Assembly (NCBI GenBank): GCA_030750765.1 | Contig: JASMHM010000004.1 | Coordinates: 3,013-67,012, forward strand | Length of the DNA: 64,000 nt | Direction of reading: 5' to 3' | Source of the DNA: Candidatus Woesearchaeota archaeon | GTDB taxonomy: Archaea; Nanobdellota; Nanobdellia; Woesearchaeales; ARS49 | In this document: one piece after another, positions 1-64,000 of the stretch | How positions within the stretch are numbered: the stretch's first letter is position 1 | Layout of the letters: every line of letters starts with the position of its first letter | Translations under genes and position numbers: made by a program | Notes under the pieces: model-generated | What the model was told of the DNA's origin: nothing | What the model saw: only the letters and a program-made list of their open reading frames with translations | Database searches by the model: none

Positions 1-965
1 AGAAAAGAATCGCTGCAAAGTCCGGAGGCAAAGGTTTTGACGTCAAAAGGTCTGGGAATGCAACAGTCGTGCTGCTAGGCTTTCCCAGCGTAGGCAAGAG
101 CACGTTGTTGAATAAGTTAGTGGGCACCAAAAGCAAAGCTGCTTCGTACGCATTCACTACTGTGTCGGTCATTCCTGGTTTACTAGAATACAACCACGCC
201 AAGATCCAAATCCTGGACGTGCCCGGCATCGTGCACGGAGCTGCATCTGGAAGAGGCAGAGGTAAAGAAGTGCTAGGGGTGATTCGCAATTGTGATGCCA
301 TCTTAGTGGTGGTGGATGCACAGCACCCAGAACACTATGATGCATTGTTGCGAGAGGTGGACGAGTTCAACGTGCGTATAAACCAAGCATTGCCAGACGT
401 CAAAGTAACCAAAAAAGAGAAGGGAGGTATCGACCTCCAAAGTACGGTGAAGCTTTCATTGGACAAAGAGACCATCAAGACCGTTTTACACGGTTTGCGC
501 ATCAACAATGCTGAAGTCATCATCCGTGAGGATATCACGGTGGATCAACTGATCGACGTGGTTGAGGGTAATCGTTCTTACATTCCTGCACTAACCGCCA
601 TCAGCAAGATAGATCTGGTAGACAAGCGAACAAGAGAGCGATTGATCAAAAACATAAAACCGGATGTCGTGGTGAGTGGGGAGACCGGGGAAGGTATCAA
701 GACACTAAAGCGAAAATTGTACAAGAAACTACGATTCATGCGCATCTTCATGAAAGAGGTACGCAAAAAGGCAGACATGGACATACCGCTCATCGTACGC
801 AAAGGAAGCACAGTACAACAAATATGTGAAAAGGTACATCGGGATCTAGCAAGAAAGTTCAAGTATGCACGCATCTGGGGGCCTACGGCAAAGTTTGACG
901 GTCAAGTCATCCGAGATAAGAAACGAGCCCTACAAGATCAAGACGTTATCGAGATCCATTCCTGA
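1..965 (+). CDS. DRG/Obg-family GTP-binding protein with C-terminal TGS domain; 5' end lies outside the window
   Basis: The reading frame is open from position 3 (…[28 protein letters not shown]…). It carries the G1 GxPxVGKST and DVPGI motifs and a TGS-like C-terminus. Stop is TGA at 963-965. Confidence 0.85.
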   Translation, partial: [320 protein letters not shown]

Positions 966-1245
966 CATTTGGAGCGCTAGCTAGTGATTTTCTACGCTTG
1001 ATCTTGGACGGATCATCTGTATGCTTTTTGCAGCCCTTGCATCGGTAGCCTGCAGGCTTTTCTTCAATGAGCGCAGTGCCGTTCGTAATTTGCTGGCGTG
1101 TGGAGTATTGGTCGACGCGTGCAGATCCGCACTGACGGTGGATATAGGCGTTTCCCTTGCCAAAGAAGGAGAGAACTACATCTAGCGAACTGTTCATGTG
1201 GATGTACTTATTTCGCTTCCATTCTCTAGTCTCGTCCATACTCAC
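946..1245 (-). CDS. hypothetical small basic Cys-containing protein (99 aa)
   Basis: ORF sits in an otherwise empty 320-bp intergenic region. A palindromic TATA (CGCTTTATAAAGG, 1259-1271) lies about 25 bp upstream of its ATG on the minus strand. No recognisable domain. Confidence 0.3.
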   Translation of the reverse strand: MSMDETREWKRNKYIHMNSSLDVVLSFFGKGNAYIHRQCGSARVDQYSTRQQITNGTALIEEKPAGYRCKGCKKHTDDPSKIKRRKSLASAPNVRNGSR

Positions 1246-1289
1246 TCTGGAGGGTGATCGACGGACGCTTTATAAAGGATTCGTCCCCA

Positions 1290-1742
1290 TTAGGTAACAG
1301 GTACGCGCCTGTTTTTTGGGACGTAATTCAGAAGAACTCCTTCTTTCAGGTTGCCACATCCGAGAATATCTTCGTTGTATTTGACCAGAACAAAGCCTGC
1401 AGCTCCTTGAACGGGTACGTCCTCTCCCCGCAACCAGGCCTTTGCCTGCTCTTCATTCAATGCTAGTATGTTTTGGGTGGCTGTTTTGGCCACCATTTGT
1501 GCCCCTTCAATGCTTAGACGGTTTCCTTTGCCTACCTCGGCCACATATAACCCTATGCTGCTCACGTTGAGCTTGTCTAGCTCTACATTTTCTATATCGC
1601 GGTTGACAAGATAGAGTTTTTGTCTGTCTGTAAGGATTAGTGCGTACTTGTCTGTCCAGTCTAGGGTTGCTCCATAGTGTTCTTCTATCTCTTTGAGTAT
1701 CGGTTTGGCTTGTTTTCGGTTGAGCAGGTTTAGACGCCCCAT
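1290..1742 (-). CDS. PUA-domain protein, NIP7-like (ribosome biogenesis)
   Basis: 150 aa. N-terminal pre-PUA-like segment and C-terminal PUA-like segment (…VLVKYNEDILGCGNLKEGVLLNYVP…). Its start overlaps the stop of aIF5B by 13 nt, suggesting co-transcription. Confidence 0.45.
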   Translation of the reverse strand: MGRLNLLNRKQAKPILKEIEEHYGATLDWTDKYALILTDRQKLYLVNRDIENVELDKLNVSSIGLYVAEVGKGNRLSIEGAQMVAKTATQNILALNEEQAKAWLRGEDVPVQGAAGFVLVKYNEDILGCGNLKEGVLLNYVPKNRRVPVT

Positions 1743-3445
1743 ACTGGGTTGTTCTCCCGCATGATGTTAGCAATGTCCTTCAGAATTTTCTTATCATCCT
1801 CGGTAAGCGTTTCTTTGAATTCCTTGTATTGCAGGAATTGCTCTTCTGATACTTCACTGTACAAGATTTGGTTCTCGCTCACTTGCCTGCCTACGGTGAC
1901 TTCGGGTAACGATGCAGCACCCTTGTCTCCTTTCTTGAGGTGGTCCACTTGTTTTTTCTCTTGTTGGATACCTTTGAGCGTGGTGATGTGTTTGCCTTTG
2001 TCATCCATCAAGGGGATGTTGTTGCGCAGCTCCCCTTCTTCTACTTGGACGCCAACGATGGCGGGATTGTTCTGTCTAAAGACATACCCTTTCATCACTA
2101 AGATCTTGCATGGCTTCACCAACTCATTGAGCTTTTCCATCTCGATGCGTTTTTTCTGCTTGTCTGCCCAAGCTTTGTAAGCATCTATCAACCGGTAGAT
2201 AACATCATTCGTCAGGGCACCTTCTTGTTTGGAAACGTTAAATCCGAGCACAACAGCATGGAGGGAGTTCTTCTCTTTCATGCTGTCTGCATCGGTAAGA
2301 TCTTTCTTGGTGATGTCTCCGATGCCTGCTTTCTTCACAGGGATGTCGTTGCTCTTCAGCAGCATCACTAAGGCTTCTAGACTACCTAATGAGTCTGCTT
2401 TGGCTATCACGCCTTCCTTGTCTGTTTCGATGAGTACCTCGCGAACTTGCTTTTCTACTTCTTTGACGGCTTGTGCTTCCTTCATCCCTGCTATGATGGG
2501 CATTCCTGCGGCTACTGCTTCTACTTTTGGGCACAGTATGCGCACCCCTGTACTGGCAAATACTTCTTTGACGGGTTTGAACTTGGCAACTCTCATCTCT
2601 TGCATGGGTGCTGGCTGGAACAACGCTTTGATTTTCGCCACGACTGGCTTGTCTACCCCGCCCATCACGATGGTTTGGCCTTGTTTGATGCTGCCATCGT
2701 AGATGATGGCATCCACCACTTTACCAACTCCTTTTTGGTCTTGGATTTCTAGCACGGTCCCGCGTGCGATGTCGGTTGTTATGAGTTTGTCTCCCAAGAA
2801 ACGTTGGGCAAGCCCTGCTACCGTCATCAAGAGTTCGGGTATCCCTTGCCCGGTTTCCGCACTTACGGGTATGACGGCTAAGGTCTTGGTGTGGTCTTCG
2901 ATGCGGTCGTAGCGTTCCGCCTCAAAGCCTAGTTCGTACAGTTTTCCTATGGTTTCGTAGAGTTTTGTCTCAAAGATTTTTTGTACTGAGGGTATGGCTT
3001 GACGTACTGCTTCCCCTAGTGTGATATCGTTCTTCCATCCTTTGATGAGGTCGATCTTGTTCAGGGCTACCACAAAAGGAATCTTGTATTCTTTCAATAC
3101 CTTGACGCATTCCATGGTTTGTTCCATGGGTCCTTCGTTGATGTCCACCACAAGTATTGCGATGTCTGCTAAGTTTCCCCCTCTTTTTCTTAGGTTGACA
3201 AAGGCTGCGTGTCCGGGTGTGTCAACAAACAATAATCCGGGTATGGTGAGCTCCATGCTCATAGCTTTGAGTAGGGGTTTGCATATTTTTTCTAGAACTG
3301 TACTATCTATAATGCTGGCGCCGATGGCTTGGGTGATGCCGCCGGCTTCCTTTTCTTGTACTGCGCTGCCTCTAATCTTGTCTAGAAGTCTCGTCTTTCC
3401 GTGATCGACGTGGCCCATGATGGTGACGATAGGTTGTCGGATCAT
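1730..3445 (-). CDS. infB: translation initiation factor aIF5B (IF2-type GTPase)
   Basis: MGHVDHGKTxLLD G1 motif, DTPGH, NKID, and full domain II-IV length (571 aa), typical of archaeal aIF5B. Stop TAA. Confidence 0.9.
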   Translation of the reverse strand: MIRQPIVTIMGHVDHGKTRLLDKIRGSAVQEKEAGGITQAIGASIIDSTVLEKICKPLLKAMSMELTIPGLLFVDTPGHAAFVNLRKRGGNLADIAILVVDINEGPMEQTMECVKVLKEYKIPFVVALNKIDLIKGWKNDITLGEAVRQAIPSVQKIFETKLYETIGKLYELGFEAERYDRIEDHTKTLAVIPVSAETGQGIPELLMTVAGLAQRFLGDKLITTDIARGTVLEIQDQKGVGKVVDAIIYDGSIKQGQTIVMGGVDKPVVAKIKALFQPAPMQEMRVAKFKPVKEVFASTGVRILCPKVEAVAAGMPIIAGMKEAQAVKEVEKQVREVLIETDKEGVIAKADSLGSLEALVMLLKSNDIPVKKAGIGDITKKDLTDADSMKEKNSLHAVVLGFNVSKQEGALTNDVIYRLIDAYKAWADKQKKRIEMEKLNELVKPCKILVMKGYVFRQNNPAIVGVQVEEGELRNNIPLMDDKGKHITTLKGIQQEKKQVDHLKKGDKGAASLPEVTVGRQVSENQILYSEVSEEQFLQYKEFKETLTEDDKKILKDIANIMRENNPVWGV

Positions 3446-3466
3446 ACCTGTATAGGTGGTGCCTGC

Positions 3467-3475
3467 TTTTTAAAG
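3467..3475. promoter_or_regulatory. symmetric TTTTTAAAG TATA-like box, possibly bidirectional (infB on minus strand, surface-protein gene on plus strand)
   Basis: About 22 bp upstream of the infB ATG on the minus strand. Matches the window-wide CCTTTTTAAAC consensus. Confidence 0.4.
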
Positions 3476-3574
3476 GGTGGCGTTTGTCGTCCTTGCCCTT
3501 GCTCATTTCGTTTACTACTCGAGAGTGCGCTCTTAGCGCATCTTTTTAAGCTAAGCCCACTTTCCAGTAGCAAC

Positions 3575-4516
3575 ATGAAGCTAGAAAGATCATGGGGTGT
3601 GTTGTTCGCTCTTTTGCTATGCGCTACCACTGCCCTTGCACTTCCTCTAACGATTGATAGTGTAGAGCTAGACGAAGTCCGTCTGGATTCTGGAAGCGTC
3701 AACCGTTTGGACGTTGAGCGCGATGATGACTTCACGCTTCGTATCAAATTAACACCTACAGCACAACTAGACAACGTAGAAATCTTAGCATTCATCTCAG
3801 GATATGAGCACAACGATCGTCCGAATGAGCGCATCTCTGACGTTGCTGAACTATTCACAGCAGATGCCAACGTTTCTTATGTGCGCAAACTCAAGCTACA
3901 ATTGCCAAACGAACTAGACCGAGACGACTACAAGATTAGATTGATCGTTTCTGACCGATTCGGAACAGCAGTAGTACAAGACTTTGACCTACACGTCAAC
4001 AGTCAAAGACATGATGTTTTGATCAAAGATATCACTACCATTCCTAACGTTGTAAGAACCGGCGGAGCCGTACTCGTCAAAGTAAGAGTAGACAACAAAG
4101 GACAAAGGGTAGAGAACGACGTTCGTGTATCTGTAGCTATTCCTGCACTCGGTGTGCACGGCGTAGACTACATCGACAGAGTAAAGTCTGAAGATGAGGA
4201 AGAGACAGAAGAGATTTTCCTACGTCTACCACGATGTAGCAAACCTGGACTCTACGAAGTTGTCGTCACCACACACTACTCGGACAACAGAAGAAGCTCA
4301 GAAGCAAGAGCACCTATCAATGTTATCCAAGACGCTAGTTGCGAAGCTCCTAGCGTACAAAAAGAAGAAAATAAGCCAGTGTTGCAGATCCAACCGCAAC
4401 CACCCGTAGCTCCTCATGAGGAGCCACCAAAGCGTGGCGTGTTAGAGATCATTCTCTTGACACTGGTAGGCTTACTAGCCCTACTCGGTCTTGCTATTGC
4501 GATAAGCAAGCTTTAA
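3575..4516 (+). CDS. secreted cell-surface protein: signal peptide, two beta-sandwich-like repeats, Pro-rich linker, C-terminal TM anchor
   Basis: Start chosen at MKLERSWGVLFALLLCATTALA (signal-peptide-like); the upstream in-frame part of the ORF would overlap infB. C-terminus is PQPPVAP…ILLTLVGLLALLGLAIAISKL. Confidence 0.6.
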   Translation: MKLERSWGVLFALLLCATTALALPLTIDSVELDEVRLDSGSVNRLDVERDDDFTLRIKLTPTAQLDNVEILAFISGYEHNDRPNERISDVAELFTADANVSYVRKLKLQLPNELDRDDYKIRLIVSDRFGTAVVQDFDLHVNSQRHDVLIKDITTIPNVVRTGGAVLVKVRVDNKGQRVENDVRVSVAIPALGVHGVDYIDRVKSEDEEETEEIFLRLPRCSKPGLYEVVVTTHYSDNRRSSEARAPINVIQDASCEAPSVQKEENKPVLQIQPQPPVAPHEEPPKRGVLEIILLTLVGLLALLGLAIAISKL

Positions 4517-5058
4517 CCCGAAACTCGAGGCTGACCAGCGTCTGGAACCTGATTCGTTGTAGGCTGAGTTGGGTTTTGATGGACAGAGTCTCTGCCGATA
4601 AAGCTCTGGTAGAAACGACTGCCATACTCTTCATTCTCGCCATAGCCAGAGAACGTGCTACCGCCCACATAGGGGGTTTGTTCAGATAAACCATAGCGTT
4701 GTTGACGAGTCATACCTGCCGTGCTAAATCGTGGACCATAGTATTCTGTTCCACCATAGGCCTCTTCGTCAGGATACCAATCTCCTACCGCTTCGTATGG
4801 ATAGTTTGTGTTGGGGTAGGGTGGTCCTTGTAGAGCTGGACTCTGCTCAAAGACGGGAATGCTTTCATCATACGCGTCTAGAGGTACCAAAGGCGGGATG
4901 TAATCCACCTGTACGTTACCTACTGCATCCACAGGAACCAATTGCACAGGAGGTGCTTGATTCCAAGGATTGCCCTGCATGCTAATCGTTGCTACAGCAA
5001 CGATGGCAATCAAGGCTAAGATATAGATTGAATGGTCGTGTTGTTGTTTTTTTGCCAT
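4513..5058 (-). CDS. N-terminally membrane-anchored low-complexity (Tyr/Pro/Gly-rich) protein
   Basis: One N-terminal TM helix followed by a Y/P/G-rich tail. TATATATAAATAAG box about 25 bp upstream on the minus strand. Confidence 0.5.
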   Translation of the reverse strand: MAKKQQHDHSIYILALIAIVAVATISMQGNPWNQAPPVQLVPVDAVGNVQVDYIPPLVPLDAYDESIPVFEQSPALQGPPYPNTNYPYEAVGDWYPDEEAYGGTEYYGPRFSTAGMTRQQRYGLSEQTPYVGGSTFSGYGENEEYGSRFYQSFIGRDSVHQNPTQPTTNQVPDAGQPRVSG

Positions 5059-5183
5059 AGCTCCAAAAGGAGAACAGGTCTTATTTATATATATCGTTTT
5101 TATACTACCGCAAAAGTCACGCCTGTTCTGTGGTTACTCTTTGCAGGCGCAAGATTATAAAGGGACTACGAAGTCTACCCTTC

Positions 5184-6917
5184 ATGGATGCAAAGACGCT
5201 GATCAAGAAATACTTGGACTTTTTTGCTAGCAAACAGCACGCCGTCATTCCTAGTGCCAGTCTCATTCCTGAGAACGATCCTACCGTCCTATTCACGACA
5301 GCAGGAATGCATCCTTTAGTGCCCTTCTTACTTGGACAACCTCATCCTCAAGGGAAAAGAATATGTGATGTGCAGAAGTGTATTAGAACAACAGATATAG
5401 AAGAAGTGGGGGATGACACGCATCTTACCTTCTTTGAGATGTTAGGAAATTGGAGTCTAGGCGATTATTTCAAGAAAGAAACCATCGCGTGGAGCTGGGA
5501 GTTTCTAACGAGCAAAGAATGGCTAGGCATACCAAAAGAAAGACTATCCATAACTTGCTTTGCTGGTGATGCGGACGCGCCCAAAGATGAAGAGTCTGCA
5601 GAAGTGTGGCGATCATTAGGAGTGCCAGAAGAAAGAATAGCCTTCCTGCCCAAAGAAGACAATTGGTGGGGGCCAGCAGGCAAAACAGGACCTTGTGGGC
5701 CTGACACTGAGATATTTTATTACAAAAAAGACAATCCTCCACAAAAGTTTGACCCAAAAGATGATAACTGGGTAGAGATCTGGAATAATGTTCTAATGCA
5801 GTTCAACAAGCAAGAGGATGGAGAGCTTAAACCGTTGTCAAAGCCAAGCGTAGACACGGGCATGGGTGTTGAGAGAACTATTGTAGCATTACAAGGGAAG
5901 CAAACCGTCTATGATACTGAGCTTTTCCAACCCATACTAGCCACCATACGTGAGTTAGCAGAAAAGCAAGATCACAAAGCAGAAAGAATCATCGCTGACC
6001 ATATCAGGACTGCAACCTTTGTGCTGGGCGAGGATGCAGGCGTCGTTCCCTCAAACATGGACCAAGGCTACATCCTACGCAGACTTATCCGACGAGCGGT
6101 ACGATATGGCAGGAATCTGGGCATCGACCAAACCTTCTGTCATGTTGTTGCTAGCGTAATAATAAAAGAATACAAAGCGCGCTATCCAGAACTGTTGAAA
6201 AATGAGGGACGCATTGTTGAGGAATTGCAACGAGAAGAGAAACGATTCAAGGAAACACTCGAGCAAGGACTCAAAATCTTTGACAAGGTAGCTACTAAAG
6301 ATATTACAGGGGAACAAGCGTTCTTGTTGTTCCAATCTCATGGCTTTCCCTTAGAATTAACCATGGAACTAGCTAAGGAACGAGGGTTTAGCGTGGATGA
6401 GAAAGGATATCATGAAGCGTTCAAAAAACACCAAAAAGCAAGCAAAGGGGACAAGTTTGCCTCTGGACTGGCAGACCATTCTACCCAGACGGTGAGTTTG
6501 CACACTGCCACGCATCTATTACATGCAGCGTTAAGAAAAATATTTGGTGATGAAGTACAACAAAAAGGAAGCAACATCACACCAGAAAGATTAAGATTTG
6601 ATTTCAGCTTTCCAAGAAAATTAACCCAAGAAGAGAAAGAACAAGTGGAGAAGCAGGTTAATGAGTGGATACAAACAAACACCGACGTCACCAACGAAGA
6701 AATGTCTTTGACTGACGCCAAGAAAGCAGGCGCCATCGCCTTCTTTGGAGAGAAGTACGACGACGCAAAGGTAAGTGTGTATTCTATTCCTGGCATCAGC
6801 AAGGAAGTTTGCACCGGCCCGCATGTCAAGAACACCAAAGACATTGGTGCGTTTAAGATCAAAAAAGAAGAAAGCGTCTCTGCTGGCGTGAGAAGGATAA
6901 AGGCGACGGTTAACTAA
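5184..6917 (+). CDS. alaS: alanyl-tRNA synthetase, short form (catalytic + tRNA-recognition + editing domains, no C-Ala domain)
   Basis: FTTAGM, class II core, TGMGVERT, editing-domain HTATHLLH and CTGPHV motifs. Start placed at MDAKT (5184), 20 bp downstream of GATTATAAAGG. Confidence 0.85.
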   Translation: MDAKTLIKKYLDFFASKQHAVIPSASLIPENDPTVLFTTAGMHPLVPFLLGQPHPQGKRICDVQKCIRTTDIEEVGDDTHLTFFEMLGNWSLGDYFKKETIAWSWEFLTSKEWLGIPKERLSITCFAGDADAPKDEESAEVWRSLGVPEERIAFLPKEDNWWGPAGKTGPCGPDTEIFYYKKDNPPQKFDPKDDNWVEIWNNVLMQFNKQEDGELKPLSKPSVDTGMGVERTIVALQGKQTVYDTELFQPILATIRELAEKQDHKAERIIADHIRTATFVLGEDAGVVPSNMDQGYILRRLIRRAVRYGRNLGIDQTFCHVVASVIIKEYKARYPELLKNEGRIVEELQREEKRFKETLEQGLKIFDKVATKDITGEQAFLLFQSHGFPLELTMELAKERGFSVDEKGYHEAFKKHQKASKGDKFASGLADHSTQTVSLHTATHLLHAALRKIFGDEVQQKGSNITPERLRFDFSFPRKLTQEEKEQVEKQVNEWIQTNTDVTNEEMSLTDAKKAGAIAFFGEKYDDAKVSVYSIPGISKEVCTGPHVKNTKDIGAFKIKKEESVSAGVRRIKATVN

Positions 6918-7596
6918 ACAGCTTCCGAATAACATCAAAGGTGTACAACATAATCGCTCTCGCTTGTTCTTTGGTAGGATAGAAGGGTTCTTGCTTTTGG
7001 TGCACGCTATGGATGCGTACTTGGTTGATCAAGTGTATCTGATTGCCTAATCCAGGATCGATGCTGATGTTGGCCTCTGCCATTTTTCCTATAAGATTCC
7101 CCAGGCCCATGCCCGGAGCTTTTTCTAATAAGTCCTTGCCAGTAGCCTCAAAGTATTTTCTGTGCAGGGCTGCTTCCAACACTCTTCCGCAAAGTATGAC
7201 CGCGCTTCGGTATGCTCCATGGTTAAAGCAAATGTCGATCTCTGCCTTGTCTGCCTCTACTTGCTCAGAAATTCCTGGAACTGTAAAGTCTGGGCTTTCT
7301 GTGATGGTGGGTTCTGACATCTGTACTTGGCCGAGCTCCATCAACGTAGAGGCAATCTTGTCAGCATCCTTCATACCTCCTAGCTGTCCTACCAACGCTT
7401 GTACTTCGGTATCGGGGAGCGTGGTGGTTGCTTGCTGCAATCGTTCCACCGCGCTGAAGTATGCTCTTCTGTTAGCGTCAGCTCGTTGTTCTTCAAATTT
7501 GGTAAAACTGCCTTCCTCGCCTGCTAACCCTGTCTTTCTTGCAGCCTCAAAACTTATCTTGGTGGCATTCAACGCCTTTCTGAAAGCCTGACTCAT
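6910..7596 (-). CDS. hypothetical protein with C-terminal HEPN/DUF4145-like domain
   Basis: C-terminal alpha-helical region with Rx4H (NQVRIHSVHQ) and AYRSAVILCGRVLEAALHRKYF. Own TATA (GAGTATAAGAAC) about 25 bp upstream. Overlaps the alaS 3' end convergently by 8 nt. Confidence 0.55.
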   Translation of the reverse strand: MSQAFRKALNATKISFEAARKTGLAGEEGSFTKFEEQRADANRRAYFSAVERLQQATTTLPDTEVQALVGQLGGMKDADKIASTLMELGQVQMSEPTITESPDFTVPGISEQVEADKAEIDICFNHGAYRSAVILCGRVLEAALHRKYFEATGKDLLEKAPGMGLGNLIGKMAEANISIDPGLGNQIHLINQVRIHSVHQKQEPFYPTKEQARAIMLYTFDVIRKLFS

Positions 7597-7677
7597 ACCT
7601 CTCCTTACGTTTCGCAGTTCTTATACTCATCGGTGCTTGAACATAACGTTTTTATCTGAAGTGTTTCCACCCCTTCC

Positions 7678-8331
7678 ATGTCGAGCTGGTTGGACTCTCA
7701 AAACCTGGATTTGATGGCTGTTCCCTTTCGCATTGGCAGTATGCCCTTCGAGATGTATCAAAAAATGTTGGGTACACAAAGACGATTGATGACTATGGGT
7801 GACTTGCTCGAATTGGGATGGCGTTCCCATAGTCGGGTCATGAATCCTCTTCCTCCTGAGTTGCAAGAAGAAATATCCCAGTCCTTTGCGCATGTATGGG
7901 AGGATGGGCTGTTGCTTGCAACCCGACAAACAGGAAGAGAAATCCAGTACGGGCAGGAGCCTGACCAAGTAGCCACACTAGACCGCGTGTACACTCCCGG
8001 CTCTTTAGTAGAGATGCGCGAATCCTACTTCAATCTTATGACCGGGAGAGAGAAAAAAGGCAAGGTGATGTCCATGGCCAACGATTCGCTACAGCGTCTC
8101 ACTAGTACGCCTTTGGAAGCAGAGGCTTTGTTTGCTACAGGAACCCAAACGGAAGGTTTTGCTTGTGCGTACGTCGAAAACGGAAGGTTGGTCTTGGGTT
8201 ACGCAACCCAACAACGAGGAAAGCATCTCGCCTCGGTTCCAATCATACGGGAGCTTCCTGGACCGGACACCATGCGCGACTTATTGGTAGAGGTGCTTCA
8301 ACTTATACCTCCGGTTGATCCAAGAGAATAA
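7678..8331 (+). CDS. hypothetical protein
   Basis: 217-aa ORF. TATA (ACGTTTTTATCTG) 23 bp upstream. No recognised motif. Confidence 0.55.
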   Translation: MSSWLDSQNLDLMAVPFRIGSMPFEMYQKMLGTQRRLMTMGDLLELGWRSHSRVMNPLPPELQEEISQSFAHVWEDGLLLATRQTGREIQYGQEPDQVATLDRVYTPGSLVEMRESYFNLMTGREKKGKVMSMANDSLQRLTSTPLEAEALFATGTQTEGFACAYVENGRLVLGYATQQRGKHLASVPIIRELPGPDTMRDLLVEVLQLIPPVDPRE

Positions 8332-8407
8332 CCTCTACAAGCACTACCCTCCAACCTATTCATTCCACTACCGATATCGCTATAAAGGTGTTTGCCTACT
8401 CAAAAAC

Positions 8408-10108
8408 GTGACAAATTACATAGTCGTAGCTGGAGGAGTGATGAGCGGCGTAGGAAAGGGAATCGCTTCCGCAAGCATAGGAAAAATACTCCAAAATTAT
8501 GGTTATTCGGTCACCGCAGTCAAGATAGACCCCTACATTAATTGCGATGCAGGCACTATGCGACCCACCGAGCACGGAGAGGTATGGGTGACCATGGATG
8601 GTGGAGAGATCGACCAAGATTTAGGGAATTACGAACGTTTTCTGGGTTATCCCATCCCCAAAAGGAACAACATCACCACTGGACAGATCTACAAATACTT
8701 GATAGACAAGGAACGCAAAGGAGACTTCTTAGGACAAACAGTACAATTTATTCCTCATGTCATTGATGAGATCAAACGACGAGTGTACGAGGCAGGCGAC
8801 GGATACGACTTCGTCATCGTAGAGGTTGGTGGAACTATTGGAGATTATGAAAATTTGCCATTCATGTTTGCCATGAAAAGCTTGGAGAGAGAGGTAGGCC
8901 ATGATCATGTTGCTTACACGTTAATCACCTATCTTCCAGTACCAGGAAACATTGGCGAGATGAAAACCAAGCCAACACAGACCGCAATCCGATTACTTTC
9001 GGAATATGGCATCTTTCCTGACTTCATACTTTGCAGGGCAGACCTGGACCTTGATGATGTTCGCAAAAAAAAGATAGAGACGTACGCAAACATTGATTCT
9101 GACAACATTATCAGCGCTCCTGATGTGAAAAGCATCTATGAAGTGCCTCTAAACTTTGAAAGACAACATTTAGGGATGAAGTTGTTGAAAAAGTTCAACA
9201 TCCAACCAAAGAACGTGATGACCTGGGATGACTGGCAACAAAGAGTACGCTTGATCTTGGAGCCCTCCAAAAAAGTAAACGTTGCCATCGTTGGCAAGTA
9301 CTTAAGCACAGGCGATTTTACTTTGAAAGATTCTTACATCAGTATTTACGAAAGTTTAACGCACGCAGGAGCAGAAAATGACGTGGGCATCAATGTTGCC
9401 TTTGTCAGCGCCGATGACCTTCCAGACCTGAGCCAATTTGACGGCATCATCGTTCCTGGAGGTTTCGGAACAAAGGGCGTGCCTGGGAAGTTGCAAGCTA
9501 TTCAGTTCGCAAGAGAGAACGAAGTGCCCTATCTTGGGTTGTGCTTTGGGATGCAGTTAGCCGTTGTTGAGTTTGCACAAAATGTTTGTGCAATGCAAGC
9601 GCATTCCTCAGAAGTGGAGCCAGACATACCGGACAAGGTTGTTGACATCATGCCTGAGCAAGGAAAAGTTGAGGAAAAAGGAGGAACCATGCGTCTAGGC
9701 GGGTATGTTGCTAACTTGTTGCAAAATTCTTTAGTGCATTCCTTGTACGTCAATCGTATGAAGGAAGATGCTGAAGAGGTCAAGAAAATGTCCGCCAATA
9801 GACAAGGCATGCTCGGTAGGAATCCTGTTATCGAGATCCACCGTCATAGGTACGAGGTCAACCCTGAGTTTTTGAACAAACTCCAAGATCGAGGACTTGT
9901 CATAAGTGGCTATCACAAAAGAGTGGATGGAACCATGCTCGCAGAGTTTATCGAACTACCGCATCATCCTTTCTTTGTAGGAACGCAAGCACATCCAGAG
10001 TTTAGGAGTACGCTGCTAGAACCTGCTCCTCTGTTCTCTGGTTTTGTTAGAGCTTGTCTGAACAAAAAACAAAAAGTTGAGACAGTACAAGAACCTGGGG
10101 CTGCTTAG
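8408..10108 (+). CDS. pyrG: CTP synthase
   Basis: VVAGGVMSGVGKGI synthetase N-terminus and GATase GLCFGMQ…RHRYEVN. Probable GTG start at 8408, 20 bp after CGCTATAAAGGTG. The 31-codon in-frame upstream extension from 8315 would overlap the previous gene. Confidence 0.9.
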   Translation: MTNYIVVAGGVMSGVGKGIASASIGKILQNYGYSVTAVKIDPYINCDAGTMRPTEHGEVWVTMDGGEIDQDLGNYERFLGYPIPKRNNITTGQIYKYLIDKERKGDFLGQTVQFIPHVIDEIKRRVYEAGDGYDFVIVEVGGTIGDYENLPFMFAMKSLEREVGHDHVAYTLITYLPVPGNIGEMKTKPTQTAIRLLSEYGIFPDFILCRADLDLDDVRKKKIETYANIDSDNIISAPDVKSIYEVPLNFERQHLGMKLLKKFNIQPKNVMTWDDWQQRVRLILEPSKKVNVAIVGKYLSTGDFTLKDSYISIYESLTHAGAENDVGINVAFVSADDLPDLSQFDGIIVPGGFGTKGVPGKLQAIQFARENEVPYLGLCFGMQLAVVEFAQNVCAMQAHSSEVEPDIPDKVVDIMPEQGKVEEKGGTMRLGGYVANLLQNSLVHSLYVNRMKEDAEEVKKMSANRQGMLGRNPVIEIHRHRYEVNPEFLNKLQDRGLVISGYHKRVDGTMLAEFIELPHHPFFVGTQAHPEFRSTLLEPAPLFSGFVRACLNKKQKVETVQEPGAA

Positions 10109-11259
10109 AACGACAATAAATTCATCTGTGTTTCTTTCAAAATCTTAGAATGGTCAAATAACTTGCCAACATCAAAGCCGTGCTGCTCAAGAATCATCCT
10201 TTTTGCGTACATAAGCATGCTTTCCTTGTTAGGGAAGCCGATAGATTGTTGTGCTAGCGCGTGACGTGTTGCTTCCCTCGTCACCCACACTCCCAAGGGG
10301 GTGTCATACGCTGGAGTTACGAATCTAAAGACAAGAACTGACGCTTGGCGCTTCAACTCTGCTAGCTTTTCTGTTATGGCTAACCTCACACTATAGTATC
10401 CGCCAGTACAATTTTCTGCATAACGTGACCTTCCCCTAAACCCTTCGTAGTCTGTGCTCACTTCTAGTCTTTCTTTGGCAGGAAGCATCATCTCAAAGAG
10501 CTCATACTGCCAGCGTTCTGGGAGAAGCATGATCAGGTAATGATTGCCCAGATAACTCCCATAAAACATTTGATAATCTGCAGTGGACTGTTCTTTCAAA
10601 TCCTTAAGTACGTGTTTGGCAAGCATGTCGTCCGTCGCTGTGATGCTCCATCTTGTCGGCACCAATCTCTTATCTAACCCTAACGTTCCTACGCTGAGTA
10701 TCCTGCTTAGATAGTGCTCGTCAAAGCCTGCGTTGTATAAGGTTTGTATTTGTTCCACACTTTTCAGCTCATCACTCACTACCTTGTCTACTTTGGTAGG
10801 GATTTTGGCGTTACTCGTGAGTTTTATCTTGGATAGCTCTGCGCTAGGTCCGGTCGGGGCTGCAACATCGTCTGTGGCCAAACTCCAATGTGGCTTTTTC
10901 TTTAGCTCTACCTCAACATCCACCGGTCGCATGGACAACGCGGTAAGTTGCGCGAACTCTACAGGTTCGTCCACCTTTGCTTTCACTTGAGAGTTGACCA
11001 GGGCACCTCTAAAACCCACGACTTCGTTAGTTCCATAGTTTTCGTGATGCCAAAATTTTGGGGCATCATACTGCCAGGTGTGGTTGCCCATCTCTGGAGG
11101 GCACAACAATCCTACATTCACATGAGGATAGCCGTACCTGCCAACAAAAGGAGCAGGAGCAGAAGCTTGGAACTTTTCCCCCATTCCTTTCATCTTTTGA
11201 AACTTCACATCCGTTTTGAGGATGTCCTGCCATTTCTTGACTAGCATAGTCGTGGACAA
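10105..11259 (-). CDS. Nre-like (DUF650/DUF651) putative DNA-repair protein, lacking the usual N-terminal C4 zinc ribbon
   Basis: PFVGRYGYPHVNVGLL motif recalled from archaeal NreA proteins; 384 aa. Overlaps the pyrG stop by 4 nt (convergent). Confidence 0.45.
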   Translation of the reverse strand: MSTTMLVKKWQDILKTDVKFQKMKGMGEKFQASAPAPFVGRYGYPHVNVGLLCPPEMGNHTWQYDAPKFWHHENYGTNEVVGFRGALVNSQVKAKVDEPVEFAQLTALSMRPVDVEVELKKKPHWSLATDDVAAPTGPSAELSKIKLTSNAKIPTKVDKVVSDELKSVEQIQTLYNAGFDEHYLSRILSVGTLGLDKRLVPTRWSITATDDMLAKHVLKDLKEQSTADYQMFYGSYLGNHYLIMLLPERWQYELFEMMLPAKERLEVSTDYEGFRGRSRYAENCTGGYYSVRLAITEKLAELKRQASVLVFRFVTPAYDTPLGVWVTREATRHALAQQSIGFPNKESMLMYAKRMILEQHGFDVGKLFDHSKILKETQMNLLSF

Positions 11260-11354
11260 GACTCCGGCGCATTTAAGCTTTCTGCACCGAAATAGTTAAA
11301 TACTCCAAGAGTTGGCCAAGAGGTATACCCCATCGAGGGTAGGAGGACAATAAT

Positions 11355-12506
11355 ATGGGATTAGTTGATTTTCTTACAAAGGAACGAGGCTGGACAGGAT
11401 TAGGAAAGAAGTTTGGTGATGTAAAAGGTAAATTCTTAGATGACGGTTTCAAAAACAAGGCTGTAGAATTAGACAACGCTATGACCACACGATTGAAAGA
11501 TCTTAACGGCATGGCGGGAGCCGCCAATTCTCAAAGTAGCGTGTTGAACGTACTTATGTCCAACGCAAAGCACCTTGCCTTGGTCAATCAAGGCAAAACA
11601 CGAACATTAAACGAAGGTAAGATACTATTGGCTCCTTGGAAAGCAGTAGGAAGCACCATGGTTAACTCAATCACTGGCTCCTGGGAACAACTCAAACAAT
11701 TGGCAGTGTACCGCATGGATTCACGATACGGAGAAAACAAGAGGGAAATCGCACGTATTAGAGCAGAGTTAAAGGCAAAGCTCGCAGAAATCGAAGCGGC
11801 ATATGCTGAAGCAAAGACTGCTTTAGATACCTCGCGCAAAGATGCGGTGAGCACCATATCCAACGCTAATAGAGACAGAAAGAAAGCGCAATCTTTAGTT
11901 GATAGCCTAAGCAAATCAACCAAGAAAGCAAGCGCGCGAGAACTAGCAATTGTGCTGGCCTCCATTGGTGTAGCGGACAAAGCAGCAAGGGACGCTCTAG
12001 CAGCCATTCTCGAACGACTGACCGACGCACAAGCCGCATTAGACCAAGTCAGAATCGACATTGAAGATTTGAAAAGACAAGTCGCTGAAGAAAAGGATGA
12101 CGAGCGGTACTACGCACAGGCAAAGACAGATGCCGAAAGGGAAAAATTGCGTAAGAAAAGGGCTCAAAACATGCTTGCGTATATTGAGGAAAGAAGGCGT
12201 GCTGGTGTGATAGCTAACGCGCAGCACTTCTGGGACGTCCTCACAACCATTGACTGGGCTGTTGCAGCTCCTGCGGTTGATAGCTTTGGTGATCTCGCAG
12301 GTGATCCGTACCTGGACGAATTCCGCACAGCTATGCTGCAAGAGGTTGTGTTCCTGCGTGACTACTTGAACAAGTTCGCAGCTGAGCAACAACTTGCTCA
12401 ACAGCTAAATTTGCAAAGCGCACAAGACGCAGCCGCTATTGGCCAAGCTCTTAGTACGGCAGCAAGTGCTCTTAGCGGAATAAAGACTGGTTCCATCTTG
12501 GTCTAG
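11355..12506 (+). CDS. Ala-rich coiled-coil protein, hypothetical
   Basis: 383-aa ORF with long predicted coiled coil. GGAGGA Shine-Dalgarno-like element 8 bp upstream of the ATG. Confidence 0.6.
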   Translation: MGLVDFLTKERGWTGLGKKFGDVKGKFLDDGFKNKAVELDNAMTTRLKDLNGMAGAANSQSSVLNVLMSNAKHLALVNQGKTRTLNEGKILLAPWKAVGSTMVNSITGSWEQLKQLAVYRMDSRYGENKREIARIRAELKAKLAEIEAAYAEAKTALDTSRKDAVSTISNANRDRKKAQSLVDSLSKSTKKASARELAIVLASIGVADKAARDALAAILERLTDAQAALDQVRIDIEDLKRQVAEEKDDERYYAQAKTDAEREKLRKKRAQNMLAYIEERRRAGVIANAQHFWDVLTTIDWAVAAPAVDSFGDLAGDPYLDEFRTAMLQEVVFLRDYLNKFAAEQQLAQQLNLQSAQDAAAIGQALSTAASALSGIKTGSILV

Positions 12507-12515
12507 GGGCTCGGC

Positions 12516-13223
12516 TTAGATCTCTCTGAGTAAGGATACGCGTCGAGGCTGGCCAGTATCTAGATGACTGGTTGCACCGGGGTATTCTCGTAGTCTGGCA
12601 GCTAAACTGGTCATAGGGATGTCGTATTGCCTACACCTGTCCACCATATAGTTAACCGCGTGGACCATATTTGCAGGATCGCTTAACCAAGGATCTGAAA
12701 CAGAAAGCATTTCATCGAGAACTGCCTCGTCATCAGGCCTTTCAAAATCTATTCTTGGGGGTTGTTCCTGGATATCTCTTAATAGGCGTCCAGGTTCTAA
12801 CGCACGGTCAAAATGACCTGCGATAACTGGAGTGATGAGTTCTTTTTTTTGCATTTGACCAAGGCTAACATCAAATGCTTCTTCGGTTTGTAGGTCGCTG
12901 AAAGATAAGGATTTGATGAGATGGATGGGACCTGGGCGCGTTTTGTATTGAGCGTCATGAGAATATGCTCTTGAAATTATATTCCACACTCCTCTGTCTT
13001 CGTAGAACGGATGCGCTATTGTATTTAGATAGAACGTCAGTAGTTGTCCCCAAACCGAAAGATCTGAAGGGTTGAGTTGATCTATTCCTGGGTGTGTGAG
13101 AAATGTGTGCACCTTTCGATAGCGCATTGCGTCTGCAGGCTTGTCATTTTTCCACTCGTTTTTTGGGAAAAGTGCTCTTCGGTCTGCGGTAGAGAATAGT
13201 GCGTCTATAACTTCCGTCCCCAT
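12516..13223 (-). CDS. hypothetical protein
   Basis: 235-aa ORF. CTTTAAAAGG box upstream on the minus strand. Confidence 0.55.
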   Translation of the reverse strand: MGTEVIDALFSTADRRALFPKNEWKNDKPADAMRYRKVHTFLTHPGIDQLNPSDLSVWGQLLTFYLNTIAHPFYEDRGVWNIISRAYSHDAQYKTRPGPIHLIKSLSFSDLQTEEAFDVSLGQMQKKELITPVIAGHFDRALEPGRLLRDIQEQPPRIDFERPDDEAVLDEMLSVSDPWLSDPANMVHAVNYMVDRCRQYDIPMTSLAARLREYPGATSHLDTGQPRRVSLLREI

Positions 13224-13269
13224 ACAGTTACTAGTGAAATGGGCCTTTTAAAGGTGACCATTAGGGAAC

Positions 13270-13425
13270 TTACAGTTTTAGAGCTATAGGTTCGCTTTCT
13301 TCGTAGTGAGGCTCGTCCTTAGCATCCTTCCTAAACTGACTGCAAGACTTCTTGCTTTCCCAGAAAAACCAGCATTTCCTGCCAAACGTCTTGAAACTCC
13401 TACATCCTTGGCAGACCACACTCAT
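13270..13425 (-). CDS. candidate 51-aa Cys-containing small protein (C-x2-C…C…C)
   Basis: ORF MSVVCQGCRSFKTFGRKCWFFWESKKSC…, absent from the ≥60-aa ORF track. CCTTTTTAAGAG box about 25 bp upstream on the minus strand. Confidence 0.25.
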   Translation of the reverse strand: MSVVCQGCRSFKTFGRKCWFFWESKKSCSQFRKDAKDEPHYEESEPIALKL

Positions 13426-13491
13426 GAGCGATTTGAGGCGGTTTACTCTTAAAAAGGTAACGCTTTTTAAGCACCTATCGTTCTGCGGTTT

Positions 13492-14505
13492 ATGCTCACA
13501 AAACCCGAAATTGCAGAGTTAGGGAAGATTATAGACGCTGCAGAACGTCCTTTCGTGTTCTTCCACGACGATCCTGACGGGTTAGCAAGCTTTTTGTTGT
13601 TGTATCGCAAGATCCAGGTGGGTAAGGGTTACCCGTTGAAGGCAGCACCACAGCTCACCATGGATTATGCAAGGTTAACAGCAGATTACGGAGCAGATAC
13701 CGTGATTATTTTGGACATTGCCATGGCAGACCAAGACTTTCTTGATGCCCTACATCTTCCCACTGTCTGGGTAGACCATCACCAACTACAAAAACCAAAG
13801 AATGTGTTGTACCTCAACCCTCAAGTGCGCAAAAAGAACATCCCCACACCTGCATTATTGTGGCCGCTAGCAAGAAAGGAAGATCTTTGGATTGCTACTG
13901 TAGGATGCGTGGGGGACTGGCACGTTCCGAGCTTTGCAAAGGAATGTAAGAAACAATATCCGTACTTGTTTGGGAAGAAAATGACTGTACAGGATCTTTT
14001 GTTCAATAGCAATCTAGGAATTCTTGCAAGAGTGTTCTCTTTTTGTCTGAAAGGCTCCACCTCCGACGTGAATACGAACGTGAAAATATTTACGAGAATA
14101 CAAGATCCTAAGGAAATACTAGAACAGACCACCCCACAAGGCAAGTACATTTGGAGATATTACTCAAAAATTAACGTACACTACGAAAAACTAAGAGAAG
14201 AAGCGCTAAAATCAGTCAAAGATGATCCTTTACTCGTGTTTACGTATGGTGATGATAAGCTAAGCTTGACAAAGGATCTGGCAAACGAACTACTAGCACT
14301 GCATCCTGACAAGATCATCGTTTTGGGCAGAAGAAAGTCCGGCGAAGTACGCTGCTCCTTGCGTTCTGGACCAAAAATCAACGTAAGAGATAAGTTAATG
14401 AACGCGCTAACCAAGGTAGACGGAAGAGGTGGCGGCCACGAGCAAGCGTGCGGTTGTGCCATCAAAGAAGACGATTTTGAGCGGTTTCTCGACGAATTAC
14501 GGTGA
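13492..14505 (+). CDS. DHH/DHHA1-family phosphoesterase (NrnA / archaeal RecJ-like)
   Basis: FFHDDPDGLAS, VDHH and C-terminal GGGHEQACG (DHHA1) motifs. TATA CGCTTTTTAAGC about 15-20 bp upstream. Confidence 0.8.
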   Translation: MLTKPEIAELGKIIDAAERPFVFFHDDPDGLASFLLLYRKIQVGKGYPLKAAPQLTMDYARLTADYGADTVIILDIAMADQDFLDALHLPTVWVDHHQLQKPKNVLYLNPQVRKKNIPTPALLWPLARKEDLWIATVGCVGDWHVPSFAKECKKQYPYLFGKKMTVQDLLFNSNLGILARVFSFCLKGSTSDVNTNVKIFTRIQDPKEILEQTTPQGKYIWRYYSKINVHYEKLREEALKSVKDDPLLVFTYGDDKLSLTKDLANELLALHPDKIIVLGRRKSGEVRCSLRSGPKINVRDKLMNALTKVDGRGGGHEQACGCAIKEDDFERFLDELR

Positions 14506-14538
14506 AATTTATAAGTCTGCACCTTCTTAAATACTCGA

Positions 14539-16548
14539 GTGAAGATGAGGAAGAAAAAGAAACGCAAGCCAGAGGCTCGTAACTGGGTACAGTTTGCTGG
14601 CGATCCAGATAATGTTCGTTACATGACACCCTCAAGTGACTTGTACAAGCTTTTCACCCCAACAGGCGAAGAGACCATCGCAGCTCGCGATTTCATGACC
14701 GGAATGGCGGTGGAGCACGACGGATTGCAAGGGATTGAAGGTGCCGTAGCAAAAGTGCTTTCTTTGCTGAAACGTAAGAAGGCGTACAGGGGCTTCTTCA
14801 ATGACGTCTATCTTGACCCTGTATCTGGAGAACCTGTTTCCTGGTTCTATGTCCGACTCCTACAAAGTTTTGGAAACGAAGCAGGAGTGTTTACTGGCGG
14901 TCTTACCCGAGATACTGCAGAGACCTGGCTCCGTAAAGGTAACACGCTTACTGAGGGCCAACGAGGCCAGTTATGCAGAAAGGTTACTGAGTATATGAAC
15001 GCCGAGGAAAACGTGATAACGGAGGATGCGGTGCGTCTCTGGCTCACAGGTCAGACCACTATGCCAAAGAAAAAAAGCCTGACACGTCTCACAGCGCATA
15101 AAGATACTAGCGGAAAACCTGACGAGATCGCAGAGATGACTCGCCTCTTCATGGAAACCGGAGCCGACACCAGAAGAGCGTACTTGGAGGTTATGGATTT
15201 TCCCCGGCAAGTTCGCAAGCGACTCAAGAGTCATCTACAAAGAAAGCAGCATGTATTCTCTGAAGGTCGAGCACGAGGACAACGACGAGAGGTGTTTGAC
15301 AAGCAAGAACTCATTGGTGGAGTTATAGACGGTTTAGGGGAGGTGTTGTTACAAGAAGTCATACCTGCAGAACGAACCATCGTGGCAACCGGCGTCGTAC
15401 CAAAACAGGATCGTAGTTCCTATCCTCGATTGAACAACCGAGTCACCACCACCAGCTCACTTCACCAAGCAGTAGAGGATAGATTCTTGCTGAAAGCTCT
15501 TGTCAGAGAAGCCATACACCAATACACAAGACATCTTGTTTACAATAGTGGAGATGTCCCTGCCATGGACGTGTACTACGGCAACGTTCTAGATGCGATT
15601 CTCTTGTCAAAGATGCCCTATACCGATCCCATCCTCCAAAAATATCAGGAAGAGCAAAGAATAGTCATGGCCAACCGAGATGAGGGCACCAACGCAGTCA
15701 CGCAGTCACTGCTAGCCAGATCAGAAAAGGAAGAAGCCTTTGCCGAAGAAGTGTATCGAGCGATAAGCTTGGGCACCATAGACGAATTTCTAAGTTTGAA
15801 CGAAGGAGACGTCGAACACCACACCGTCAGGAACGCCCTAGAGTCATTTGCAAATATTCACTTACCCAAATCGTTCTGGGAGTATGAACTAGTGTGGATC
15901 GAGGCAAATACTGCCGAGGTCCTAGACTTTGCCAAGAGCGAACGTCGTTCTGACAAATTGGAAGCGTATCTTCAAAAACAATACAGTATTGAAACCTCGC
16001 GCATAGGGCGGTTACTTGATGACTGGAAGCTTACACAAATTGATACGGACTTCTTGTTAGACCACACCATGTCATTGCAAGACGTGGGGGCATATGATTT
16101 TCATCGACGAAAGATAGCCCTAGCTCATGACGCACGAATCCTAGAAAAGGAAGAAGTGTGCAGGACACTGGAAAGATATGATGTTGGAGACCTCATTAAG
16201 GTAGCGTCTGGACTCAATTTTTCAAAACTTCCACAAGTACAACAGGAAGCAATGGACACACTTCACACGGAAATATTCACTGATGGAGAGACGCGTGAGG
16301 AGTACTTCTTTGATGGTATCCACCCCATGTTTTCCAAGGGACTTCCAGTGCGTTGGGTCGCTTCTGTCCAAAAAGCCGTACATTCTCGAACACACCAGCC
16401 GGTCGTAGAGATCGTCGTACCCTCTAGCGACCCCGCTAGACCAGGTGTACGAAAGTATGTAACGGATGTGCAGTTCGATCAAGTGTTTGGAGCCTTTGCT
16501 TACCGTCCTCCAAGAACCCAAGAAGAATTAGACGCATTTCTCTCGTGA
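14539..16548 (+). CDS. large hypothetical protein (669 aa), no recognisable domain
   Basis: Long ORF 34 bp after the DHH gene. GTG at 14539 or ATG at 14545; TTTATAAG box at about 14508. Confidence 0.65.
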   Translation: MKMRKKKKRKPEARNWVQFAGDPDNVRYMTPSSDLYKLFTPTGEETIAARDFMTGMAVEHDGLQGIEGAVAKVLSLLKRKKAYRGFFNDVYLDPVSGEPVSWFYVRLLQSFGNEAGVFTGGLTRDTAETWLRKGNTLTEGQRGQLCRKVTEYMNAEENVITEDAVRLWLTGQTTMPKKKSLTRLTAHKDTSGKPDEIAEMTRLFMETGADTRRAYLEVMDFPRQVRKRLKSHLQRKQHVFSEGRARGQRREVFDKQELIGGVIDGLGEVLLQEVIPAERTIVATGVVPKQDRSSYPRLNNRVTTTSSLHQAVEDRFLLKALVREAIHQYTRHLVYNSGDVPAMDVYYGNVLDAILLSKMPYTDPILQKYQEEQRIVMANRDEGTNAVTQSLLARSEKEEAFAEEVYRAISLGTIDEFLSLNEGDVEHHTVRNALESFANIHLPKSFWEYELVWIEANTAEVLDFAKSERRSDKLEAYLQKQYSIETSRIGRLLDDWKLTQIDTDFLLDHTMSLQDVGAYDFHRRKIALAHDARILEKEEVCRTLERYDVGDLIKVASGLNFSKLPQVQQEAMDTLHTEIFTDGETREEYFFDGIHPMFSKGLPVRWVASVQKAVHSRTHQPVVEIVVPSSDPARPGVRKYVTDVQFDQVFGAFAYRPPRTQEELDAFLS

Positions 16549-16581
16549 AAGTATTATAAATGCGGAGGTTTCCTTTCCCAC

Positions 16582-16995
16582 ATGGTCTTTACCATAAAGA
16601 AGTTGAAGACGATGTCCCGCTTCGAGCTTGATAGAGTGTGGAAAGGGATAAGCATCCATCGCACACCTCAAGGACGGTTCCGCGGCTACGTCTTAATCCA
16701 TCCTAGTATAATAGGCATGCTGGTGGCAAATCTTTTGGGGAGTTTTTGGCAAGGAAAAGTATTCTTGCCAGGGAAGAGATGCAAAAACATCATTGCAGGT
16801 CAAGAATTCTTCCAAGCACGCACGCCCATGGGGGACAGCTTGTTTGACCACGAACCTTGCTTGCTTTTGGACTACTCCCGTCAGATTATGGGATCTCATT
16901 TGCGGGATGAGATACGACAGATCATCCCTGGACTGTATCTCGGTCGGGTGTACGTGTTTGGCAGGTTTGTAGGGTTCTTCGTCCTCAAAAAATAA
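16582..16995 (+). CDS. hypothetical protein
   Basis: 137-aa ORF. GTATTATAAATG box 20 bp upstream. Confidence 0.5.
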   Translation: MVFTIKKLKTMSRFELDRVWKGISIHRTPQGRFRGYVLIHPSIIGMLVANLLGSFWQGKVFLPGKRCKNIIAGQEFFQARTPMGDSLFDHEPCLLLDYSRQIMGSHLRDEIRQIIPGLYLGRVYVFGRFVGFFVLKK

Positions 16996-17038
16996 TCGCG
17001 CAACCTTTATAATAGACTATAGAGTCATGCTACCTACG

Positions 17039-17109
17039 CGTCGATAGTTCAATGGCAGAATAGCGGCCTTCCAAGCCGCGGATCAGGGTTCGAATCCCTG
17101 TCGACGCAT
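17039..17109 (+). tRNA. tRNA-Gly (anticodon TCC)
   Basis: Hand-folded cloverleaf: acceptor GCGTCGA/TCGACGC, anticodon stem GCGGC/GCCGC with loop CTTCCAA, T-arm CAGGG-TTCGAAT-CCCTG, discriminator A, no encoded CCA. CCTTTATAATAG box 23 bp upstream. Confidence 0.85.
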
Positions 17110-17529
17110 ATGCGCTGGTACGAACGTAAGGGTGCAGGACCAGGGATGTTCTTCGCAGGATTATTCGTTCTCTATCAAGGCCTTTTGGGATTCATTCCCG
17201 CTCATGAACAAATGAAAACAGGCAAGACGCCTGCCGTGGCAGAGCGAACGATTCGCTATCAAAATGGGATCATCAAGATGTCTTCTTGGCCAGGAAGGCA
17301 GGTAGCCTACATCCCCGGCCATATTCGCTTTTGGTTCACCTCTCCTACAGATGAGATGGAGAAAATCGTCAATGCTCCAGAAAGCAATGATCAATTCTTG
17401 AACAACGGTGAGTTCGGCAAGGATCAGTGGAACGCTCCCTCCTTTGGTAGGCATGAGGACGAAAATCTGCAGTGGAAGGACACCGTTCTTCCTCCTTATG
17501 AGGAAAACGTTCAGCAGGAACCGGACTAG
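17110..17529 (+). CDS. hypothetical protein (possible single-TM); start uncertain
   Basis: ORF fills the tRNA-Gly to PIG-L gap. An alternative antisense ORF at 17161-17532 cannot be excluded from sequence alone. Confidence 0.3.
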   Translation: MRWYERKGAGPGMFFAGLFVLYQGLLGFIPAHEQMKTGKTPAVAERTIRYQNGIIKMSSWPGRQVAYIPGHIRFWFTSPTDEMEKIVNAPESNDQFLNNGEFGKDQWNAPSFGRHEDENLQWKDTVLPPYEENVQQEPD

Positions 17530-17562
17530 CACCTTTTTAAACTTCCAGTAGATTCAATCATT

Positions 17563-18195
17563 ATGGTTCATACCTTAGTGATCTGTGCGCATAACGACGA
17601 CCAGATAGTGGGGGCAGGAGGAACGCTGGCAAAAGAAGCAGCACAAGGCAAAAGCTTCAAGACCGTTATTTTTTCGTACGGCGAGTTAAGCCATCCTCAC
17701 CTCAAGCCAGACGTCGTAGTGCAAAAAAGAAAGAAGGAAGGGATCAAAGGAGACCGATTACTGGGCAGCAAATGTACAGGATTCTTGGAATTGCCAGAAG
17801 GAAAGTTTCTAGCTCACGCAACCAAAGCAAAAAGAGCACTTGCTCAGCTAATCCGAAAAGAAAAGCCAAAACGCGTCTTCACCCACTCACCCAACGATCT
17901 GCACAGAGACCACCAAGCGGTTTTTTCCATCGTCCAATCACTAAGAAAATCTAAAGTGCTCACCTGTCCTGTGTACTCCTTCGAGGTATGGACACTACTT
18001 CCGATGAGGCAGAGAAAGCAGCCCAAGTTAGTGGTGGATGTGAGTAACCATTTTCACAAAAAAATGAAGGCATTTTTTGTCCATGAATCACAATTAGGAA
18101 CCATTCTCAGCCTGACGTGGAAGCTCTACATCATGAATCGTATTGATGGTTTGCGCTATGGTTTTAAATTTGCAGAGGTGTTCAGACGAGTATGA
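17563..18195 (+). CDS. PIG-L/LmbE-family N-acetylglucosaminyl deacetylase
   Basis: VICAHNDDQIVGAGGTLAK and HRDHQAV motifs. TTTTTAAAC box at 17535-17543, 20 bp upstream. Confidence 0.8.
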   Translation: MVHTLVICAHNDDQIVGAGGTLAKEAAQGKSFKTVIFSYGELSHPHLKPDVVVQKRKKEGIKGDRLLGSKCTGFLELPEGKFLAHATKAKRALAQLIRKEKPKRVFTHSPNDLHRDHQAVFSIVQSLRKSKVLTCPVYSFEVWTLLPMRQRKQPKLVVDVSNHFHKKMKAFFVHESQLGTILSLTWKLYIMNRIDGLRYGFKFAEVFRRV

Positions 18196-19280
18196 GGTTA
18201 CTTATCGCTTCTGACACCAACAGTCCTAGAGTAGATGGGGTGGCGTGCTTCATCCATAACTTAGAACCGCACCTCAAGCAGTTTCATGTAAAAGTGGTCG
18301 CACCAAATTTTGGAGTGCCCACAAACCAGTATCCAGTTACCAAAACAAAATTGTTAAGGATCCGTTTTGGAGATTTTTATTTCAGCTGGCCTGCATGGGG
18401 ACTCATAAAAGAAATGGTAGCAAAGAGTGACGTGGTATTCGCACAAAGTATCGGTCCGGTGGGCGGGTTGGCGATACTTGCTGCTCACAAGCAAAAAAAG
18501 CCGGTTGTGCTGTACGCTCACGTCATGGATTGGGAGTTGGCAGGCTCGGCAGTGAAAAGATTCAAGGGTCTAACGCGTTTTGTGGTGAAGATTGCTGCAC
18601 GCTGGCTGTACAAGAAGTGCACAAGGATCATCGCGGCAAGCTCCAAAAGCGCAGACATGATAGGAAGTATTGGCGTAGACACGCCAAAAACAGTCATTCC
18701 TCTTGGTATTGATACACAACGCTTCAAACCAAGCGACAAGAACGTTGCAAAGAAAAAACTAGGCTTGCAAGGAAAGCGCGTTATTGGCTTTGTTGGAAGA
18801 TTAGCACATGAGAAAGATCTTCCTACGTTGTATGCTGCGTTCAAGGAAGCACAAAAGAAGGTTCCGAACATGAAGTTGTTAATCGTAGGTACTGGAATCA
18901 CAAACATCCTTCCTGAAGATGATGACGTGCGCTTAGCAGGACCGCAGACAGACATCGTTCCTTACCTACAAGCGATGGACCTGTTCGTTTTGCCTAGTCT
19001 TACGGAAACAAACAGTCTTGCAACCATGGAAGCCATGTCTTGTGCGCTACCTGTTATCGTTACGCCAGTAGGAAGTATAGGGGATTACGTTGTTGAGGCA
19101 AAGAACGGCTTCTTTTTCCCTCGCCAAGACGTCAAGGCGTTGACAGAACTCATGGTTACGTTGTTATCCAGTCCTGCAACCCGGCTGAAGATCGGTAGGG
19201 CTGCTCGAGAGAGTATGGTTCAGGACAGACAGTTCGATAAGACTGCTAAAGAGATCGTTACTGTGTTGAAAGAGGCTTAG
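18192..19280 (+). CDS. GT4-family glycosyltransferase
   Basis: ETNSLATMEAMSCALPVIVTPVGSIGDYV (E-x7-E GT4 signature). 4-nt overlap with the deacetylase gene, so a likely operon. Stop TAG. Confidence 0.85.
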   Translation: MRLLIASDTNSPRVDGVACFIHNLEPHLKQFHVKVVAPNFGVPTNQYPVTKTKLLRIRFGDFYFSWPAWGLIKEMVAKSDVVFAQSIGPVGGLAILAAHKQKKPVVLYAHVMDWELAGSAVKRFKGLTRFVVKIAARWLYKKCTRIIAASSKSADMIGSIGVDTPKTVIPLGIDTQRFKPSDKNVAKKKLGLQGKRVIGFVGRLAHEKDLPTLYAAFKEAQKKVPNMKLLIVGTGITNILPEDDDVRLAGPQTDIVPYLQAMDLFVLPSLTETNSLATMEAMSCALPVIVTPVGSIGDYVVEAKNGFFFPRQDVKALTELMVTLLSSPATRLKIGRAARESMVQDRQFDKTAKEIVTVLKEA

Positions 19281-22200
19281 ACCTTCAAGCTAACAACGTT
19301 ACTTCTTCCTGCGTCAGGGTTCATGCTGACGCCGTAGAGGATGTCTGCTTGGTTTATGAGGGCGTCATTGTGCGACACGATGATGTACTGTGCGCTTTCG
19401 CCGTATTGGTGGATGAGTTTGGCTAGCTTGTCGCTATTTGCTTTATCTAGGGCTGCGTCCACCTCGTCCATGACGTAGAAGGTGGCTGGATCGTGCTCTT
19501 GGATGGCAAATAAGAAGCTTAGCGCAGTCATGGTCTTCTCTCCTCCAGACAAAGAACGAATGTCTAAGTGTTTGCCTTGACTTACCTCTACGCGCATGCT
19601 CATGCCGGCCTCGAAGGGTTCTTCTCTGCTGCCTATGGTTAGTGTTGCCGTTCTTCCTTTTGGGTTGAGTTCTGAGAAGATCCTTTGGAAGTGTTCATTG
19701 ATGCTGTCAAAGGTTCCCAAGAACATTCTTGCCTTGTTCACTTCTATGTCTTGCATGAGTTCGGTGACGCTTTCTTTTTCCTTAAGAAGAACTTCTTTCT
19801 TGTCTTGTAGGACGGTGAACTCTTTTTCTGCGATGTCATACACATCTAGACTTCTGAGATTGACGTTGCCCACACCTGCGAGCTTTCTCTCGCCCTCATT
19901 GATTAACTTTTGTAGGACTTCTTCGTTCTTGTTATGGTCTAACTCTACTCCGGCATACTGTGCCATGGTTTCGTTGATGGTGGCCATCTCTGCTGCCACG
20001 CGTGTTTCTTCTACAGAAATAGCATTTTCTTGCATCTCTTCTCTTCTGCTCTCTTCTTCGACCATGAGCTGGCTTCTTTCTTTTTGATTAATATCGTGGG
20101 TGAACTTGTCGCGTTTGGCAAACATGTCTTTGAACTGTACGTTCGCTTTTGCTTGTTCTTTCTCCTTAGTACGGAGTTCCTCTTCTTGACTTTTGATGCC
20201 GTCGGTAAGCGTGGTTATTTTCTCCTTGTGTGCCTTTTCTTCTTGTTGCATTTTCGCAAGGAGTTCCTTGTTTTTTTGTACGTCTACTCCAATAACTTCT
20301 GAGATCTTTACTTCTAGACCGTGGAGCTCGGTTTTTACTTTGGATAGGTTTTCTTGCAAGTTTTGTTTTTGTTGTTCGAAGGCGTGGAGTTCTGCTAGCA
20401 CTCCAGGATTGCGTATTTGTTTGGTTTGTTCGCGTAGTTTTTGCCTTTTGGTCATGTGTTGGGTTATCGTAGTGGTGTGGTCGTCAATATCGTCTTTGAC
20501 CTTGTCTAGGCCTTTGTCGAGTTCTTTTTGTTTGTCTTGGAGTTGTTGTTTGTAGTCTTTGCCTTCTTCTTCGTCTACCACATGGAGGCTTTTTTCGAGT
20601 TTGATGATTTCTCCTTCTAGTGTTGCTTTTTCTTGTCGTAGTTCAGTTATTCTTTGGTCTGTTATCGCTCGGCTTTTCTCTAGCATGTGTTCTTTTTCTT
20701 CCAACCCAACAAGATCTTTGCTTGTTTTTTCTATCTTGCCTGTGAGATCTTTCTCTTTGAAGGCGCTTCTGCGTCTTCGGAAGCCGCCGGTCATGCTGCC
20801 AGCTTTTTCTAGGAGGTCTCCTTGTAAGGTAACCATCCTGTATTTTCCTTGACCTATTTTTTTGGCCTCTTCAAGGTCTGCCACCACTAGGGTGTTGGCT
20901 AGCACGAACTGAAAGATGGATTGGTAGCGTGGATCGTAGGTGACGTGGTCTATTGCTCTTTTGATGCCAGGTGGTGGCGCCTCTATTTTGGGCGGCTTGA
21001 TCTTGTTTAGGGGTAGGAAGGTAGCCACGCCTAGTTTTCTTTCTCGTAGGAAGCGTATGCAGTTCTTGGCTATGCTGTCTGTCTCCACCACAATACTAGT
21101 GAGTCGTGCTCCTGCTGCCACTTCTAAGGCTATGGTGTGTTTGCCCTCTACTTCGCCTAATTCTCCTACCGTGCCTATGACACCTTGGACTTGTTCTTTG
21201 ATTTTCTTGGCTAAAACATCCACATTTGCTGCGCGGAACTCTGCTTGCTTCACTTCTAAGGCTCCTAATTCTTGTTTGGCTTCTTGGACTTTTTGTTTGA
21301 TCTTGCCTAGCTCGCCTGCTTCTTTGCTGTCCCGATTTAGGAGTTCGTTTAATTCTTTGACGGCTCGTTTGAAGGTCTCTTTTTGTGTTTTGAGGCTTGC
21401 CAGCTCTTCTTTGTGTTTGGAGAGCATGTCTTTGTAGGCTTCTTCTTGCTGTTCGATGGTTTGGATTTGGTATTCTGCTCGATCCTTGTCTCGTAGCGTT
21501 TGTTGTTGCGTCTCTCGAAGTTCGTGCACTATTGTTTGTAGTTTTTCGAGTTCTTTGTCGATCTCTTCTATCTGGATTTCTGTTTCGTGCGCAGAGTCTA
21601 GACCTTTTGCTTTCTTGAACTTTTCGAGCTTGTCTTCTGCGGCCTTGAGTTGGAGTGCTACCTCGTCTCTTTGTCCTTCTTTGGCTTTTTTCTCTGTCTC
21701 TACTTCTTGGGTTCGGTTTTCTGAGCTTTTGAAGGTCTCTTTGATCTCTTGTTGTTGTTTACTCAGTTTTGTTATGGTTTCGCGTAACCCTTGGATGCGT
21801 TCTTTGTTGGTGGCTAGCCCTACTTTCAACACTTCTATGCGTTGTTGTAGCTCTGCTGCCTCCACCTCGCCTTTGCTTTCGATGTCTTTATTGAGGACGT
21901 TGAGCTGTTCTTTGGTGATGCTGATCTCATTCCCTATCTTGCTTGCCTTTTCTCGTAGTTCTCCTATTTTCTTCTGTATGCCCTGACTTCGCTCTTTCAA
22001 CTTTGTTCTACTCTTCTCTTTGGTGTTGTATTGCTTATGCAAAAGACTGGCTTTGAACACTTTGACCTTGTCAGCAGTATCTTTGTAGATGATGGCTTGA
22101 TCTCTCTCCTTTTTGAGTTCTCTAAGATGTCCTTGTCGTTCTTTCAATACTATCTCTGCTTCGTTCAATCTTTGGTCTACTTTGGCTAATTCCTTTATGG

Positions 22201-22759
22201 CTTGTAGTTTTTTCTCTTCATAAACGCCGATGCCGGCTATTTCCTCAACAATCTGTCTCCGGTCTACGGGATTCATCTCTACTAGTCTAGTGATGTCTCC
22301 TTGCATGATGATGTTGTAGCCGTCTGGGTTTATTTTTGCGGTTCTCAACAATTCTAGCACTTCTTGTCTTGTCACCGTACCATTGTTGATCTTGTACTTG
22401 CTTGCTCCATCCTTTCTGACCGCTCTTGTTACTTTGATTTCCTTTTCTTCAAAGGGGAAGAACTTTTGTTCGTTGTCAAAGAAGATGCTTACCTCTGCGC
22501 TGTTGGCGGGTTGTTTAGTTTTGCCCCCATTATAGATGAGGTGGGCGCTTTTTTCTGCGCGTAACTGTTTTGAGCTGCTTTTGCCTAGCACAAAACAGAT
22601 GGCGTCTGCTACATTGCTCTTTCCAGATCCATTAGGTCCTAGGACGACAGAGAACTTCTTGTCAAACACTAGTTCGGTGCGCTTGGCAAAGCTTTTGAAG
22701 CCTTCCATCACGAGTTTGGTTATTCTCGTGCCTTTAAGTTCTTGAGCCTGTGCTTCCAC
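19277..22759 (-). CDS. smc: chromosome segregation protein SMC
   Basis: N-terminal Walker A GPNGSGKSN, long coiled coils, hinge, C-terminal LSGGEKT…DEVDAALD; 1160 aa. Confidence 0.9.
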   Translation of the reverse strand: MEAQAQELKGTRITKLVMEGFKSFAKRTELVFDKKFSVVLGPNGSGKSNVADAICFVLGKSSSKQLRAEKSAHLIYNGGKTKQPANSAEVSIFFDNEQKFFPFEEKEIKVTRAVRKDGASKYKINNGTVTRQEVLELLRTAKINPDGYNIIMQGDITRLVEMNPVDRRQIVEEIAGIGVYEEKKLQAIKELAKVDQRLNEAEIVLKERQGHLRELKKERDQAIIYKDTADKVKVFKASLLHKQYNTKEKSRTKLKERSQGIQKKIGELREKASKIGNEISITKEQLNVLNKDIESKGEVEAAELQQRIEVLKVGLATNKERIQGLRETITKLSKQQQEIKETFKSSENRTQEVETEKKAKEGQRDEVALQLKAAEDKLEKFKKAKGLDSAHETEIQIEEIDKELEKLQTIVHELRETQQQTLRDKDRAEYQIQTIEQQEEAYKDMLSKHKEELASLKTQKETFKRAVKELNELLNRDSKEAGELGKIKQKVQEAKQELGALEVKQAEFRAANVDVLAKKIKEQVQGVIGTVGELGEVEGKHTIALEVAAGARLTSIVVETDSIAKNCIRFLRERKLGVATFLPLNKIKPPKIEAPPPGIKRAIDHVTYDPRYQSIFQFVLANTLVVADLEEAKKIGQGKYRMVTLQGDLLEKAGSMTGGFRRRRSAFKEKDLTGKIEKTSKDLVGLEEKEHMLEKSRAITDQRITELRQEKATLEGEIIKLEKSLHVVDEEEGKDYKQQLQDKQKELDKGLDKVKDDIDDHTTTITQHMTKRQKLREQTKQIRNPGVLAELHAFEQQKQNLQENLSKVKTELHGLEVKISEVIGVDVQKNKELLAKMQQEEKAHKEKITTLTDGIKSQEEELRTKEKEQAKANVQFKDMFAKRDKFTHDINQKERSQLMVEEESRREEMQENAISVEETRVAAEMATINETMAQYAGVELDHNKNEEVLQKLINEGERKLAGVGNVNLRSLDVYDIAEKEFTVLQDKKEVLLKEKESVTELMQDIEVNKARMFLGTFDSINEHFQRIFSELNPKGRTATLTIGSREEPFEAGMSMRVEVSQGKHLDIRSLSGGEKTMTALSFLFAIQEHDPATFYVMDEVDAALDKANSDKLAKLIHQYGESAQYIIVSHNDALINQADILYGVSMNPDAGRSNVVSLKV

Positions 22760-22790
22760 GACTAAACCGCAAGAATTGAGCTATATAATG

Positions 22791-23036
22791 CTATCTGTTC
22801 CTTCTACCACGCACACCAAAGAGGCCTATCGTGGCGGACAGACTTTGTAGGCTTAGTAAGAGTGTACATATCGCGAACAACCACATCAGGTTGGTGTCAG
22901 ATAGTGCTTGGGACAAGTCTCTACTCAGTTTGATCGTGTCTAGTTGTTGGAGTAGGAATAATACGAAGAGTATGAGGCCTCCTACGCCCAGCATGAGGCT
23001 TGTGGACTCTATTTTTTCTGGCATGAGTTTGCGCAA
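22791..23036 (-). CDS. small two-TM membrane protein, hypothetical
   Basis: 81-aa ORF between rnhB and smc on the same strand. Confidence 0.35.
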   Translation of the reverse strand: MRKLMPEKIESTSLMLGVGGLILFVLFLLQQLDTIKLSRDLSQALSDTNLMWLFAICTLLLSLQSLSATIGLFGVRGRRNR

Positions 23037-23044
23037 CAGTTGGC

Positions 23045-23704
23045 TTATTTAAAACTGTCGAGACTTTGTTGTTTTTGGGCGGCAATCATTTTCTTGTAGG
23101 GAGCCCAGCTTTTTCTGAATATTGCAGGATGCTTGTCCCAGTATTTTTCTAAGAACGCCTTGGTTTTTGGGTCTGATGGGTAGCCATTGCCAAAGTCTAT
23201 CCCTACCTTTTTTTTCAGCTCTTCTATCGCGTCATCTCTTGTTACTTTAGCAATAATACTCGCTGCGGACACTTCTGGATGGTTCAAGTCCGCTTTGTGC
23301 TCGAATAGTATGTGCATGCTCTTGTCCTCTACCCTTGCCTTGACGTAGTCTCCCCATGCCTCTCTGTTGGGGCTAGGACAGTCAACCACGGCTTGTTTGG
23401 GTTTGAGCTTGTTGAGGATTATTGCTACCTTTTCTGCCTCTAACCAGTTCAGATTGCTCTCTCCTAAGACTGCAGCATCGATCTCTTCTGGAGGGATGCT
23501 CACACAGAACCATTCGTGTTGTTTTTTTAGTTTAGGCGCTAGCTCTCTTCGCTTTTCGTCTGTGAGTAATTTGCTGTCTTGGACTCCGAGTTGTATGAGT
23601 GCTTCTTTGTCGTGCGTTTTCAACCCGCACATGACTAGGGGTCCTATGGCTGGCCCTCTTCCTGCCTCGTCAATACCGCAGTACATAGTGGTGTGCTTCT
23701 TCAC
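23045..23704 (-). CDS. rnhB: ribonuclease HII
   Basis: MYCGIDEAGRGPAIGPLVMCG N-terminus typical of RNase HII. True start is probably at MYCG (23686). Confidence 0.9.
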   Translation of the reverse strand: MKKHTTMYCGIDEAGRGPAIGPLVMCGLKTHDKEALIQLGVQDSKLLTDEKRRELAPKLKKQHEWFCVSIPPEEIDAAVLGESNLNWLEAEKVAIILNKLKPKQAVVDCPSPNREAWGDYVKARVEDKSMHILFEHKADLNHPEVSAASIIAKVTRDDAIEELKKKVGIDFGNGYPSDPKTKAFLEKYWDKHPAIFRKSWAPYKKMIAAQKQQSLDSFK

Positions 23705-23758
23705 TACTATATCAAGGTTGGCAAAGCCTTTTTAAACTGTGTTCCTTTCTTTCTAGTT

Positions 23759-23833
23759 AGCGGAGTGGGGAAGTCTGGAGTTCCCGGGGGGCTCATAACC
23801 CTCAGGTCGTTGGTTCAAATCCAACCTCCGCTA
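23759..23833 (+). tRNA. initiator tRNA-Met (anticodon CAT)
   Basis: AGCGGAG…CTCCGCT acceptor with A1:U72, three G-C pairs closing the anticodon stem, loop CTCATAA, T-loop TTCAAAT. Strongly resembles archaeal tRNAi. TTTTTAAAC box at 23729-23737. Confidence 0.85.
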
Positions 23834-23836
23834 CTT

Positions 23837-24820
23837 TTATTCCATTCCTAGAACATCGCGTACATACCCTCGCCGTATTAAATCAGGTCCGCGACCCAAT
23901 TCATACGATCGGAAGAGTTTTGCTGCTGCTTTTTCTAAACTTCTGGCTCCGAACGAGCTTTCCTCGCAATAGTCTATAACTGCATTCTTGGCAGCCTCGG
24001 TCATCTTTACTGCTCGTTCCTTCGTTCCCTTCGCAGCCCTGAAGGTTCTTGCAAACTCACCATATGGGTTTCCCATAATCTTGACATAATCGAGCCGCGT
24101 GAGTGGTTCTGTTGCTTCTATTTGGGCGATCCTTCCTATGAGTTGTTCATGGACGCCGAACTCGATGAGGTCCTCCTCGGTGATGCGTGTGTCTACTTCA
24201 GGTTGACGATGAAAACCTATGCCGCCCATTTGCCGGGCCTCCGCTATCTCTTCCAACCCGTCGAAGGATCCTGTGAGGAAGAAGACCATGTCGTGCGTCC
24301 TTCTATCATACACTTGGGCACCGCTCAACCAAGGGATGAGCTCCACCTGGACGTCTTGCGCTGATCCATACACTCGGACGAGTTTGTCAAGTTCATCCAA
24401 ATGTACCGCGGCGTGTGTATCCTCTGCCGGAATCTGTTGGAAAATATCAACGAGATTCTCCCCCACAAGTCCTGCCTCGCTCTTTCCTGTTAAGGGGAAC
24501 TGGTAGTAGGGTATGCCGGAAGCCTCGCATGCACACTGGATGGTGTGCGTCTTGCCGGTACCCGTCCTGCCTCGTATAAGGGTGTTAAGTTTGGGTTTTT
24601 TACCACCGTTCATGCGATGAAATTGTCGTTGTATGGCAACCGCTACGGCTTCCTTTACGTCTCTCTGCCCGCGCACCTTCATATTGAGGTCGTTCATGAG
24701 CTCTGACGCGGTCATGATCTGTCGGGTCTCTGGAAGAGAGAGCGCACTCTTTTTTCTTATCTTCGTCTTGCGTTTTAAGGCCACAGTGGGGCGTTTGTTG
24801 TCGCGTAAGCTATAAAGCAT
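23837..24820 (-). CDS. ClpX/HslU-like AAA+ ATPase (no N-terminal zinc-binding domain)
   Basis: GQRDVKEAVAVAI, Walker A GRTGTGKT, pore loop GLVGEN, Walker B HLDELDK, IGF-like GGIGF, sensor-2 GARSL. Collinear with bacterial ClpX by eye. Confidence 0.7.
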   Translation of the reverse strand: MLYSLRDNKRPTVALKRKTKIRKKSALSLPETRQIMTASELMNDLNMKVRGQRDVKEAVAVAIQRQFHRMNGGKKPKLNTLIRGRTGTGKTHTIQCACEASGIPYYQFPLTGKSEAGLVGENLVDIFQQIPAEDTHAAVHLDELDKLVRVYGSAQDVQVELIPWLSGAQVYDRRTHDMVFFLTGSFDGLEEIAEARQMGGIGFHRQPEVDTRITEEDLIEFGVHEQLIGRIAQIEATEPLTRLDYVKIMGNPYGEFARTFRAAKGTKERAVKMTEAAKNAVIDYCEESSFGARSLEKAAAKLFRSYELGRGPDLIRRGYVRDVLGME

Positions 24821-24861
24821 TCCGCATCATTTTTAAACTACCCTTGCTCTTATACTCCTAT

Positions 24862-24946
24862 GCCGCGGTGGCGCAGTTCGGTTACCGCGTGAGATTGCTA
24901 ATCTCATTTCCTTCGGGATTCCCCGGTTCAAATCCGGGCCGCGGCG
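24862..24946 (+). tRNA. tRNA-Ser (anticodon GCT)
   Basis: Acceptor GCCGCGG/CCGCGGC, anticodon stem TGAGA/TCTCA with loop TTGCTAA, long variable arm, T-arm CCCGG-TTCAAAT-CCGGG, discriminator G. TTTTTAAAC box at 24829-24837. Confidence 0.85.
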
Positions 24947-24979
24947 TACTTTTTTAAACTCCACTCATACGTTATAGAT

Positions 24980-25339
24980 ATGCATACTGTTGTAGTGGTT
25001 GGGCATGGTCGGGATGATGGTCTCCTTTTGGAGAGCATGGCTCGTGATGTGGGTGCGCGTACTGCTAGCTTAAGAACGTGGAATGACACGCAAGAATACA
25101 TTGATACAGGAAGGCCTGCAGATTTATACTTAGTAAATGACTTGTTAGATGCCAACGGAGAGCAGGGAGCAGAACTTATTGGGGATGTCTTGCAGTTGTG
25201 CCCAGAAACAAGATGTATGATTGTTTCAGACTATCAAACAGAACAAGAACTCGCCGCAACACAAGGTGCCATACCTGGCTTTGGTAAGAGAGAATCACGC
25301 GATAACATCAAAGCAAAGATCAAAGATGCCTTAGCGTAA
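24980..25339 (+). CDS. CheY-like receiver (REC)-fold protein with atypical acidic pocket
   Basis: 119 aa. Layout (hydrophobic beta1 VVVVGHG, …LVNDLLDANG…, …MIVSDYQ…) follows the REC fold, but the canonical DD pair is replaced. TTTTTTAAAC box at 24950-24959. Confidence 0.45.
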   Translation: MHTVVVVGHGRDDGLLLESMARDVGARTASLRTWNDTQEYIDTGRPADLYLVNDLLDANGEQGAELIGDVLQLCPETRCMIVSDYQTEQELAATQGAIPGFGKRESRDNIKAKIKDALA

Positions 25340-25371
25340 GCCTTTTATACCGCAACACTTCTCATTTTCTC

Positions 25372-25587
25372 ATGAGCGTAGGATTGAATAAGCCTGGAGA
25401 TCTTAGAAACGAAGTGAACAAGCTTGATGAAGCAGCTCGTGTTGTAGACACGCCTGGCCCTACAGAAGGTCAGAAAGTGAAGAGTCTGGCAAAGCAAGGA
25501 CTTTTCTGGATCGTTATCGCTATCGTTGCTTTAGCTGTAATGTACTATTTTGCCAAACCGTTTATTGCAGACTTAGGACTCTTGTAA
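25372..25587 (+). CDS. small protein with C-terminal TM helix
   Basis: 71-aa ORF. Confidence 0.4.
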   Translation: MSVGLNKPGDLRNEVNKLDEAARVVDTPGPTEGQKVKSLAKQGLFWIVIAIVALAVMYYFAKPFIADLGLL

Positions 25588-25716
25588 CAATTCAGCGGTT
25601 GTCTTTGGCTTGAACTCTACCACTTGAGAAGATGCACACATAGGACACATGTTTGGCATCTCTTTTCTCATAAACGTGTAGTGGCAGTGCATGCAATAGA
25701 ATCTTTCTTTGGTCAT
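25573..25716 (-). CDS. 47-aa zinc-ribbon protein (C-x2-C-x12-C-x2-C)
   Basis: MTKERFYCMHCHYTFMRKEMPNMCPMCASS…; absent from the ≥60-aa ORF track. CCTATAAATATG box about 25 bp upstream on the minus strand. Confidence 0.45.
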   Translation of the reverse strand: MTKERFYCMHCHYTFMRKEMPNMCPMCASSQVVEFKPKTTAELLQES

Positions 25717-25748
25717 TAAGAATCCCAAGAACCACTCATATTTATAGG

Positions 25749-26057
25749 TTACGTTGAGAAGTACGCCACACAGTACTCTACCGCGCCTCGTTCGTCATCC
25801 ACGCAACTCTTTACCTCGGGGAATGAGCAGAAGTTTACAGGAGCAGCTAAAACATCATTTTCTGCAGCAAAATCTTCATATAATTGTTGTGCGTTGTTCA
25901 CGATGCATTCTCCGTCTATGGTGTCGAAGACTGCAACCTTGTACCCGGTCGTGTTGCCCTGCAGGTTGAAGCCGACAAGGCCTACTGCTAGCAATCCTAC
26001 CACTAAAAGCACGATGCTTGCGTGATGCTCGCTCATACCGCAAACCTCAGTCTCCAA
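25749..26057 (-). CDS. small signal-anchored/secreted protein, hypothetical
   Basis: 102-aa ORF with a hydrophobic N-terminus. Shares a palindromic TATA (TTTTTTAAATCC, about 26074-26085) with the divergent transglutaminase gene. Confidence 0.5.
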   Translation of the reverse strand: METEVCGMSEHHASIVLLVVGLLAVGLVGFNLQGNTTGYKVAVFDTIDGECIVNNAQQLYEDFAAENDVLAAPVNFCSFPEVKSCVDDERGAVEYCVAYFST

Positions 26058-26108
26058 GCTTAAATACTTTTCCCAAGCTTTTTTAAATCCAACCGTGTAC
26101 GCGCGTCT

Positions 26109-28064
26109 ATGAGGTGGTTGTTATTCTTGTTACTCGTGCCAGGCGTCTTTGCCATGGAGGCAGACTTGTTTACGAGAAGCCAGGCAAACATCGACATCAA
26201 CCTTACCGGATCGGTAAGCGTAGAGACCGAAGGCTACGGACGCCTAGACTTTTTGACCGTAGACTTGGCTTTCGTTCCTAAGAATGATGTAGGGCAGTTA
26301 GTGACTTCCTTAGTCCCCAACCGTCCAGCCCAGGTCTTCACGGACAAGATCCAGTACACGTGGGACAATCCGAAAGAGAAGGATTTTGAGTACGGTGCTG
26401 CAGCAAGCGTTCAAACTTCCAGCTTTGGCAAGGTCTACAGCCCTGTGCCTTTTCCTTTTGACATCCGTAAGGTGCCAGTAAAGTTCCGTCAATACCTCAA
26501 ACCTACGGATTTGGTGGACAGCAACCATCCTGCTGTCCAAGAGATCGCACGTGAGTTACGCGAGGGTGAGACAGAGATGTGGAGTTTGGTGAGCAAGAGC
26601 GCCATCTGGGTTAGGGACAACGTACAGTACAATCTTTCCACCCTAAACGTTCCTGCATCAAAATCTTCTTCATGGGTGCTCAGCACCAGAAGTGGGGTGT
26701 GCGCAGAACTCACCACGCTATTTGTGTCGTTAATGAGAAACATGGGCATCCCTGCACGCTTTGTGAGCGGAGTGGCCTACACCAACTCTGATCTCTTCCC
26801 CCTCAAATGGGGCGGTCACGCATGGGCCGAGGTATTCTTCCCTGACTATGGATGGATACCGTTTGACGTCACGTTTGGCGAGTTCGGCTGGATCAATCCA
26901 GGTCATGTAAAAACCTTAACGAGTTTGGATGCTAGCGATCCTAGTACAAGGTTTAAGTGGAGAGGGACAGGAGTCCAACTGCGTCTCAAACCCTTAACCA
27001 TACAAGCAAGCGTTCGCAGCCGCGGACCAAAGGATCCTCCGTTTGTGGATCTAAAAATGAGAGTTGCCAAGAACCAAGTAGGTCCGGGATCCTACAGTCT
27101 TTTAGTGATCGATATCGAAAACAAGCTCAACATCTACCAAACCATAGAGTTAAGCCTTGCTAAAGTGAAAGAACTACGACCCTTAGCAAAGAGCAAGTAC
27201 GCCATCCTTCCTCCTAGAGGCAAGAAAACCGTGTTCTGGGCAGTCCAAGTGTCTGAAGAGCTTCTGAAAGGCTTCCAATACGCCGTACCCTTGTACGTGT
27301 ACACCGCGCATAACGAAACAGTAACTACGACGCTATCTGCCTCAGAAGAAGGCTATGTGTACGGGTTTAATGACATTGCCAAAGAACAAGCCCTATTGAA
27401 AGAAGAGACAGACAAGAAGTTGAGCAGCGACGTGCAGTTCACCTGTATCCCCGAAAAGCCTTTCGTGTACAAGTATGAGACTACATCCGTCAAGTGCACC
27501 TTCATCAATCCCAACCCGCTAGAGGACATGAGCCTGTGCTTGCAACAGTGCGTGCCATGGAAAGGAACACTCATGAGTGTTCCCTTATACTTCACCAAAG
27601 CAGGTTTCCAAGAAATCACTGCCACGTTAAGGGGAGATACGGTGACGAGAAGTGCTCGCATCATGATGGAGATGTTAGACACGCCCGCCATCACCGTGCA
27701 AGACCTCTCACCACCTGCCGAAGTTAAGTTTTCTGAACAAGCAGACTTTGCCTTAACACTTCAAAAAGAAAGCTTTGCCAAGCCAGAAAATGTTAACGTG
27801 GTGCTAAGCTGGTCTGGACATTCCCAAGTGATCGAGATAGAAAAGTTGGGCGTTGATCAACCCTTACTGTTCACGATTCTTGGAGAAAGCTTGAACAGGA
27901 AAAGAACCCTGCTCAACCTAGGTATCACCTGGGAAGACAAGAACGGCAAGCAGTACGAACACAACGACAAATTCTTAGTCCATACTACAGATGTCAAATT
28001 CTACCAACACATCCTCCTTTTCTTCCGCGACTTCTTCAGAAGTGTGGGTGAAGTGTTTAGCTAA
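26109..28064 (+). CDS. secreted transglutaminase-like (Cys-His-Asp) domain protein
   Basis: Signal peptide; core GVCAELTTLF…GGHAWAEVF…DVT transglutaminase-like catalytic triad pattern; 651 aa. Confidence 0.75.
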   Translation: MRWLLFLLLVPGVFAMEADLFTRSQANIDINLTGSVSVETEGYGRLDFLTVDLAFVPKNDVGQLVTSLVPNRPAQVFTDKIQYTWDNPKEKDFEYGAAASVQTSSFGKVYSPVPFPFDIRKVPVKFRQYLKPTDLVDSNHPAVQEIARELREGETEMWSLVSKSAIWVRDNVQYNLSTLNVPASKSSSWVLSTRSGVCAELTTLFVSLMRNMGIPARFVSGVAYTNSDLFPLKWGGHAWAEVFFPDYGWIPFDVTFGEFGWINPGHVKTLTSLDASDPSTRFKWRGTGVQLRLKPLTIQASVRSRGPKDPPFVDLKMRVAKNQVGPGSYSLLVIDIENKLNIYQTIELSLAKVKELRPLAKSKYAILPPRGKKTVFWAVQVSEELLKGFQYAVPLYVYTAHNETVTTTLSASEEGYVYGFNDIAKEQALLKEETDKKLSSDVQFTCIPEKPFVYKYETTSVKCTFINPNPLEDMSLCLQQCVPWKGTLMSVPLYFTKAGFQEITATLRGDTVTRSARIMMEMLDTPAITVQDLSPPAEVKFSEQADFALTLQKESFAKPENVNVVLSWSGHSQVIEIEKLGVDQPLLFTILGESLNRKRTLLNLGITWEDKNGKQYEHNDKFLVHTTDVKFYQHILLFFRDFFRSVGEVFS

Positions 28065-28098
28065 CCAACTTTATAAGTGACGACTGACCCTTCCCTGC

Positions 28099-29424
28099 AT
28101 GGGACTATCTGTGGCCAAGTTTGGAGGCAGCTCACTGTCTACCGAACAAAAAGTTCGTTGGGCAGCAAAAGTTGTGGCGGCAGATGAAGACCGAAGAATA
28201 ACAGTGGTCAGCGCTGCAGGCACGAGCGAAGAACACCAAATAAAACTCACCGACGATTGTTACTCTCTAGCTGCTGAATCTGATACTGTACTAATGACCC
28301 AGAAGACGGGGGCGATTATTGAGCGGTACCAAGCAATCTACCCAGACCAGAAAATGGACAAGATAAAGAAAGATCTAGAGTCGCGTCTGGGTGTTAGCTT
28401 TCCTACTCGCGCCCTCAGAACAGAGGCGATCGCTGCATGGGGAGATGAGGCACAAGCAAAACTGTTTGCGGAATTAACCGGACGGACATATGTTGATCCT
28501 GCTAATTTTTTGAGGGTGGCCGAAGTACGTGGTCGCATCGTTGTACTTCCAAAGAGCTATGATATGATGCAGACGTATTTCCGTGAAGGCTAGTTTGTCG
28601 CGCCAGGATTTTCGGGTCGTACTGAAGATGGAATCATACGGACTCTCGGCAGAAGTGGCTCTGACCGTTCACAGATGGAAATCGGCGCAGGATTAAGCGC
28701 CGAGGTATGTGAAAATTTTACAGACCAACTGGGAGTGTTCACTGCAGATCCCAGAATAATTGAACAAGCCTCACTTATTCCAGTAATAACTTACGATGAG
28801 ATGAGAGACCTTGCCCTGGGAGCGGGTGTCATCCACGCCCAAGCCCTCCACCCTGTAAAAAAGAAAGGCATCCCTGTTCACGTTCGCAGCGCAAGCGAAA
28901 CCAACCGACAAGGAACTCTAATCGTGTATGATCGTCAGGTAGACCCTGAACGGCCTGTTGTAGGTGTGTCATACAAGTCTGGTTATTGTTCGGTGGACGT
29001 CTCCCAAGATGGCATGAACGATGCTGTTGGTGTGTTTGCAGACGTGGCAGGTGTTTTCAAACAGCAAGGAATCTCTATCGAGTTTCCTCCAGCGGGCATT
29101 GATGACTTTTCAATGGTGTTCCATCAGGACCAACGGAAAGGGCCTGAAGCAGTAAATGATCTGTATCGTGCCCTTGCCCGAGATGGATTACTAGAAATGG
29201 ACGACATCGCATTTCAAGAAAACCTCGCCTGTGTGGTGGTGGCAGGTAAAGGACTCAAAGGTAGACAAGGAACTCTTGCTGAGATCATGGGAAAGTTGCG
29301 TGACGAGCAAATCAACGTGCGTTTTGTCTCCCAAGGACCTAAAGAACGATGCATCGTGGTAGGCACGAACGCAGACAAAGGCGTCCAGGCCTTCAAAGCA
29401 CTCCACGCACTCTACCTCGAGTAA
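28099..29424 (+). pseudogene. lysC: aspartate kinase (amino-acid kinase domain + ACT domain) interrupted by an in-frame TAG at 28591-28593; pseudogene, readthrough or sequencing error
   Basis: N-terminal VAKFGGSS. Immediately after the TAG the same frame continues …GFSGRTEDGIIRTLGRSGSD… (aspartokinase signature), then VFTADPR and a C-terminal ACT domain. The two ORF-track pieces (28099-28593, 28675-29424) are in the same frame. Confidence 0.6.
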
Positions 29425-29461
29425 AGGTATCTTTATAAACTTAGTACGCCAAGCTGGCTAC

Positions 29462-31252
29462 ATGAAAGTCGTTCCCGACACTAGCGCATTGATCGAATGC
29501 TACCTCAGTAGGGAGGCGGTCAAGCTAAAGGTGAAAGAGATACTCATACCTGAAGCAGCCCTAGCAGAATTAGAACACCAGGCCAACAATGGAAGAAGTA
29601 CGGGATATGTTGGTGTTGAGGAAGTAAAAAGAATTTATGATATTGCACAGAAAAAAGGCATAGCAATCAAGTATGGCGGAAGAAGACCATCTTCCTTTGA
29701 CATCGACCGAGCAAAAAGTGGGGAAATCGACGCAGCAATACGACAATTAGCGTATGATGAAGACGCAACCCTAGTGACTGGAGATGTAGTACAAGCAAAA
29801 GTGGCAGAAGCCAAAGGCATCAGCGTCATCTTTGTCACCAAAGAAGACAGGTCCAAGAAGTTGTTGTTAGATGAGTACTTCGACAAGGACACCCTGAGCG
29901 TTCACCTACGAGAAATGGTACCGCCAAAAGCTAAGAAAGGAACGCCAGGCAACGTAGACATGGTAGACATCAAGAAAAAACCTTTAACTCATACAGAAGT
30001 CAAAGACGTAGCAAAAGAGCTCATCGAAGAAGCGAGAACCCGACACGGTGCTTTCGTAGAAATAGAAAGGCCAGGCAGCACCATCATAAGTTTAGCAGGT
30101 TATAGAATTGTAGTGTTGAAGCCTCCCTTCTGCGACGGATGGGAAGTCACCGCCGTAAGACCCGTACGCCACCTCTCCTTTGAAGACTACAAACTATCAG
30201 ACAAATTACGAGGAAGAATAGCAGAACAAGCAGAAGGCATCCTTATTGCAGGCGCACCCGGAGAAGGAAAAAGTACCTTTGCCCAAGGGCTAGTAGAAGA
30301 GTACGCCAAACAAAACAAAGTGGTGAAAACAGTAGAAGCGCCAAGAGATTTAGTTTTACCAGACACAATCACACAGATGGCAGCTTCTTTGGGAAGCCCA
30401 GAAGAGTTACACGACATACTACTCCTATCCAGACCAGACTACTCGCTCTTTGACGAGATGAGGAATCCTGCAGACTTCGGATTGTATGCAGACTTACGTC
30501 TAGCAGGAGTAGGAATGATAGGGGTGGTGCACGGCACCAATCCCTTAGATGCCATCCAACGGTTTATCGGAAAGATAGAATTAGGAGTGATACCGCACAT
30601 CATTGACACTGTCGTGTTCATCAAAGGCGGGCAAGTGGCAAAAGCACTCAGCGTCAGCATGCAAGTCAAAGTTCCTTCAGGCATGACAGAAGCAGATCTA
30701 GCACGACCTGTAGTTGTTATAGAAGATCATGAAACAGGGGCGGCGCAAGCAGAAATCTACAAATACGGTGAAGAAACAGTAGTGGTGCCGGTAAGCGCAG
30801 CAGCACAAGGCTCACCCATGGAAGAACTAGCAGCCAACCAAATCCAACAACAACTCCAAAAATATCACGACAACATACGTGTGGAAGTAAGCAATAACAG
30901 AGCAACCGTCTACGCACCATCAGGAATAGTGGGAGACATCATTGGCAGAGAAGGGAAAAACGTACAAAAACTGGAGAAACAAATAGGGATGCGGTTGGAC
31001 ATACGCGAAACCGAACCCACACACGGAGACGCATTATCATACCGACACACTATCGGGCATAAAAACATAGAATTCTTCCTCCAAGGACACCAAGGAAGAA
31101 GAGTAAACATACAAGTAGATGGAGAGTTCGTCGCAGCAGTCGCCATCTCCAGCAAAGGCATCGTACGCATCAAGAAAAACAATGTTTTGGGCAGAACCAT
31201 CATGGACGCACTCAAACACCACGTGGAGATAAGCTTTAACGAAAATGATTAG
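29462..31252 (+). CDS. PIN-domain / PilT-PhoH-like ATPase / KH-domain protein (COG1855-type)
   Basis: N-terminal PIN-like fold, Walker A GAPGEGKST, C-terminal KH (GIVGDIIGREGKNVQKLE). Confidence 0.8.
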   Translation: MKVVPDTSALIECYLSREAVKLKVKEILIPEAALAELEHQANNGRSTGYVGVEEVKRIYDIAQKKGIAIKYGGRRPSSFDIDRAKSGEIDAAIRQLAYDEDATLVTGDVVQAKVAEAKGISVIFVTKEDRSKKLLLDEYFDKDTLSVHLREMVPPKAKKGTPGNVDMVDIKKKPLTHTEVKDVAKELIEEARTRHGAFVEIERPGSTIISLAGYRIVVLKPPFCDGWEVTAVRPVRHLSFEDYKLSDKLRGRIAEQAEGILIAGAPGEGKSTFAQGLVEEYAKQNKVVKTVEAPRDLVLPDTITQMAASLGSPEELHDILLLSRPDYSLFDEMRNPADFGLYADLRLAGVGMIGVVHGTNPLDAIQRFIGKIELGVIPHIIDTVVFIKGGQVAKALSVSMQVKVPSGMTEADLARPVVVIEDHETGAAQAEIYKYGEETVVVPVSAAAQGSPMEELAANQIQQQLQKYHDNIRVEVSNNRATVYAPSGIVGDIIGREGKNVQKLEKQIGMRLDIRETEPTHGDALSYRHTIGHKNIEFFLQGHQGRRVNIQVDGEFVAAVAISSKGIVRIKKNNVLGRTIMDALKHHVEISFNEND

Positions 31253-32504
31253 CATGCAAGACTTGAGAGAGAACCCTGCAGCCTACAAAGCAGACTGCGA
31301 AAAACGCCACAAGCCACAACTAGCCGCATTAGTAGATGAAGTTCTAAAGTTAGATGAAAACTGGAAGGAACACAAGAAAAAAACCGATGACTTACGAGCA
31401 GAACGAAACAAAATAAGCAAAGACATCAACACACAAAAGAAAGCAGGAGGAGATGTTGAGGCGTTGTTACAAAAAGCCAAAGACATACCTGCCCAAATAC
31501 AACAGATAGAACAAGTACAGAACGATTTACACGAAAAAATCAACGTCATACTAAGGAAACTACCCAACCTCATGCACGAAAGCGTGCCAGAAGGAAAAAC
31601 AGAAGCAGACAATCCTGAAATAAGAAAGTGGGGCAAGCCCAAAAAAGGAAAAGGAGAGAACCACGGCGAGTGGGCAGAGGCACACGGCCTGGCAGACTTC
31701 GACACGGCCGCAAAAGTTTCTGGCGCAGGCTTCAACTACCTCAAAGAAGAACTCGCACTACTAGACATAAGCCTACAACGGTACGCCATAGACTTCATGC
31801 GCAAACAAGACTTCAAATTAATGGAAGTACCCATGATGTTAAGACAAGATGCCTATGCCGCCACCACCCCTATGGAAGACTTTGAAGACGTCATGTACTC
31901 TGTAGGCAAAGAGCACTATCTCATTGCTACCGCAGAGCATCCCTTAATGGCACAATTCTGGAATAAGACCGTAAGCGGCAATGAGTTACCACTAAAAATT
32001 GTGGGCGTGAGCCCCGCATGGCGAAAAGAGATAGGTAGTAGGGGTGTAGACACTAAAGGTCTGTTCAGAATGCACCAGTTCAACAAAGTAGAACAAATAG
32101 TCGTGTGCAAACCCGACGAAAGCTATGACTGGTTTGAAAAAATGCAAGGCTACACCGAAGAGATGGTCAAAGAATTAGGCATACCCTATCGCGTTATCGA
32201 AATCTGCAGCGGAGATCTAAGCATCAAGAACGCAAAACAGTACGACATCGAAGCATGGTTCCCCCGCCAGGACAAGTATGCAGAGATAACCTCTGCAAGT
32301 AATTGTACGACCTGGCAAGCACAACGACTAAACTTCAAAGCAAGCATGAACAACCAAAAAATAACTCCCCACACATTGAACAATACGGCATTAGCCACCT
32401 CAAGAATCATGGTCGCCATCCTAGAAAACTTCCAAAACAAAGACGGCAAGGTCGACATCCCCAAATGCCTCCACAAGTACACTGGTTTTAAGCAGATGGG
32501 GTAA
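31245..32504 (+). CDS. serS: seryl-tRNA synthetase
   Basis: Coiled-coil N-domain and class II core (FRMHQFNKVEQ, SASNCTTWQAQRL). 8-nt overlap with the upstream gene. Confidence 0.9.
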   Translation: MISMQDLRENPAAYKADCEKRHKPQLAALVDEVLKLDENWKEHKKKTDDLRAERNKISKDINTQKKAGGDVEALLQKAKDIPAQIQQIEQVQNDLHEKINVILRKLPNLMHESVPEGKTEADNPEIRKWGKPKKGKGENHGEWAEAHGLADFDTAAKVSGAGFNYLKEELALLDISLQRYAIDFMRKQDFKLMEVPMMLRQDAYAATTPMEDFEDVMYSVGKEHYLIATAEHPLMAQFWNKTVSGNELPLKIVGVSPAWRKEIGSRGVDTKGLFRMHQFNKVEQIVVCKPDESYDWFEKMQGYTEEMVKELGIPYRVIEICSGDLSIKNAKQYDIEAWFPRQDKYAEITSASNCTTWQAQRLNFKASMNNQKITPHTLNNTALATSRIMVAILENFQNKDGKVDIPKCLHKYTGFKQMG

Positions 32505-32535
32505 TGTTTTTAAGTCGGGCAATCCTACCGATCTC

Positions 32536-33561
32536 ATGCCTGATGCCACGGCTACCTTACTAAAGGCCGACCCAACTTTGGACATTTCTCACCTAACAGA
32601 CTCAGAACAAGAACAGGCAATTCTCGCAGCTGCGAACGATTTAGCTGGGAATCACTCTGATGAGGCAAAACTAGCAGCCATAAGTCTCTACGGAAGAGCC
32701 GGTGCAACAGACACGCTGGCAGAATTTGGAACATCACTATTTCAAGAAGGGTCTGTGGACATTGGAATGCAAGCGTTCAGGCGTGCCGACCAGGTCGTGC
32801 CTGTTGACTGTTACGCGGCCGCAGCAAAGCTCAACGAAGAAACATTCCGAACAGTCCTGAATAGAAATCAATACATTCCCGCGGACAACTTCCGAAACGC
32901 GTTGTCGCTCTACGAGTCTGCCCGTGACCTCGAGGCTATCAAACAGATGGTACTCGTTGCCGCTAGAGCCACTCCCCGGGACTCAAAATTCTTTTCGTTC
33001 GACCTATTCGAGGTCCTCAGAGAAATAGAATCTCCTGATGTGTATCTGATGGCAGGCGATGCACTGGCCGAGGATAACGATGTCGAAGGATCTGAATCCC
33101 TATACATGGAGGCCTTTATTCGAGATCAACCTGAAGCGCGATCGCGACTAGCAGATCTTGCCACCACACACTGGAGAAACGACCGACCCTTCCGAGCGCT
33201 CTACTTACATGATCGGTTGAATAACCGGCCCTCAGACGCCTTCATTCGCACTCAGGCAGACGGATACTTTGAAAAAGGGCTGTTAGATCAAGGAGTGGGG
33301 GTGTATGATGCTCTTAATGAGCCTGTACCTGATGAGAATTACGCTAAGGCTGCCAAGGCACTTGTTGAGAAATGGGGGTCCCATCCTTCCAGGCGCTATC
33401 GCCTGCCAGGCCTACTCGTGACCGCTGCCCGTTGCTACGACATTGCAGGGGATGAAACCATGGCAAAGCTCACCAGGGTTGTCCTGCGTTCCAACAGACC
33501 AGGAAGACTACAGCGAATGGCTGATGGCGTGAGAGCACTCAATGCCAAGCGTAAATACTAG
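32536..33561 (+). CDS. hypothetical Asp/Ala-rich protein
   Basis: 341-aa ORF, no recognised motif. Confidence 0.55.
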   Translation: MPDATATLLKADPTLDISHLTDSEQEQAILAAANDLAGNHSDEAKLAAISLYGRAGATDTLAEFGTSLFQEGSVDIGMQAFRRADQVVPVDCYAAAAKLNEETFRTVLNRNQYIPADNFRNALSLYESARDLEAIKQMVLVAARATPRDSKFFSFDLFEVLREIESPDVYLMAGDALAEDNDVEGSESLYMEAFIRDQPEARSRLADLATTHWRNDRPFRALYLHDRLNNRPSDAFIRTQADGYFEKGLLDQGVGVYDALNEPVPDENYAKAAKALVEKWGSHPSRRYRLPGLLVTAARCYDIAGDETMAKLTRVVLRSNRPGRLQRMADGVRALNAKRKY

Positions 33562-33822
33562 CTACCACTTCTCTTGTTGCAACATCGCACCGATAATGGC
33601 ATAGCCTGCCAGATCTTTCCAACTGTCCTCGACGCTTTCGTCAACGCTTGCCTCTACCTTGTCAAAAAGCAACGTACGCAGGCGTTCTACCTTGTCGCTT
33701 GATCGAATGACGACGCCCATGCTGCCAAACTTGCGAATGTTGGCCTCTCCATATCGCTTATTCTTCTCTATCAACAACTCCCGAATGGATGAGAGTGTTT
33801 CGTCTAAGATGGCAATGTCCAT
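33562..33822 (-). CDS. small all-alpha protein, DUF1599-like (phage-associated nucleotide-modification-linked family)
   Basis: …EKNKRYGEANIRKFGSMGVVIRSSDKVERLRTL…WKDLAGYAIIGAML resembles my recollection of the DUF1599 consensus. Divergent from orc1/cdc6. Confidence 0.4.
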   Translation of the reverse strand: MDIAILDETLSSIRELLIEKNKRYGEANIRKFGSMGVVIRSSDKVERLRTLLFDKVEASVDESVEDSWKDLAGYAIIGAMLQQEKW

Positions 33823-33904
33823 AATCTTACCATGTTATACTTCCTTATAACCATATCGATGCGCCACAATAACCTTTTAATACGCAGACCCCCTAGCAAA
33901 GCCC

Positions 33905-34969
33905 ATGCTCTTCGATGACATGCTCAAAGCGGACGAAAGCTTGTTCAAAAACGAACACGCCCTAGACCCTGAATGGGTTCCCAAACTTCTTCCCTTCAGA
34001 GACCACCATCAAAGAGCCATAGCAGACTGCATCAAGCCAGTTCTCCTCGGAAGGAACGGAAGGAACGCCTTTGTTTCTGGAGCTCCAGGCATTGGCAAGA
34101 CCGCAGCAGCCAGATGGGTGCTAAGAGACCTAGAAGAGTCTGACCACGGAGAAAAAGTAGAACTATTCTACCTAAACTGCTGGCAAAAGAATACTACGTT
34201 TAAAGTATACGTAGAAATGTGCGCACAGTTCGGCTACGCATTCACCCAGAACAAAAAATCAGAAGAATTGTTCGACATCATCAAAGAAAAATGCAACAAA
34301 CGCGGTGCAGTATTCATCTTCGACGAGGTAGACAAGGCAGAAGACACAGACTTCATCTACTCCTTACTTAATGACATCTTCAACAAGAGTTTAGTCCTCA
34401 TAACAAACGAGCCAGACTGGATCAACACCATGGAAGACCGAGTCAAAAGTAGGTTGTTGCCAGAAACCATCTCCTTCAAGGCCTACACTCCTGAAGAAAC
34501 CAAACAAATACTCAAACAAAGACTAGAATTTGCCTTTGTGCCAGACGCTGTAACGCCCGAAAGCTTTGACATCTGCTGCACAGCAGCAGGAAAAGTCTCA
34601 GACGTCCGAGTAGGCCTACACTTACTACGCCAATCCGGATTGATAGCAGAAGATGAAAGCTCCAAGAAAGTCCTCCCCACCCATGTAGAGAAGGCCATAC
34701 TCAAACTGCCTGCCTTTAGCCCCAAAAAACCAGAAGCCCTAGAAGAGGATCAAAAACTAGTTCTCGAAGTGATCAAAGCAAAAGAACACGGCAAGATCGG
34801 AGATCTTTTTGATGCCTACAAAGCCAAAGGAGGCGAGGGACAGTACAAAACCTTCCAAAGAAGAATAGACTCTTTATCAAGGTCAGGCTACATTTCTGTA
34901 GAAAAAGTCACCAACCGTGAAGGCAACACCACTATGATCCGTGCAACCAAGAAGTTGACGGATTACTGA
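33905..34969 (+). CDS. cdc6: Orc1/Cdc6 replication initiator
   Basis: AAA+ Walker A GAPGIGKT, Walker B IFDEVD, C-terminal winged helix; 354 aa. Confidence 0.9.
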   Translation: MLFDDMLKADESLFKNEHALDPEWVPKLLPFRDHHQRAIADCIKPVLLGRNGRNAFVSGAPGIGKTAAARWVLRDLEESDHGEKVELFYLNCWQKNTTFKVYVEMCAQFGYAFTQNKKSEELFDIIKEKCNKRGAVFIFDEVDKAEDTDFIYSLLNDIFNKSLVLITNEPDWINTMEDRVKSRLLPETISFKAYTPEETKQILKQRLEFAFVPDAVTPESFDICCTAAGKVSDVRVGLHLLRQSGLIAEDESSKKVLPTHVEKAILKLPAFSPKKPEALEEDQKLVLEVIKAKEHGKIGDLFDAYKAKGGEGQYKTFQRRIDSLSRSGYISVEKVTNREGNTTMIRATKKLTDY

Positions 34970-35008
34970 TTTCTCGACGAGAAAACGTCGTACGTACTTT
35001 CTAATATA

Positions 35009-35027
35009 AGCCACTGGACACTGGACA
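35009..35027. repeat. GCCACTGGACACTGGACAT: ORB-like element about 40 bp downstream of orc1/cdc6; exact inverted copy at 57871-57889
   Basis: 19-bp exact inverted match within the window. The reverse complement contains TCCAGTGG, the core of archaeal origin recognition boxes. Confidence 0.4.
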
Positions 35028-35179
35028 TGGCCGCGTGACGCATATAAGGATGATAGTTCTCATGGTGTATGAGGTGATTAAAAAATGAGTTTCGTACAAC
35101 CGAACCACGACATTGAACCAGCATCATTTGAGGCACGATTTATGGCCCAAATGTTGCGAGTAACCAGGGAGGTGCAAGA

Positions 35180-35296
35180 ATGAACGACATCTATGACAGA
35201 TACGACATGGCCATGGAAGACGACGAGGACTCGCCTGAGAACGCTGCTGAACAAGCGTTTATGGTGGGTTGGCTCGCTGCAGACCCCTTTGATTAA
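35180..35296 (+). CDS. candidate 38-aa acidic peptide
   Basis: GGAGGTG Shine-Dalgarno-like element 6 bp upstream. Stop overlaps the next ATG (TAATG). Confidence 0.3.
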   Translation: MNDIYDRYDMAMEDDEDSPENAAEQAFMVGWLAADPFD

Positions 35297-35700
35297 TGTT
35301 TGTTTTTGAATTGGAGGAGCTGGAGCAGCTTTCCGAGACACAGGAGGACCAGTTCTGGTGGTATGAACTGGACTCCCCTGTGGAGCTCGAAACAAGGCAC
35401 ATTCGCATCCAGACCCCTCCTAACATTTTAGTCTTCAAAGGTCCTTACAAACGCTCCTCAGTCCAACAACTGGTCTTCTCCGGCGGTAATGAGCGACAAC
35501 GCAACCAGTTTGTCTGCTCAATTATCCAGCGAGAACACGTTGAAAATGGTATGGTGGTTCTTGAAAAGGTTCCCTTTCTCTCTCTAGAAGACACGCTCAA
35601 GGTCTACAGAAGAATTGTTGGCAAGTCTTATGAAACGGTGAGAACGTCTGATCTAGATGTTATCGATGATGGCTATCCCTGGCCAGATACACGGTCGTAG
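35296..35700 (+). CDS. hypothetical protein (134 aa)
   Basis: ORF translationally coupled to the upstream mini-ORF. Confidence 0.5.
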   Translation: MFVFELEELEQLSETQEDQFWWYELDSPVELETRHIRIQTPPNILVFKGPYKRSSVQQLVFSGGNERQRNQFVCSIIQREHVENGMVVLEKVPFLSLEDTLKVYRRIVGKSYETVRTSDLDVIDDGYPWPDTRS

Positions 35701-35782
35701 AAAGGTTTAAATATCTATTACGTAAAAAGATATCTGAAGGTGGAAAAAAATATTCGACGAGGAGTTGTATTGGAACGGCAAG

Positions 35783-36001
35783 ATGCTTGTATTTACTTGG
35801 CACTTCAAGAAAGAATACGAGGCACTAGGCAAACCCTTAGAGTTTGTGTTAGAAATACTACAACATGGCAAACATCACCTTGTGTCCAAGAGACAGAACA
35901 AGTACAACGTGCTCTTTTCTTACCAAACTCGACATCTTTGTCTATCCTACGTGGAGCACGAGCAAATCATCCTTATCCACCTAAAACCAATTAGAAAATG
36001 A
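35783..36001 (+). CDS. small RelE/ParE- or HigB-like putative toxin (72 aa)
   Basis: MLVFTWHFKKEYEAL…YQTRHLCLSYVEHEQIILIHLKP loosely fits the RelE/ParE fold pattern. AGGTTTAAATATC box upstream. Stop overlaps the next gene's ATG (ATGA). Confidence 0.4.
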   Translation: MLVFTWHFKKEYEALGKPLEFVLEILQHGKHHLVSKRQNKYNVLFSYQTRHLCLSYVEHEQIILIHLKPIRK

Positions 36002-36327
36002 AAAAATTCATCCAAACATGCTACAAATGTGAGGCTAAGGTAAAGGCAGCTACGGTCAACAAAGAAGGAGTGCGGCTTCGCTGTCTCCGCTGTCCAAAGT
36101 GTGGAGAGGAGTATTTCACCTCGAGTGAGCTCATTAAGTATGATATTCTAAAGGGCAAGCGCAGCCTGGTGAGGAAATTCGGCCAGCTTGGTGATTCTGT
36201 AATCATGCGCGTTCCGCAAAAAATACTGAAAGATCTTGGTGTGAAGCCTGGAGACTATGGTGTGTTTGAAGAAAGAAAAGATGGCATCTTTATCAAAACG
36301 TATTCTGCAAAGGAAATAAGGATCTAG
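35998..36327 (+). CDS. zinc-ribbon + SpoVT/AbrB (MazE-like swapped-hairpin) DNA-binding protein; putative antitoxin/regulator
   Basis: CYKCEAK…CLRCPKCGEE zinc ribbon, then RKFGQLGDSVIMRVPQKILKDLGVKPGDYGVFEE (AbrB/MazE signature). Confidence 0.6.
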   Translation: MKKFIQTCYKCEAKVKAATVNKEGVRLRCLRCPKCGEEYFTSSELIKYDILKGKRSLVRKFGQLGDSVIMRVPQKILKDLGVKPGDYGVFEERKDGIFIKTYSAKEIRI

Positions 36328-37628
36328 ATCTTAAACCCGGGTTTGTAGCGGTAGTTGTAGCCTGTTACTCTGCTACCAAAGTATCTTCCTGGTCCTCTAG
36401 GGTTGTTAGGAACGTCAAGTCTTCTTGTGGGGGTTGAGTCTCTGTTGATTAATCTCTCTCCAACGCTTGCTACGGCATCTTCTCCGTCATACACTCCGCC
36501 ATACGTAGTGTCACATCGAATAAGATAGACTAGGCCTGGCCGTATAGGCGAGGTGGCAAGCACTTTCTCTGGGAATGGCTTGCTTCGTATGTTTCTGTTT
36601 CCAGGAACGTAGGTTAGGAATTCGGTAGAATGACCTCCGCCTCGTGCGATGCTGCATCCTTTGAGTGTTTCATAAGCACGCATACCTTGCTGTCCAGCTC
36701 GTGAAGGCACGGCGGTTAGACTTCTTCCGAGTATCTCAATGCTAAAGCTTCCCGGATCATCTCCTGCGAACGTAAACGTTGATCGCTTTCCACAACGAGC
36801 CACATACACATTACCTGCGGTTAGCGTGTGGGTAATGGGTGCGTGTGTAAGAGTAGAAAGGTCGAGAGTTCTTCTTCGATCGTTTTGGCTTTCACTAGGA
36901 ACGTCGAGCACGTCGCAACCGGTAAGTTGCATGAAGGCAAGCACGCTGACATTGTCTACTACAGGCACGCTGAAGAAGTTATCCCCTTCGATGAACTTCA
37001 TTTCGAAGGTTCCTCTTTTTGTCCCATCAATAAGTTTTATCTCCTTTTCGAGCACGTTGTTGCCGTGGTCGCTTTCGAGGATAGCGCCTCTAGGTCGTAG
37101 GCCTTGTCCTTGGATAGGGTTGATGGTAACTCTGATCTTGAAATCGTGTTGTACTGGTTTCCTGCATATATCTGGTAGGCCGTATTTGAGTCCAGAGATG
37201 AAGCTGGTCATTTTTACTTTCTCACCAGGTGCAATCTTTGTGTAGCGCATGCTTCTTGCTGTTCTTGTGGCGTCAGGATTGCCGAAACCTCCACCAACAC
37301 TCTGGCGTATTCGGCAGCTGCTAAGATCTCTACTGTCAATCTCGAAGTCTATGCGTAGGTTCCCCTTCATCCATCCTCTGCCAACGTTTTGGATTTCTAC
37401 ATCGATGGCTTCTAGTGTTGAGTATCTTGGGAGTTCGTCAGGAACGAATATTTTTGTGACCACCATGTCTGGTAATAGAAGATTAGTGTTTGTGTATACT
37501 TGGTTGCGCTGGTAGGATTCGGGACCTTTGTGGCGCTCGTAGTTTGCCGTCTGGCCTATAGTGCTTCCTGCTAGTGCAAAGAGGATGAGACATACGGCTC
37601 CTAACCGTGTTGCGGTACGCGGGTCCAT
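36324..37628 (-). CDS. secreted hypothetical protein (signal peptide, 434 aa)
   Basis: N-terminal MDPRTATRLGAVCLILFALAGSTIG. AAAGGTTTAAATAAGC box 20 bp upstream. Confidence 0.65.
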   Translation of the reverse strand: MDPRTATRLGAVCLILFALAGSTIGQTANYERHKGPESYQRNQVYTNTNLLLPDMVVTKIFVPDELPRYSTLEAIDVEIQNVGRGWMKGNLRIDFEIDSRDLSSCRIRQSVGGGFGNPDATRTARSMRYTKIAPGEKVKMTSFISGLKYGLPDICRKPVQHDFKIRVTINPIQGQGLRPRGAILESDHGNNVLEKEIKLIDGTKRGTFEMKFIEGDNFFSVPVVDNVSVLAFMQLTGCDVLDVPSESQNDRRRTLDLSTLTHAPITHTLTAGNVYVARCGKRSTFTFAGDDPGSFSIEILGRSLTAVPSRAGQQGMRAYETLKGCSIARGGGHSTEFLTYVPGNRNIRSKPFPEKVLATSPIRPGLVYLIRCDTTYGGVYDGEDAVASVGERLINRDSTPTRRLDVPNNPRGPGRYFGSRVTGYNYRYKPGFKI

Positions 37629-37661
37629 GGTGTGTCTTTGTGTAAGTGCTTATTTAAACCT

Positions 37662-37865
37662 TTAGTAGGTTTCTACAGACTTCTCCTTAGGGACTTCCCC
37701 TTGTGAAGCAGTATTAGACTGGGCGAACATGCTAGAAAACGCGTTAGCACTTTCCTCGCTAGGTTCGTTGGAAGCTAGGACATGCCCGCCAAGTGATTGT
37801 AAGAGTTGGACAGCTCTCTGGATATCTTCCTCGCTGTCTTTGGTAGTATCAATTTCTATGCGCAT
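37662..37865 (-). CDS. small acidic protein, hypothetical
   Basis: 67-aa ORF. Confidence 0.4.
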   Translation of the reverse strand: MRIEIDTTKDSEEDIQRAVQLLQSLGGHVLASNEPSEESANAFSSMFAQSNTASQGEVPKEKSVETY

Positions 37866-37911
37866 ACGACTAAATGCTTGGTAGTATTATATATCAATTG
37901 AGTACGTACTA

Positions 37912-38115
37912 TCACATGTCGCCCTTTCCTCGGTGCCAGCCAAGGTGTTCTGAGAGTTTAGAGTTGTTACGATAGGTAAGTCCCACGTTGACGACAAGTA
38001 AGGCGGTCATGACTTCCTCAAATCCTAGACTTCCCCCAACTGCTTTGCGCAATACCTCTATGGTTATCCAAATCACAAAGGCCAAAAACAGCCAATACAC
38101 GATCGAATGTTTCAT
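37912..38115 (-). CDS. small two-TM membrane protein
   Basis: Start set at MKHSIVYW, downstream of the listed ORF start. Confidence 0.4.
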   Translation of the reverse strand: MKHSIVYWLFLAFVIWITIEVLRKAVGGSLGFEEVMTALLVVNVGLTYRNNSKLSEHLGWHRGKGDM

Positions 38116-38256
38116 GTCAGCATCAACCTCATAAACCACAGTATGAGTGCGATCAATAATGCAAGCATCGCCCAGTCTAGAGGTTCCTTTGGCATGCTAC
38201 GCTCATCGCAAGAATCTTTTATATGCGTTTCGAATCCCTTCCGGAAGATTTCCGGA

Positions 38257-39321
38257 TTATCCGACGGTAGCAAACCCTTCACTCGTCGCTTTCCTCACGT
38301 CAAACGCTTCTGGACCTGCGGCAATCATGCCTTTACTGGTGAATCTTAGTTGGGGCACGGTTACGCCTTCGATGTCTGCAGTCGTAAGCCACTCTTGGAG
38401 GGGTTGGTCTTGCTGCAAGCCTGTGATTATCAGTTTTGCAGCGTCATAAGCTGGCGCTGCACTAGGTCCTGTGGGTGGTTGGCCGTGTTTTTTTGTGAAA
38501 CGCTCAACAAACCCTTTGTGGGCTTCTGTTTCCTTGGGGTACGGGTGGTATACGCCTCCTTGATATGCTAGCTGCCATTCTAGCATGGTTTCGCTCTCTG
38601 TTTGGTGGCCTAAGAAGAGAGGAATATCTAACCCGAGCTCTTGTGCTTGTTTCATGAACGGGAGCAAGGTTTCATCTGACGTAAAGGCAACGTACACAGC
38701 ATCGGCTTGTTCCTTGATCTTTAGCAATATCGTTCTGAAGTCTTGGACTTGGTTGCTGGCAGCAAAGATTTCGAGTTCTTCTGCTGTCTCCTTTTCGAAC
38801 AAATCTTTTTGGAAGGTGGCCCATGTGTTGAGGTTGTACACGACTGCTATGTTGTCATGTCCTTGGCTTGTTACAAAAGAAGATATTTTTTGTACTGCTG
38901 AGATATCGCTATACCACGTCGAGAACAAGTAGGGGTAGTTTACTGTTGCTTCTACTCCTTCGGATATGCTGGGGGAGATCATGACCTTGCCATGTCGTTG
39001 TGCCAAGGGCGCAACAGCTGCGGTGTCTTCATCCCACGTAGGTCCTATGATGGCTGCTACGTTATCTAAGGTGATGAGTTTGGTGGCTGCGGTTACGGCA
39101 ACCGTTTGGGTGGTGTGAGTGTCTTCAGGGATCAACAAGAAATTGCCCCCTTCTGCATTAGCTTCTTCGATGGCTAGTTGTACGCTCTTCAGTTCATCTG
39201 CTCCCCAACTCTCACCTCCTCCAGTAAGCGCAAACAATCCTCCTATCTTTATCGTAGGCTCTGTGGTCATGTGGCCTGTTGCACAAGCCACCAAAAATAA
39301 GAGGAGAAATGCCTGTTTCAT
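38257..39321 (-). CDS. periplasmic-type substrate-binding protein, PBP type 1 (LivJ/branched-chain amino-acid family), solo
   Basis: Signal/lipobox-like N-terminus (LLFLVACATG), IKIGGLFALTG… typical of Leu/Ile/Val-binding proteins. No permease or ATPase nearby. Confidence 0.75.
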   Translation of the reverse strand: MKQAFLLLFLVACATGHMTTEPTIKIGGLFALTGGGESWGADELKSVQLAIEEANAEGGNFLLIPEDTHTTQTVAVTAATKLITLDNVAAIIGPTWDEDTAAVAPLAQRHGKVMISPSISEGVEATVNYPYLFSTWYSDISAVQKISSFVTSQGHDNIAVVYNLNTWATFQKDLFEKETAEELEIFAASNQVQDFRTILLKIKEQADAVYVAFTSDETLLPFMKQAQELGLDIPLFLGHQTESETMLEWQLAYQGGVYHPYPKETEAHKGFVERFTKKHGQPPTGPSAAPAYDAAKLIITGLQQDQPLQEWLTTADIEGVTVPQLRFTSKGMIAAGPEAFDVRKATSEGFATVG

Positions 39322-39416
39322 GTACTGTTGAAGCCACAATACACTTTAATAGATTATTAACCCTGTACAGGGTATAGAACAATAACATTTTTATGTGAGC
39401 AGATTCTAAGAGGGGT

Positions 39417-40163
39417 ATGTATGAACGTTCGCTGCAGAAGATTGGCCTTACGTCAGGCGAGGCCAAGGTGTATGAAGCGTTACTCGTCACCGGACCCTCC
39501 ACCGTAGGCCCTATTGTCAAAGAATCAGGGGTTGCGTACTCGAATGTGTATGAAATTCTCCAAAGACTGATCGAAAAGGGCATTGTAAGTTTGATAACCA
39601 AAGAGAAAACAAAGCATTTTCACGCCGTAGAGCCCACGCGTTTGAAAGAATACGTGGCAAAACAAGCCGCCGCAGTCCAACAGAGTCAAAACGTGCTGAA
39701 AGATGTGCTGCCCTCCCTCAAAAACCTTGCAGGTGAGGCCAGCCCACTCCATGTCGAGGTTTTTGTGGGTATGAAAGGGCTGAAAACTGCGTACGAACTC
39801 CTGGTGGCAGGAGGAAAGAAAGGGGATAAGGGTCAGTTTGTTTATGTATACAACAAAAAATACTACAAAGCAACCGAACGCTTCTACGTCGATCTTTGGA
39901 AGGAGATTCGTACCTCTCCCATTCGCTGGGAGGGGATTTGCAATGAGGAGTACCGTCCAACCGTGCTGGGTCAGAAGAAGGAAAAAACATTAGAACAACG
40001 CTACGTAGATCTTCCTCTTGCAGGAAACATAGACTTGTTCAAAGATCGCTTACTAATAGAGATCTGGGCTGACAAACCTTTAGGCATTCTCATTACATCC
40101 CAAGAAGTGGCAGACAATTTTAGAACGTACTTTGATGGACTGTGGAAGGTTTCTAAGCCTTAA
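39417..40163 (+). CDS. TrmB-family transcriptional regulator
   Basis: N-terminal wHTH LTSGEAKVYEALLVTGPSTVGPIVKESGVAYSNVYEILQRLIEKGIV plus TrmB-like C-domain. TATA CATTTTTAT 23 bp upstream. Confidence 0.75.
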   Translation: MYERSLQKIGLTSGEAKVYEALLVTGPSTVGPIVKESGVAYSNVYEILQRLIEKGIVSLITKEKTKHFHAVEPTRLKEYVAKQAAAVQQSQNVLKDVLPSLKNLAGEASPLHVEVFVGMKGLKTAYELLVAGGKKGDKGQFVYVYNKKYYKATERFYVDLWKEIRTSPIRWEGICNEEYRPTVLGQKKEKTLEQRYVDLPLAGNIDLFKDRLLIEIWADKPLGILITSQEVADNFRTYFDGLWKVSKP

Positions 40164-40593
40164 CGCGAAGCCACCGAAAGCCTCTTCTCGGGAGCCAAAT
40201 AACTCTTTTACATTGGAAGCCTATCTCGTCGTACTCCGCAAACTGGGCCAGTGTTTCTCTCTGGTCAATAAGAAGCAACGTGATGGGATCTCCGTCTGTC
40301 CTGCGGTTGTACCTTGGATGGAAGTCCACGATCGCATTTCCCATGCTCACCCAAGAATGCTCCACGTACCTGTCGCCCACACCCCTCTTCTCAAGTGTTT
40401 CTGCTACTGGGCTAGCAATTTCGTGAAGATACTCCACAAGCTTACGTGTGTTGTAGGCCACCATGCCATGGTGTACCTGACAATGCGGGCCTATCTTATC
40501 TGCTAAACTCACAGCGTACTCGTGGCATCGCCAATGTTTTTTTCTGAGCTTCATGAGCATGTCGGGAACGTTTACTCGTAACAAGTGCTGCAT
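40153..40593 (-). CDS. hypothetical protein
   Basis: 146-aa ORF. Confidence 0.5.
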   Translation of the reverse strand: MQHLLRVNVPDMLMKLRKKHWRCHEYAVSLADKIGPHCQVHHGMVAYNTRKLVEYLHEIASPVAETLEKRGVGDRYVEHSWVSMGNAIVDFHPRYNRRTDGDPITLLLIDQRETLAQFAEYDEIGFQCKRVIWLPRRGFRWLRVKA

Positions 40594-40647
40594 GATTTGT
40601 TGAGTGGGCGTAACCTTAAAAACCCCTTGGCATGTTTCGTTCTATGC

Positions 40648-40720
40648 GGGCCCGTAGTTTAGCGGCTATAACGTCTCGTTCACAGCGAGAAGGTCGCCAG
40701 TTCGAATCTGGCCGGGCCCA
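40648..40720 (+). tRNA. tRNA-Val (anticodon CAC)
   Basis: Acceptor GGGCCCG/CGGGCCC, anticodon stem TCTCG/CGAGA with loop TTCACAG, T-arm GCCAG-TTCGAAT-CTGGC, discriminator A. Confidence 0.85.
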
Positions 40721-40783
40721 CTCACTTTACAATAGAGGGACCGAAGGTCGCTCATTTTTGCTCGAGCTTTTGGAAAAGGTCGC

Positions 40784-41788
40784 TCAATAACACTTAGTTT
40801 CGCAGCCTTTGCAGGCAGAACCCATGCAGCTTTCTTTGCATCTCTCAACACACTCTTCATAGAAGGGGGTCTTGGTTGCTCCTTCGCCAAATCTTCTTCC
40901 CGTATAACTTCCAGCAGTAAAGTCTTCTGCTGGGCCCTGGCCTTGGACAGGTGAACTGCTTAGGCGTTTGCTTTCTGTCTCTATAACTCTCTCCACCAAC
41001 CGGTTGTTCTCCCAGCTGAGTGGCGTGTCTGCAGCAATCCCTCCGCCTACGGTGAAGGATCCATCGGTGTTCATGCCTAGTTCTTTTCTCACCACCAAAC
41101 TGCCGGTGCCGATAAGCAATTGTTTGCCGCTCACTTGCACAGAAGCTTGTTTGGTGCTTTCATACGCAACAACCGGAGCAAAGATCATTCTTCCTTGACC
41201 GGTCAAGTGCATGCTCTTGTCTGCTAGAAAGTCAATAACTACGACAGAGTCTTGGCCTGGTACGATGACAATATCTCCTACCATGTTCATGATTTTTAGG
41301 GGCATTTTTGCGGTCATGTCGCCGCCGCCCTTGTCTACCTTTACGTCTGAGATGATCATCTGTAGTTCTGGATAAGTTCCAGCATCCAGTTCTATCTTGC
41401 CAATAAATCCTGGAACGCCTGACTTCTTGAGTTGTAGTAAGTCAAACTGCTTGTTGTCCATGTCTACACTGAAAGGTTCGCCTTCGGCAGCGACCACACG
41501 TAAATTACCAATAAGGATGTCAATCTGTCGAAGTTGGTCTACTTCAAAGGCATCGTCGGTTATACCTACGTATAAGGTTCCTTTGGTGGCAGAACTGGCC
41601 ACAGGAGTGTCTTCTGATGTTGTATCGGTAGTGTCTGTTGTGTCGCTAGTAGAATCGGTTGGTGTTTCGGTAGCACTCTCAGGGGTGTCTGCCTCTTCTG
41701 TTGTGATGATTTCTGCTGGTGTAATAACTTCGTCACCACCACAGCCCACAACCATGAGCAAACATAACAGTGCAAACCACCTTTTCAT
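40784..41788 (-). CDS. secreted lipoprotein-like protein with Thr-rich linker and C-terminal Cys-rich module
   Basis: MKRWFALLCLLMVVGCGG lipobox-like N-terminus, TDTTDTT linker, C-terminus …ECVERCKESCMGSACKGCETKCY. Confidence 0.6.
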   Translation of the reverse strand: MKRWFALLCLLMVVGCGGDEVITPAEIITTEEADTPESATETPTDSTSDTTDTTDTTSEDTPVASSATKGTLYVGITDDAFEVDQLRQIDILIGNLRVVAAEGEPFSVDMDNKQFDLLQLKKSGVPGFIGKIELDAGTYPELQMIISDVKVDKGGGDMTAKMPLKIMNMVGDIVIVPGQDSVVVIDFLADKSMHLTGQGRMIFAPVVAYESTKQASVQVSGKQLLIGTGSLVVRKELGMNTDGSFTVGGGIAADTPLSWENNRLVERVIETESKRLSSSPVQGQGPAEDFTAGSYTGRRFGEGATKTPFYEECVERCKESCMGSACKGCETKCY

Positions 41789-41819
41789 AGGGGGCAGTCA
41801 AGAAAGGTTTCTTATAAAC

Positions 41820-42290
41820 TTATGGTTTGTGAACAACATACGTTTTTGAGATCTTATCGTGCAAGCTTTGCTTTTTTTGGTCCCACGCAATCATCAAGTG
41901 GCCGATACCAAAGGCCATTCCACTGATGATCTTGGCCAGATTTCTGATGACCGCGCCCGAGATCCCTATAAACTTTCCTTCTGGAGTAACAATGCGAATT
42001 TTCATGACGAACTTTCCTGGCGTGCCACCATAGACGCCCTCTAAGTATACGATTAAGCCAACTAAGATGACGTAGATGAGGTAGCCAATGCTTTCCAAGC
42101 CGGTTACAAGGGTCAATATGCCTGCAATGATGATGAACGGAATCCCTAGGATTAATCCGTCAAGGAAGTGTGCTAACAATCGTATCCAGAAACCCGCATA
42201 TCGTGCTTGGTTCATGTTGAACTCCATAATCAAAAAATTCCTTACCCCGTTATTAAAGCTTTCGTGTTTTTGCCTCTTCGTAGACTGCAA
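41820..42290 (-). CDS. RDD-family membrane protein
   Basis: YAGFWIRLLAHFLDGLI … GGTPGKFVMKIRIV … HDKISKTYVV (RDD motif layout). Confidence 0.7.
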   Translation of the reverse strand: MQSTKRQKHESFNNGVRNFLIMEFNMNQARYAGFWIRLLAHFLDGLILGIPFIIIAGILTLVTGLESIGYLIYVILVGLIVYLEGVYGGTPGKFVMKIRIVTPEGKFIGISGAVIRNLAKIISGMAFGIGHLMIAWDQKKQSLHDKISKTYVVHKP

Positions 42291-43242
42291 AGTAGAACAG
42301 ATCTCTAAAGGCGTTAACGACGTTTACTAGCACCACAAAGATAATCATAAGGACTGCACTGAGGGCAATCTTGCCTGCACCCGTACCAAAGAGTATCACA
42401 CCACTGCTGCTGTTGGCCGGATTCCCTAAGAAACTCTGACCTAAGCTTCCGATGCCGTATATGATCAAGCCTACCACGAATACCATCCAGAATTGTCCTT
42501 TTACTAAGTTCCAGCTTTCTCCGATGCTGCTGAATATGTCTTCTTCGTCCACGAAGAGCGCGGAAATGGAGAACAACAGTTTGGTGCTCAGGTAGGTGGT
42601 CACGATTAGTAGCAAAAAGCCGAAGAGTACTGTTGCAATGATCGCAACAATAGGGTTAAGCTTGAAGGCCAAGAACACAATGCCTCCTGCGATAAAGAAA
42701 GGAAGGAACAGTATCGCGGAAAGGATGATGCGGATGAAGAGGAATCTCCACCAGAACTTGTTGGCCATGCCTAGCGTGCTGCCAAAGTCAGTATCCTGGC
42801 CGGTAACGGCTAAAGCTGCCATGCCGTAGGTGGCGCTTCTGCAGTACAAACCAAAGAGAAGACCAAAGACGGTGATGACGCTTACGAGTATGATGTTTTG
42901 TTGGGTGAGCAGGTCGGTAAACTTGTTCCAGGTGAAGCCTTTTGATTCTAAGTAAGGGCCCATTCCTTTTTTGTAGCTTCCTTTTCCAGTGATGTAGCTT
43001 CCTGCTGCTAGCCAATCTCCCTTGTTCTGGGGATCAAAGTCATTGAAGGTTTCGTTAGCCTGCACCTCGTCATATTCTTCAAGAAGTGTTTGGAATTCTC
43101 GCACTGCTTCCCCTGCGCCGGTTACTTGGACGGCGAGGAGTACGAGCACAAACGTCACGAGTGTTGCAACAATACCGGGTATGATGATTCCTTTGTGTTC
43201 TTTTATGAGATCAAAGCTTTCTCGGAATGCATCCCCAATCAT
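42253..43242 (-). CDS. polytopic membrane protein (YciC/DUF975-like?), hypothetical
   Basis: 329 aa with about 6 predicted TM helices. Overlaps the RDD gene start region. Confidence 0.6.
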   Translation of the reverse strand: MIGDAFRESFDLIKEHKGIIIPGIVATLVTFVLVLLAVQVTGAGEAVREFQTLLEEYDEVQANETFNDFDPQNKGDWLAAGSYITGKGSYKKGMGPYLESKGFTWNKFTDLLTQQNIILVSVITVFGLLFGLYCRSATYGMAALAVTGQDTDFGSTLGMANKFWWRFLFIRIILSAILFLPFFIAGGIVFLAFKLNPIVAIIATVLFGFLLLIVTTYLSTKLLFSISALFVDEEDIFSSIGESWNLVKGQFWMVFVVGLIIYGIGSLGQSFLGNPANSSSGVILFGTGAGKIALSAVLMIIFVVLVNVVNAFRDLFYFAVYEEAKTRKL

Positions 43243-43273
43243 AACCCTATCGGAGGCGTGTGATATAAAAAAG

Positions 43274-44038
43274 TTAGTCTTTGAAGACCTTTTGGTAGTT
43301 TGCGTACAGAATGGTCTCTGCTTCTTTCGTGTCCAAACCCTTAATTTTAGCTATACGTTCCACTGTGCGTGAGACGTTTGCAGGTTCGTTTCTCTCCTCG
43401 AGGTTGTTGAGCCACGGGGCGTCTGTCTCTGTAAGTAATTGGTTGATGTTGACCGTGTTTACGATCATCTCAAAATGGCTGCTTCTTAGTAGTATAGGTG
43501 GAATGCTGAAGTACATGCCATCCTCTGCAGCTTGCTTGACTAATGACTTTCTTCCTCCGAAACAGTGTAGCACGGATTTTACAGGTTGGAAGCCTAGGAC
43601 CTCTACTACCTCTTTTTCTGCCTTTCTGGAGTGTACGATGACGGGTTTGCCTATTTTTTTGGCTACATCAACGAATTTTTTGAAGATTTTGATCTGTTGT
43701 TCTATTCTTGTGACTGTTTTGAAGTCCATTCCTATCTCTCCCACCCCTACAATCTTGTCTTTGTTGTTCAATATGTACTCAATAGCTTGGTCAACGTCCT
43801 CAGGAGGGCCCTGCATGCCGTCATCATCTATGCCTAGTGCATCCAGAGGGTACATTCCTAGGCTTGCACGGACGATATCCGGATATTTTTCGGTTAACCC
43901 TATCACTTGCTTGTTTGTTTCGTTATTCGTCCCTGCAGTGATGATACGCTTGACTCCTGCGTCTCTAGCACGCTGGATAACCTTGTCTAAGTCGTCAAAC
44001 AGGCCGTGTGTTAAGTGACAGTGTACGTCGGTAAGCAT
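43274..44038 (-). CDS. tatD: TatD-family metal-dependent DNase/hydrolase
   Basis: MLTDVHCHL…, conserved His/Asp/Glu pattern of TatD; 254 aa. Confidence 0.85.
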   Translation of the reverse strand: MLTDVHCHLTHGLFDDLDKVIQRARDAGVKRIITAGTNNETNKQVIGLTEKYPDIVRASLGMYPLDALGIDDDGMQGPPEDVDQAIEYILNNKDKIVGVGEIGMDFKTVTRIEQQIKIFKKFVDVAKKIGKPVIVHSRKAEKEVVEVLGFQPVKSVLHCFGGRKSLVKQAAEDGMYFSIPPILLRSSHFEMIVNTVNINQLLTETDAPWLNNLEERNEPANVSRTVERIAKIKGLDTKEAETILYANYQKVFKD

Positions 44039-44057
44039 GATTGATCAAGAAGGTCTA

Positions 44058-44354
44058 CTATTTATATCTGCTTCGGTGTGTAATGGCTTGAAGCAATCGG
44101 TGTGCGGCATAGGTTGCACAATCACGGTCTGCCAGGGCCAGTGCATCAATAAGGCAATCGTCTATTTTACCCATGTTTTTGGGGTCATCTACCGTAACTT
44201 CATCATCAATCGTGATGCTTACGTGCGTAGATTCTGGTTCGGCCTCTCCGATATCTCTGTCAAAGCGCGCTCTCACCGTTACCGGAGGTTTTGCTTTACC
44301 TGCAAAACAAAAATAGGTTGTTGCTGCTAGCATCCACTCACTCATATTTTTCAT
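44058..44354 (-). CDS. hypothetical protein
   Basis: 98-aa ORF downstream of tatD on the same strand. Confidence 0.45.
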   Translation of the reverse strand: MKNMSEWMLAATTYFCFAGKAKPPVTVRARFDRDIGEAEPESTHVSITIDDEVTVDDPKNMGKIDDCLIDALALADRDCATYAAHRLLQAITHRSRYK

Positions 44355-44498
44355 AATTTTCTCTTAACTTTTAAAATTTTCCTTCAAAACTTATTTTCTT
44401 TTTTTTTCGAGATCTAGATCTTGAAAAATCCAGATCCATAAATCTGTCAGAAGGATTTCCGAATGGTGTAGTACTGCTCCGTGGTCACTTTTCGGCCC

Positions 44499-45467
44499 TC
44501 AAAGATTGCGAATAAGGATCTGAACAATCACAAATGCCGCGTACAAAGCCACCATGATGACGCCATGGCGCCAGGTAGCGATTTTTTTGTGGGCGAACCA
44601 AGTGAACAAGGTTAAACCTACGATTAAAAATGGAATCGTAACCCACGTGGCCTTGCTGGTGAACGAAAACGGGAAAAAAATTCCTAATAATCCAAAATAC
44701 AACAATAATTCTATCGCAACAGAACCAATAATTTCTCCCACTCCCACGTCGGTGTGCTTGCTCATCACTGCCTTCAGGTTGACCGCAAAGTCTGGCATCG
44801 CCGTACCAATGCCTATAACCGTGATGGCAAGCAAATAACTAGGGATGTTAAACAAACTACTGAGCTGGATGGTGGAGAAGGCAAGCCATCTACCTGCCAA
44901 AAGAATGGCAACCAGGCTTCCCAGGAAGATGAAACTGTCTTTGAACAATCTTGAGGCCTTGACATTGTGAATTTTTCCCAACTTTCTCTCTTCTCTGCAC
45001 ACCCGCCACACGTACACGCAGAAAGCGAGTAGTAAGATGATTCCATCAATTCTTCCGAGCTTCCCATCAAGCAACAAAAACAGAGGAAGCATGAATAACG
45101 GGTAGATGAACCACAAAGTTTTGCCCATGACCTCGCTATCCAACTTTATTTTCTTACCCAAAATCAAAACAACGCCAAGCACGAGCACTGCATGTACCAT
45201 GTTCGTACCTAGAATGGCGCCTAATCCTACGCCAAGATCGTTCAATTGCAGACCCATGAAGCTTACCATCACTTCAGGCATGCTCGCAGCCATGGCAACA
45301 ACTACTAACCCGGAGGTTGCGTCGCTCATGCCTAGCTTCTTTGCATAACCGCTGATGCCTAGCACCAGAAGATCTGCAGCTTTGAAGATGATGAACAAGC
45401 TGGCTAGTATAACTAAGGAGAAAAACACTCCCGGGCTTAGTAGGAAGTCCAGCATAACTCCCAACAC
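44499..45467 (-). CDS. Na+/Ca2+ exchanger (CaCA family, YrbG-like)
   Basis: Two alpha-repeats: GMSDATSGLVVVAMAASMPEVMVSF and GTAMPDFAVNLKAVMS; about 10 TM helices. Confidence 0.8.
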   Translation of the reverse strand: MLGVMLDFLLSPGVFFSLVILASLFIIFKAADLLVLGISGYAKKLGMSDATSGLVVVAMAASMPEVMVSFMGLQLNDLGVGLGAILGTNMVHAVLVLGVVLILGKKIKLDSEVMGKTLWFIYPLFMLPLFLLLDGKLGRIDGIILLLAFCVYVWRVCREERKLGKIHNVKASRLFKDSFIFLGSLVAILLAGRWLAFSTIQLSSLFNIPSYLLAITVIGIGTAMPDFAVNLKAVMSKHTDVGVGEIIGSVAIELLLYFGLLGIFFPFSFTSKATWVTIPFLIVGLTLFTWFAHKKIATWRHGVIMVALYAAFVIVQILIRNL

Positions 45468-45550
45468 TCGTTCTCATATAAATGTGTAATGGCGCACTGG
45501 CCAAGAACAAAAACAGCAGGTTTAAAAACGAACCACCTCTCCGAGTTGCT

Positions 45551-45964
45551 ATGACTGTAGTTGCCGTAGCATTTAACAAAATCTTGGTCGAACGCTTTAA
45601 TCAGATTACTGGTAAGGTAGACATCAAGAACAACGCTGCCGTGCTCGATGTAGAGAAACAAGAGCTAACACTAGGCAGCCAAAAACAAGAAAGTTTGAAG
45701 TTCAAATTCGATTTCCGTGTTGATTACGAGCCCAAAATAGCCACCATCCAATTGGAAGGAGAGGTAGTCTGGGTCGACGAGAAAAAGAACATTGATGATG
45801 CTTTGAAAGGCTGGAAAAAGGACAAGAAGGTCAAACCAGAAATCATGACGCCTGTCTTGAATGCGGTACTAGCCAAGAGCAATGTAGAAGCATTAATTCT
45901 GGCAAAAGAAGCAAACTTGCCACCACCAGTCCAGCTTCCTAAGGTAGAAGCTAAGGCCGAATAA
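45551..45964 (+). CDS. hypothetical protein
   Basis: Start placed at MTVVAV, after the CTCATATAAATG box at about 45470. The listed ORF begins at 45482. Confidence 0.45.
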   Translation: MTVVAVAFNKILVERFNQITGKVDIKNNAAVLDVEKQELTLGSQKQESLKFKFDFRVDYEPKIATIQLEGEVVWVDEKKNIDDALKGWKKDKKVKPEIMTPVLNAVLAKSNVEALILAKEANLPPPVQLPKVEAKAE

Positions 45965-54340: not shown

Positions 54341-54862
54341 ATGGTTGATTGGAAAAAAGTAGGAAAAGTGAGTGGCTCTATAATGTTGGCCGCGTATATT
54401 TGTGCGTTTACTAAGAAAATGTTCAACGACTTTTCACGTGATAAAAACCCAACAATTGCGCACTATGGTACGTTGGGATTACTAGGAAATTTCGAACGCA
54501 AGACGGTTGTTACAAACAGACCGCATGTTACAGACCCTGTTACGGGCGACATAGACCATCAACAAACCAAAATGTTTGAAGAAGGATTCAAACGATACAT
54601 CCGAGCTCGTAGTGCAGAATTACACAACTCGGGCCAAAGTCGTGCTGATCTCCAAGCTGAGATTCAAGCTATGCAAGACGCAAGCACCAACCTTGCAGGA
54701 AGAGGCACCTTATCTGGATTGCTTAACTCTACAGCAAAAGCTGCTCGTGAGAAGAATCTGCGTGTGATCAGAAATTCAGGACAGAATCCGAGGGATTTCA
54801 CTGCTCCGCCGATTTATCAGCAAAGCGGTACAGCACCTTTCAACTATCTTACCTCGCCGTAA
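54341..54862 (+). CDS. hypothetical protein
   Basis: 173-aa ORF. Confidence 0.5.
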   Translation: MVDWKKVGKVSGSIMLAAYICAFTKKMFNDFSRDKNPTIAHYGTLGLLGNFERKTVVTNRPHVTDPVTGDIDHQQTKMFEEGFKRYIRARSAELHNSGQSRADLQAEIQAMQDASTNLAGRGTLSGLLNSTAKAAREKNLRVIRNSGQNPRDFTAPPIYQQSGTAPFNYLTSP

Positions 54863-54896
54863 TTTAGTAACTTTTATATAACAGTTCGGCCAGCCA

Positions 54897-55325
54897 TTGG
54901 GCATGGCCGACATTATTATTGGTCCAAGCATAGCTCTAGGCTTGGCGATTGGCATCTATGAAGCTACCTTAATGCATCGTGATGTCCAAGTTAAGGCACA
55001 TCGTTTTGGCCACACCATTCATGCATTAGTGCTTTCTGTGGTGTTCGTGTTCGCAACTATGAATGTTGACTTCATGTTATCAGTCATACCACAAATCGCG
55101 TCTATACCTGTACTTGGCAATCCTCATGTTTTCAGAGTCATTATCGGTTTGATTGCAGCCATAAAAATCCATGGAACAAGCAAGGCCATCCAGGGTGCTG
55201 GCAGTGCTAGTGTAGGCTTAGGAGAGACCTGGTTCCACTCCATTCTGGTGGGAGCTCTAGTAGTAGCAGCACCGTATGCGTATCCGTTTGTCCAGCCTGC
55301 CATTCCTACATGGTTGGCGTTTTAA
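54897..55325 (+). CDS. small polytopic membrane protein, hypothetical
   Basis: 142 aa, about 4 TM helices. Confidence 0.55.
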   Translation: MGMADIIIGPSIALGLAIGIYEATLMHRDVQVKAHRFGHTIHALVLSVVFVFATMNVDFMLSVIPQIASIPVLGNPHVFRVIIGLIAAIKIHGTSKAIQGAGSASVGLGETWFHSILVGALVVAAPYAYPFVQPAIPTWLAF

Positions 55326-55497
55326 GGCCACTTCTTTTTGTGTCTTTTCCTTGCTTCTTTAAGTGTGATAGTGTTTTTTGAGGAAAAGATAAACTCTGCC
55401 AGGAGGTGCTCAAAATCGGTGACTTTCTTTTTCTTGTGATCAACCATGCAATTGTCACGTTGCATAGCTTTATAAAACCTAAGGTGCTTACAAGAAC

Positions 55498-55755
55498 ATG
55501 GAAGCACGCATAGCAAGTTTTAGAGGTTCACGGTTGACCCGATATGACAATCACATGATCATCCATGTGGACACATCCAAGAACCGAGAGGATGCTGAAA
55601 AACTCGTGGGCAAGTCCGTCACCTGGGAAAGCACAAGCAAAAAACAGTTGAAAGGAAAGATTGCGGGTGCTCATGGCAACAACGGACGCGTACGAGCTAT
55701 TTTTGAGAGTGGCATGCCTGGCCAGAGTTTAGGCGCAGTAGTCAAGATTGAATAG
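55498..55755 (+). CDS. rpl35ae: 50S ribosomal protein L35Ae
   Basis: …GKIAGAHGNNGRVRAIFESGMPGQSLGAVVKIE matches the L35Ae C-terminal signature (…RAHGNSGxVRAKF…G…V). AGCTTTATAAAACC box upstream. Confidence 0.8.
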   Translation: MEARIASFRGSRLTRYDNHMIIHVDTSKNREDAEKLVGKSVTWESTSKKQLKGKIAGAHGNNGRVRAIFESGMPGQSLGAVVKIE

Positions 55756-56866
55756 GTGCTAGCCTCACCAATGTTGGAAGAATTAAACACCCCATAGCGG
55801 TAGCCCTTGGACACCTAAGAATCTGAGAAAAGGCGCCTAGCGCAGTCGCTGTGGCTAGAACCAACAACCCTCTATGCCCGCTGAGCAAGAACGCAGTAAC
55901 TCCTAACCCAACAATGATGAGCGTGTTCATCCTTTTGTAAGGAATCTTGGGAAGAACCTGTTGGGCAAACCTGGCCGTGACCAAAGTAAACAAGGCAGCA
56001 ACGCCTGCTGCAACAAGCATCACGCCCCCAAGCCAAAGCAAGTGTGGCACGCCTATCCTTACCAAGCTAAGTATGGCCTCTGCGCTCCCACTCCTCGCCT
56101 TTTCTAGCACCGCCAGCATGACGGGGGTTAGCGCTTGGTCTGCTGCGTTGATGCTTGACACGAGCGTAAGGTGCCCTGCCTGGAACGGAAACAGGGCTGC
56201 AGTGTGCGAGGTGCTCATGGCAGGAAGCAAGTTCATCACCAACCCTCCAAGAACGCCGAGCAAGACGAATCTGTACTGTGGTCGGTCAAACAACGCAGTT
56301 GTTTGGTCAGGAACGCTTGTCTCCGTGGTCAACAACAACGTAGAAGTGCCAAACAAGCCGGTAAGCAAGGCAAACAATGGTTGGGCGGTAGAATCTAACA
56401 CTATGAGGCCAAGAAGACCGGATAACAAGAAAATAAGAACGCCCTTGCCGGTGGTGGCCAGCCATACGCCGGTTAACCCAACAAGAACATACCAGGTGAG
56501 GGGTTTTATGGCAGCGTATGATGTTGGAAGGATCCACGCAAGCAAGGGAGTGAGAAGGATTGTACAAAGTATTGCTAGAACGCTCGCTCTGACTGCGATC
56601 ACGACTGCTTCATAACCTCGCCCTTGGAGCAACATCTTGTGAGCAGGCATGACGGCTAGCGCTGTCTCAGAACTTGCCGCGCCAAGATAGGTGGAGGGAA
56701 TGGCATCTGTGATTGTGTGGGCGATGGCTGCGGCAAGCAAGAAAGGCACCAAGAACGTTCTTGGCAGCATTGTGCTGAGCAAGATGGCTGCAACTAGGTT
56801 TGTGTGCAGGCCAGGAATCATTCCTGTAATACTTCCTACTAGCGATCCTAACAATGCCGCAATCAT
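55742..56866 (-). CDS. polytopic membrane protein (TctA/DUF112-like?)
   Basis: 374 aa, more than 10 TM helices; GSITGMIPGLH motif. Confidence 0.55.
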   Translation of the reverse strand: MIAALLGSLVGSITGMIPGLHTNLVAAILLSTMLPRTFLVPFLLAAAIAHTITDAIPSTYLGAASSETALAVMPAHKMLLQGRGYEAVVIAVRASVLAILCTILLTPLLAWILPTSYAAIKPLTWYVLVGLTGVWLATTGKGVLIFLLSGLLGLIVLDSTAQPLFALLTGLFGTSTLLLTTETSVPDQTTALFDRPQYRFVLLGVLGGLVMNLLPAMSTSHTAALFPFQAGHLTLVSSINAADQALTPVMLAVLEKARSGSAEAILSLVRIGVPHLLWLGGVMLVAAGVAALFTLVTARFAQQVLPKIPYKRMNTLIIVGLGVTAFLLSGHRGLLVLATATALGAFSQILRCPRATAMGCLILPTLVRLAPIQS

Positions 56867-57123
56867 TCGATCACGAACTCCACCCTGCCTTTGTATGATT
56901 GCAGTCTTCCTGTGTACATGCCGCTGCCCTCTTCTAACTTTTTATCAAAGCTAACCACCGGAATCCTTGTCTGCAGCATGCCCTTGGATACCTTGCCGTG
57001 CTGCACGTTGGTGATGATTCCTATCGCGCTGATCGTGTTTGGAGGGAGGTCTGGGCTTGTCACAAGCAACAAGAGCATTCCCACAACAAAGCATCCGAGC
57101 GAGAGCCAGACGATGTTTTCCAT
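56863..57123 (-). CDS. small membrane protein, hypothetical
   Basis: 86 aa. 4-nt overlap with the downstream membrane-protein gene. Confidence 0.5.
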   Translation of the reverse strand: MENIVWLSLGCFVVGMLLLLVTSPDLPPNTISAIGIITNVQHGKVSKGMLQTRIPVVSFDKKLEEGSGMYTGRLQSYKGRVEFVIE

Positions 57124-57168
57124 GTCCGTCCTGATTTTTTTTGTTTTATATGCGCTCCCCCATGTTTC

Positions 57169-57183
57169 CCGGAAAGTTTCCGG
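57169..57183. promoter_or_regulatory. near-palindromic operator CCGGAAAGTTTCCGG (copy 1) upstream of the wHTH gene at 57267; a perfect palindrome GGCCCATATGGGCC (57211-57224) and TTTATATAT TATA follow
   Basis: 19-bp TTTCCCGGAAAGTTTCCGG is identical to the copy at 59008-59026; a third variant lies at 57893-57906. Confidence 0.5.
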
Positions 57184-57266
57184 TGACCTATTGCCCCAGT
57201 TCCCATAAACGGCCCATATGGGCCGGAAAGGAAAACTTTATATATTCTCGTTGCATTGCTCATAGA

Positions 57267-57575
57267 ATGAAACAATCTTTGTTTTTGAAAGCATACGGCA
57301 ACAGCCCTGTGCTGAGGGTGCTGGACTTCTTTGTCACGTTTCAAGAATACGATTATTCTATGAAGGACATTGCCAAAAACTCAAGAGTGGGGTACACCAC
57401 GCTGAAATTATTCTGGAAGAGTCTGGTGGACAGAAAAATAATGAGCCACACTAGGGTGGTAGGAAAGGCCAAGATGTATAAGCTAAACACAACAAACCCG
57501 GAAGTAAAAGAATTCATCAAGCTGTACTGGCTCGTCGTTGATAAGGCGACTCCTAAGCTCAAGGTTAGCGCTTGA
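57267..57575 (+). CDS. winged-helix transcriptional regulator (102 aa)
   Basis: Start at MKQSLF, after the TATA. …YSMKDIAKNSRVGYTTLKLFWKSLVDRKIMSHTRVVGKAKMYKLN. Confidence 0.6.
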   Translation: MKQSLFLKAYGNSPVLRVLDFFVTFQEYDYSMKDIAKNSRVGYTTLKLFWKSLVDRKIMSHTRVVGKAKMYKLNTTNPEVKEFIKLYWLVVDKATPKLKVSA

Positions 57576-57828
57576 TCTGGTCGATCTTATCCCTACGTTC
57601 TGTATTTAGATAAAACTTGTGTCCGTACTTTTTGCTTTTCTTACACAGAATTCCTTGTCTGACTAGTGCGTCTGCCACTGCCATAATCTTTCCTTTTTCC
57701 TCTGCAGGGAACCCATCGCTTAACTCATCTTGATACAAGGACCCTTTGCCCCAACAACCGAGTTTGAATAGTTTCCTCACCAACGTCTTGGCAATGCGAA
57801 TATAATCTCCCCTAGAAATCTTTACCAT
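57565..57828 (-). CDS. small wHTH-like DNA-binding protein
   Basis: 87 aa; …KIMAVADALVRQGILCKKSKKYGHKFYL. Confidence 0.5.
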   Translation of the reverse strand: MVKISRGDYIRIAKTLVRKLFKLGCWGKGSLYQDELSDGFPAEEKGKIMAVADALVRQGILCKKSKKYGHKFYLNTERRDKIDQIKR

Positions 57829-57870
57829 GCCAGATTCACCCCTTGCTTCTTAATATGCTTCACGCGACAA

Positions 57871-57906
57871 TGTCCAGTGTCCAGTGGCGAAACCGGAAAG
57901 TTTCCG
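57871..57906. promoter_or_regulatory. divergent intergenic control region: ORB-like TGTCCAGTGTCCAGTGG(CGAAAC) followed by CCGGAAAGTTTCCG
   Basis: 57871-57889 is the exact reverse complement of 35009-35027. Operator-like copy 2 lies at 57893-57906. Confidence 0.45.
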
Positions 57907-57982
57907 AATCTCTGACGAGGTGCTCATGTTTATAACTGGTGCGTGACAGATAGTTACTAGGGGATTTTTCAAGCCTGAGCTA

Positions 57983-58993
57983 TTGCAAACAGGGGATAAG
58001 GTAGCAGTTATCTCTCCTTCTTGGGGAGGCCCTAGCATTTTTCCACATATTTACGAGTTAGGTTTAGAGGCTCTCACTTCGTTGGGTTTAGACGTAGTAG
58101 AATTTCCAACGGCAAGGGCAGAGGCCGATTATTTGTACCGGAATCCCGAAGTAAGAGCTGCAGATGTCAATAATGCTTTTGAGGATGCTGAAATCAAAGC
58201 CATATTTGCTGGCATTGGCGGAGATGACTCTGTTAGGATATTGCCTTTCTTGGACCCAAAAATCATACGCAACAGCCCAAAAGTTATTATGGGATACTCG
58301 GACACGGCTACCTTGCTGACTTATTGCAATCAATTAGGTTTGGTTACCTTCAACGGTCCCTCCGTGATGGCGGGATTTTCCCAGTGGAATGCTATACCTG
58401 AGTTTAGACAACACATCAAAGAATTCATGTTTGAATCACACGACGAGTATGTGTACCCGCAACATGATCGTTACACTGAAGGACATCCTGATTGGAGAAA
58501 ACAAGAAAACGCCGGAAAAGTAAATCCCTGGAAGGATGGTGAGGATTGGCAGTGGCTACAGGGCACGTCTGTGGTAGGAGGCCAGCTATATGGTGGTTGT
58601 ATCGAGGTCCTTGAGTTCATGAAAGAAACTGAGTTCTGGCCATCCCAAGAATTTTGGAACGGCAAGATTCTCTTTCTAGAGACCTCCGAAGAAAAACCTG
58701 GACCTGAGCAGGTCAAGTGGATGATGAGGAATTATGGTATGCAGGGCGTTTATGATAGAATTACAGGAATCTTGGTGGGAAGAGCAAGAGATTATTCTGA
58801 TGCGGAAAAAACGCAACTTTATGCTAATCTTGTGGATGTTGTTTCTGTTGAGTTCGGTAGAAGTGATTTGCCTATCGTTGCTAACATGGGCTTTGGTCAC
58901 ACCGATCCGCAATTTGTTTTACCTTTAGGGGTGAAAGCGGAGATTGATTGCGCAAAGAGAACACTAAAGCTTCTCGAGTCTCCTTTCAGATAA
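57983..58993 (+). CDS. LD-carboxypeptidase (peptidase S66, MccF-like)
   Basis: GDKVAVISPSWGG N-terminus and S66-like layout. TTG start; TATA CATGTTTATAACTGG upstream. Confidence 0.75.
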   Translation: MQTGDKVAVISPSWGGPSIFPHIYELGLEALTSLGLDVVEFPTARAEADYLYRNPEVRAADVNNAFEDAEIKAIFAGIGGDDSVRILPFLDPKIIRNSPKVIMGYSDTATLLTYCNQLGLVTFNGPSVMAGFSQWNAIPEFRQHIKEFMFESHDEYVYPQHDRYTEGHPDWRKQENAGKVNPWKDGEDWQWLQGTSVVGGQLYGGCIEVLEFMKETEFWPSQEFWNGKILFLETSEEKPGPEQVKWMMRNYGMQGVYDRITGILVGRARDYSDAEKTQLYANLVDVVSVEFGRSDLPIVANMGFGHTDPQFVLPLGVKAEIDCAKRTLKLLESPFR

Positions 58994-59011
58994 GCGTTCT
59001 GCCACTATTTC

Positions 59012-59026
59012 CCGGAAAGTTTCCGG
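59012..59026. promoter_or_regulatory. CCGGAAAGTTTCCGG operator-like palindrome (copy 3), 10 bp upstream of the Cas4-like gene TATA box
   Basis: Identical 19-mer to copy 1. Confidence 0.5.
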
Positions 59027-59070
59027 CGTGATTCCATAAAGCATATAAAGCCAGACAACAACGTAAAAGC

Positions 59071-59877
59071 ATGCTTATTCCGATGCGGGTGCAGAGCCCC
59101 TCAAGTATCAAGACCTACCAGCAATGCCCTAGAAAATATTACTATAACTATATCGCAAAGCTTCCTACGCTACCCAACATCCACCAGCTAAGGGGAAACA
59201 TCGTCCACTCGGTCCTAGAACGATTCTTCCAGCTTGACGTGGGCGAGGTGACCAAAGAAGACTTTCGTCAGGTGCTCCATGTAAAAATGCAAGAACTACT
59301 TGTTGAGTGCTGGAAGGAAAAAGAAGGGGCGCTAGAAAAGCTAGGGTTGGAGGATGAGAACATAGTGATGTTCTTTGAGGAAAGCATGCACATGTTAGAC
59401 AACTGGCTAAAACAATTATTTTCCAAGCTAGAAAAAAGTCCGCTACCTTTTGATGCTGCCTGGAAGACACAGCTTCCGTTAGAGCAGGAAGAGCAGTACG
59501 TCAGCGAACGGTATGGTGTTCGCGGATTCATCGACGTTGTCGAGCAGGTGGGAACAGAGATTCGCGTGATGGACTACAAGACTGACAAGCGCCCAGATGT
59601 TGAGAAGCACAAGCTGCAACTAGCCATCTATGCATTGTTGTATCAAGAGAAGCACGGTACGCTTCCTACCAAGGCAGGAATCTACTTTTTGAAAGGGGAC
59701 GAGGCGCATGTAGAGGTTGACGAGGCCCTGGTCGAGTTTGCCAAGCGCGAGGTAGAGCTCATCCACCAGAGCACCCAGAGCAAGGAAAAAGTTGACTATC
59801 CCAAACAGATCAGTCCTCTGTGCAAATGGAGAACGGGTCAGTGCGATTTCTACGACACGTGCCTTGGCGAGGATTAG
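59071..59877 (+). CDS. Cas4-like / RecB-family PD-(D/E)XK nuclease with 4-Cys cluster (DUF83-type), orphan
   Basis: N-terminal …YQQCPRKYYY…, core …GFIDVVEQ…VMDYKTDK…, C-terminal CKWRTGQCDFYDTC (1+3 Cys arrangement of Cas4/AddB Fe-S nucleases). AAGCATATAAAGCC box upstream. Confidence 0.65.
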   Translation: MLIPMRVQSPSSIKTYQQCPRKYYYNYIAKLPTLPNIHQLRGNIVHSVLERFFQLDVGEVTKEDFRQVLHVKMQELLVECWKEKEGALEKLGLEDENIVMFFEESMHMLDNWLKQLFSKLEKSPLPFDAAWKTQLPLEQEEQYVSERYGVRGFIDVVEQVGTEIRVMDYKTDKRPDVEKHKLQLAIYALLYQEKHGTLPTKAGIYFLKGDEAHVEVDEALVEFAKREVELIHQSTQSKEKVDYPKQISPLCKWRTGQCDFYDTCLGED

Positions 59878-60614
59878 TAAGGTACTGTTTTTTCGTGTTC
59901 GCGCACCAGATTCGCTGCATCTTCGTTTTGGCAAGAATACAACGCAGCCCAGGCGTGTGACCTGGTGGGCAGCATGGCCTGAAGTAATCCGGGCAGTCGC
60001 CCGTTAAAGTTAACGACTCTGTCTGCGAACTTGTCAAAGAGAGCAGGTTCTCGCAACAGGTCGCCATTCCAGCGATCTAGGGTTTTTCCGGTGGTTTCCA
60101 CAATCTTCGGAAACACCGCTCGGATCTGCGACCAAGGAGCGTCTGCCACCTCGGCTCCCCTTCCAGGGCCGGTGTACAGCCAACCGTTCACTCTTTCAAT
60201 GGAGCTGACCGCGCGTCGCAAGTTTTCAGGTTGATCGCTAGAGATGTCGATGCCTCTTGCGTCCTTCTGGACTTGGGAACAAATCCACAATGTGTATGGG
60301 TGGGAGTTTTGGCGTATGCTTTCGTCTCGTAGGGCTTCCTCGGTCCAGCAATTCCTAGGGACATAATCTTTTCTGCCTGGATTTTTCCACATCGCCTTTC
60401 GAAGGCCGTACATGGCGTGGGCGAACGCAGGGTCTATCGGGCAGTCTTCTGTCAGATCGAGTTCGGGATCCACGTCTAAGAATCTTGTTGCGCTGTCTAG
60501 TATTCTTCTCTTGTCGTGTGCTTGAAAAGGATTTTTCCAGAAGTGAGAGGCGTCTATATTACTAAGAAATTGTGCAACCTCTGCTAGGGTTGCGTCGTCT
60601 CCTCTCACTGCCAT
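59874..60614 (-). CDS. hypothetical protein (possibly DUF2461-like)
   Basis: 246-aa ORF. 4-nt convergent overlap with the Cas4-like gene. Confidence 0.5.
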   Translation of the reverse strand: MAVRGDDATLAEVAQFLSNIDASHFWKNPFQAHDKRRILDSATRFLDVDPELDLTEDCPIDPAFAHAMYGLRKAMWKNPGRKDYVPRNCWTEEALRDESIRQNSHPYTLWICSQVQKDARGIDISSDQPENLRRAVSSIERVNGWLYTGPGRGAEVADAPWSQIRAVFPKIVETTGKTLDRWNGDLLREPALFDKFADRVVNFNGRLPGLLQAMLPTRSHAWAALYSCQNEDAANLVREHEKTVPY

Positions 60615-60672
60615 ACAATATTACTGTTTTCCAGCTATATAAGCTTTACTAATAATACTCACTAAAAAGTAG

Positions 60673-61059
60673 TTACTTTACGAGTACGCCGCTGATCGTG
60701 CCATCTTGCCCGGGTCGGGAGGTTACTTTCATCTTTCCCTTATCCGTATCGATAACTGCACCTTTAGTGATGATGTTTCTTCGTACGTAGTTTCTATTTG
60801 CAGCATTTTCTGCTACGGCTTTGATCTTGACCTTTTCGTATTTCTTCGTTTTAGGATCGTACAGGTTGGCAACGTCTGATCGCTGCAATTTTGCTTTGAT
60901 AAAACTGGCACCCTTCACTTTGACCAGGGTGGTTTTTGTCTTCCCTATCGTTGTGTTGGCGTTCTCTCTACCTAGCTCGTGGTGCTTTTTCTTTCGAGCT
61001 TCGAAGTATCTTCCGCCAGAGGCTTTTCTGCCCTGCATCGCGCGGTGTGATTGTGCCAT
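60673..61059 (-). CDS. rps8e: 30S ribosomal protein S8e
   Basis: …KASGGRYFEARKKKHHELGR…VYDPKTKKYEKVKIKAVAENAANRNYVRRNIITKGAVIDT…KVTSRPGQDGTISGVLV matches S8e. GCTTTATAAACCC box about 25 bp upstream. Confidence 0.85.
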   Translation of the reverse strand: MAQSHRAMQGRKASGGRYFEARKKKHHELGRENANTTIGKTKTTLVKVKGASFIKAKLQRSDVANLYDPKTKKYEKVKIKAVAENAANRNYVRRNIITKGAVIDTDKGKMKVTSRPGQDGTISGVLVK

Positions 61060-61151
61060 ACGCTGTCAACCCGTATTGGGTTTATAAAGCTTCTCGTTGG
61101 AGGTATGCATAGAAATGCTTAAGTAGTATAACCCTCCGCATTTGGTTAGAT

Positions 61152-61406
61152 ATGGCAAAAACAATAATGGTTGTGGACGATGAGCCGGATATCGTAACCA
61201 CGGTTACCGCGGTTCTAGAAGCTAATGGGTATAATGTGGTATCTGCTGTGAGCGGTGATGACTGTTTAAAGAAAATTAAATCTGGAGAAAATCCTAACAA
61301 CACCCTCCGCAATAAGAGATACCTATTCGCAGCCTCACTCAGCGGATATTGCCATACGCTACCTGGACGATCACGGCATTTTTCCTGCGACTGTTGGCAA
61401 TCCTAA
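61152..61406 (+). CDS. response-regulator receiver-domain N-terminal fragment (about 45 aa of canonical REC) fused to unrelated sequence; likely a truncated or pseudogenised remnant
   Basis: MAKTIMVVDDEPDIVTTVTAVLEANGYNVVSAVSGDDCLKKIK is canonical REC beta1-alpha1-beta2-alpha2. No frame continues the REC fold after about 61290. Confidence 0.4.
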   Translation: MAKTIMVVDDEPDIVTTVTAVLEANGYNVVSAVSGDDCLKKIKSGENPNNTLRNKRYLFAASLSGYCHTLPGRSRHFSCDCWQS

Positions 61407-62090
61407 AGTACAACTCGCGACAACCGGAGGGTTGTTTGCATACTTTGACAACCATATCGAGGTGCATGCCGACGTTGCCATCGCCAGATGGGGCGAGCAT
61501 ATGGATCCAAAAATGGAAAAGCGGTTAAGCGAAAAGTTAGGTTGGCAAGAAGCCCACGGAGAGGGCGATGAAAGAGAGCCGAGTAAGGGTCGTGCGGTCT
61601 ATGCACGTTTTCTTGCCAGCATCGGATTTTACACAAATAAAAAGCCGGCAAGCCCAAAACGAAACACCAGAAAGAGTAATGGCTCGCAACTCCCCCCCAT
61701 TCCTTACCAGTATGATAAAAGATTATGAAACCTTGGGAGTGCATGAGAAGAAGCTAGCCAGGCAGTACTTACGAAACCTCTGCATGACCTGGACCCAGTG
61801 CAAAAGAGAACAAGATCCTAGCGTGTATTCTGTGACCTTTCTCAGTCAGCCCTCAAAAAGGCGTTTAGTCAAAGAAGCAAACTTACTCGTGAAGAGCATG
61901 AACATCGTTTGGGGTATGAACCTCAAACCAAAACACCGAACAGTTCACGAAACACGCACTAATGTGTGAACAGGAAGATTGCGTATTCCCCTCGAACAAA
62001 TGGTGGCGGTTGATCAGCGAACACACCCCCCATTCAAATTCAAAATAGAAAATGTGTCGCAATACGCGTTCGATAGACCTCAACACGCGC

Positions 62091-62549
62091 TTAACTCTTC
62101 AAGCGACTAAGCTCTCTAACCATATGCTTGAGTAACACTTTTTGTGTCTCTTGTTGGTCTCTCATTTTTTCCATGTGAGAGGCTAGTCCTGGTTCGTCAA
62201 AACAATCCCTCACCCAGTTTGCGAAGTCGTTGTTGTCCTCGCTCACATGGTGCTTGTAGGTGTCTTGATGCATGGTTTCTAAGGCATCAATAAGTTCGTA
62301 CACACTACGTAAAGGCTTGCCGCTTTTCAGCACAAAAGAACTGTCTGCGTGTATGCCGCCAAAGATTTGCTTCTTTCCCACCCTACTTTTTTTAGTGGTT
62401 TTCCGTCGTGGCATGGTCTTTGGTTCAAGCTTTGGAGTATTTAAATCTTTAGGCTTGCTACGACGGGTCAATCGTGCTACCACTTCCGTATCATGATCGG
62501 GCGTTTGGAAGGCTCGCTTGAGCAGTTTGAGTATCATACCGTGATCCAC
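62091..62549 (-). CDS. hypothetical basic protein
   Basis: 152-aa ORF. 16-nt overlap with the upstream GH57 gene on the same strand. Confidence 0.5.
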   Translation of the reverse strand: MDHGMILKLLKRAFQTPDHDTEVVARLTRRSKPKDLNTPKLEPKTMPRRKTTKKSRVGKKQIFGGIHADSSFVLKSGKPLRSVYELIDALETMHQDTYKHHVSEDNNDFANWVRDCFDEPGLASHMEKMRDQQETQKVLLKHMVRELSRLKS

Positions 62550-63688
62550 TCCTCTTTCTTCTGCTTCTGGCTTAAGTCTTGCAATACGTTCATGAAAGCG
62601 ATATACCCCTCATAGGGGCTGTCGTAGGGGTTGAAGTATTTATGAACATCGCCATCGTTGAACCATTTGGTGCACATGTAGTAGAAATGATCAGACGTGG
62701 TGAGCTTTCTCCAGTCTTCCAAGGCCTTGCCGGAAAGGTTGTCTTTGAGCGCGTACAGTTGTTTGAGTGCAGAATCTTGGAGTTTGTTGCCCGTCCATGC
62801 AGAAAGATCTCGTTCCACGTCTGCCCAGCTCACAAATTTGGGCATGTCTACAGTAGCTTTTGGCTTTTGCTTCAACGCTTCCGTTGGTGAGATGAACGAC
62901 ATGCCTTTGTCTTGCAACGCTTTGGGTAATTGTTCCAAGAACGCGAAGATTCCTGTGTCTTCCCATTGGTGTTCGCCAAAGGTTTCATAATCCATGAAGA
63001 GGTTGACAACATCCCCTTGTGCTTGACTCATCCAATCCCCGTATTTTTCTACAGTCAACGGATGTTCTTTCCAGCTCTTGTTAGAAAAGCGGAATGCGAT
63101 ATCGTCGGATAACTTGTAGTTCTTCAACAGCAAAGGCATTCCTTTGGGGCTTTGGTAGACGTAGTTGGGGCTTCTCCAGTCCAAGACGTGGTCGGCACCC
63201 TCTGCTAGCACGCCCTTAAAACCTAGGCGTTGGGCGTGCGCTGCGACTTCGTTGTTGTAGATCAATTCTGTATTACGGAGTATGGTGGGTTGTTGCTTGA
63301 AGTGTTTCTTGATGGCTTTGGCGTGCAAGCCCACTTGGTGGTCGAACTCTTGGCGGTCGTACAAGAATGCCAAGGAATGGTGATAGGTTTCGGATAAGAA
63401 TTCTACGTTGCCCGTGTCTGCCAGTTTTTGAAAGGATTGTAGTACTTCTTTGGGAAACTGTTCTAATGCAGTACCGGTGATGGAGTACGCAAAGCGAATA
63501 CCGTGTTGTTTGATGAGCTTGAGTAATAATTTGTTTGTGGGCAGGTAGCACTTTTTTGCTACCTTATCCATGACTTCTTTGTTGAGCTTGTCATCAAAGT
63601 ACTTGTCGTGCTTGCCCACGTCAAAAACAGTGTAGTTTTTGTTTATCCTGAACGGTTGGTGGACTTGGAAGTAGCAGCATACGTTCAT
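62534..63688 (-). CDS. glycoside hydrolase family 57 (alpha-glucan-active enzyme)
   Basis: N-terminal YFQVHQPFR and DYETFGEHQW-type motifs characteristic of GH57. Confidence 0.7.
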   Translation of the reverse strand: MNVCCYFQVHQPFRINKNYTVFDVGKHDKYFDDKLNKEVMDKVAKKCYLPTNKLLLKLIKQHGIRFAYSITGTALEQFPKEVLQSFQKLADTGNVEFLSETYHHSLAFLYDRQEFDHQVGLHAKAIKKHFKQQPTILRNTELIYNNEVAAHAQRLGFKGVLAEGADHVLDWRSPNYVYQSPKGMPLLLKNYKLSDDIAFRFSNKSWKEHPLTVEKYGDWMSQAQGDVVNLFMDYETFGEHQWEDTGIFAFLEQLPKALQDKGMSFISPTEALKQKPKATVDMPKFVSWADVERDLSAWTGNKLQDSALKQLYALKDNLSGKALEDWRKLTTSDHFYYMCTKWFNDGDVHKYFNPYDSPYEGYIAFMNVLQDLSQKQKKEEWITV

Positions 63689-64000
63689 GAGAGCACCTTC
63701 TTGTACACGTTTATTACCTTTTTGGCTGGTTCTTGCAAACCGAAGCGTTTGATCTCTTGTTTGCCGTTTGTTTTGATCTCGTCTAACACCACGTTATGCT
63801 GGAGGCTGGAGAGGATGAGGTTGGCCATTCTGTCCACGTCCCAGAAGTCTGTTTTCATGCAGTGGTGCATGACTTCTGCTACCCCGCTTTGGTTGCTGAT
63901 GATGGCTGGCGTTCCATTATGCATGGCTTCTAGGGCTACTAACCCGAAAGGTTCGGAAACTGAGGGCATGACGAAGAGGTCTGCCATGCTGAATGCTTTG
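63685..64000 (-). CDS. glycosyltransferase (GT4/GT5-like) C-terminal part; N-terminus lies beyond the window end
   Basis: …FVMPSVSEPFGLVALEAMHNGTPAI… . 4-nt overlap with the GH57 gene, so an alpha-glucan metabolism operon. Confidence 0.65.
   Translation of the reverse strand, partial: KAFSMADLFVMPSVSEPFGLVALEAMHNGTPAIISNQSGVAEVMHHCMKTDFWDVDRMANLILSSLQHNVVLDEIKTNGKQEIKRFGLQEPAKKVINVYKKVLS

What the first reader, a model, noticed from the sequence alone, without database searches (positions are those of the whole stretch)
28099..29424. Aspartokinase reading frame interrupted by a single in-frame TAG, with the enzyme signature continuing immediately after it
The frame reads …MMQTYFREG-TAG-FVAPGFSGRTEDGIIRTLGRSGSD…VFTADPRI…, and the C-terminal ACT domain is intact. 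The kinase N-terminus (VAKFGGSS), the GFxG…TLGRxGSD signature and the ACT domain are all in one frame with no other lesion. TAG is a genuine stop elsewhere in the window (e.g. the GT4 gene at 19278-19280). Possible explanations are a recent pseudogene, a sequencing/assembly error, or programmed readthrough/recoding of this amber codon. The GGSD motif is somewhat degenerate (SGSDRS), which leans towards decay.
Basis: seen in the sequence. Interest (0 to 1): 0.6.

Follow-up and report, generated by a model that had tools for sequence, protein, structure and literature searches.

The report
Amber null allele of archaeal aspartokinase
The stop codon inside this aspartate kinase gene is real, but it is an ordinary, very recent knockout mutation (GAG to TAG) carried by roughly half of the assembled sequences of a marine Woesearchaeota population, and nothing points to recoding.

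Summary
Frame 28099-29424 (+) encodes a 441-codon aspartate kinase with a single in-frame TAG at 28591-28593 (codon 165) and no other lesion.

It is not an assembly error. The same TAG occurs in 17 other public contig records from many projects and assemblers. In 12 otherwise identical records the codon is GAG (Glu).

A syntenic sister species (Ca. Woesearchaeota ARS49, 77% aa identity) has an intact gene with GAG. dN/dS between the two genes is 0.13, both before and after the stop. So the gene was under selection until recently, and the 'degenerate' RSGSD motif is a conserved lineage trait, not decay.

TAG is a normal stop here. It ends 17 of 69 crude ORFs, including CTP synthase, each just after a complete domain. 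There is no suppressor or Pyl tRNA in the window, no unusual RNA structure downstream, and no in-frame start before ATG 28675. That restart would skip the PGFxG…TLGRxGSD core.

Best reading: a segregating amber loss-of-function allele, a pseudogene at its first step, in a nearly clonal, cosmopolitan DPANN archaeon. Recoding is not excluded but has no support. Interest is low to modest.

The parts
28070..28076 (+). TTTATAA, an archaeal TATA-box-like element 29 nt upstream of the AK start codon; it implies the gene has its own promoter and a leaderless mRNA
   Evidence: Sequence read. TTTAWA starts 24-36 nt upstream of 19 of 68 crude ORF starts, against 0.8% of random positions, with the peak at 27-31 nt. 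That it acts as a promoter is inferred.
28099..28590 (+). AK codons 1-164: N-terminal part of the amino-acid-kinase domain (VAKFGGSS nucleotide/substrate loop). This is all that the amber allele can encode from the normal start.
   Evidence: (AA_kinase profile 4-90).
28591..28593 (+). Amber codon TAG at codon 165; the polymorphic base is 28591 (T here, G = GAG Glu in other contigs and in the sister species)
28594..29424 (+). AK codons 166-441 plus TAA: PGFSG…TLGRSGSD catalytic core, C-lobe of the kinase domain and the ACT regulatory domain. Intact in sequence but stranded behind the stop.
   Evidence: (AA_kinase 135-234, ACT_9).
28675..29424 (+). Residual 249-aa ORF from the first in-frame start after the TAG (Met193), which gene callers report in amber-allele contigs. 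It lacks residues 165-192 and therefore the PGFxG/TLGRxGSD core.
   Evidence: No ATG/GTG/TTG lies in frame between 28594 and 28674, and no TTTAWA box lies upstream of 28675 (read from the sequence).
29267..29267 (+). Second polymorphic site of the gene: A (Gln390, here) / G (Arg390, ancestral by the sister species), in the ACT region
27508..27508 (+). Nearby common SNP in the upstream transglutaminase-like gene: A (Asn467, here) / C (Thr467, ancestral)

Best explanation
A single recent G-to-T transversion changed Glu codon 165 (GAG) of a single-copy, previously functional aspartate kinase gene to amber (TAG). This happened in a cosmopolitan, almost clonal marine Woesearchaeota (DPANN) population. 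The mutant allele is real and heritable. It appears in roughly half of the assembled contigs of this population, with the intact allele in the rest. TAG is read as an ordinary stop, so the amber allele yields only a 164-residue N-terminal fragment. That fragment lacks the PGFxG…TLGRxGSD core, the C-lobe and the ACT domain, making this a null allele and a pseudogene at its very first step. Shown: the stop, its recurrence, the ancestral state, past purifying selection, and normal use of TAG as a stop. Inferred: that termination is efficient at this site, that the fragment is inactive, and that the organism tolerates the loss, for example by taking aspartate-family amino acids from a host or the environment.
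For: An intact 441-aa protein identical to the window's product except Glu at 165 exists (P0121 = MDP7646624.1, 'aspartate kinase [Candidatus Woesearchaeota archaeon]'); a second intact variant, P0001, also carries Arg390. Across 27 conspecific contigs the 1326-bp gene varies at only two sites, 28591 T/G and 29267 A/G. Codon 165 is TAG in 17 distinct fetched records plus the window and GAG in 12; the index lists 18 versus 19 contigs. The records come from TARA, JGI, Logan, ENA megahit/SPAdes and four NCBI assemblies. TARA samples from one pipeline differ in allele. The flanks are 99.9-100% identical over 21 kb, so this is one locus and not a pair of paralogues. Sister species ARS49 (NYZT01000029.1) has a syntenic, intact 441-codon gene with GAG at 165. 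dN/dS is 0.127 overall, 0.141 before and 0.120 after the stop, with dS about 1.16. TAG ends 17 of 69 crude ORFs. CTP synthase, a GT4 glycosyltransferase, PAC2 and a PD-(D/E)XK nuclease each end at TAG 4-22 residues after their last Pfam domain match. No further lesion exists in any allele, consistent with a very young mutation. Other common SNPs in the window are mostly nonsynonymous (5 nonsynonymous, 3 synonymous, 1 intergenic), which fits weak purging of slightly deleterious variants in this population.
Against: No read-level, transcript or protein data were available, so efficient termination at this TAG is assumed and not shown. A null allele in about half of the assemblies, for a gene with a long history of constraint, is not what a strongly deleterious mutation should reach. 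Either the gene has become dispensable or something compensates. Some records may be re-assemblies of the same raw data, so the contig counts overstate independence. The rest of the genome could not be checked for a second AK, for the downstream pathway or for a suppressor tRNA.
Confidence: 0.8

Rival explanations
1. Sequencing or assembly error: the true base is G (GAG) and the T is an artefact, for example a sequence-specific Illumina miscall after the GGC that precedes the site.
For: The variable base directly follows GGC. GGC is a motif known from the literature, recalled here from memory, to trigger strand-specific Illumina errors. Contig haplotypes across the three nearby SNPs show all 8 combinations, as expected if the consensus at each site is decided independently.
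Against: The T is the consensus in 17 other records from different projects, assemblers and years, while 12 have G. Systematic errors affect a minority of reads on one strand and would rarely win a consensus, let alone in half of all assemblies. Samples from the same pipeline (TARA) differ in allele.
Confidence: 0.02
2. The amber codon is decoded by readthrough, a suppressor tRNA or pyrrolysine-type recoding, so full-length aspartate kinase is still made from the TAG allele.
For: The downstream 276 codons are flawless, and the allele has reached high frequency although the gene was constrained. Position 165 is variable among homologues (E, Y, F, V, I, K), so almost any inserted residue would be tolerated. 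The whole genome was not available to exclude a suppressor.
Against: The flawless downstream frame carries no weight, because the entire 21-kb region is nearly invariant. The stop is not conserved: the sister species and half of the conspecific contigs have GAG. TAG terminates 25% of crude ORFs, including conserved housekeeping genes, at the expected ends. No tRNA-CUA or Pyl tRNA is among the 4 tRNAs in the window. The 107 nt after the stop fold no better than shuffles (z = -0.27). The context UAG-UUU-GUC matches no readthrough motif I know of (from memory).
Confidence: 0.05
3. Split or partly retained function: the 164-aa N-fragment, and/or a 249-aa C-fragment restarted at ATG 28675, remain useful. 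For example the ACT-containing fragment could act like the separately translated beta subunit of alpha2beta2 aspartokinases.
For: Gene callers report both ORFs. In-frame internal starts giving a regulatory beta subunit are established for Bacillus and Corynebacterium lysC (from memory).
Against: There is no in-frame ATG/GTG/TTG between the TAG and codon 193, so residues 165-192 (PGFSG…TLGRSGSD) would be missing from both pieces. Genes here appear to use TATA boxes about 29 nt upstream of leaderless starts, and none precedes ATG 28675. Met193 lies well inside the kinase domain and not at the ACT boundary. There is no intact alpha subunit in the same cell to regulate.
Confidence: 0.04
4. The allele is a null allele, as in the best explanation, but it is kept at intermediate frequency by selection and not by drift or hitch-hiking. 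Possible forms are adaptive gene loss in a host-dependent DPANN cell, or frequency-dependent or niche-specific advantage.
For: The allele is present in about half of the records from many samples of an otherwise near-monomorphic population. It is seen with both alleles of SNPs 1083 bp upstream and 676 bp downstream. Three common derived nonsynonymous or nonsense changes sit within 1.8 kb around AK, against about one common SNP per 6 kb elsewhere. A periplasmic amino-acid-binding protein gene lies at 38257-39339, suggesting uptake.
Against: Haplotype mixing can be an artefact of consensus assembly of mixed populations. Contig sampling around AK is 3-5 times deeper than elsewhere in the window, which biases SNP detection. 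No metadata or allele frequencies per sample were available. Drift or hitch-hiking in a recently expanded clone explains the data equally well.
Confidence: 0.2

Closest known systems
Monofunctional aspartate kinase (AAK fold + ACT), e.g. Clostridium acetobutylicum aspartokinase PDB 3tvi; NCBIfam TIGR00657 / PRK09034
   Same: Same domain order and length. It aligns end to end (3-436 versus 4-434, E 5e-47). The KFGGSS, PGFxG, TLGRxGSD and ENFTD motifs and the C-terminal ACT domain are present.
   Different: Only 31-41% identical to anything outside its own genus. It scores below the PRK09034 equivalog cut-off (316 against 434). It carries lineage-specific substitutions at near-invariant positions (E116D, RGGSD to RSGSD, Y240L and others; 12 of 63), which are shared with the sister species. 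It stands alone, without the adjacent asd seen in one relative. In this window it is interrupted by TAG.
Nascent pseudogenes / segregating nonsense polymorphisms in natural microbial populations
   Same: There is a single inactivating point mutation relative to intact orthologues, no secondary lesions, and the intact allele co-exists in the same population.
   Different: The frequency is unusually high (about half of assemblies) and the spread unusually wide for a null allele of a gene with dN/dS 0.13, against a background with almost no other variation.
Pyrrolysine (UAG) recoding in methanogenic archaea and some bacteria
   Same: Only the superficial feature is shared: an in-frame UAG inside an archaeal enzyme gene.
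   Different: The UAG is not conserved in orthologues. TAG is a common stop here. No pylT was found in the window. Aspartate kinase is not a known Pyl protein.
Internal-start beta subunit of alpha2beta2 aspartokinases (Bacillus subtilis AKII, Corynebacterium LysC)
   Same: A C-terminal, ACT-containing ORF in the same frame as the full gene.
   Different: Here the second ORF arises only because of a nonsense mutation. It starts inside the kinase domain at Met193 and has no recognisable promoter or start signal.

Membership tests
Aspartate kinase (amino acid kinase superfamily with C-terminal ACT) | AA_kinase (PF00696) domain covering the N- and C-lobes | tested here: met
   Profile positions 4-90 match before the TAG (E 2e-5, at the cut-off) and 135-234 after it (E 3e-19). 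With the codon restored, the NCBIfam aspartate kinase models match in a single stretch across the stop.
Aspartate kinase (amino acid kinase superfamily with C-terminal ACT) | C-terminal ACT regulatory domain | tested here: met
   ACT_9 E 1e-15; ACT_7 and ACT also match.
Aspartate kinase (amino acid kinase superfamily with C-terminal ACT) | Score above a curated aspartate kinase model cut-off | tested here: inconclusive
   TIGR00657 asp_kinases scores 214.9 against 208.7, so it passes. All equivalog models fail, e.g. PRK09034 at 316 against 434.
Aspartate kinase (amino acid kinase superfamily with C-terminal ACT) | Conserved catalytic and binding motifs (KFGGSS; GE…; PGFxG; TLGRGGSD) | tested here: inconclusive
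   KFGGSS, PGFSG and TLGR-SGSD are present. The near-invariant Glu of the GE motif is Asp and GGSD is SGSD. Both changes are conserved in the sister species.
Aspartate kinase (amino acid kinase superfamily with C-terminal ACT) | Phosphorylates aspartate; linked to asd and the downstream pathway | not testable with these tools
   No asd, hom or dap genes were seen among the window's annotated genes. One 36%-identical relative has asd immediately downstream.
Nascent pseudogene / null allele | Disabling lesion relative to intact, constrained orthologues, with a sense codon as the ancestral state | tested here: met
   GAG occurs in sister species ARS49 and in 12 conspecific records; dN/dS is 0.127.
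Nascent pseudogene / null allele | No way to make the full catalytic unit (no restart that retains the core, no second copy) | tested here: inconclusive
   No in-frame start lies before Met193. No second AK was seen in the 64-kb window. The rest of the genome was not checked.
Nascent pseudogene / null allele | Accumulation of further lesions or relaxed constraint | tested here: not met
   No other stop, frameshift or private substitution occurs in any of 17 TAG records. This means the lesion is very young and does not argue against inactivation.
Pyrrolysine / amber recoding system | tRNA with CUA anticodon (pylT) and pylS/pylBCD | tested here: inconclusive
   None is among the 4 tRNAs of the window (Gly, Met, Ser, Val) or the Rfam hits. 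None of the Pfam annotations seen for the window's genes is a pyl family. The genome beyond 64 kb was not testable.
Pyrrolysine / amber recoding system | In-frame UAG conserved among orthologues | tested here: not met
   GAG occurs in the sister species and in about half of conspecific contigs. Other residues occupy this position in more distant homologues.
Pyrrolysine / amber recoding system | TAG rare or ambiguous as a terminator in the genome | tested here: not met
   17 of 69 crude ORFs end in TAG. Four conserved proteins end at TAG 4-22 residues after their last domain match.
Programmed stop-codon readthrough | Stimulatory context or downstream RNA structure, with the stop conserved across relatives | tested here: not met
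   Fold z-score is -0.27. The +4 base T is as common at ordinary TAG stops here, 5 of 17. The stop is not conserved.

The most novel reading that the evidence does not exclude
The amber codon is not a dead end. In this DPANN archaeon some UAG codons would be decoded, by a suppressor or near-cognate tRNA or by an unrecognised recoding system, so that the TAG and GAG alleles are functionally near-equivalent. That would explain how a 'nonsense' allele of a long-constrained gene reached about half of a global population. A milder novel reading is that the null allele itself is maintained by selection (adaptive or frequency-dependent gene loss in a host-dependent cell).
Probability: 0.05. Interest if true: 0.7.

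Novelty: new member of a known kind. Interest (0 to 1): 0.2.

Why it matters
For genome annotation, this locus should be labelled as an aspartate kinase pseudogene or null allele of a polymorphic site. It should not be labelled as two genes, an assembly error or a recoding event. Biologically, it catches gene loss at its first mutational step in a streamlined, probably host-dependent DPANN archaeon. The gene was under purifying selection (dN/dS 0.13), yet it is now knocked out in roughly half of the assembled sequences of a globally distributed, nearly clonal population. If read-level data showed that the allele tracks environment or host, it would be a tidy natural example of ongoing reductive evolution. 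On its own it is an ordinary kind of event.

Tried and rejected
1. Looked for other interrupted frames as a sign of genome-wide TAG recoding. There are 14 same-frame ORF pairs split by one stop. The three plausible ones, at 17527, 35698/35992 and 61405, translate to unrelated or low-quality sequence and correspond to separate called genes or antisense shadows.

2. Tested the 'motif decay' argument. P0121 deviates at 12 of 63 near-invariant positions. Other divergent relatives in the same alignment (at least one of them archaeal) deviate at 19, and the deviations are conserved in the sister species, so this was rejected as evidence of decay.

3. Looked for linkage between the AK allele and other SNPs, both within contigs and per sample, to define a TAG sub-lineage. 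No association was found and all 8 haplotypes of the 3 nearby SNPs occur. This is uninformative, because consensus assembly of mixed populations can scramble phase.

4. Ran two exact-pattern scans of metagenome contigs across the polymorphic site to count alleles independently of gene calling. Both returned nothing, so that collection evidently lacks these records.

5. Literature searches for Woesearchaeota aspartate kinase, and for nonsense polymorphisms in archaeal metagenomes, gave nothing specific.

6. Considered duplication or paralogy as the source of the two alleles. Rejected because the flanks are the same unique genes at 99.9-100% identity for 10 kb on each side.

7. Considered DGR-type targeted mutagenesis, which is common in DPANN. 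Rejected because the three SNPs are spread over 1.8 kb in two genes and there is no variable-repeat pattern.

Full report
**Observation.** Frame 28099-29424 (+) reads as one aspartate kinase (AK) of 441 codons. It has a single internal stop, TAG at 28591-28593 (codon 165), and ends at TAA 29422-29424.
- Mechanical ORF listing splits it into 28099-28593 (164 aa) and 28675-29424 (249 aa).
- Pfam AA_kinase matches profile positions 4-90 before the stop and 135-234 after it, followed by ACT_9.
- With X at codon 165, the NCBIfam aspartate kinase models match in a single stretch across the stop: PRK09034 316 bits, and TIGR00657 214.9 bits against a cut-off of 208.7.
- The restored protein aligns end to end with solved aspartokinase 3tvi.

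**Setting.** The window is archaeal.
- Annotated genes include Orc1/Cdc6, aIF5B-like IF-2, SMC, RNase HII, SerRS, a PIN-ATPase-KH protein, and ribosomal proteins S8e and L35Ae.
- GC content is 46.8%.
- The intact form of the protein is deposited as MDP7646624.1, 'aspartate kinase [Candidatus Woesearchaeota archaeon]'.
- A TTTAWA box starts 24-36 nt upstream of 19 of 68 crude ORF starts, against 0.8% of random positions. This suggests TATA promoters with leaderless mRNAs.
- AK has TTTATAA at 28070-28076, 29 nt before its ATG, so it looks like a stand-alone transcription unit.

**Is TAG a stop in this genome?** Yes.
- In a crude non-overlapping ORF set, stop usage is TAA 39, TAG 17, TGA 13.
- CTP synthase, a GT4 glycosyltransferase, a PAC2 protein and a PD-(D/E)XK nuclease each end at TAG 4-22 residues after their last Pfam domain match.
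- The window's four tRNAs are Gly(TCC), Met, Ser(GCT) and Val(CAC). Neither ARAGORN nor Rfam finds a CUA-anticodon tRNA.
- Other same-frame ORF pairs separated by one stop did not look like interrupted genes when translated.

**The key result: the site is polymorphic.** A protein search with the joined sequence returned a 441-aa protein matching the query at 100% identity over full length, with Glu at position 165. So TAG differs from GAG by one base.

The 90% cluster contains four forms:
- two intact forms, P0121 (Gln390) and P0001 (Arg390);
- two 249-aa C-terminal fragments, P0125 (Gln390) and P0122 (Arg390).

Fetching the encoding contigs gave the following:
- 2 + 17 contigs carry the intact gene;
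- 13 + 5 carry the split gene;
- 17 carry the 164-aa N-fragment.

Reading the DNA directly, codon 165 is TAG in 17 distinct records besides the window and GAG in 12.

The records come from TARA Oceans samples, several JGI metagenome series, Logan assemblies of SRA runs, ENA megahit and SPAdes assemblies, and four NCBI assemblies. Samples processed by the same pipeline differ in allele: TARA SAMEA2623314 and SAMEA2623390 have TAG, and SAMEA2623295 has GAG. An assembly or sequencing artefact is therefore not credible. One caveat is that some records may be re-assemblies of the same raw data.

**How similar are the contigs otherwise?**
- The 1326-bp gene differs only at 28591 (T/G) and 29267 (A/G, Gln/Arg390).
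- The 21 kb around it are 99.9-100% identical to the window in the fetched contigs; L016 (99.78%) has a scaffold gap.
- Outside a variable tract near 18.2-18.45 kb, the only other common SNP in this 21 kb is 27508 (A/C, Asn/Thr467 in the upstream transglutaminase-like gene).
- Extending to the rest of the window with two more look-ups found few common SNPs in total: 3 synonymous, 5 nonsynonymous, this one nonsense and 1 intergenic, plus a variable island.
- The identical unique flanks exclude paralogues as the source of the two alleles.

**Polarity and age.** The one GTDB species representative that encodes a relative is Candidatus Woesearchaeota archaeon isolate ARS49 (NYZT01000029.1).
- It has the same neighbours (SMC and the 651-aa transglutaminase-like gene) and an intact 441-codon AK that is 77% identical, with GAG at codon 165.
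- Nei-Gojobori dN/dS between the two genes is 0.127 overall, 0.141 for codons 1-164 and 0.120 for codons 166-441, with dS about 1.16.
- The gene was therefore under clear purifying selection along almost all of the divergence. GAG is ancestral, and the TAG is a very recent derived G-to-T change.
- By the same outgroup, the window carries the derived state at all three nearby SNPs.

**The 'degenerate motif' argument.**
- The AK deviates from near-invariant residues at 12 of 63 positions, including E116D, RGGSD to RSGSD and Y240L.
- Two other divergent relatives in the alignment (one labelled 'archaeon' at NCBI) deviate at 19 positions.
- The sister species shares GDEAQA, RSGSD, CENFTD and DLALGAG.

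These are conserved lineage features and not decay.

**Can the amber allele still give an enzyme?**
- No ATG, GTG or TTG lies in frame between the TAG and ATG 28675 (Met193). Any restart would lose residues 165-192, which include PGFSG…TLGRSGSD.
- No TATA-like box precedes 28675.
- The 107 nt after the stop fold no better than shuffles (z = -0.27).
- The +4 base (T) is as common at ordinary TAG stops here.
- Position 165 is variable among homologues (E, Y, F, V, I, K). Readthrough would therefore probably be tolerated if it occurred, but nothing indicates that it does.
- The intact downstream frame carries no weight, because the whole region is nearly invariant.

**Interpretation.** The best-supported reading is a segregating amber loss-of-function allele, that is, gene loss caught at its first step. 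It occurs in a nearly clonal, widely distributed marine DPANN archaeon (confidence about 0.8).

What remains unexplained is why a null allele of a long-constrained gene sits in about half of the assemblies. Three explanations are possible:
- recent dispensability plus drift or hitch-hiking;
- adaptive or frequency-dependent loss (about 0.2 as a sub-hypothesis);
- compensation by readthrough (about 0.05).

Haplotype data could not discriminate between them. All 8 combinations of the three nearby SNPs occur and there is no per-sample linkage. That could reflect recombination or merely unphased consensus assembly.

**Pathway context.** It is thin. The AK stands alone here and in one relative, while another relative at 36% identity has asd immediately downstream. 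A periplasmic amino-acid-binding protein gene at 38257-39339 hints at uptake.

**Dead ends.** Two exact-pattern scans of metagenome contigs returned nothing. Literature searches found nothing specific.

**Verdict.** It is a new example of a known kind (a nascent pseudogene or nonsense polymorphism), with modest population-genetic interest and no evidence for recoding.

Noticed in passing
window 16580-18450; L029 15228-17680; L037 6153-8605: Strain-variable island next to tRNA-Gly(TCC) at 17038-17108. Other conspecific contigs carry a 78%-identical version of the 137-aa gene (16582-16995) and about 2 kb of extra ORFs (58, 450 and 107 aa) before the same tRNA-Gly, all absent from the window. The 5' end of the GT4 gene (18197-18449) has a dense, almost purely synonymous SNP tract in some contigs, which looks like a recombination import.
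   Followed up: partly
window 1355-62231 versus loci L001-L043: Contigs from many ocean metagenome projects are 99.7-100% identical to the window over stretches of up to 21 kb. There are only about 10 isolated common SNPs in roughly 60 kb, and most coding ones are nonsynonymous (5 nonsynonymous, 1 nonsense, 3 synonymous). This is a nearly clonal, globally spread Woesearchaeota population.
   Followed up: partly
window 27508, 28591, 29267: Three common SNPs lie within 1.8 kb and all change the protein: N467T in the transglutaminase-like gene, and E165* and Q390R in AK. The window carries the derived state at all three, and all 8 haplotype combinations occur among contigs. This could be a local cluster of selected changes, or chance combined with deeper sampling around AK.
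   Followed up: partly
window-wide; e.g. 28070-28076 and 29432-29439: TTTAWA boxes start 27-31 nt upstream of many start codons (19 of 68 ORFs against 0.8% background). This points to TATA promoters and mostly leaderless mRNAs in this genome.
   Followed up: yes
window 35296-36327 (+): Two ORFs (134 aa and 109 aa) lie in one frame and flank a 97-codon stretch that is also open in that frame, with TAGs at 35698 and 35992 as the boundaries. Gene callers instead place a 78-aa gene in another frame in the middle. The middle translation looks non-coding, and none of these ORFs has a Pfam hit.
   Followed up: partly
window 5184-6917 (+): An alanyl-tRNA-synthetase-like protein of only 577 aa (tRNA-synt_2c + tRNA_SAD). 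This is much shorter than the roughly 900 aa I recall for full-length AlaRS, so it may be a truncated or AlaX-like form (annotations).
   Followed up: no
window 29462-31252 (+): A 596-aa PIN-domain / P-loop ATPase / KH-domain protein sits directly downstream of AK. Its TAG stop overlaps the SerRS start region (31245). In L016 it appears split, but only because of a run of N in the scaffold.
   Followed up: partly
L025 1-230 (window 25730-25951): One contig (GCA_002998485.1, PVBE011366907.1) diverges sharply from all others over its first roughly 220 bases. This is probably a chimeric contig end or a recombinant boundary.
   Followed up: no
versus 16/43: A 0.2-1 Mb contig carries the window's flanking proteins, yet it is not listed for either AK fragment or for the intact AK. 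The likely source contig therefore seems to have this gene called differently or not at all, for example annotated as a pseudogene.
   Followed up: no

Follow-up and report, generated by a model that had tools for sequence, protein, structure and literature searches.

The locus examined here raises the question of why one inverted repeat should recur around genes for two small winged-helix proteins (wHTH1 and wHTH2), an S66 LD-carboxypeptidase and a Cas4-like nuclease. A preliminary description took the repeats as the mark of a small private regulon joining these four genes. We found that each is probably an instance of a promoter element used throughout the lineage, upstream of the TATA box and a putative site for a dimeric factor; we call it the CCGGAA box.

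A single 15-bp palindrome, CCGGAA-N3-TTCCGG, underlies all three copies described previously. Sequence reading and a pattern search of the window (the whole 64,000-nt stretch of DNA analysed) located the 19-mer TTTCCCGGAAAGTTTCCGG at 57165-57183 and 59008-59026, so that the identity claimed for these two copies is exact, and it is far above chance. The pattern search also returned CCGGAAAGTTTCCGA at 57893-57907, with one mismatch to the 15-mer, and a fourth copy with perfect arms, CCGGAAGATTTCCGG, at 38241-38255, 19 kb away and outside the interval considered before. The window census amounts to four sites, each of them 5' of a TATA box:

57165 to 57183, minus strand: box copy 1, with its core CCGGAAAGTTTCCGG at 57169-57183; the order is box, N16, CATATAAA, 21 nt and the ATG toward the 86-aa/TctA operon
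57893 to 57907, no strand assigned: box copy 2, CCGGAAAGTTTCCGA, the left direct repeat of the presumed S66 indel, with non-canonical geometry
59008 to 59026, plus strand: box copy 3, with its core at 59012-59026, the right direct repeat of the presumed S66 indel; the order is box, N15, CATATAAA, 21 nt and the ATG of the Cas4-like gene
38241 to 38255, minus strand: box copy 4, CCGGAAGATTTCCGG; the order is box, N15, CATATAAA (38225-38218), 22 nt and the ATG at 38195

With up to three mismatches allowed on both strands, the window holds 12 matches against 1.53 expected (12 was reached in 0 of 100 shuffles), and the perfect CCGGAA-N3-TTCCGG, present three times, never appeared in 30 first-order Markov simulations. 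A position weight matrix derived from the lineage gave copy 1 as the sole full-score match in the window (39.5 versus a null maximum of 8.8) and revealed no degenerate extra sites there, while an arm census found CCGGAA to be the only recurrent arm of 6-3-6 palindromes. The dyad has this 6-3-6 form, extending up to 7-1-7, with perfect arms in three of the window copies and in 37 non-redundant sites elsewhere, many of which are orthologous (a small TM family), making the independent cases fewer than 37.

The genes and promoters around the three clustered copies are arranged as follows:

55742 to 57123, minus strand: operon of copy 1, with genes for two membrane proteins, one of 86 aa (56863-57123) and one of the TctA family (55742-56866)
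57144 to 57153, minus strand: TATA GCATATAAAA of the 86-aa/TctA operon, 15 nt from copy 1
57211 to 57244, plus strand: promoter of wHTH1, with the palindrome GGCCCATATGGGCC (57211-57224), a BRE-like GAAAAC and the TATA TTTATATA (57237-57244)
57267 to 57575, plus strand, and 57565 to 57828, minus strand: the winged-helix pair wHTH1 and wHTH2, neighbours of the box
57850 to 57885, minus strand: promoter of wHTH2, with the TATA GCATATTAAG (57859-57850) and, between it and copy 2, a tandem GTCCAGT GTCCAGT (57872-57885)
57908 to 59011, plus strand: 1.1-kb block with the S66 LD-carboxypeptidase ORF (57983-58993, TTG start) and its TATA, TTTATAA (57929-57935)
59041 to 59049, plus strand: TATA GCATATAAA of the Cas4-like gene, starting 14 nt after copy 3
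59071 to 59877, plus strand: stand-alone Cas4/RecB-like PD-(D/E)XK nuclease, the likely target of copy 3

Copy 1 had been assigned to wHTH1, whose TATA is 53 nt away (57184-57236); its geometry fits instead the divergent 86-aa/TctA operon, the ORFs of which overlap by 4 nt (TctA domain, E 4e-34) and are kept in the sister species with 98% and 94% identity. Copy 3 does lie upstream of the TATA of the Cas4-like gene, as was said of it, the distance to GCATATAAA being 14 nt and not 10 bp. The product of this gene has PDDEXK_1 (E 2e-28), Dna2 (5e-13) and Cas4 (3.5e-7) domains, scores 71 bits with TIGR00372 and has both the N-terminal and the C-terminal cysteines of the family. Downstream of copy 4 come the gene of a membrane peptide of 27 aa and then a membrane ORF of 75 aa (37912-38139). 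It seems likely, judging from this spacing, that the box serves three promoters in the window: those of the 86-aa/TctA operon (copy 1), the Cas4-like gene (copy 3) and, at 38.2 kb, the membrane-peptide gene (copy 4). Copy 2, at 35 nt from the wHTH2 TATA and 21 nt from the S66 TATA, is canonical for neither flanking gene; like the promoters of wHTH1 and wHTH2, it departs from the canonical geometry. The TATA of the 86-aa/TctA operon and the Cas4-like TATA region form an inverted repeat (I15).

The same arrangement was found in many Woesearchaeota/Nanoarchaeia MAGs, at loci of 29-58% GC, with the box-to-TATA spacing fixed at 16 bp (rarely 15) and the centre of the palindrome about 25 bp from the TATA and at about -54 from the start codon. 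In scans that all demanded CATATAAA, and thus sampled preferentially strong TATA boxes, N was 16 in 27 of 27 matches, at 26 DPANN-type loci, among public genome contigs (spacers of 11-18 allowed; the 29 bacterial matches spread over 11-17) and in 34 of 61 matches in metagenomes (spacers of 10-22 allowed; binomial P = 3e-22). Thirteen further box-like sites at the same loci were not selected for a TATA, and eight of them have one at or near N16, in the form CATAAAAA, CATTTAAA, CATATAAA, CACTTAAA or a close variant; at five of the 13 the spacing is exactly N16, with the ATG 22 nt later in four of those five. The start codon is regular too: among 43 non-redundant sites, 34 have the ATG 20-24 nt past the TATA, and 22 have it at exactly 22 nt. 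The consensus reads CCGGAAA.cTTCCGG, A-TTTT, N5, GAAA.., CATATAAA, about 22 nt, ATG, the commonest centre in the lineage being ATC. Conservation is confined to the box, the T-tract, the BRE-like GAAA and the TATA, while the remaining spacer and the flanks vary between promoters, and this pattern, as far as sequences can tell, is one of selection rather than copying. Relatives lacking the box had no recurrent variant palindrome at the equivalent promoter position, and viral contigs gave only one match, of a chance type (N=22).

The description of the palindrome as promoter-associated and site-like for a dimeric DNA-binding factor agrees well with this fixed TATA spacing. The CCGGAA box would be the binding site of a homodimeric protein, and its rigid phasing to TBP/TFB would bring that protein into direct contact with the pre-initiation complex; from the TATA-to-ATG distance we infer that the transcripts are leaderless. 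Activation by TBP/TFB recruitment appears somewhat likelier than repression, because the site is wholly upstream of BRE/TATA. The BRE and TATA themselves are near consensus, which is atypical of activator-dependent promoters and leaves room for repression or insulation.

The genes that follow the box belong to about a dozen families and are, by their predicted products, mutually unrelated. A small TM/coiled-coil family has the box at its promoters in 13 loci, and other targets are PIN, MazE, HicB with HicA, DUF4258, Rad51/RadA, an XPD-like helicase, Peptidase_S8 and an AsnC-like HTH protein; a Cas4-like orthologue with 47% identity, in a MAG of 37% GC (L074), has the box at N16. The synteny at copy 4 (TrmB-like regulator, Peripla_BP_6, box, small gene) recurs in L075/L105, the order in L027/L106 is binding protein, box, small gene, and in L076 the box is found about 600 nt past the pair of TrmB-like and binding-protein genes. 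The majority of targets code for small membrane proteins or belong to toxin-antitoxin systems. Those of repair type are RadA in one MAG (L049), the XPD-like helicase in one species (L029/L122) and the Cas4-like gene in three lineages; the XPD-like gene of L014 has no box. A Woesearchaeota-wide regulon, in which one factor docking at a fixed distance from TBP/TFB would run a stress or DNA-damage-type programme over RadA, the XPD-like helicase, the Cas4/RecB-like nuclease, toxin-antitoxin modules and small membrane proteins, is a speculative extension that we hold to be unlikely. If true, DPANN archaea would have a functional counterpart of the bacterial SOS system, and this uncultivated group its first defined regulon.

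The private regulon, with wHTH1 and/or wHTH2 binding the palindrome and co-regulating themselves, the S66 gene and the Cas4-like gene, is improbable. Neither protein has a Pfam match; both are nevertheless modelled with confidence (pLDDT 92.7 and 91.4), and the predicted folds match winged helices of the ArsR/SmtB/MarR and F93 types, in line with the wHTH identity first given to them. Moreover, box copies stand on both sides of the pair in the window, and likewise in the sister species, and in L055 a distant pair (34% and 31% identical) is about 15 nt 5' of a box-driven small gene, although an adjacency of this kind has a chance expectation of about 0.2 (an estimate from locus versus genome size). 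However, a private regulon does not account for the copy 19 kb away, nor for the dozens of boxes before unrelated genes in other MAGs. The wHTH1-wHTH2 pair is the only part of the four-gene neighbourhood conserved among relatives, in divergent, tandem and convergent arrangements (beyond the sister species the Cas4-like gene is not part of it), but four lineages with both genes (L011, L017, L021 and L141) and one with wHTH1 alone (L014) lack a box within 6-8 kb of these genes, and on the strength of these five lineages we rejected both proteins as the box factor. At the promoters of the pair itself the conserved elements are different ones, a CCCATATGGG-type palindrome and the doubled GTCCAGT, and the box is at a non-canonical distance from the wHTH1, wHTH2 and S66 TATA boxes. 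The perfect palindrome GGCCCATATGGGCC reported upstream of wHTH1 is indeed present, is distinct from the CCGGAA box, and together with the BRE/TATA it is conserved before the wHTH1 genes of L011, L021 and L018, the last of these showing a compensatory arm change; the wHTH2 promoter is identical in the sister species.

Other candidates for the factor were also rejected. A TrmB-like regulator is encoded a few kb from boxes in five lineages, which is explained by its synteny with a gene for a binding protein; its own promoters carry other palindromes, ACCCTGTACAGGGT and TTGTTGTAC-N5-GTACAACAA. The AsnC-like HTH protein directly 3' of the box in L137 is a single case and has no homologue in the window, and the occurrence near boxes of a conserved 131-142-aa protein, which matches nothing in Pfam or the PDB, follows from FtsZ synteny.

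The peptidase was correctly named (Peptidase_S66 N and C domains, E 2e-29 and 2e-28), as was the nuclease. At 57959-57961 the S66 gene has AGG where its homologues place ATG, and homology reaches 5' of the TTG. The next homologues are about 62% identical, the ORF has the lowest GC3 among the local genes, and the block is fixed in 10 contigs of the same species. The sister species (L018; wHTH1 88% and Cas4-like 96% identical) has the same synteny without the S66 gene and with a single box at that point, which argues that the S66 block is an indel between two box copies. Direct repeats of 14-15 bp (copies 2 and 3) flank the block; in their place the sister species has a single hybrid copy bearing the outer flanks. 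Copy 2 would exist, then, since the block separates two copies of the single box of the sister, and the block may have arisen by insertion with box duplication or have been lost in the sister by box-box recombination. The proposed co-regulation of S66 and Cas4 does not survive this comparison, because the indel is what juxtaposes peptidase and nuclease; an S66 homologue elsewhere (L140) has an archaeal-type leaderless promoter with no box. For annotation this is a warning, the seeming operon logic of a peptidase and a nuclease being the by-product of a gene-sized indel between common promoter elements.

Clustered copies also resemble each other within a genome. Copies 1-3 are alike in the centre triplet and part of the flanks, the triplet being AGT in the window and ACC in the sister species, where the boxes at the 86-aa (L018 7903-17) and Cas4-like promoters keep the spacing with this other triplet. 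Local duplication or gene conversion is probably the source of the shared centre and flanks. Co-evolution of factor and operator was set aside, given that copy 4, in the same genome, has another centre and that the triplets are identical on the plus strand and not in promoter orientation. Descent of the copies from an ancestral divergent wHTH2-wHTH1 intergenic region was set aside too, as relatives with that arrangement lack a box there.

These features might suggest that the palindrome serves first of all for recombination, or as the boundary of cassettes, where genes come and go, its association with promoters being secondary: two direct repeats of the box enclose the S66 block where the sister has one hybrid copy, an additional MazE-PIN module of the sister also carries a box, the shared centre triplet suggests sequence exchange, and many of the targets are toxin-antitoxin or small accessory genes. 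We consider this very improbable. It leaves the invariant 16-bp TATA spacing and the 22 nt to the ATG unexplained, core genes such as RadA and the XPD-like helicase carry the box too, and the MazE-PIN insertion has one box and not a flanking pair. A domain search of the neighbours found no recombinase or integrase gene within about 5 kb, 6-bp arms set 3 bp apart do not resemble the core sites of tyrosine recombinases, and short direct repeats give rise to deletions and duplications without being dedicated sites.

Fainter still is the prospect that the palindrome acts as RNA, forming a hairpin or terminator for the gene before it or belonging to a small RNA. CCGGAA and UUCCGG may pair as a 6-7-bp stem, A-TTTT directly follows the box in the lineage consensus, and 15 of the 32 sites classified are in tandem intergenic regions, with box and T-tract 0-35 nt past the upstream stop codon (in the window, copy 3 is 18 nt and copy 4 is 1 nt after the stop). 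The other 17, however, are in divergent regions, where no transcript end is needed, as are copy 1 (outside that count, by inspection) and the Cas4 box of the sister. None of the window copies is followed by a T-run or was terminator-like in a terminator scan, their fold energies do not differ from those of shuffles (z = -0.3 to -0.8), an Rfam search gave no match, and exact phasing to the next TATA would be needless for a terminator. In tandem arrangements, the box may have an added role at 3' ends.

A MITE or evenly dispersed repeat, which the preliminary description itself had thought of, and a chance cluster deserve next to no credence despite three copies in 1.9 kb, two of them identical across 19 nt, as similarity ends within 15-25 nt with neither terminal inverted repeats nor an element body, there are just four copies in 64 kb, all 5' of a TATA, and chance is excluded by the shuffles and Markov simulations.

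The regulation of transcription in DPANN archaea is essentially uncharted, these being uncultivated organisms with small genomes and few recognisable regulators, and our literature search on the motif and on DPANN promoter elements found no description of either (one apparent match was 16S sequence text). The CCGGAA box permits regulons to be predicted from sequence alone, and it provides a bait for its factor and a test case for the geometry between a factor and TBP/TFB. If it is merely a common strong-promoter module, its value would be mostly practical, in the annotation of promoters and start codons in Woesearchaeota MAGs.

Among known systems, the LexA SOS box is similar in that one palindrome precedes a recombinase (RecA there, RadA here), a repair helicase, a nuclease, toxin-antitoxin genes and small membrane peptides. 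LexA boxes overlap the promoter and repress, and LexA is, to our knowledge, absent from Archaea. Unlike the LexA regulon, RadA and XPD each have the box in one sampled lineage, and small membrane proteins prevail among its targets. SurR (GTT-N3-AAC) and TrmB/TrmBL1 are winged-helix dimers that bind short inverted repeats with N3 or N5 spacers, activating from upstream of BRE/TATA and repressing from downstream; the CCGGAA box differs from their sites in sequence, and these sites are not known to keep one rigid spacing. In its 6-3-6 form and A/T-leaning centre, the box resembles the 13-15-bp sites of Lrp/FFRP-type proteins.

In the Sulfolobales, the UV-response hexanucleotide 5'-A(N)TTTC-3' lies at -39 to -44, and TFB recruitment has been proposed for it (PMC5817253). 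Like the box, it is conserved in its lineage, just 5' of the BRE and present at many promoters, including those of DNA-transfer and repair genes (PMC5817253); it is, however, non-palindromic, 6 nt long and nearer to the BRE, whereas the box is a palindrome. The window box contains ACTTTC/AGTTTC. We regard the resemblance as coincidental, because the commonest centre, ATC, gives no A(N)TTTC.

Further parallels are the archaeal activators that recruit TBP/TFB via an upstream activating sequence (UAS), namely Ptr2 (Lrp family) of Methanocaldococcus jannaschii, TFB-RF1 and EarA of Pyrococcus, and HhpR, with a UAS and an imperfect palindrome (PMC11705074). The UAS of that account each act at one promoter, or at a few, of a single organism, unlike the box, which keeps an invariant TATA spacing lineage-wide before unrelated genes; the core promoters of the box also look strong and not weak, and a role in activation is putative. 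What the box shares with those UAS, as they are outlined in the same source, is that it is discrete, often palindromic and wholly 5' of BRE/TATA, which would suit a dimeric or oligomeric factor that helps TBP/TFB to assemble (PMC11705074).

The better form of the motif is CCGGAA-N3-TTCCGG (hereafter the box), and its limit is not the 2-kb cluster to which the preliminary description had taken it to be private. Within that cluster, the 19-mer TTTCCCGGAAAGTTTCCGG occurs exactly at 57165-57183 and 59008-59026 (copies 1 and 3), a variant copy, CCGGAAAGTTTCCGA, is found at 57893-57907 (copy 2), and the palindrome GGCCCATATGGGCC stands at 57211-57224, all confirmed in the window sequence. One of the three perfect boxes of the window lies outside it, at 38241-38255 (copy 4), and 30 Markov simulations produced none. 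When up to three mismatches to the 15-mer were allowed on both strands, 12 matches appeared against 1.53 expected, a figure that no shuffle reached; a window scan with a position weight matrix from other genomes gave no sites beyond these copies. The host is a marine DPANN archaeon; NCBI lists a protein identical to the S66 peptidase of the window under "Candidatus Woesearchaeota archaeon", and the locus was found unchanged in TARA and JGI metagenomes. The genes of the cluster are as follows.

55742-56866, minus strand, TctA-family protein (Pfam TctA)
56863-57123, minus strand, 86-aa membrane protein, overlapping the TctA gene by 4 nt
57267-57575, plus strand, winged-helix protein wHTH1, without Pfam match
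57565-57828, minus strand, winged-helix protein wHTH2, without Pfam match
57983-58993, plus strand, Peptidase_S66 (LD-carboxypeptidase), both domains, TTG start
59071-59877, plus strand, PD-(D/E)XK/Cas4-like nuclease (Pfam, NCBIfam)
59874-60614, minus strand, 246-aa protein of no family
60673-61059, minus strand, ribosomal protein S8e (Pfam)

The 4-nt overlap places the 86-aa and TctA genes in one operon. With every copy oriented toward its flanking genes, copy 1 gives, in minus-strand orientation, CCGGAAACTTTCCGG, a 16-nt spacer (N16), CATATAAA, 21 nt and the ATG of this operon, while copy 3 reads CCGGAAAGTTTCCGG, N15, CATATAAA, 21 nt and the Cas4-like ATG. Copy 4, on the minus strand, reads CCGGAAATCTTCCGG, N15, CATATAAA, 22 nt and the ATG of a 27-aa membrane peptide, which is followed by a 75-aa membrane ORF. 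Copy 1 had been assigned to the wHTH1 promoter, but it lies 53 nt from the wHTH1 TATA box, unlike the promoters of copies 1, 3 and 4, and its N16 geometry fits the 86-aa/TctA operon. Nor does copy 2 match those promoters, standing 35 nt from the TATA box of wHTH2 and 21 nt from that of S66, the two genes between which it had been placed. For copy 3, the placement upstream of the Cas4-like TATA box stood, with a spacing of N15 rather than the 10 bp proposed. Elsewhere in the window, a 1160-aa ORF occupies 19277-22759 on the minus strand, where AT skew is strong (-0.54 at 20-22 kb).

The same architecture was found in other genomes. A scan of one genome per species with the pattern CCGGAANNNTTCCGGN{11,18}CATATAAA returned 56 matches. 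All 27 matches in the 26 archaeal-type loci had a spacer of exactly 16 although 11 to 18 was allowed, and the start codon came about 22 nt past the TATA box in nearly all of these loci; the spacers of the 29 bacterial matches were scattered across 11-17. Taking taxon labels as given in the records, the 26 loci comprise 11 Woesearchaeota, 4 Nanoarchaeia, 8 "uncultured Methanosarcinales" TPA MAGs and 3 from one "Binatia" MAG, and the same gene families are common to all. In metagenomes, with spacers of 10-22 allowed, N16 accounted for 34 of 61 matches (P = 3e-22), CATATAAA being obligatory in both scans and many of the sites being mutually orthologous. Thirteen further box-like sites in archaeal loci were picked without any TATA requirement; eight have CATAAAAA, CATTTAAA, CATATAAA, CACTTAAA or a close TATA variant at or near N16, and five have N16 exactly, four of them with an ATG 22 nt on.

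The consensus of 37 non-redundant sites is CCGGAAA.cTTCCGG-A-ttTt-N5-GaAA..-CATATAAA-g-N21-ATG, with the remaining spacer and flanks unconserved and the centre triplet biased in its orientation toward the gene (ATC 15, ACT 7, GAT 2). The TATA box is centred about 26 nt 5' of the ATG; given the established geometry of archaeal promoters, this distance suggests leaderless transcripts, with the box centre near -54.

Targets belong most often, in 13 loci, to a family of proteins of about 100 aa that have a membrane segment at the N-terminus and a coiled coil at the C-terminus. Further targets are PIN, MazE/AbrB, HicB (with HicA nearby), DUF4258 and Rad51/RadA proteins, an XPD-like helicase, a subtilase and an HTH_24/AsnC-like protein. 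The box also precedes a Cas4-like orthologue 47% identical to that of the window in a MAG of 37% GC, and the association between nuclease and box is therefore old. That with S66 is not, since no box stands in the leaderless archaeal promoter of an S66 homologue in another locus (L140). In three Woesearchaeal loci (L024, L048, L091) a box-driven small membrane gene, FtsZ and a highly conserved 131-142-aa protein are syntenic; the last has no Pfam or PDB match. A MazE-PIN pair follows it in L048 and L091, with a box just 5' of the pair in L048 and none detected upstream of it in L091.

By a scan of viral contigs the box is not virus-associated, and a MITE or other dispersed repeat is rejected because similarity stops within 15-25 nt. 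The box does not behave as a terminator or RNA element either: 17 of 32 classified sites lie in divergent intergenic regions, none of the window copies has a T-run after it or received a terminator-like call, the box folds no better than shuffled sequence, and an Rfam search of it gave no match.

A peptidase-nuclease regulon under the two local wHTH proteins, as first proposed, found no support. Both proteins are modelled as confident winged helices (pLDDT 92.7 and 91.4) whose fold matches are of ArsR/SmtB/MarR type, together with STIV F93 and ArsR-like proteins. Around more distant relatives of wHTH1, 60-78% identical (L011-L017, L021, L141), the neighbouring genes differ and the nearest 6-8 kb contain no box; the four-gene neighbourhood is not conserved. 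In most of these relatives wHTH2 still sits beside wHTH1 (a further pair, in L055, is 31-34% identical to that of the window), and the two form a conserved module in Woesearchaeota. Sizes are about 102-110 aa for wHTH1 and about 87 aa for wHTH2, which carries an invariant GCWGKGS motif. The pair occurs in three arrangements:

Window 57267-57828, convergent with an 11-nt overlap
L011 5598-6333, divergent, as in most relatives
L017 5625-6327, divergent
L021 7618-8324, divergent
L055 2098-2756, divergent
L141 8001-8710, tandem operon

The promoters of the pair bear conserved elements other than the box. At the wHTH1 promoter, a CCCATATGGG-type palindrome adjoins the BRE/TATA; GGCCCATATGGGCC is retained there across species (also in L018, L021 and L011), in the sister species as GACCCCTATGGGTC, where G2A and C13T make a compensatory arm change, and in L021 as GTACCATATAGTAC. 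It is a likely auto- or cross-regulatory operator of the pair. In the wHTH2 promoter, the direct tandem repeat GTCCAGT GTCCAGT (57872-57885) stands between copy 2 and the TATA box and is identical in the sister species. TrmB-like, AsnC-like and the 131-142-aa proteins were examined as box binders and were unsupported. As a separate observation, a TrmB-like regulator gene of the window (39417-40163) diverges from the gene of a Peripla_BP_6 binding protein (38257-39339), and the 77 bp between the two hold the perfect palindrome ACCCTGTACAGGGT; TrmB-like genes of other MAGs have different palindromes in the same place, such as TTGTTGTAC-N5-GTACAACAA.

The closest relative found, a sister species (L018-L020), is 88% identical in wHTH1, 92% in wHTH2, 96% in Cas4-like and 94% in TctA, and has the gene order of the window minus the S66 gene. 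Its wHTH2/Cas4 intergenic region holds one box, CCGGAAACCTTCCGG, whose left flank matches that of copy 2 and whose right flank that of copy 3; S66 thus lies within a 1.1-kb indel with direct box repeats at both ends. Loss of the block from the sister species through box-box recombination is possible. Acquisition in the window lineage is weakly favoured because identity to the next homologues reaches only about 57-63% (with names mostly of CPR bacteria), the gene has the lowest GC3 among local genes, and homology to relatives runs eight codons 5' of the TTG start. There, AGG (57959-61) replaces the ATG of relatives, 23 nt past the gene's own TTTATAA, exactly where a leaderless start is expected, and the peptidase gene has lost its ancestral start. 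Within 57929-57985 the homologous stretch reads RGFFKPELL against MGFIKPERL in relatives, and all 10 metagenome contigs of the same species share this state, with the rest of the ORF intact.

The clustered copies share the plus-strand centre AGT, and copies 1 and 3 are identical over 19 nt, while their sister-species orthologues have the common centre ACC and copy 4 has GAT; this pattern probably reflects local duplication or gene conversion. Three related 18-mers, CCCAT-N5-CCGGAAAG (57159-57176, 57213-57230 and 59002-59019; 78-83% identical), tie copies 1 and 3, by their left halves, to the half-site beside the wHTH1 BRE; the likeness may have been left by local duplication or be coincidental. 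In the sister species, L018 9489-10151 holds a MazE-PIN toxin-antitoxin pair, inserted between the Cas4-like and 246-aa genes and absent from the window, whose own box, TCGGAAATTTTCCGG on the plus strand, keeps the canonical spacing to GCATATAAA.

It is quite probable that the box is bound by a homodimeric factor that touches the pre-initiation complex directly, as the invariant phasing to TBP/TFB implies, and that activation is somewhat likelier than repression. The site lies wholly upstream of the BRE/TATA, which would suit activation via recruitment of the sort described for the activators Ptr2, TFB-RF1 and EarA (PMC11705074). Repression is somewhat less likely, although the near-consensus TATA boxes speak against activation. 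Literature searches for the motif found no description of it. The box is an upstream promoter element or operator, a known kind of element, and its nearest described counterparts are the UAS elements of archaea and, in Sulfolobales, the upstream motif A(N)TTTC (PMC5817253); the bacterial SOS box is comparable by gene-content analogy only. What is unusual in the box is its rigid spacing and its breadth over a DPANN lineage.
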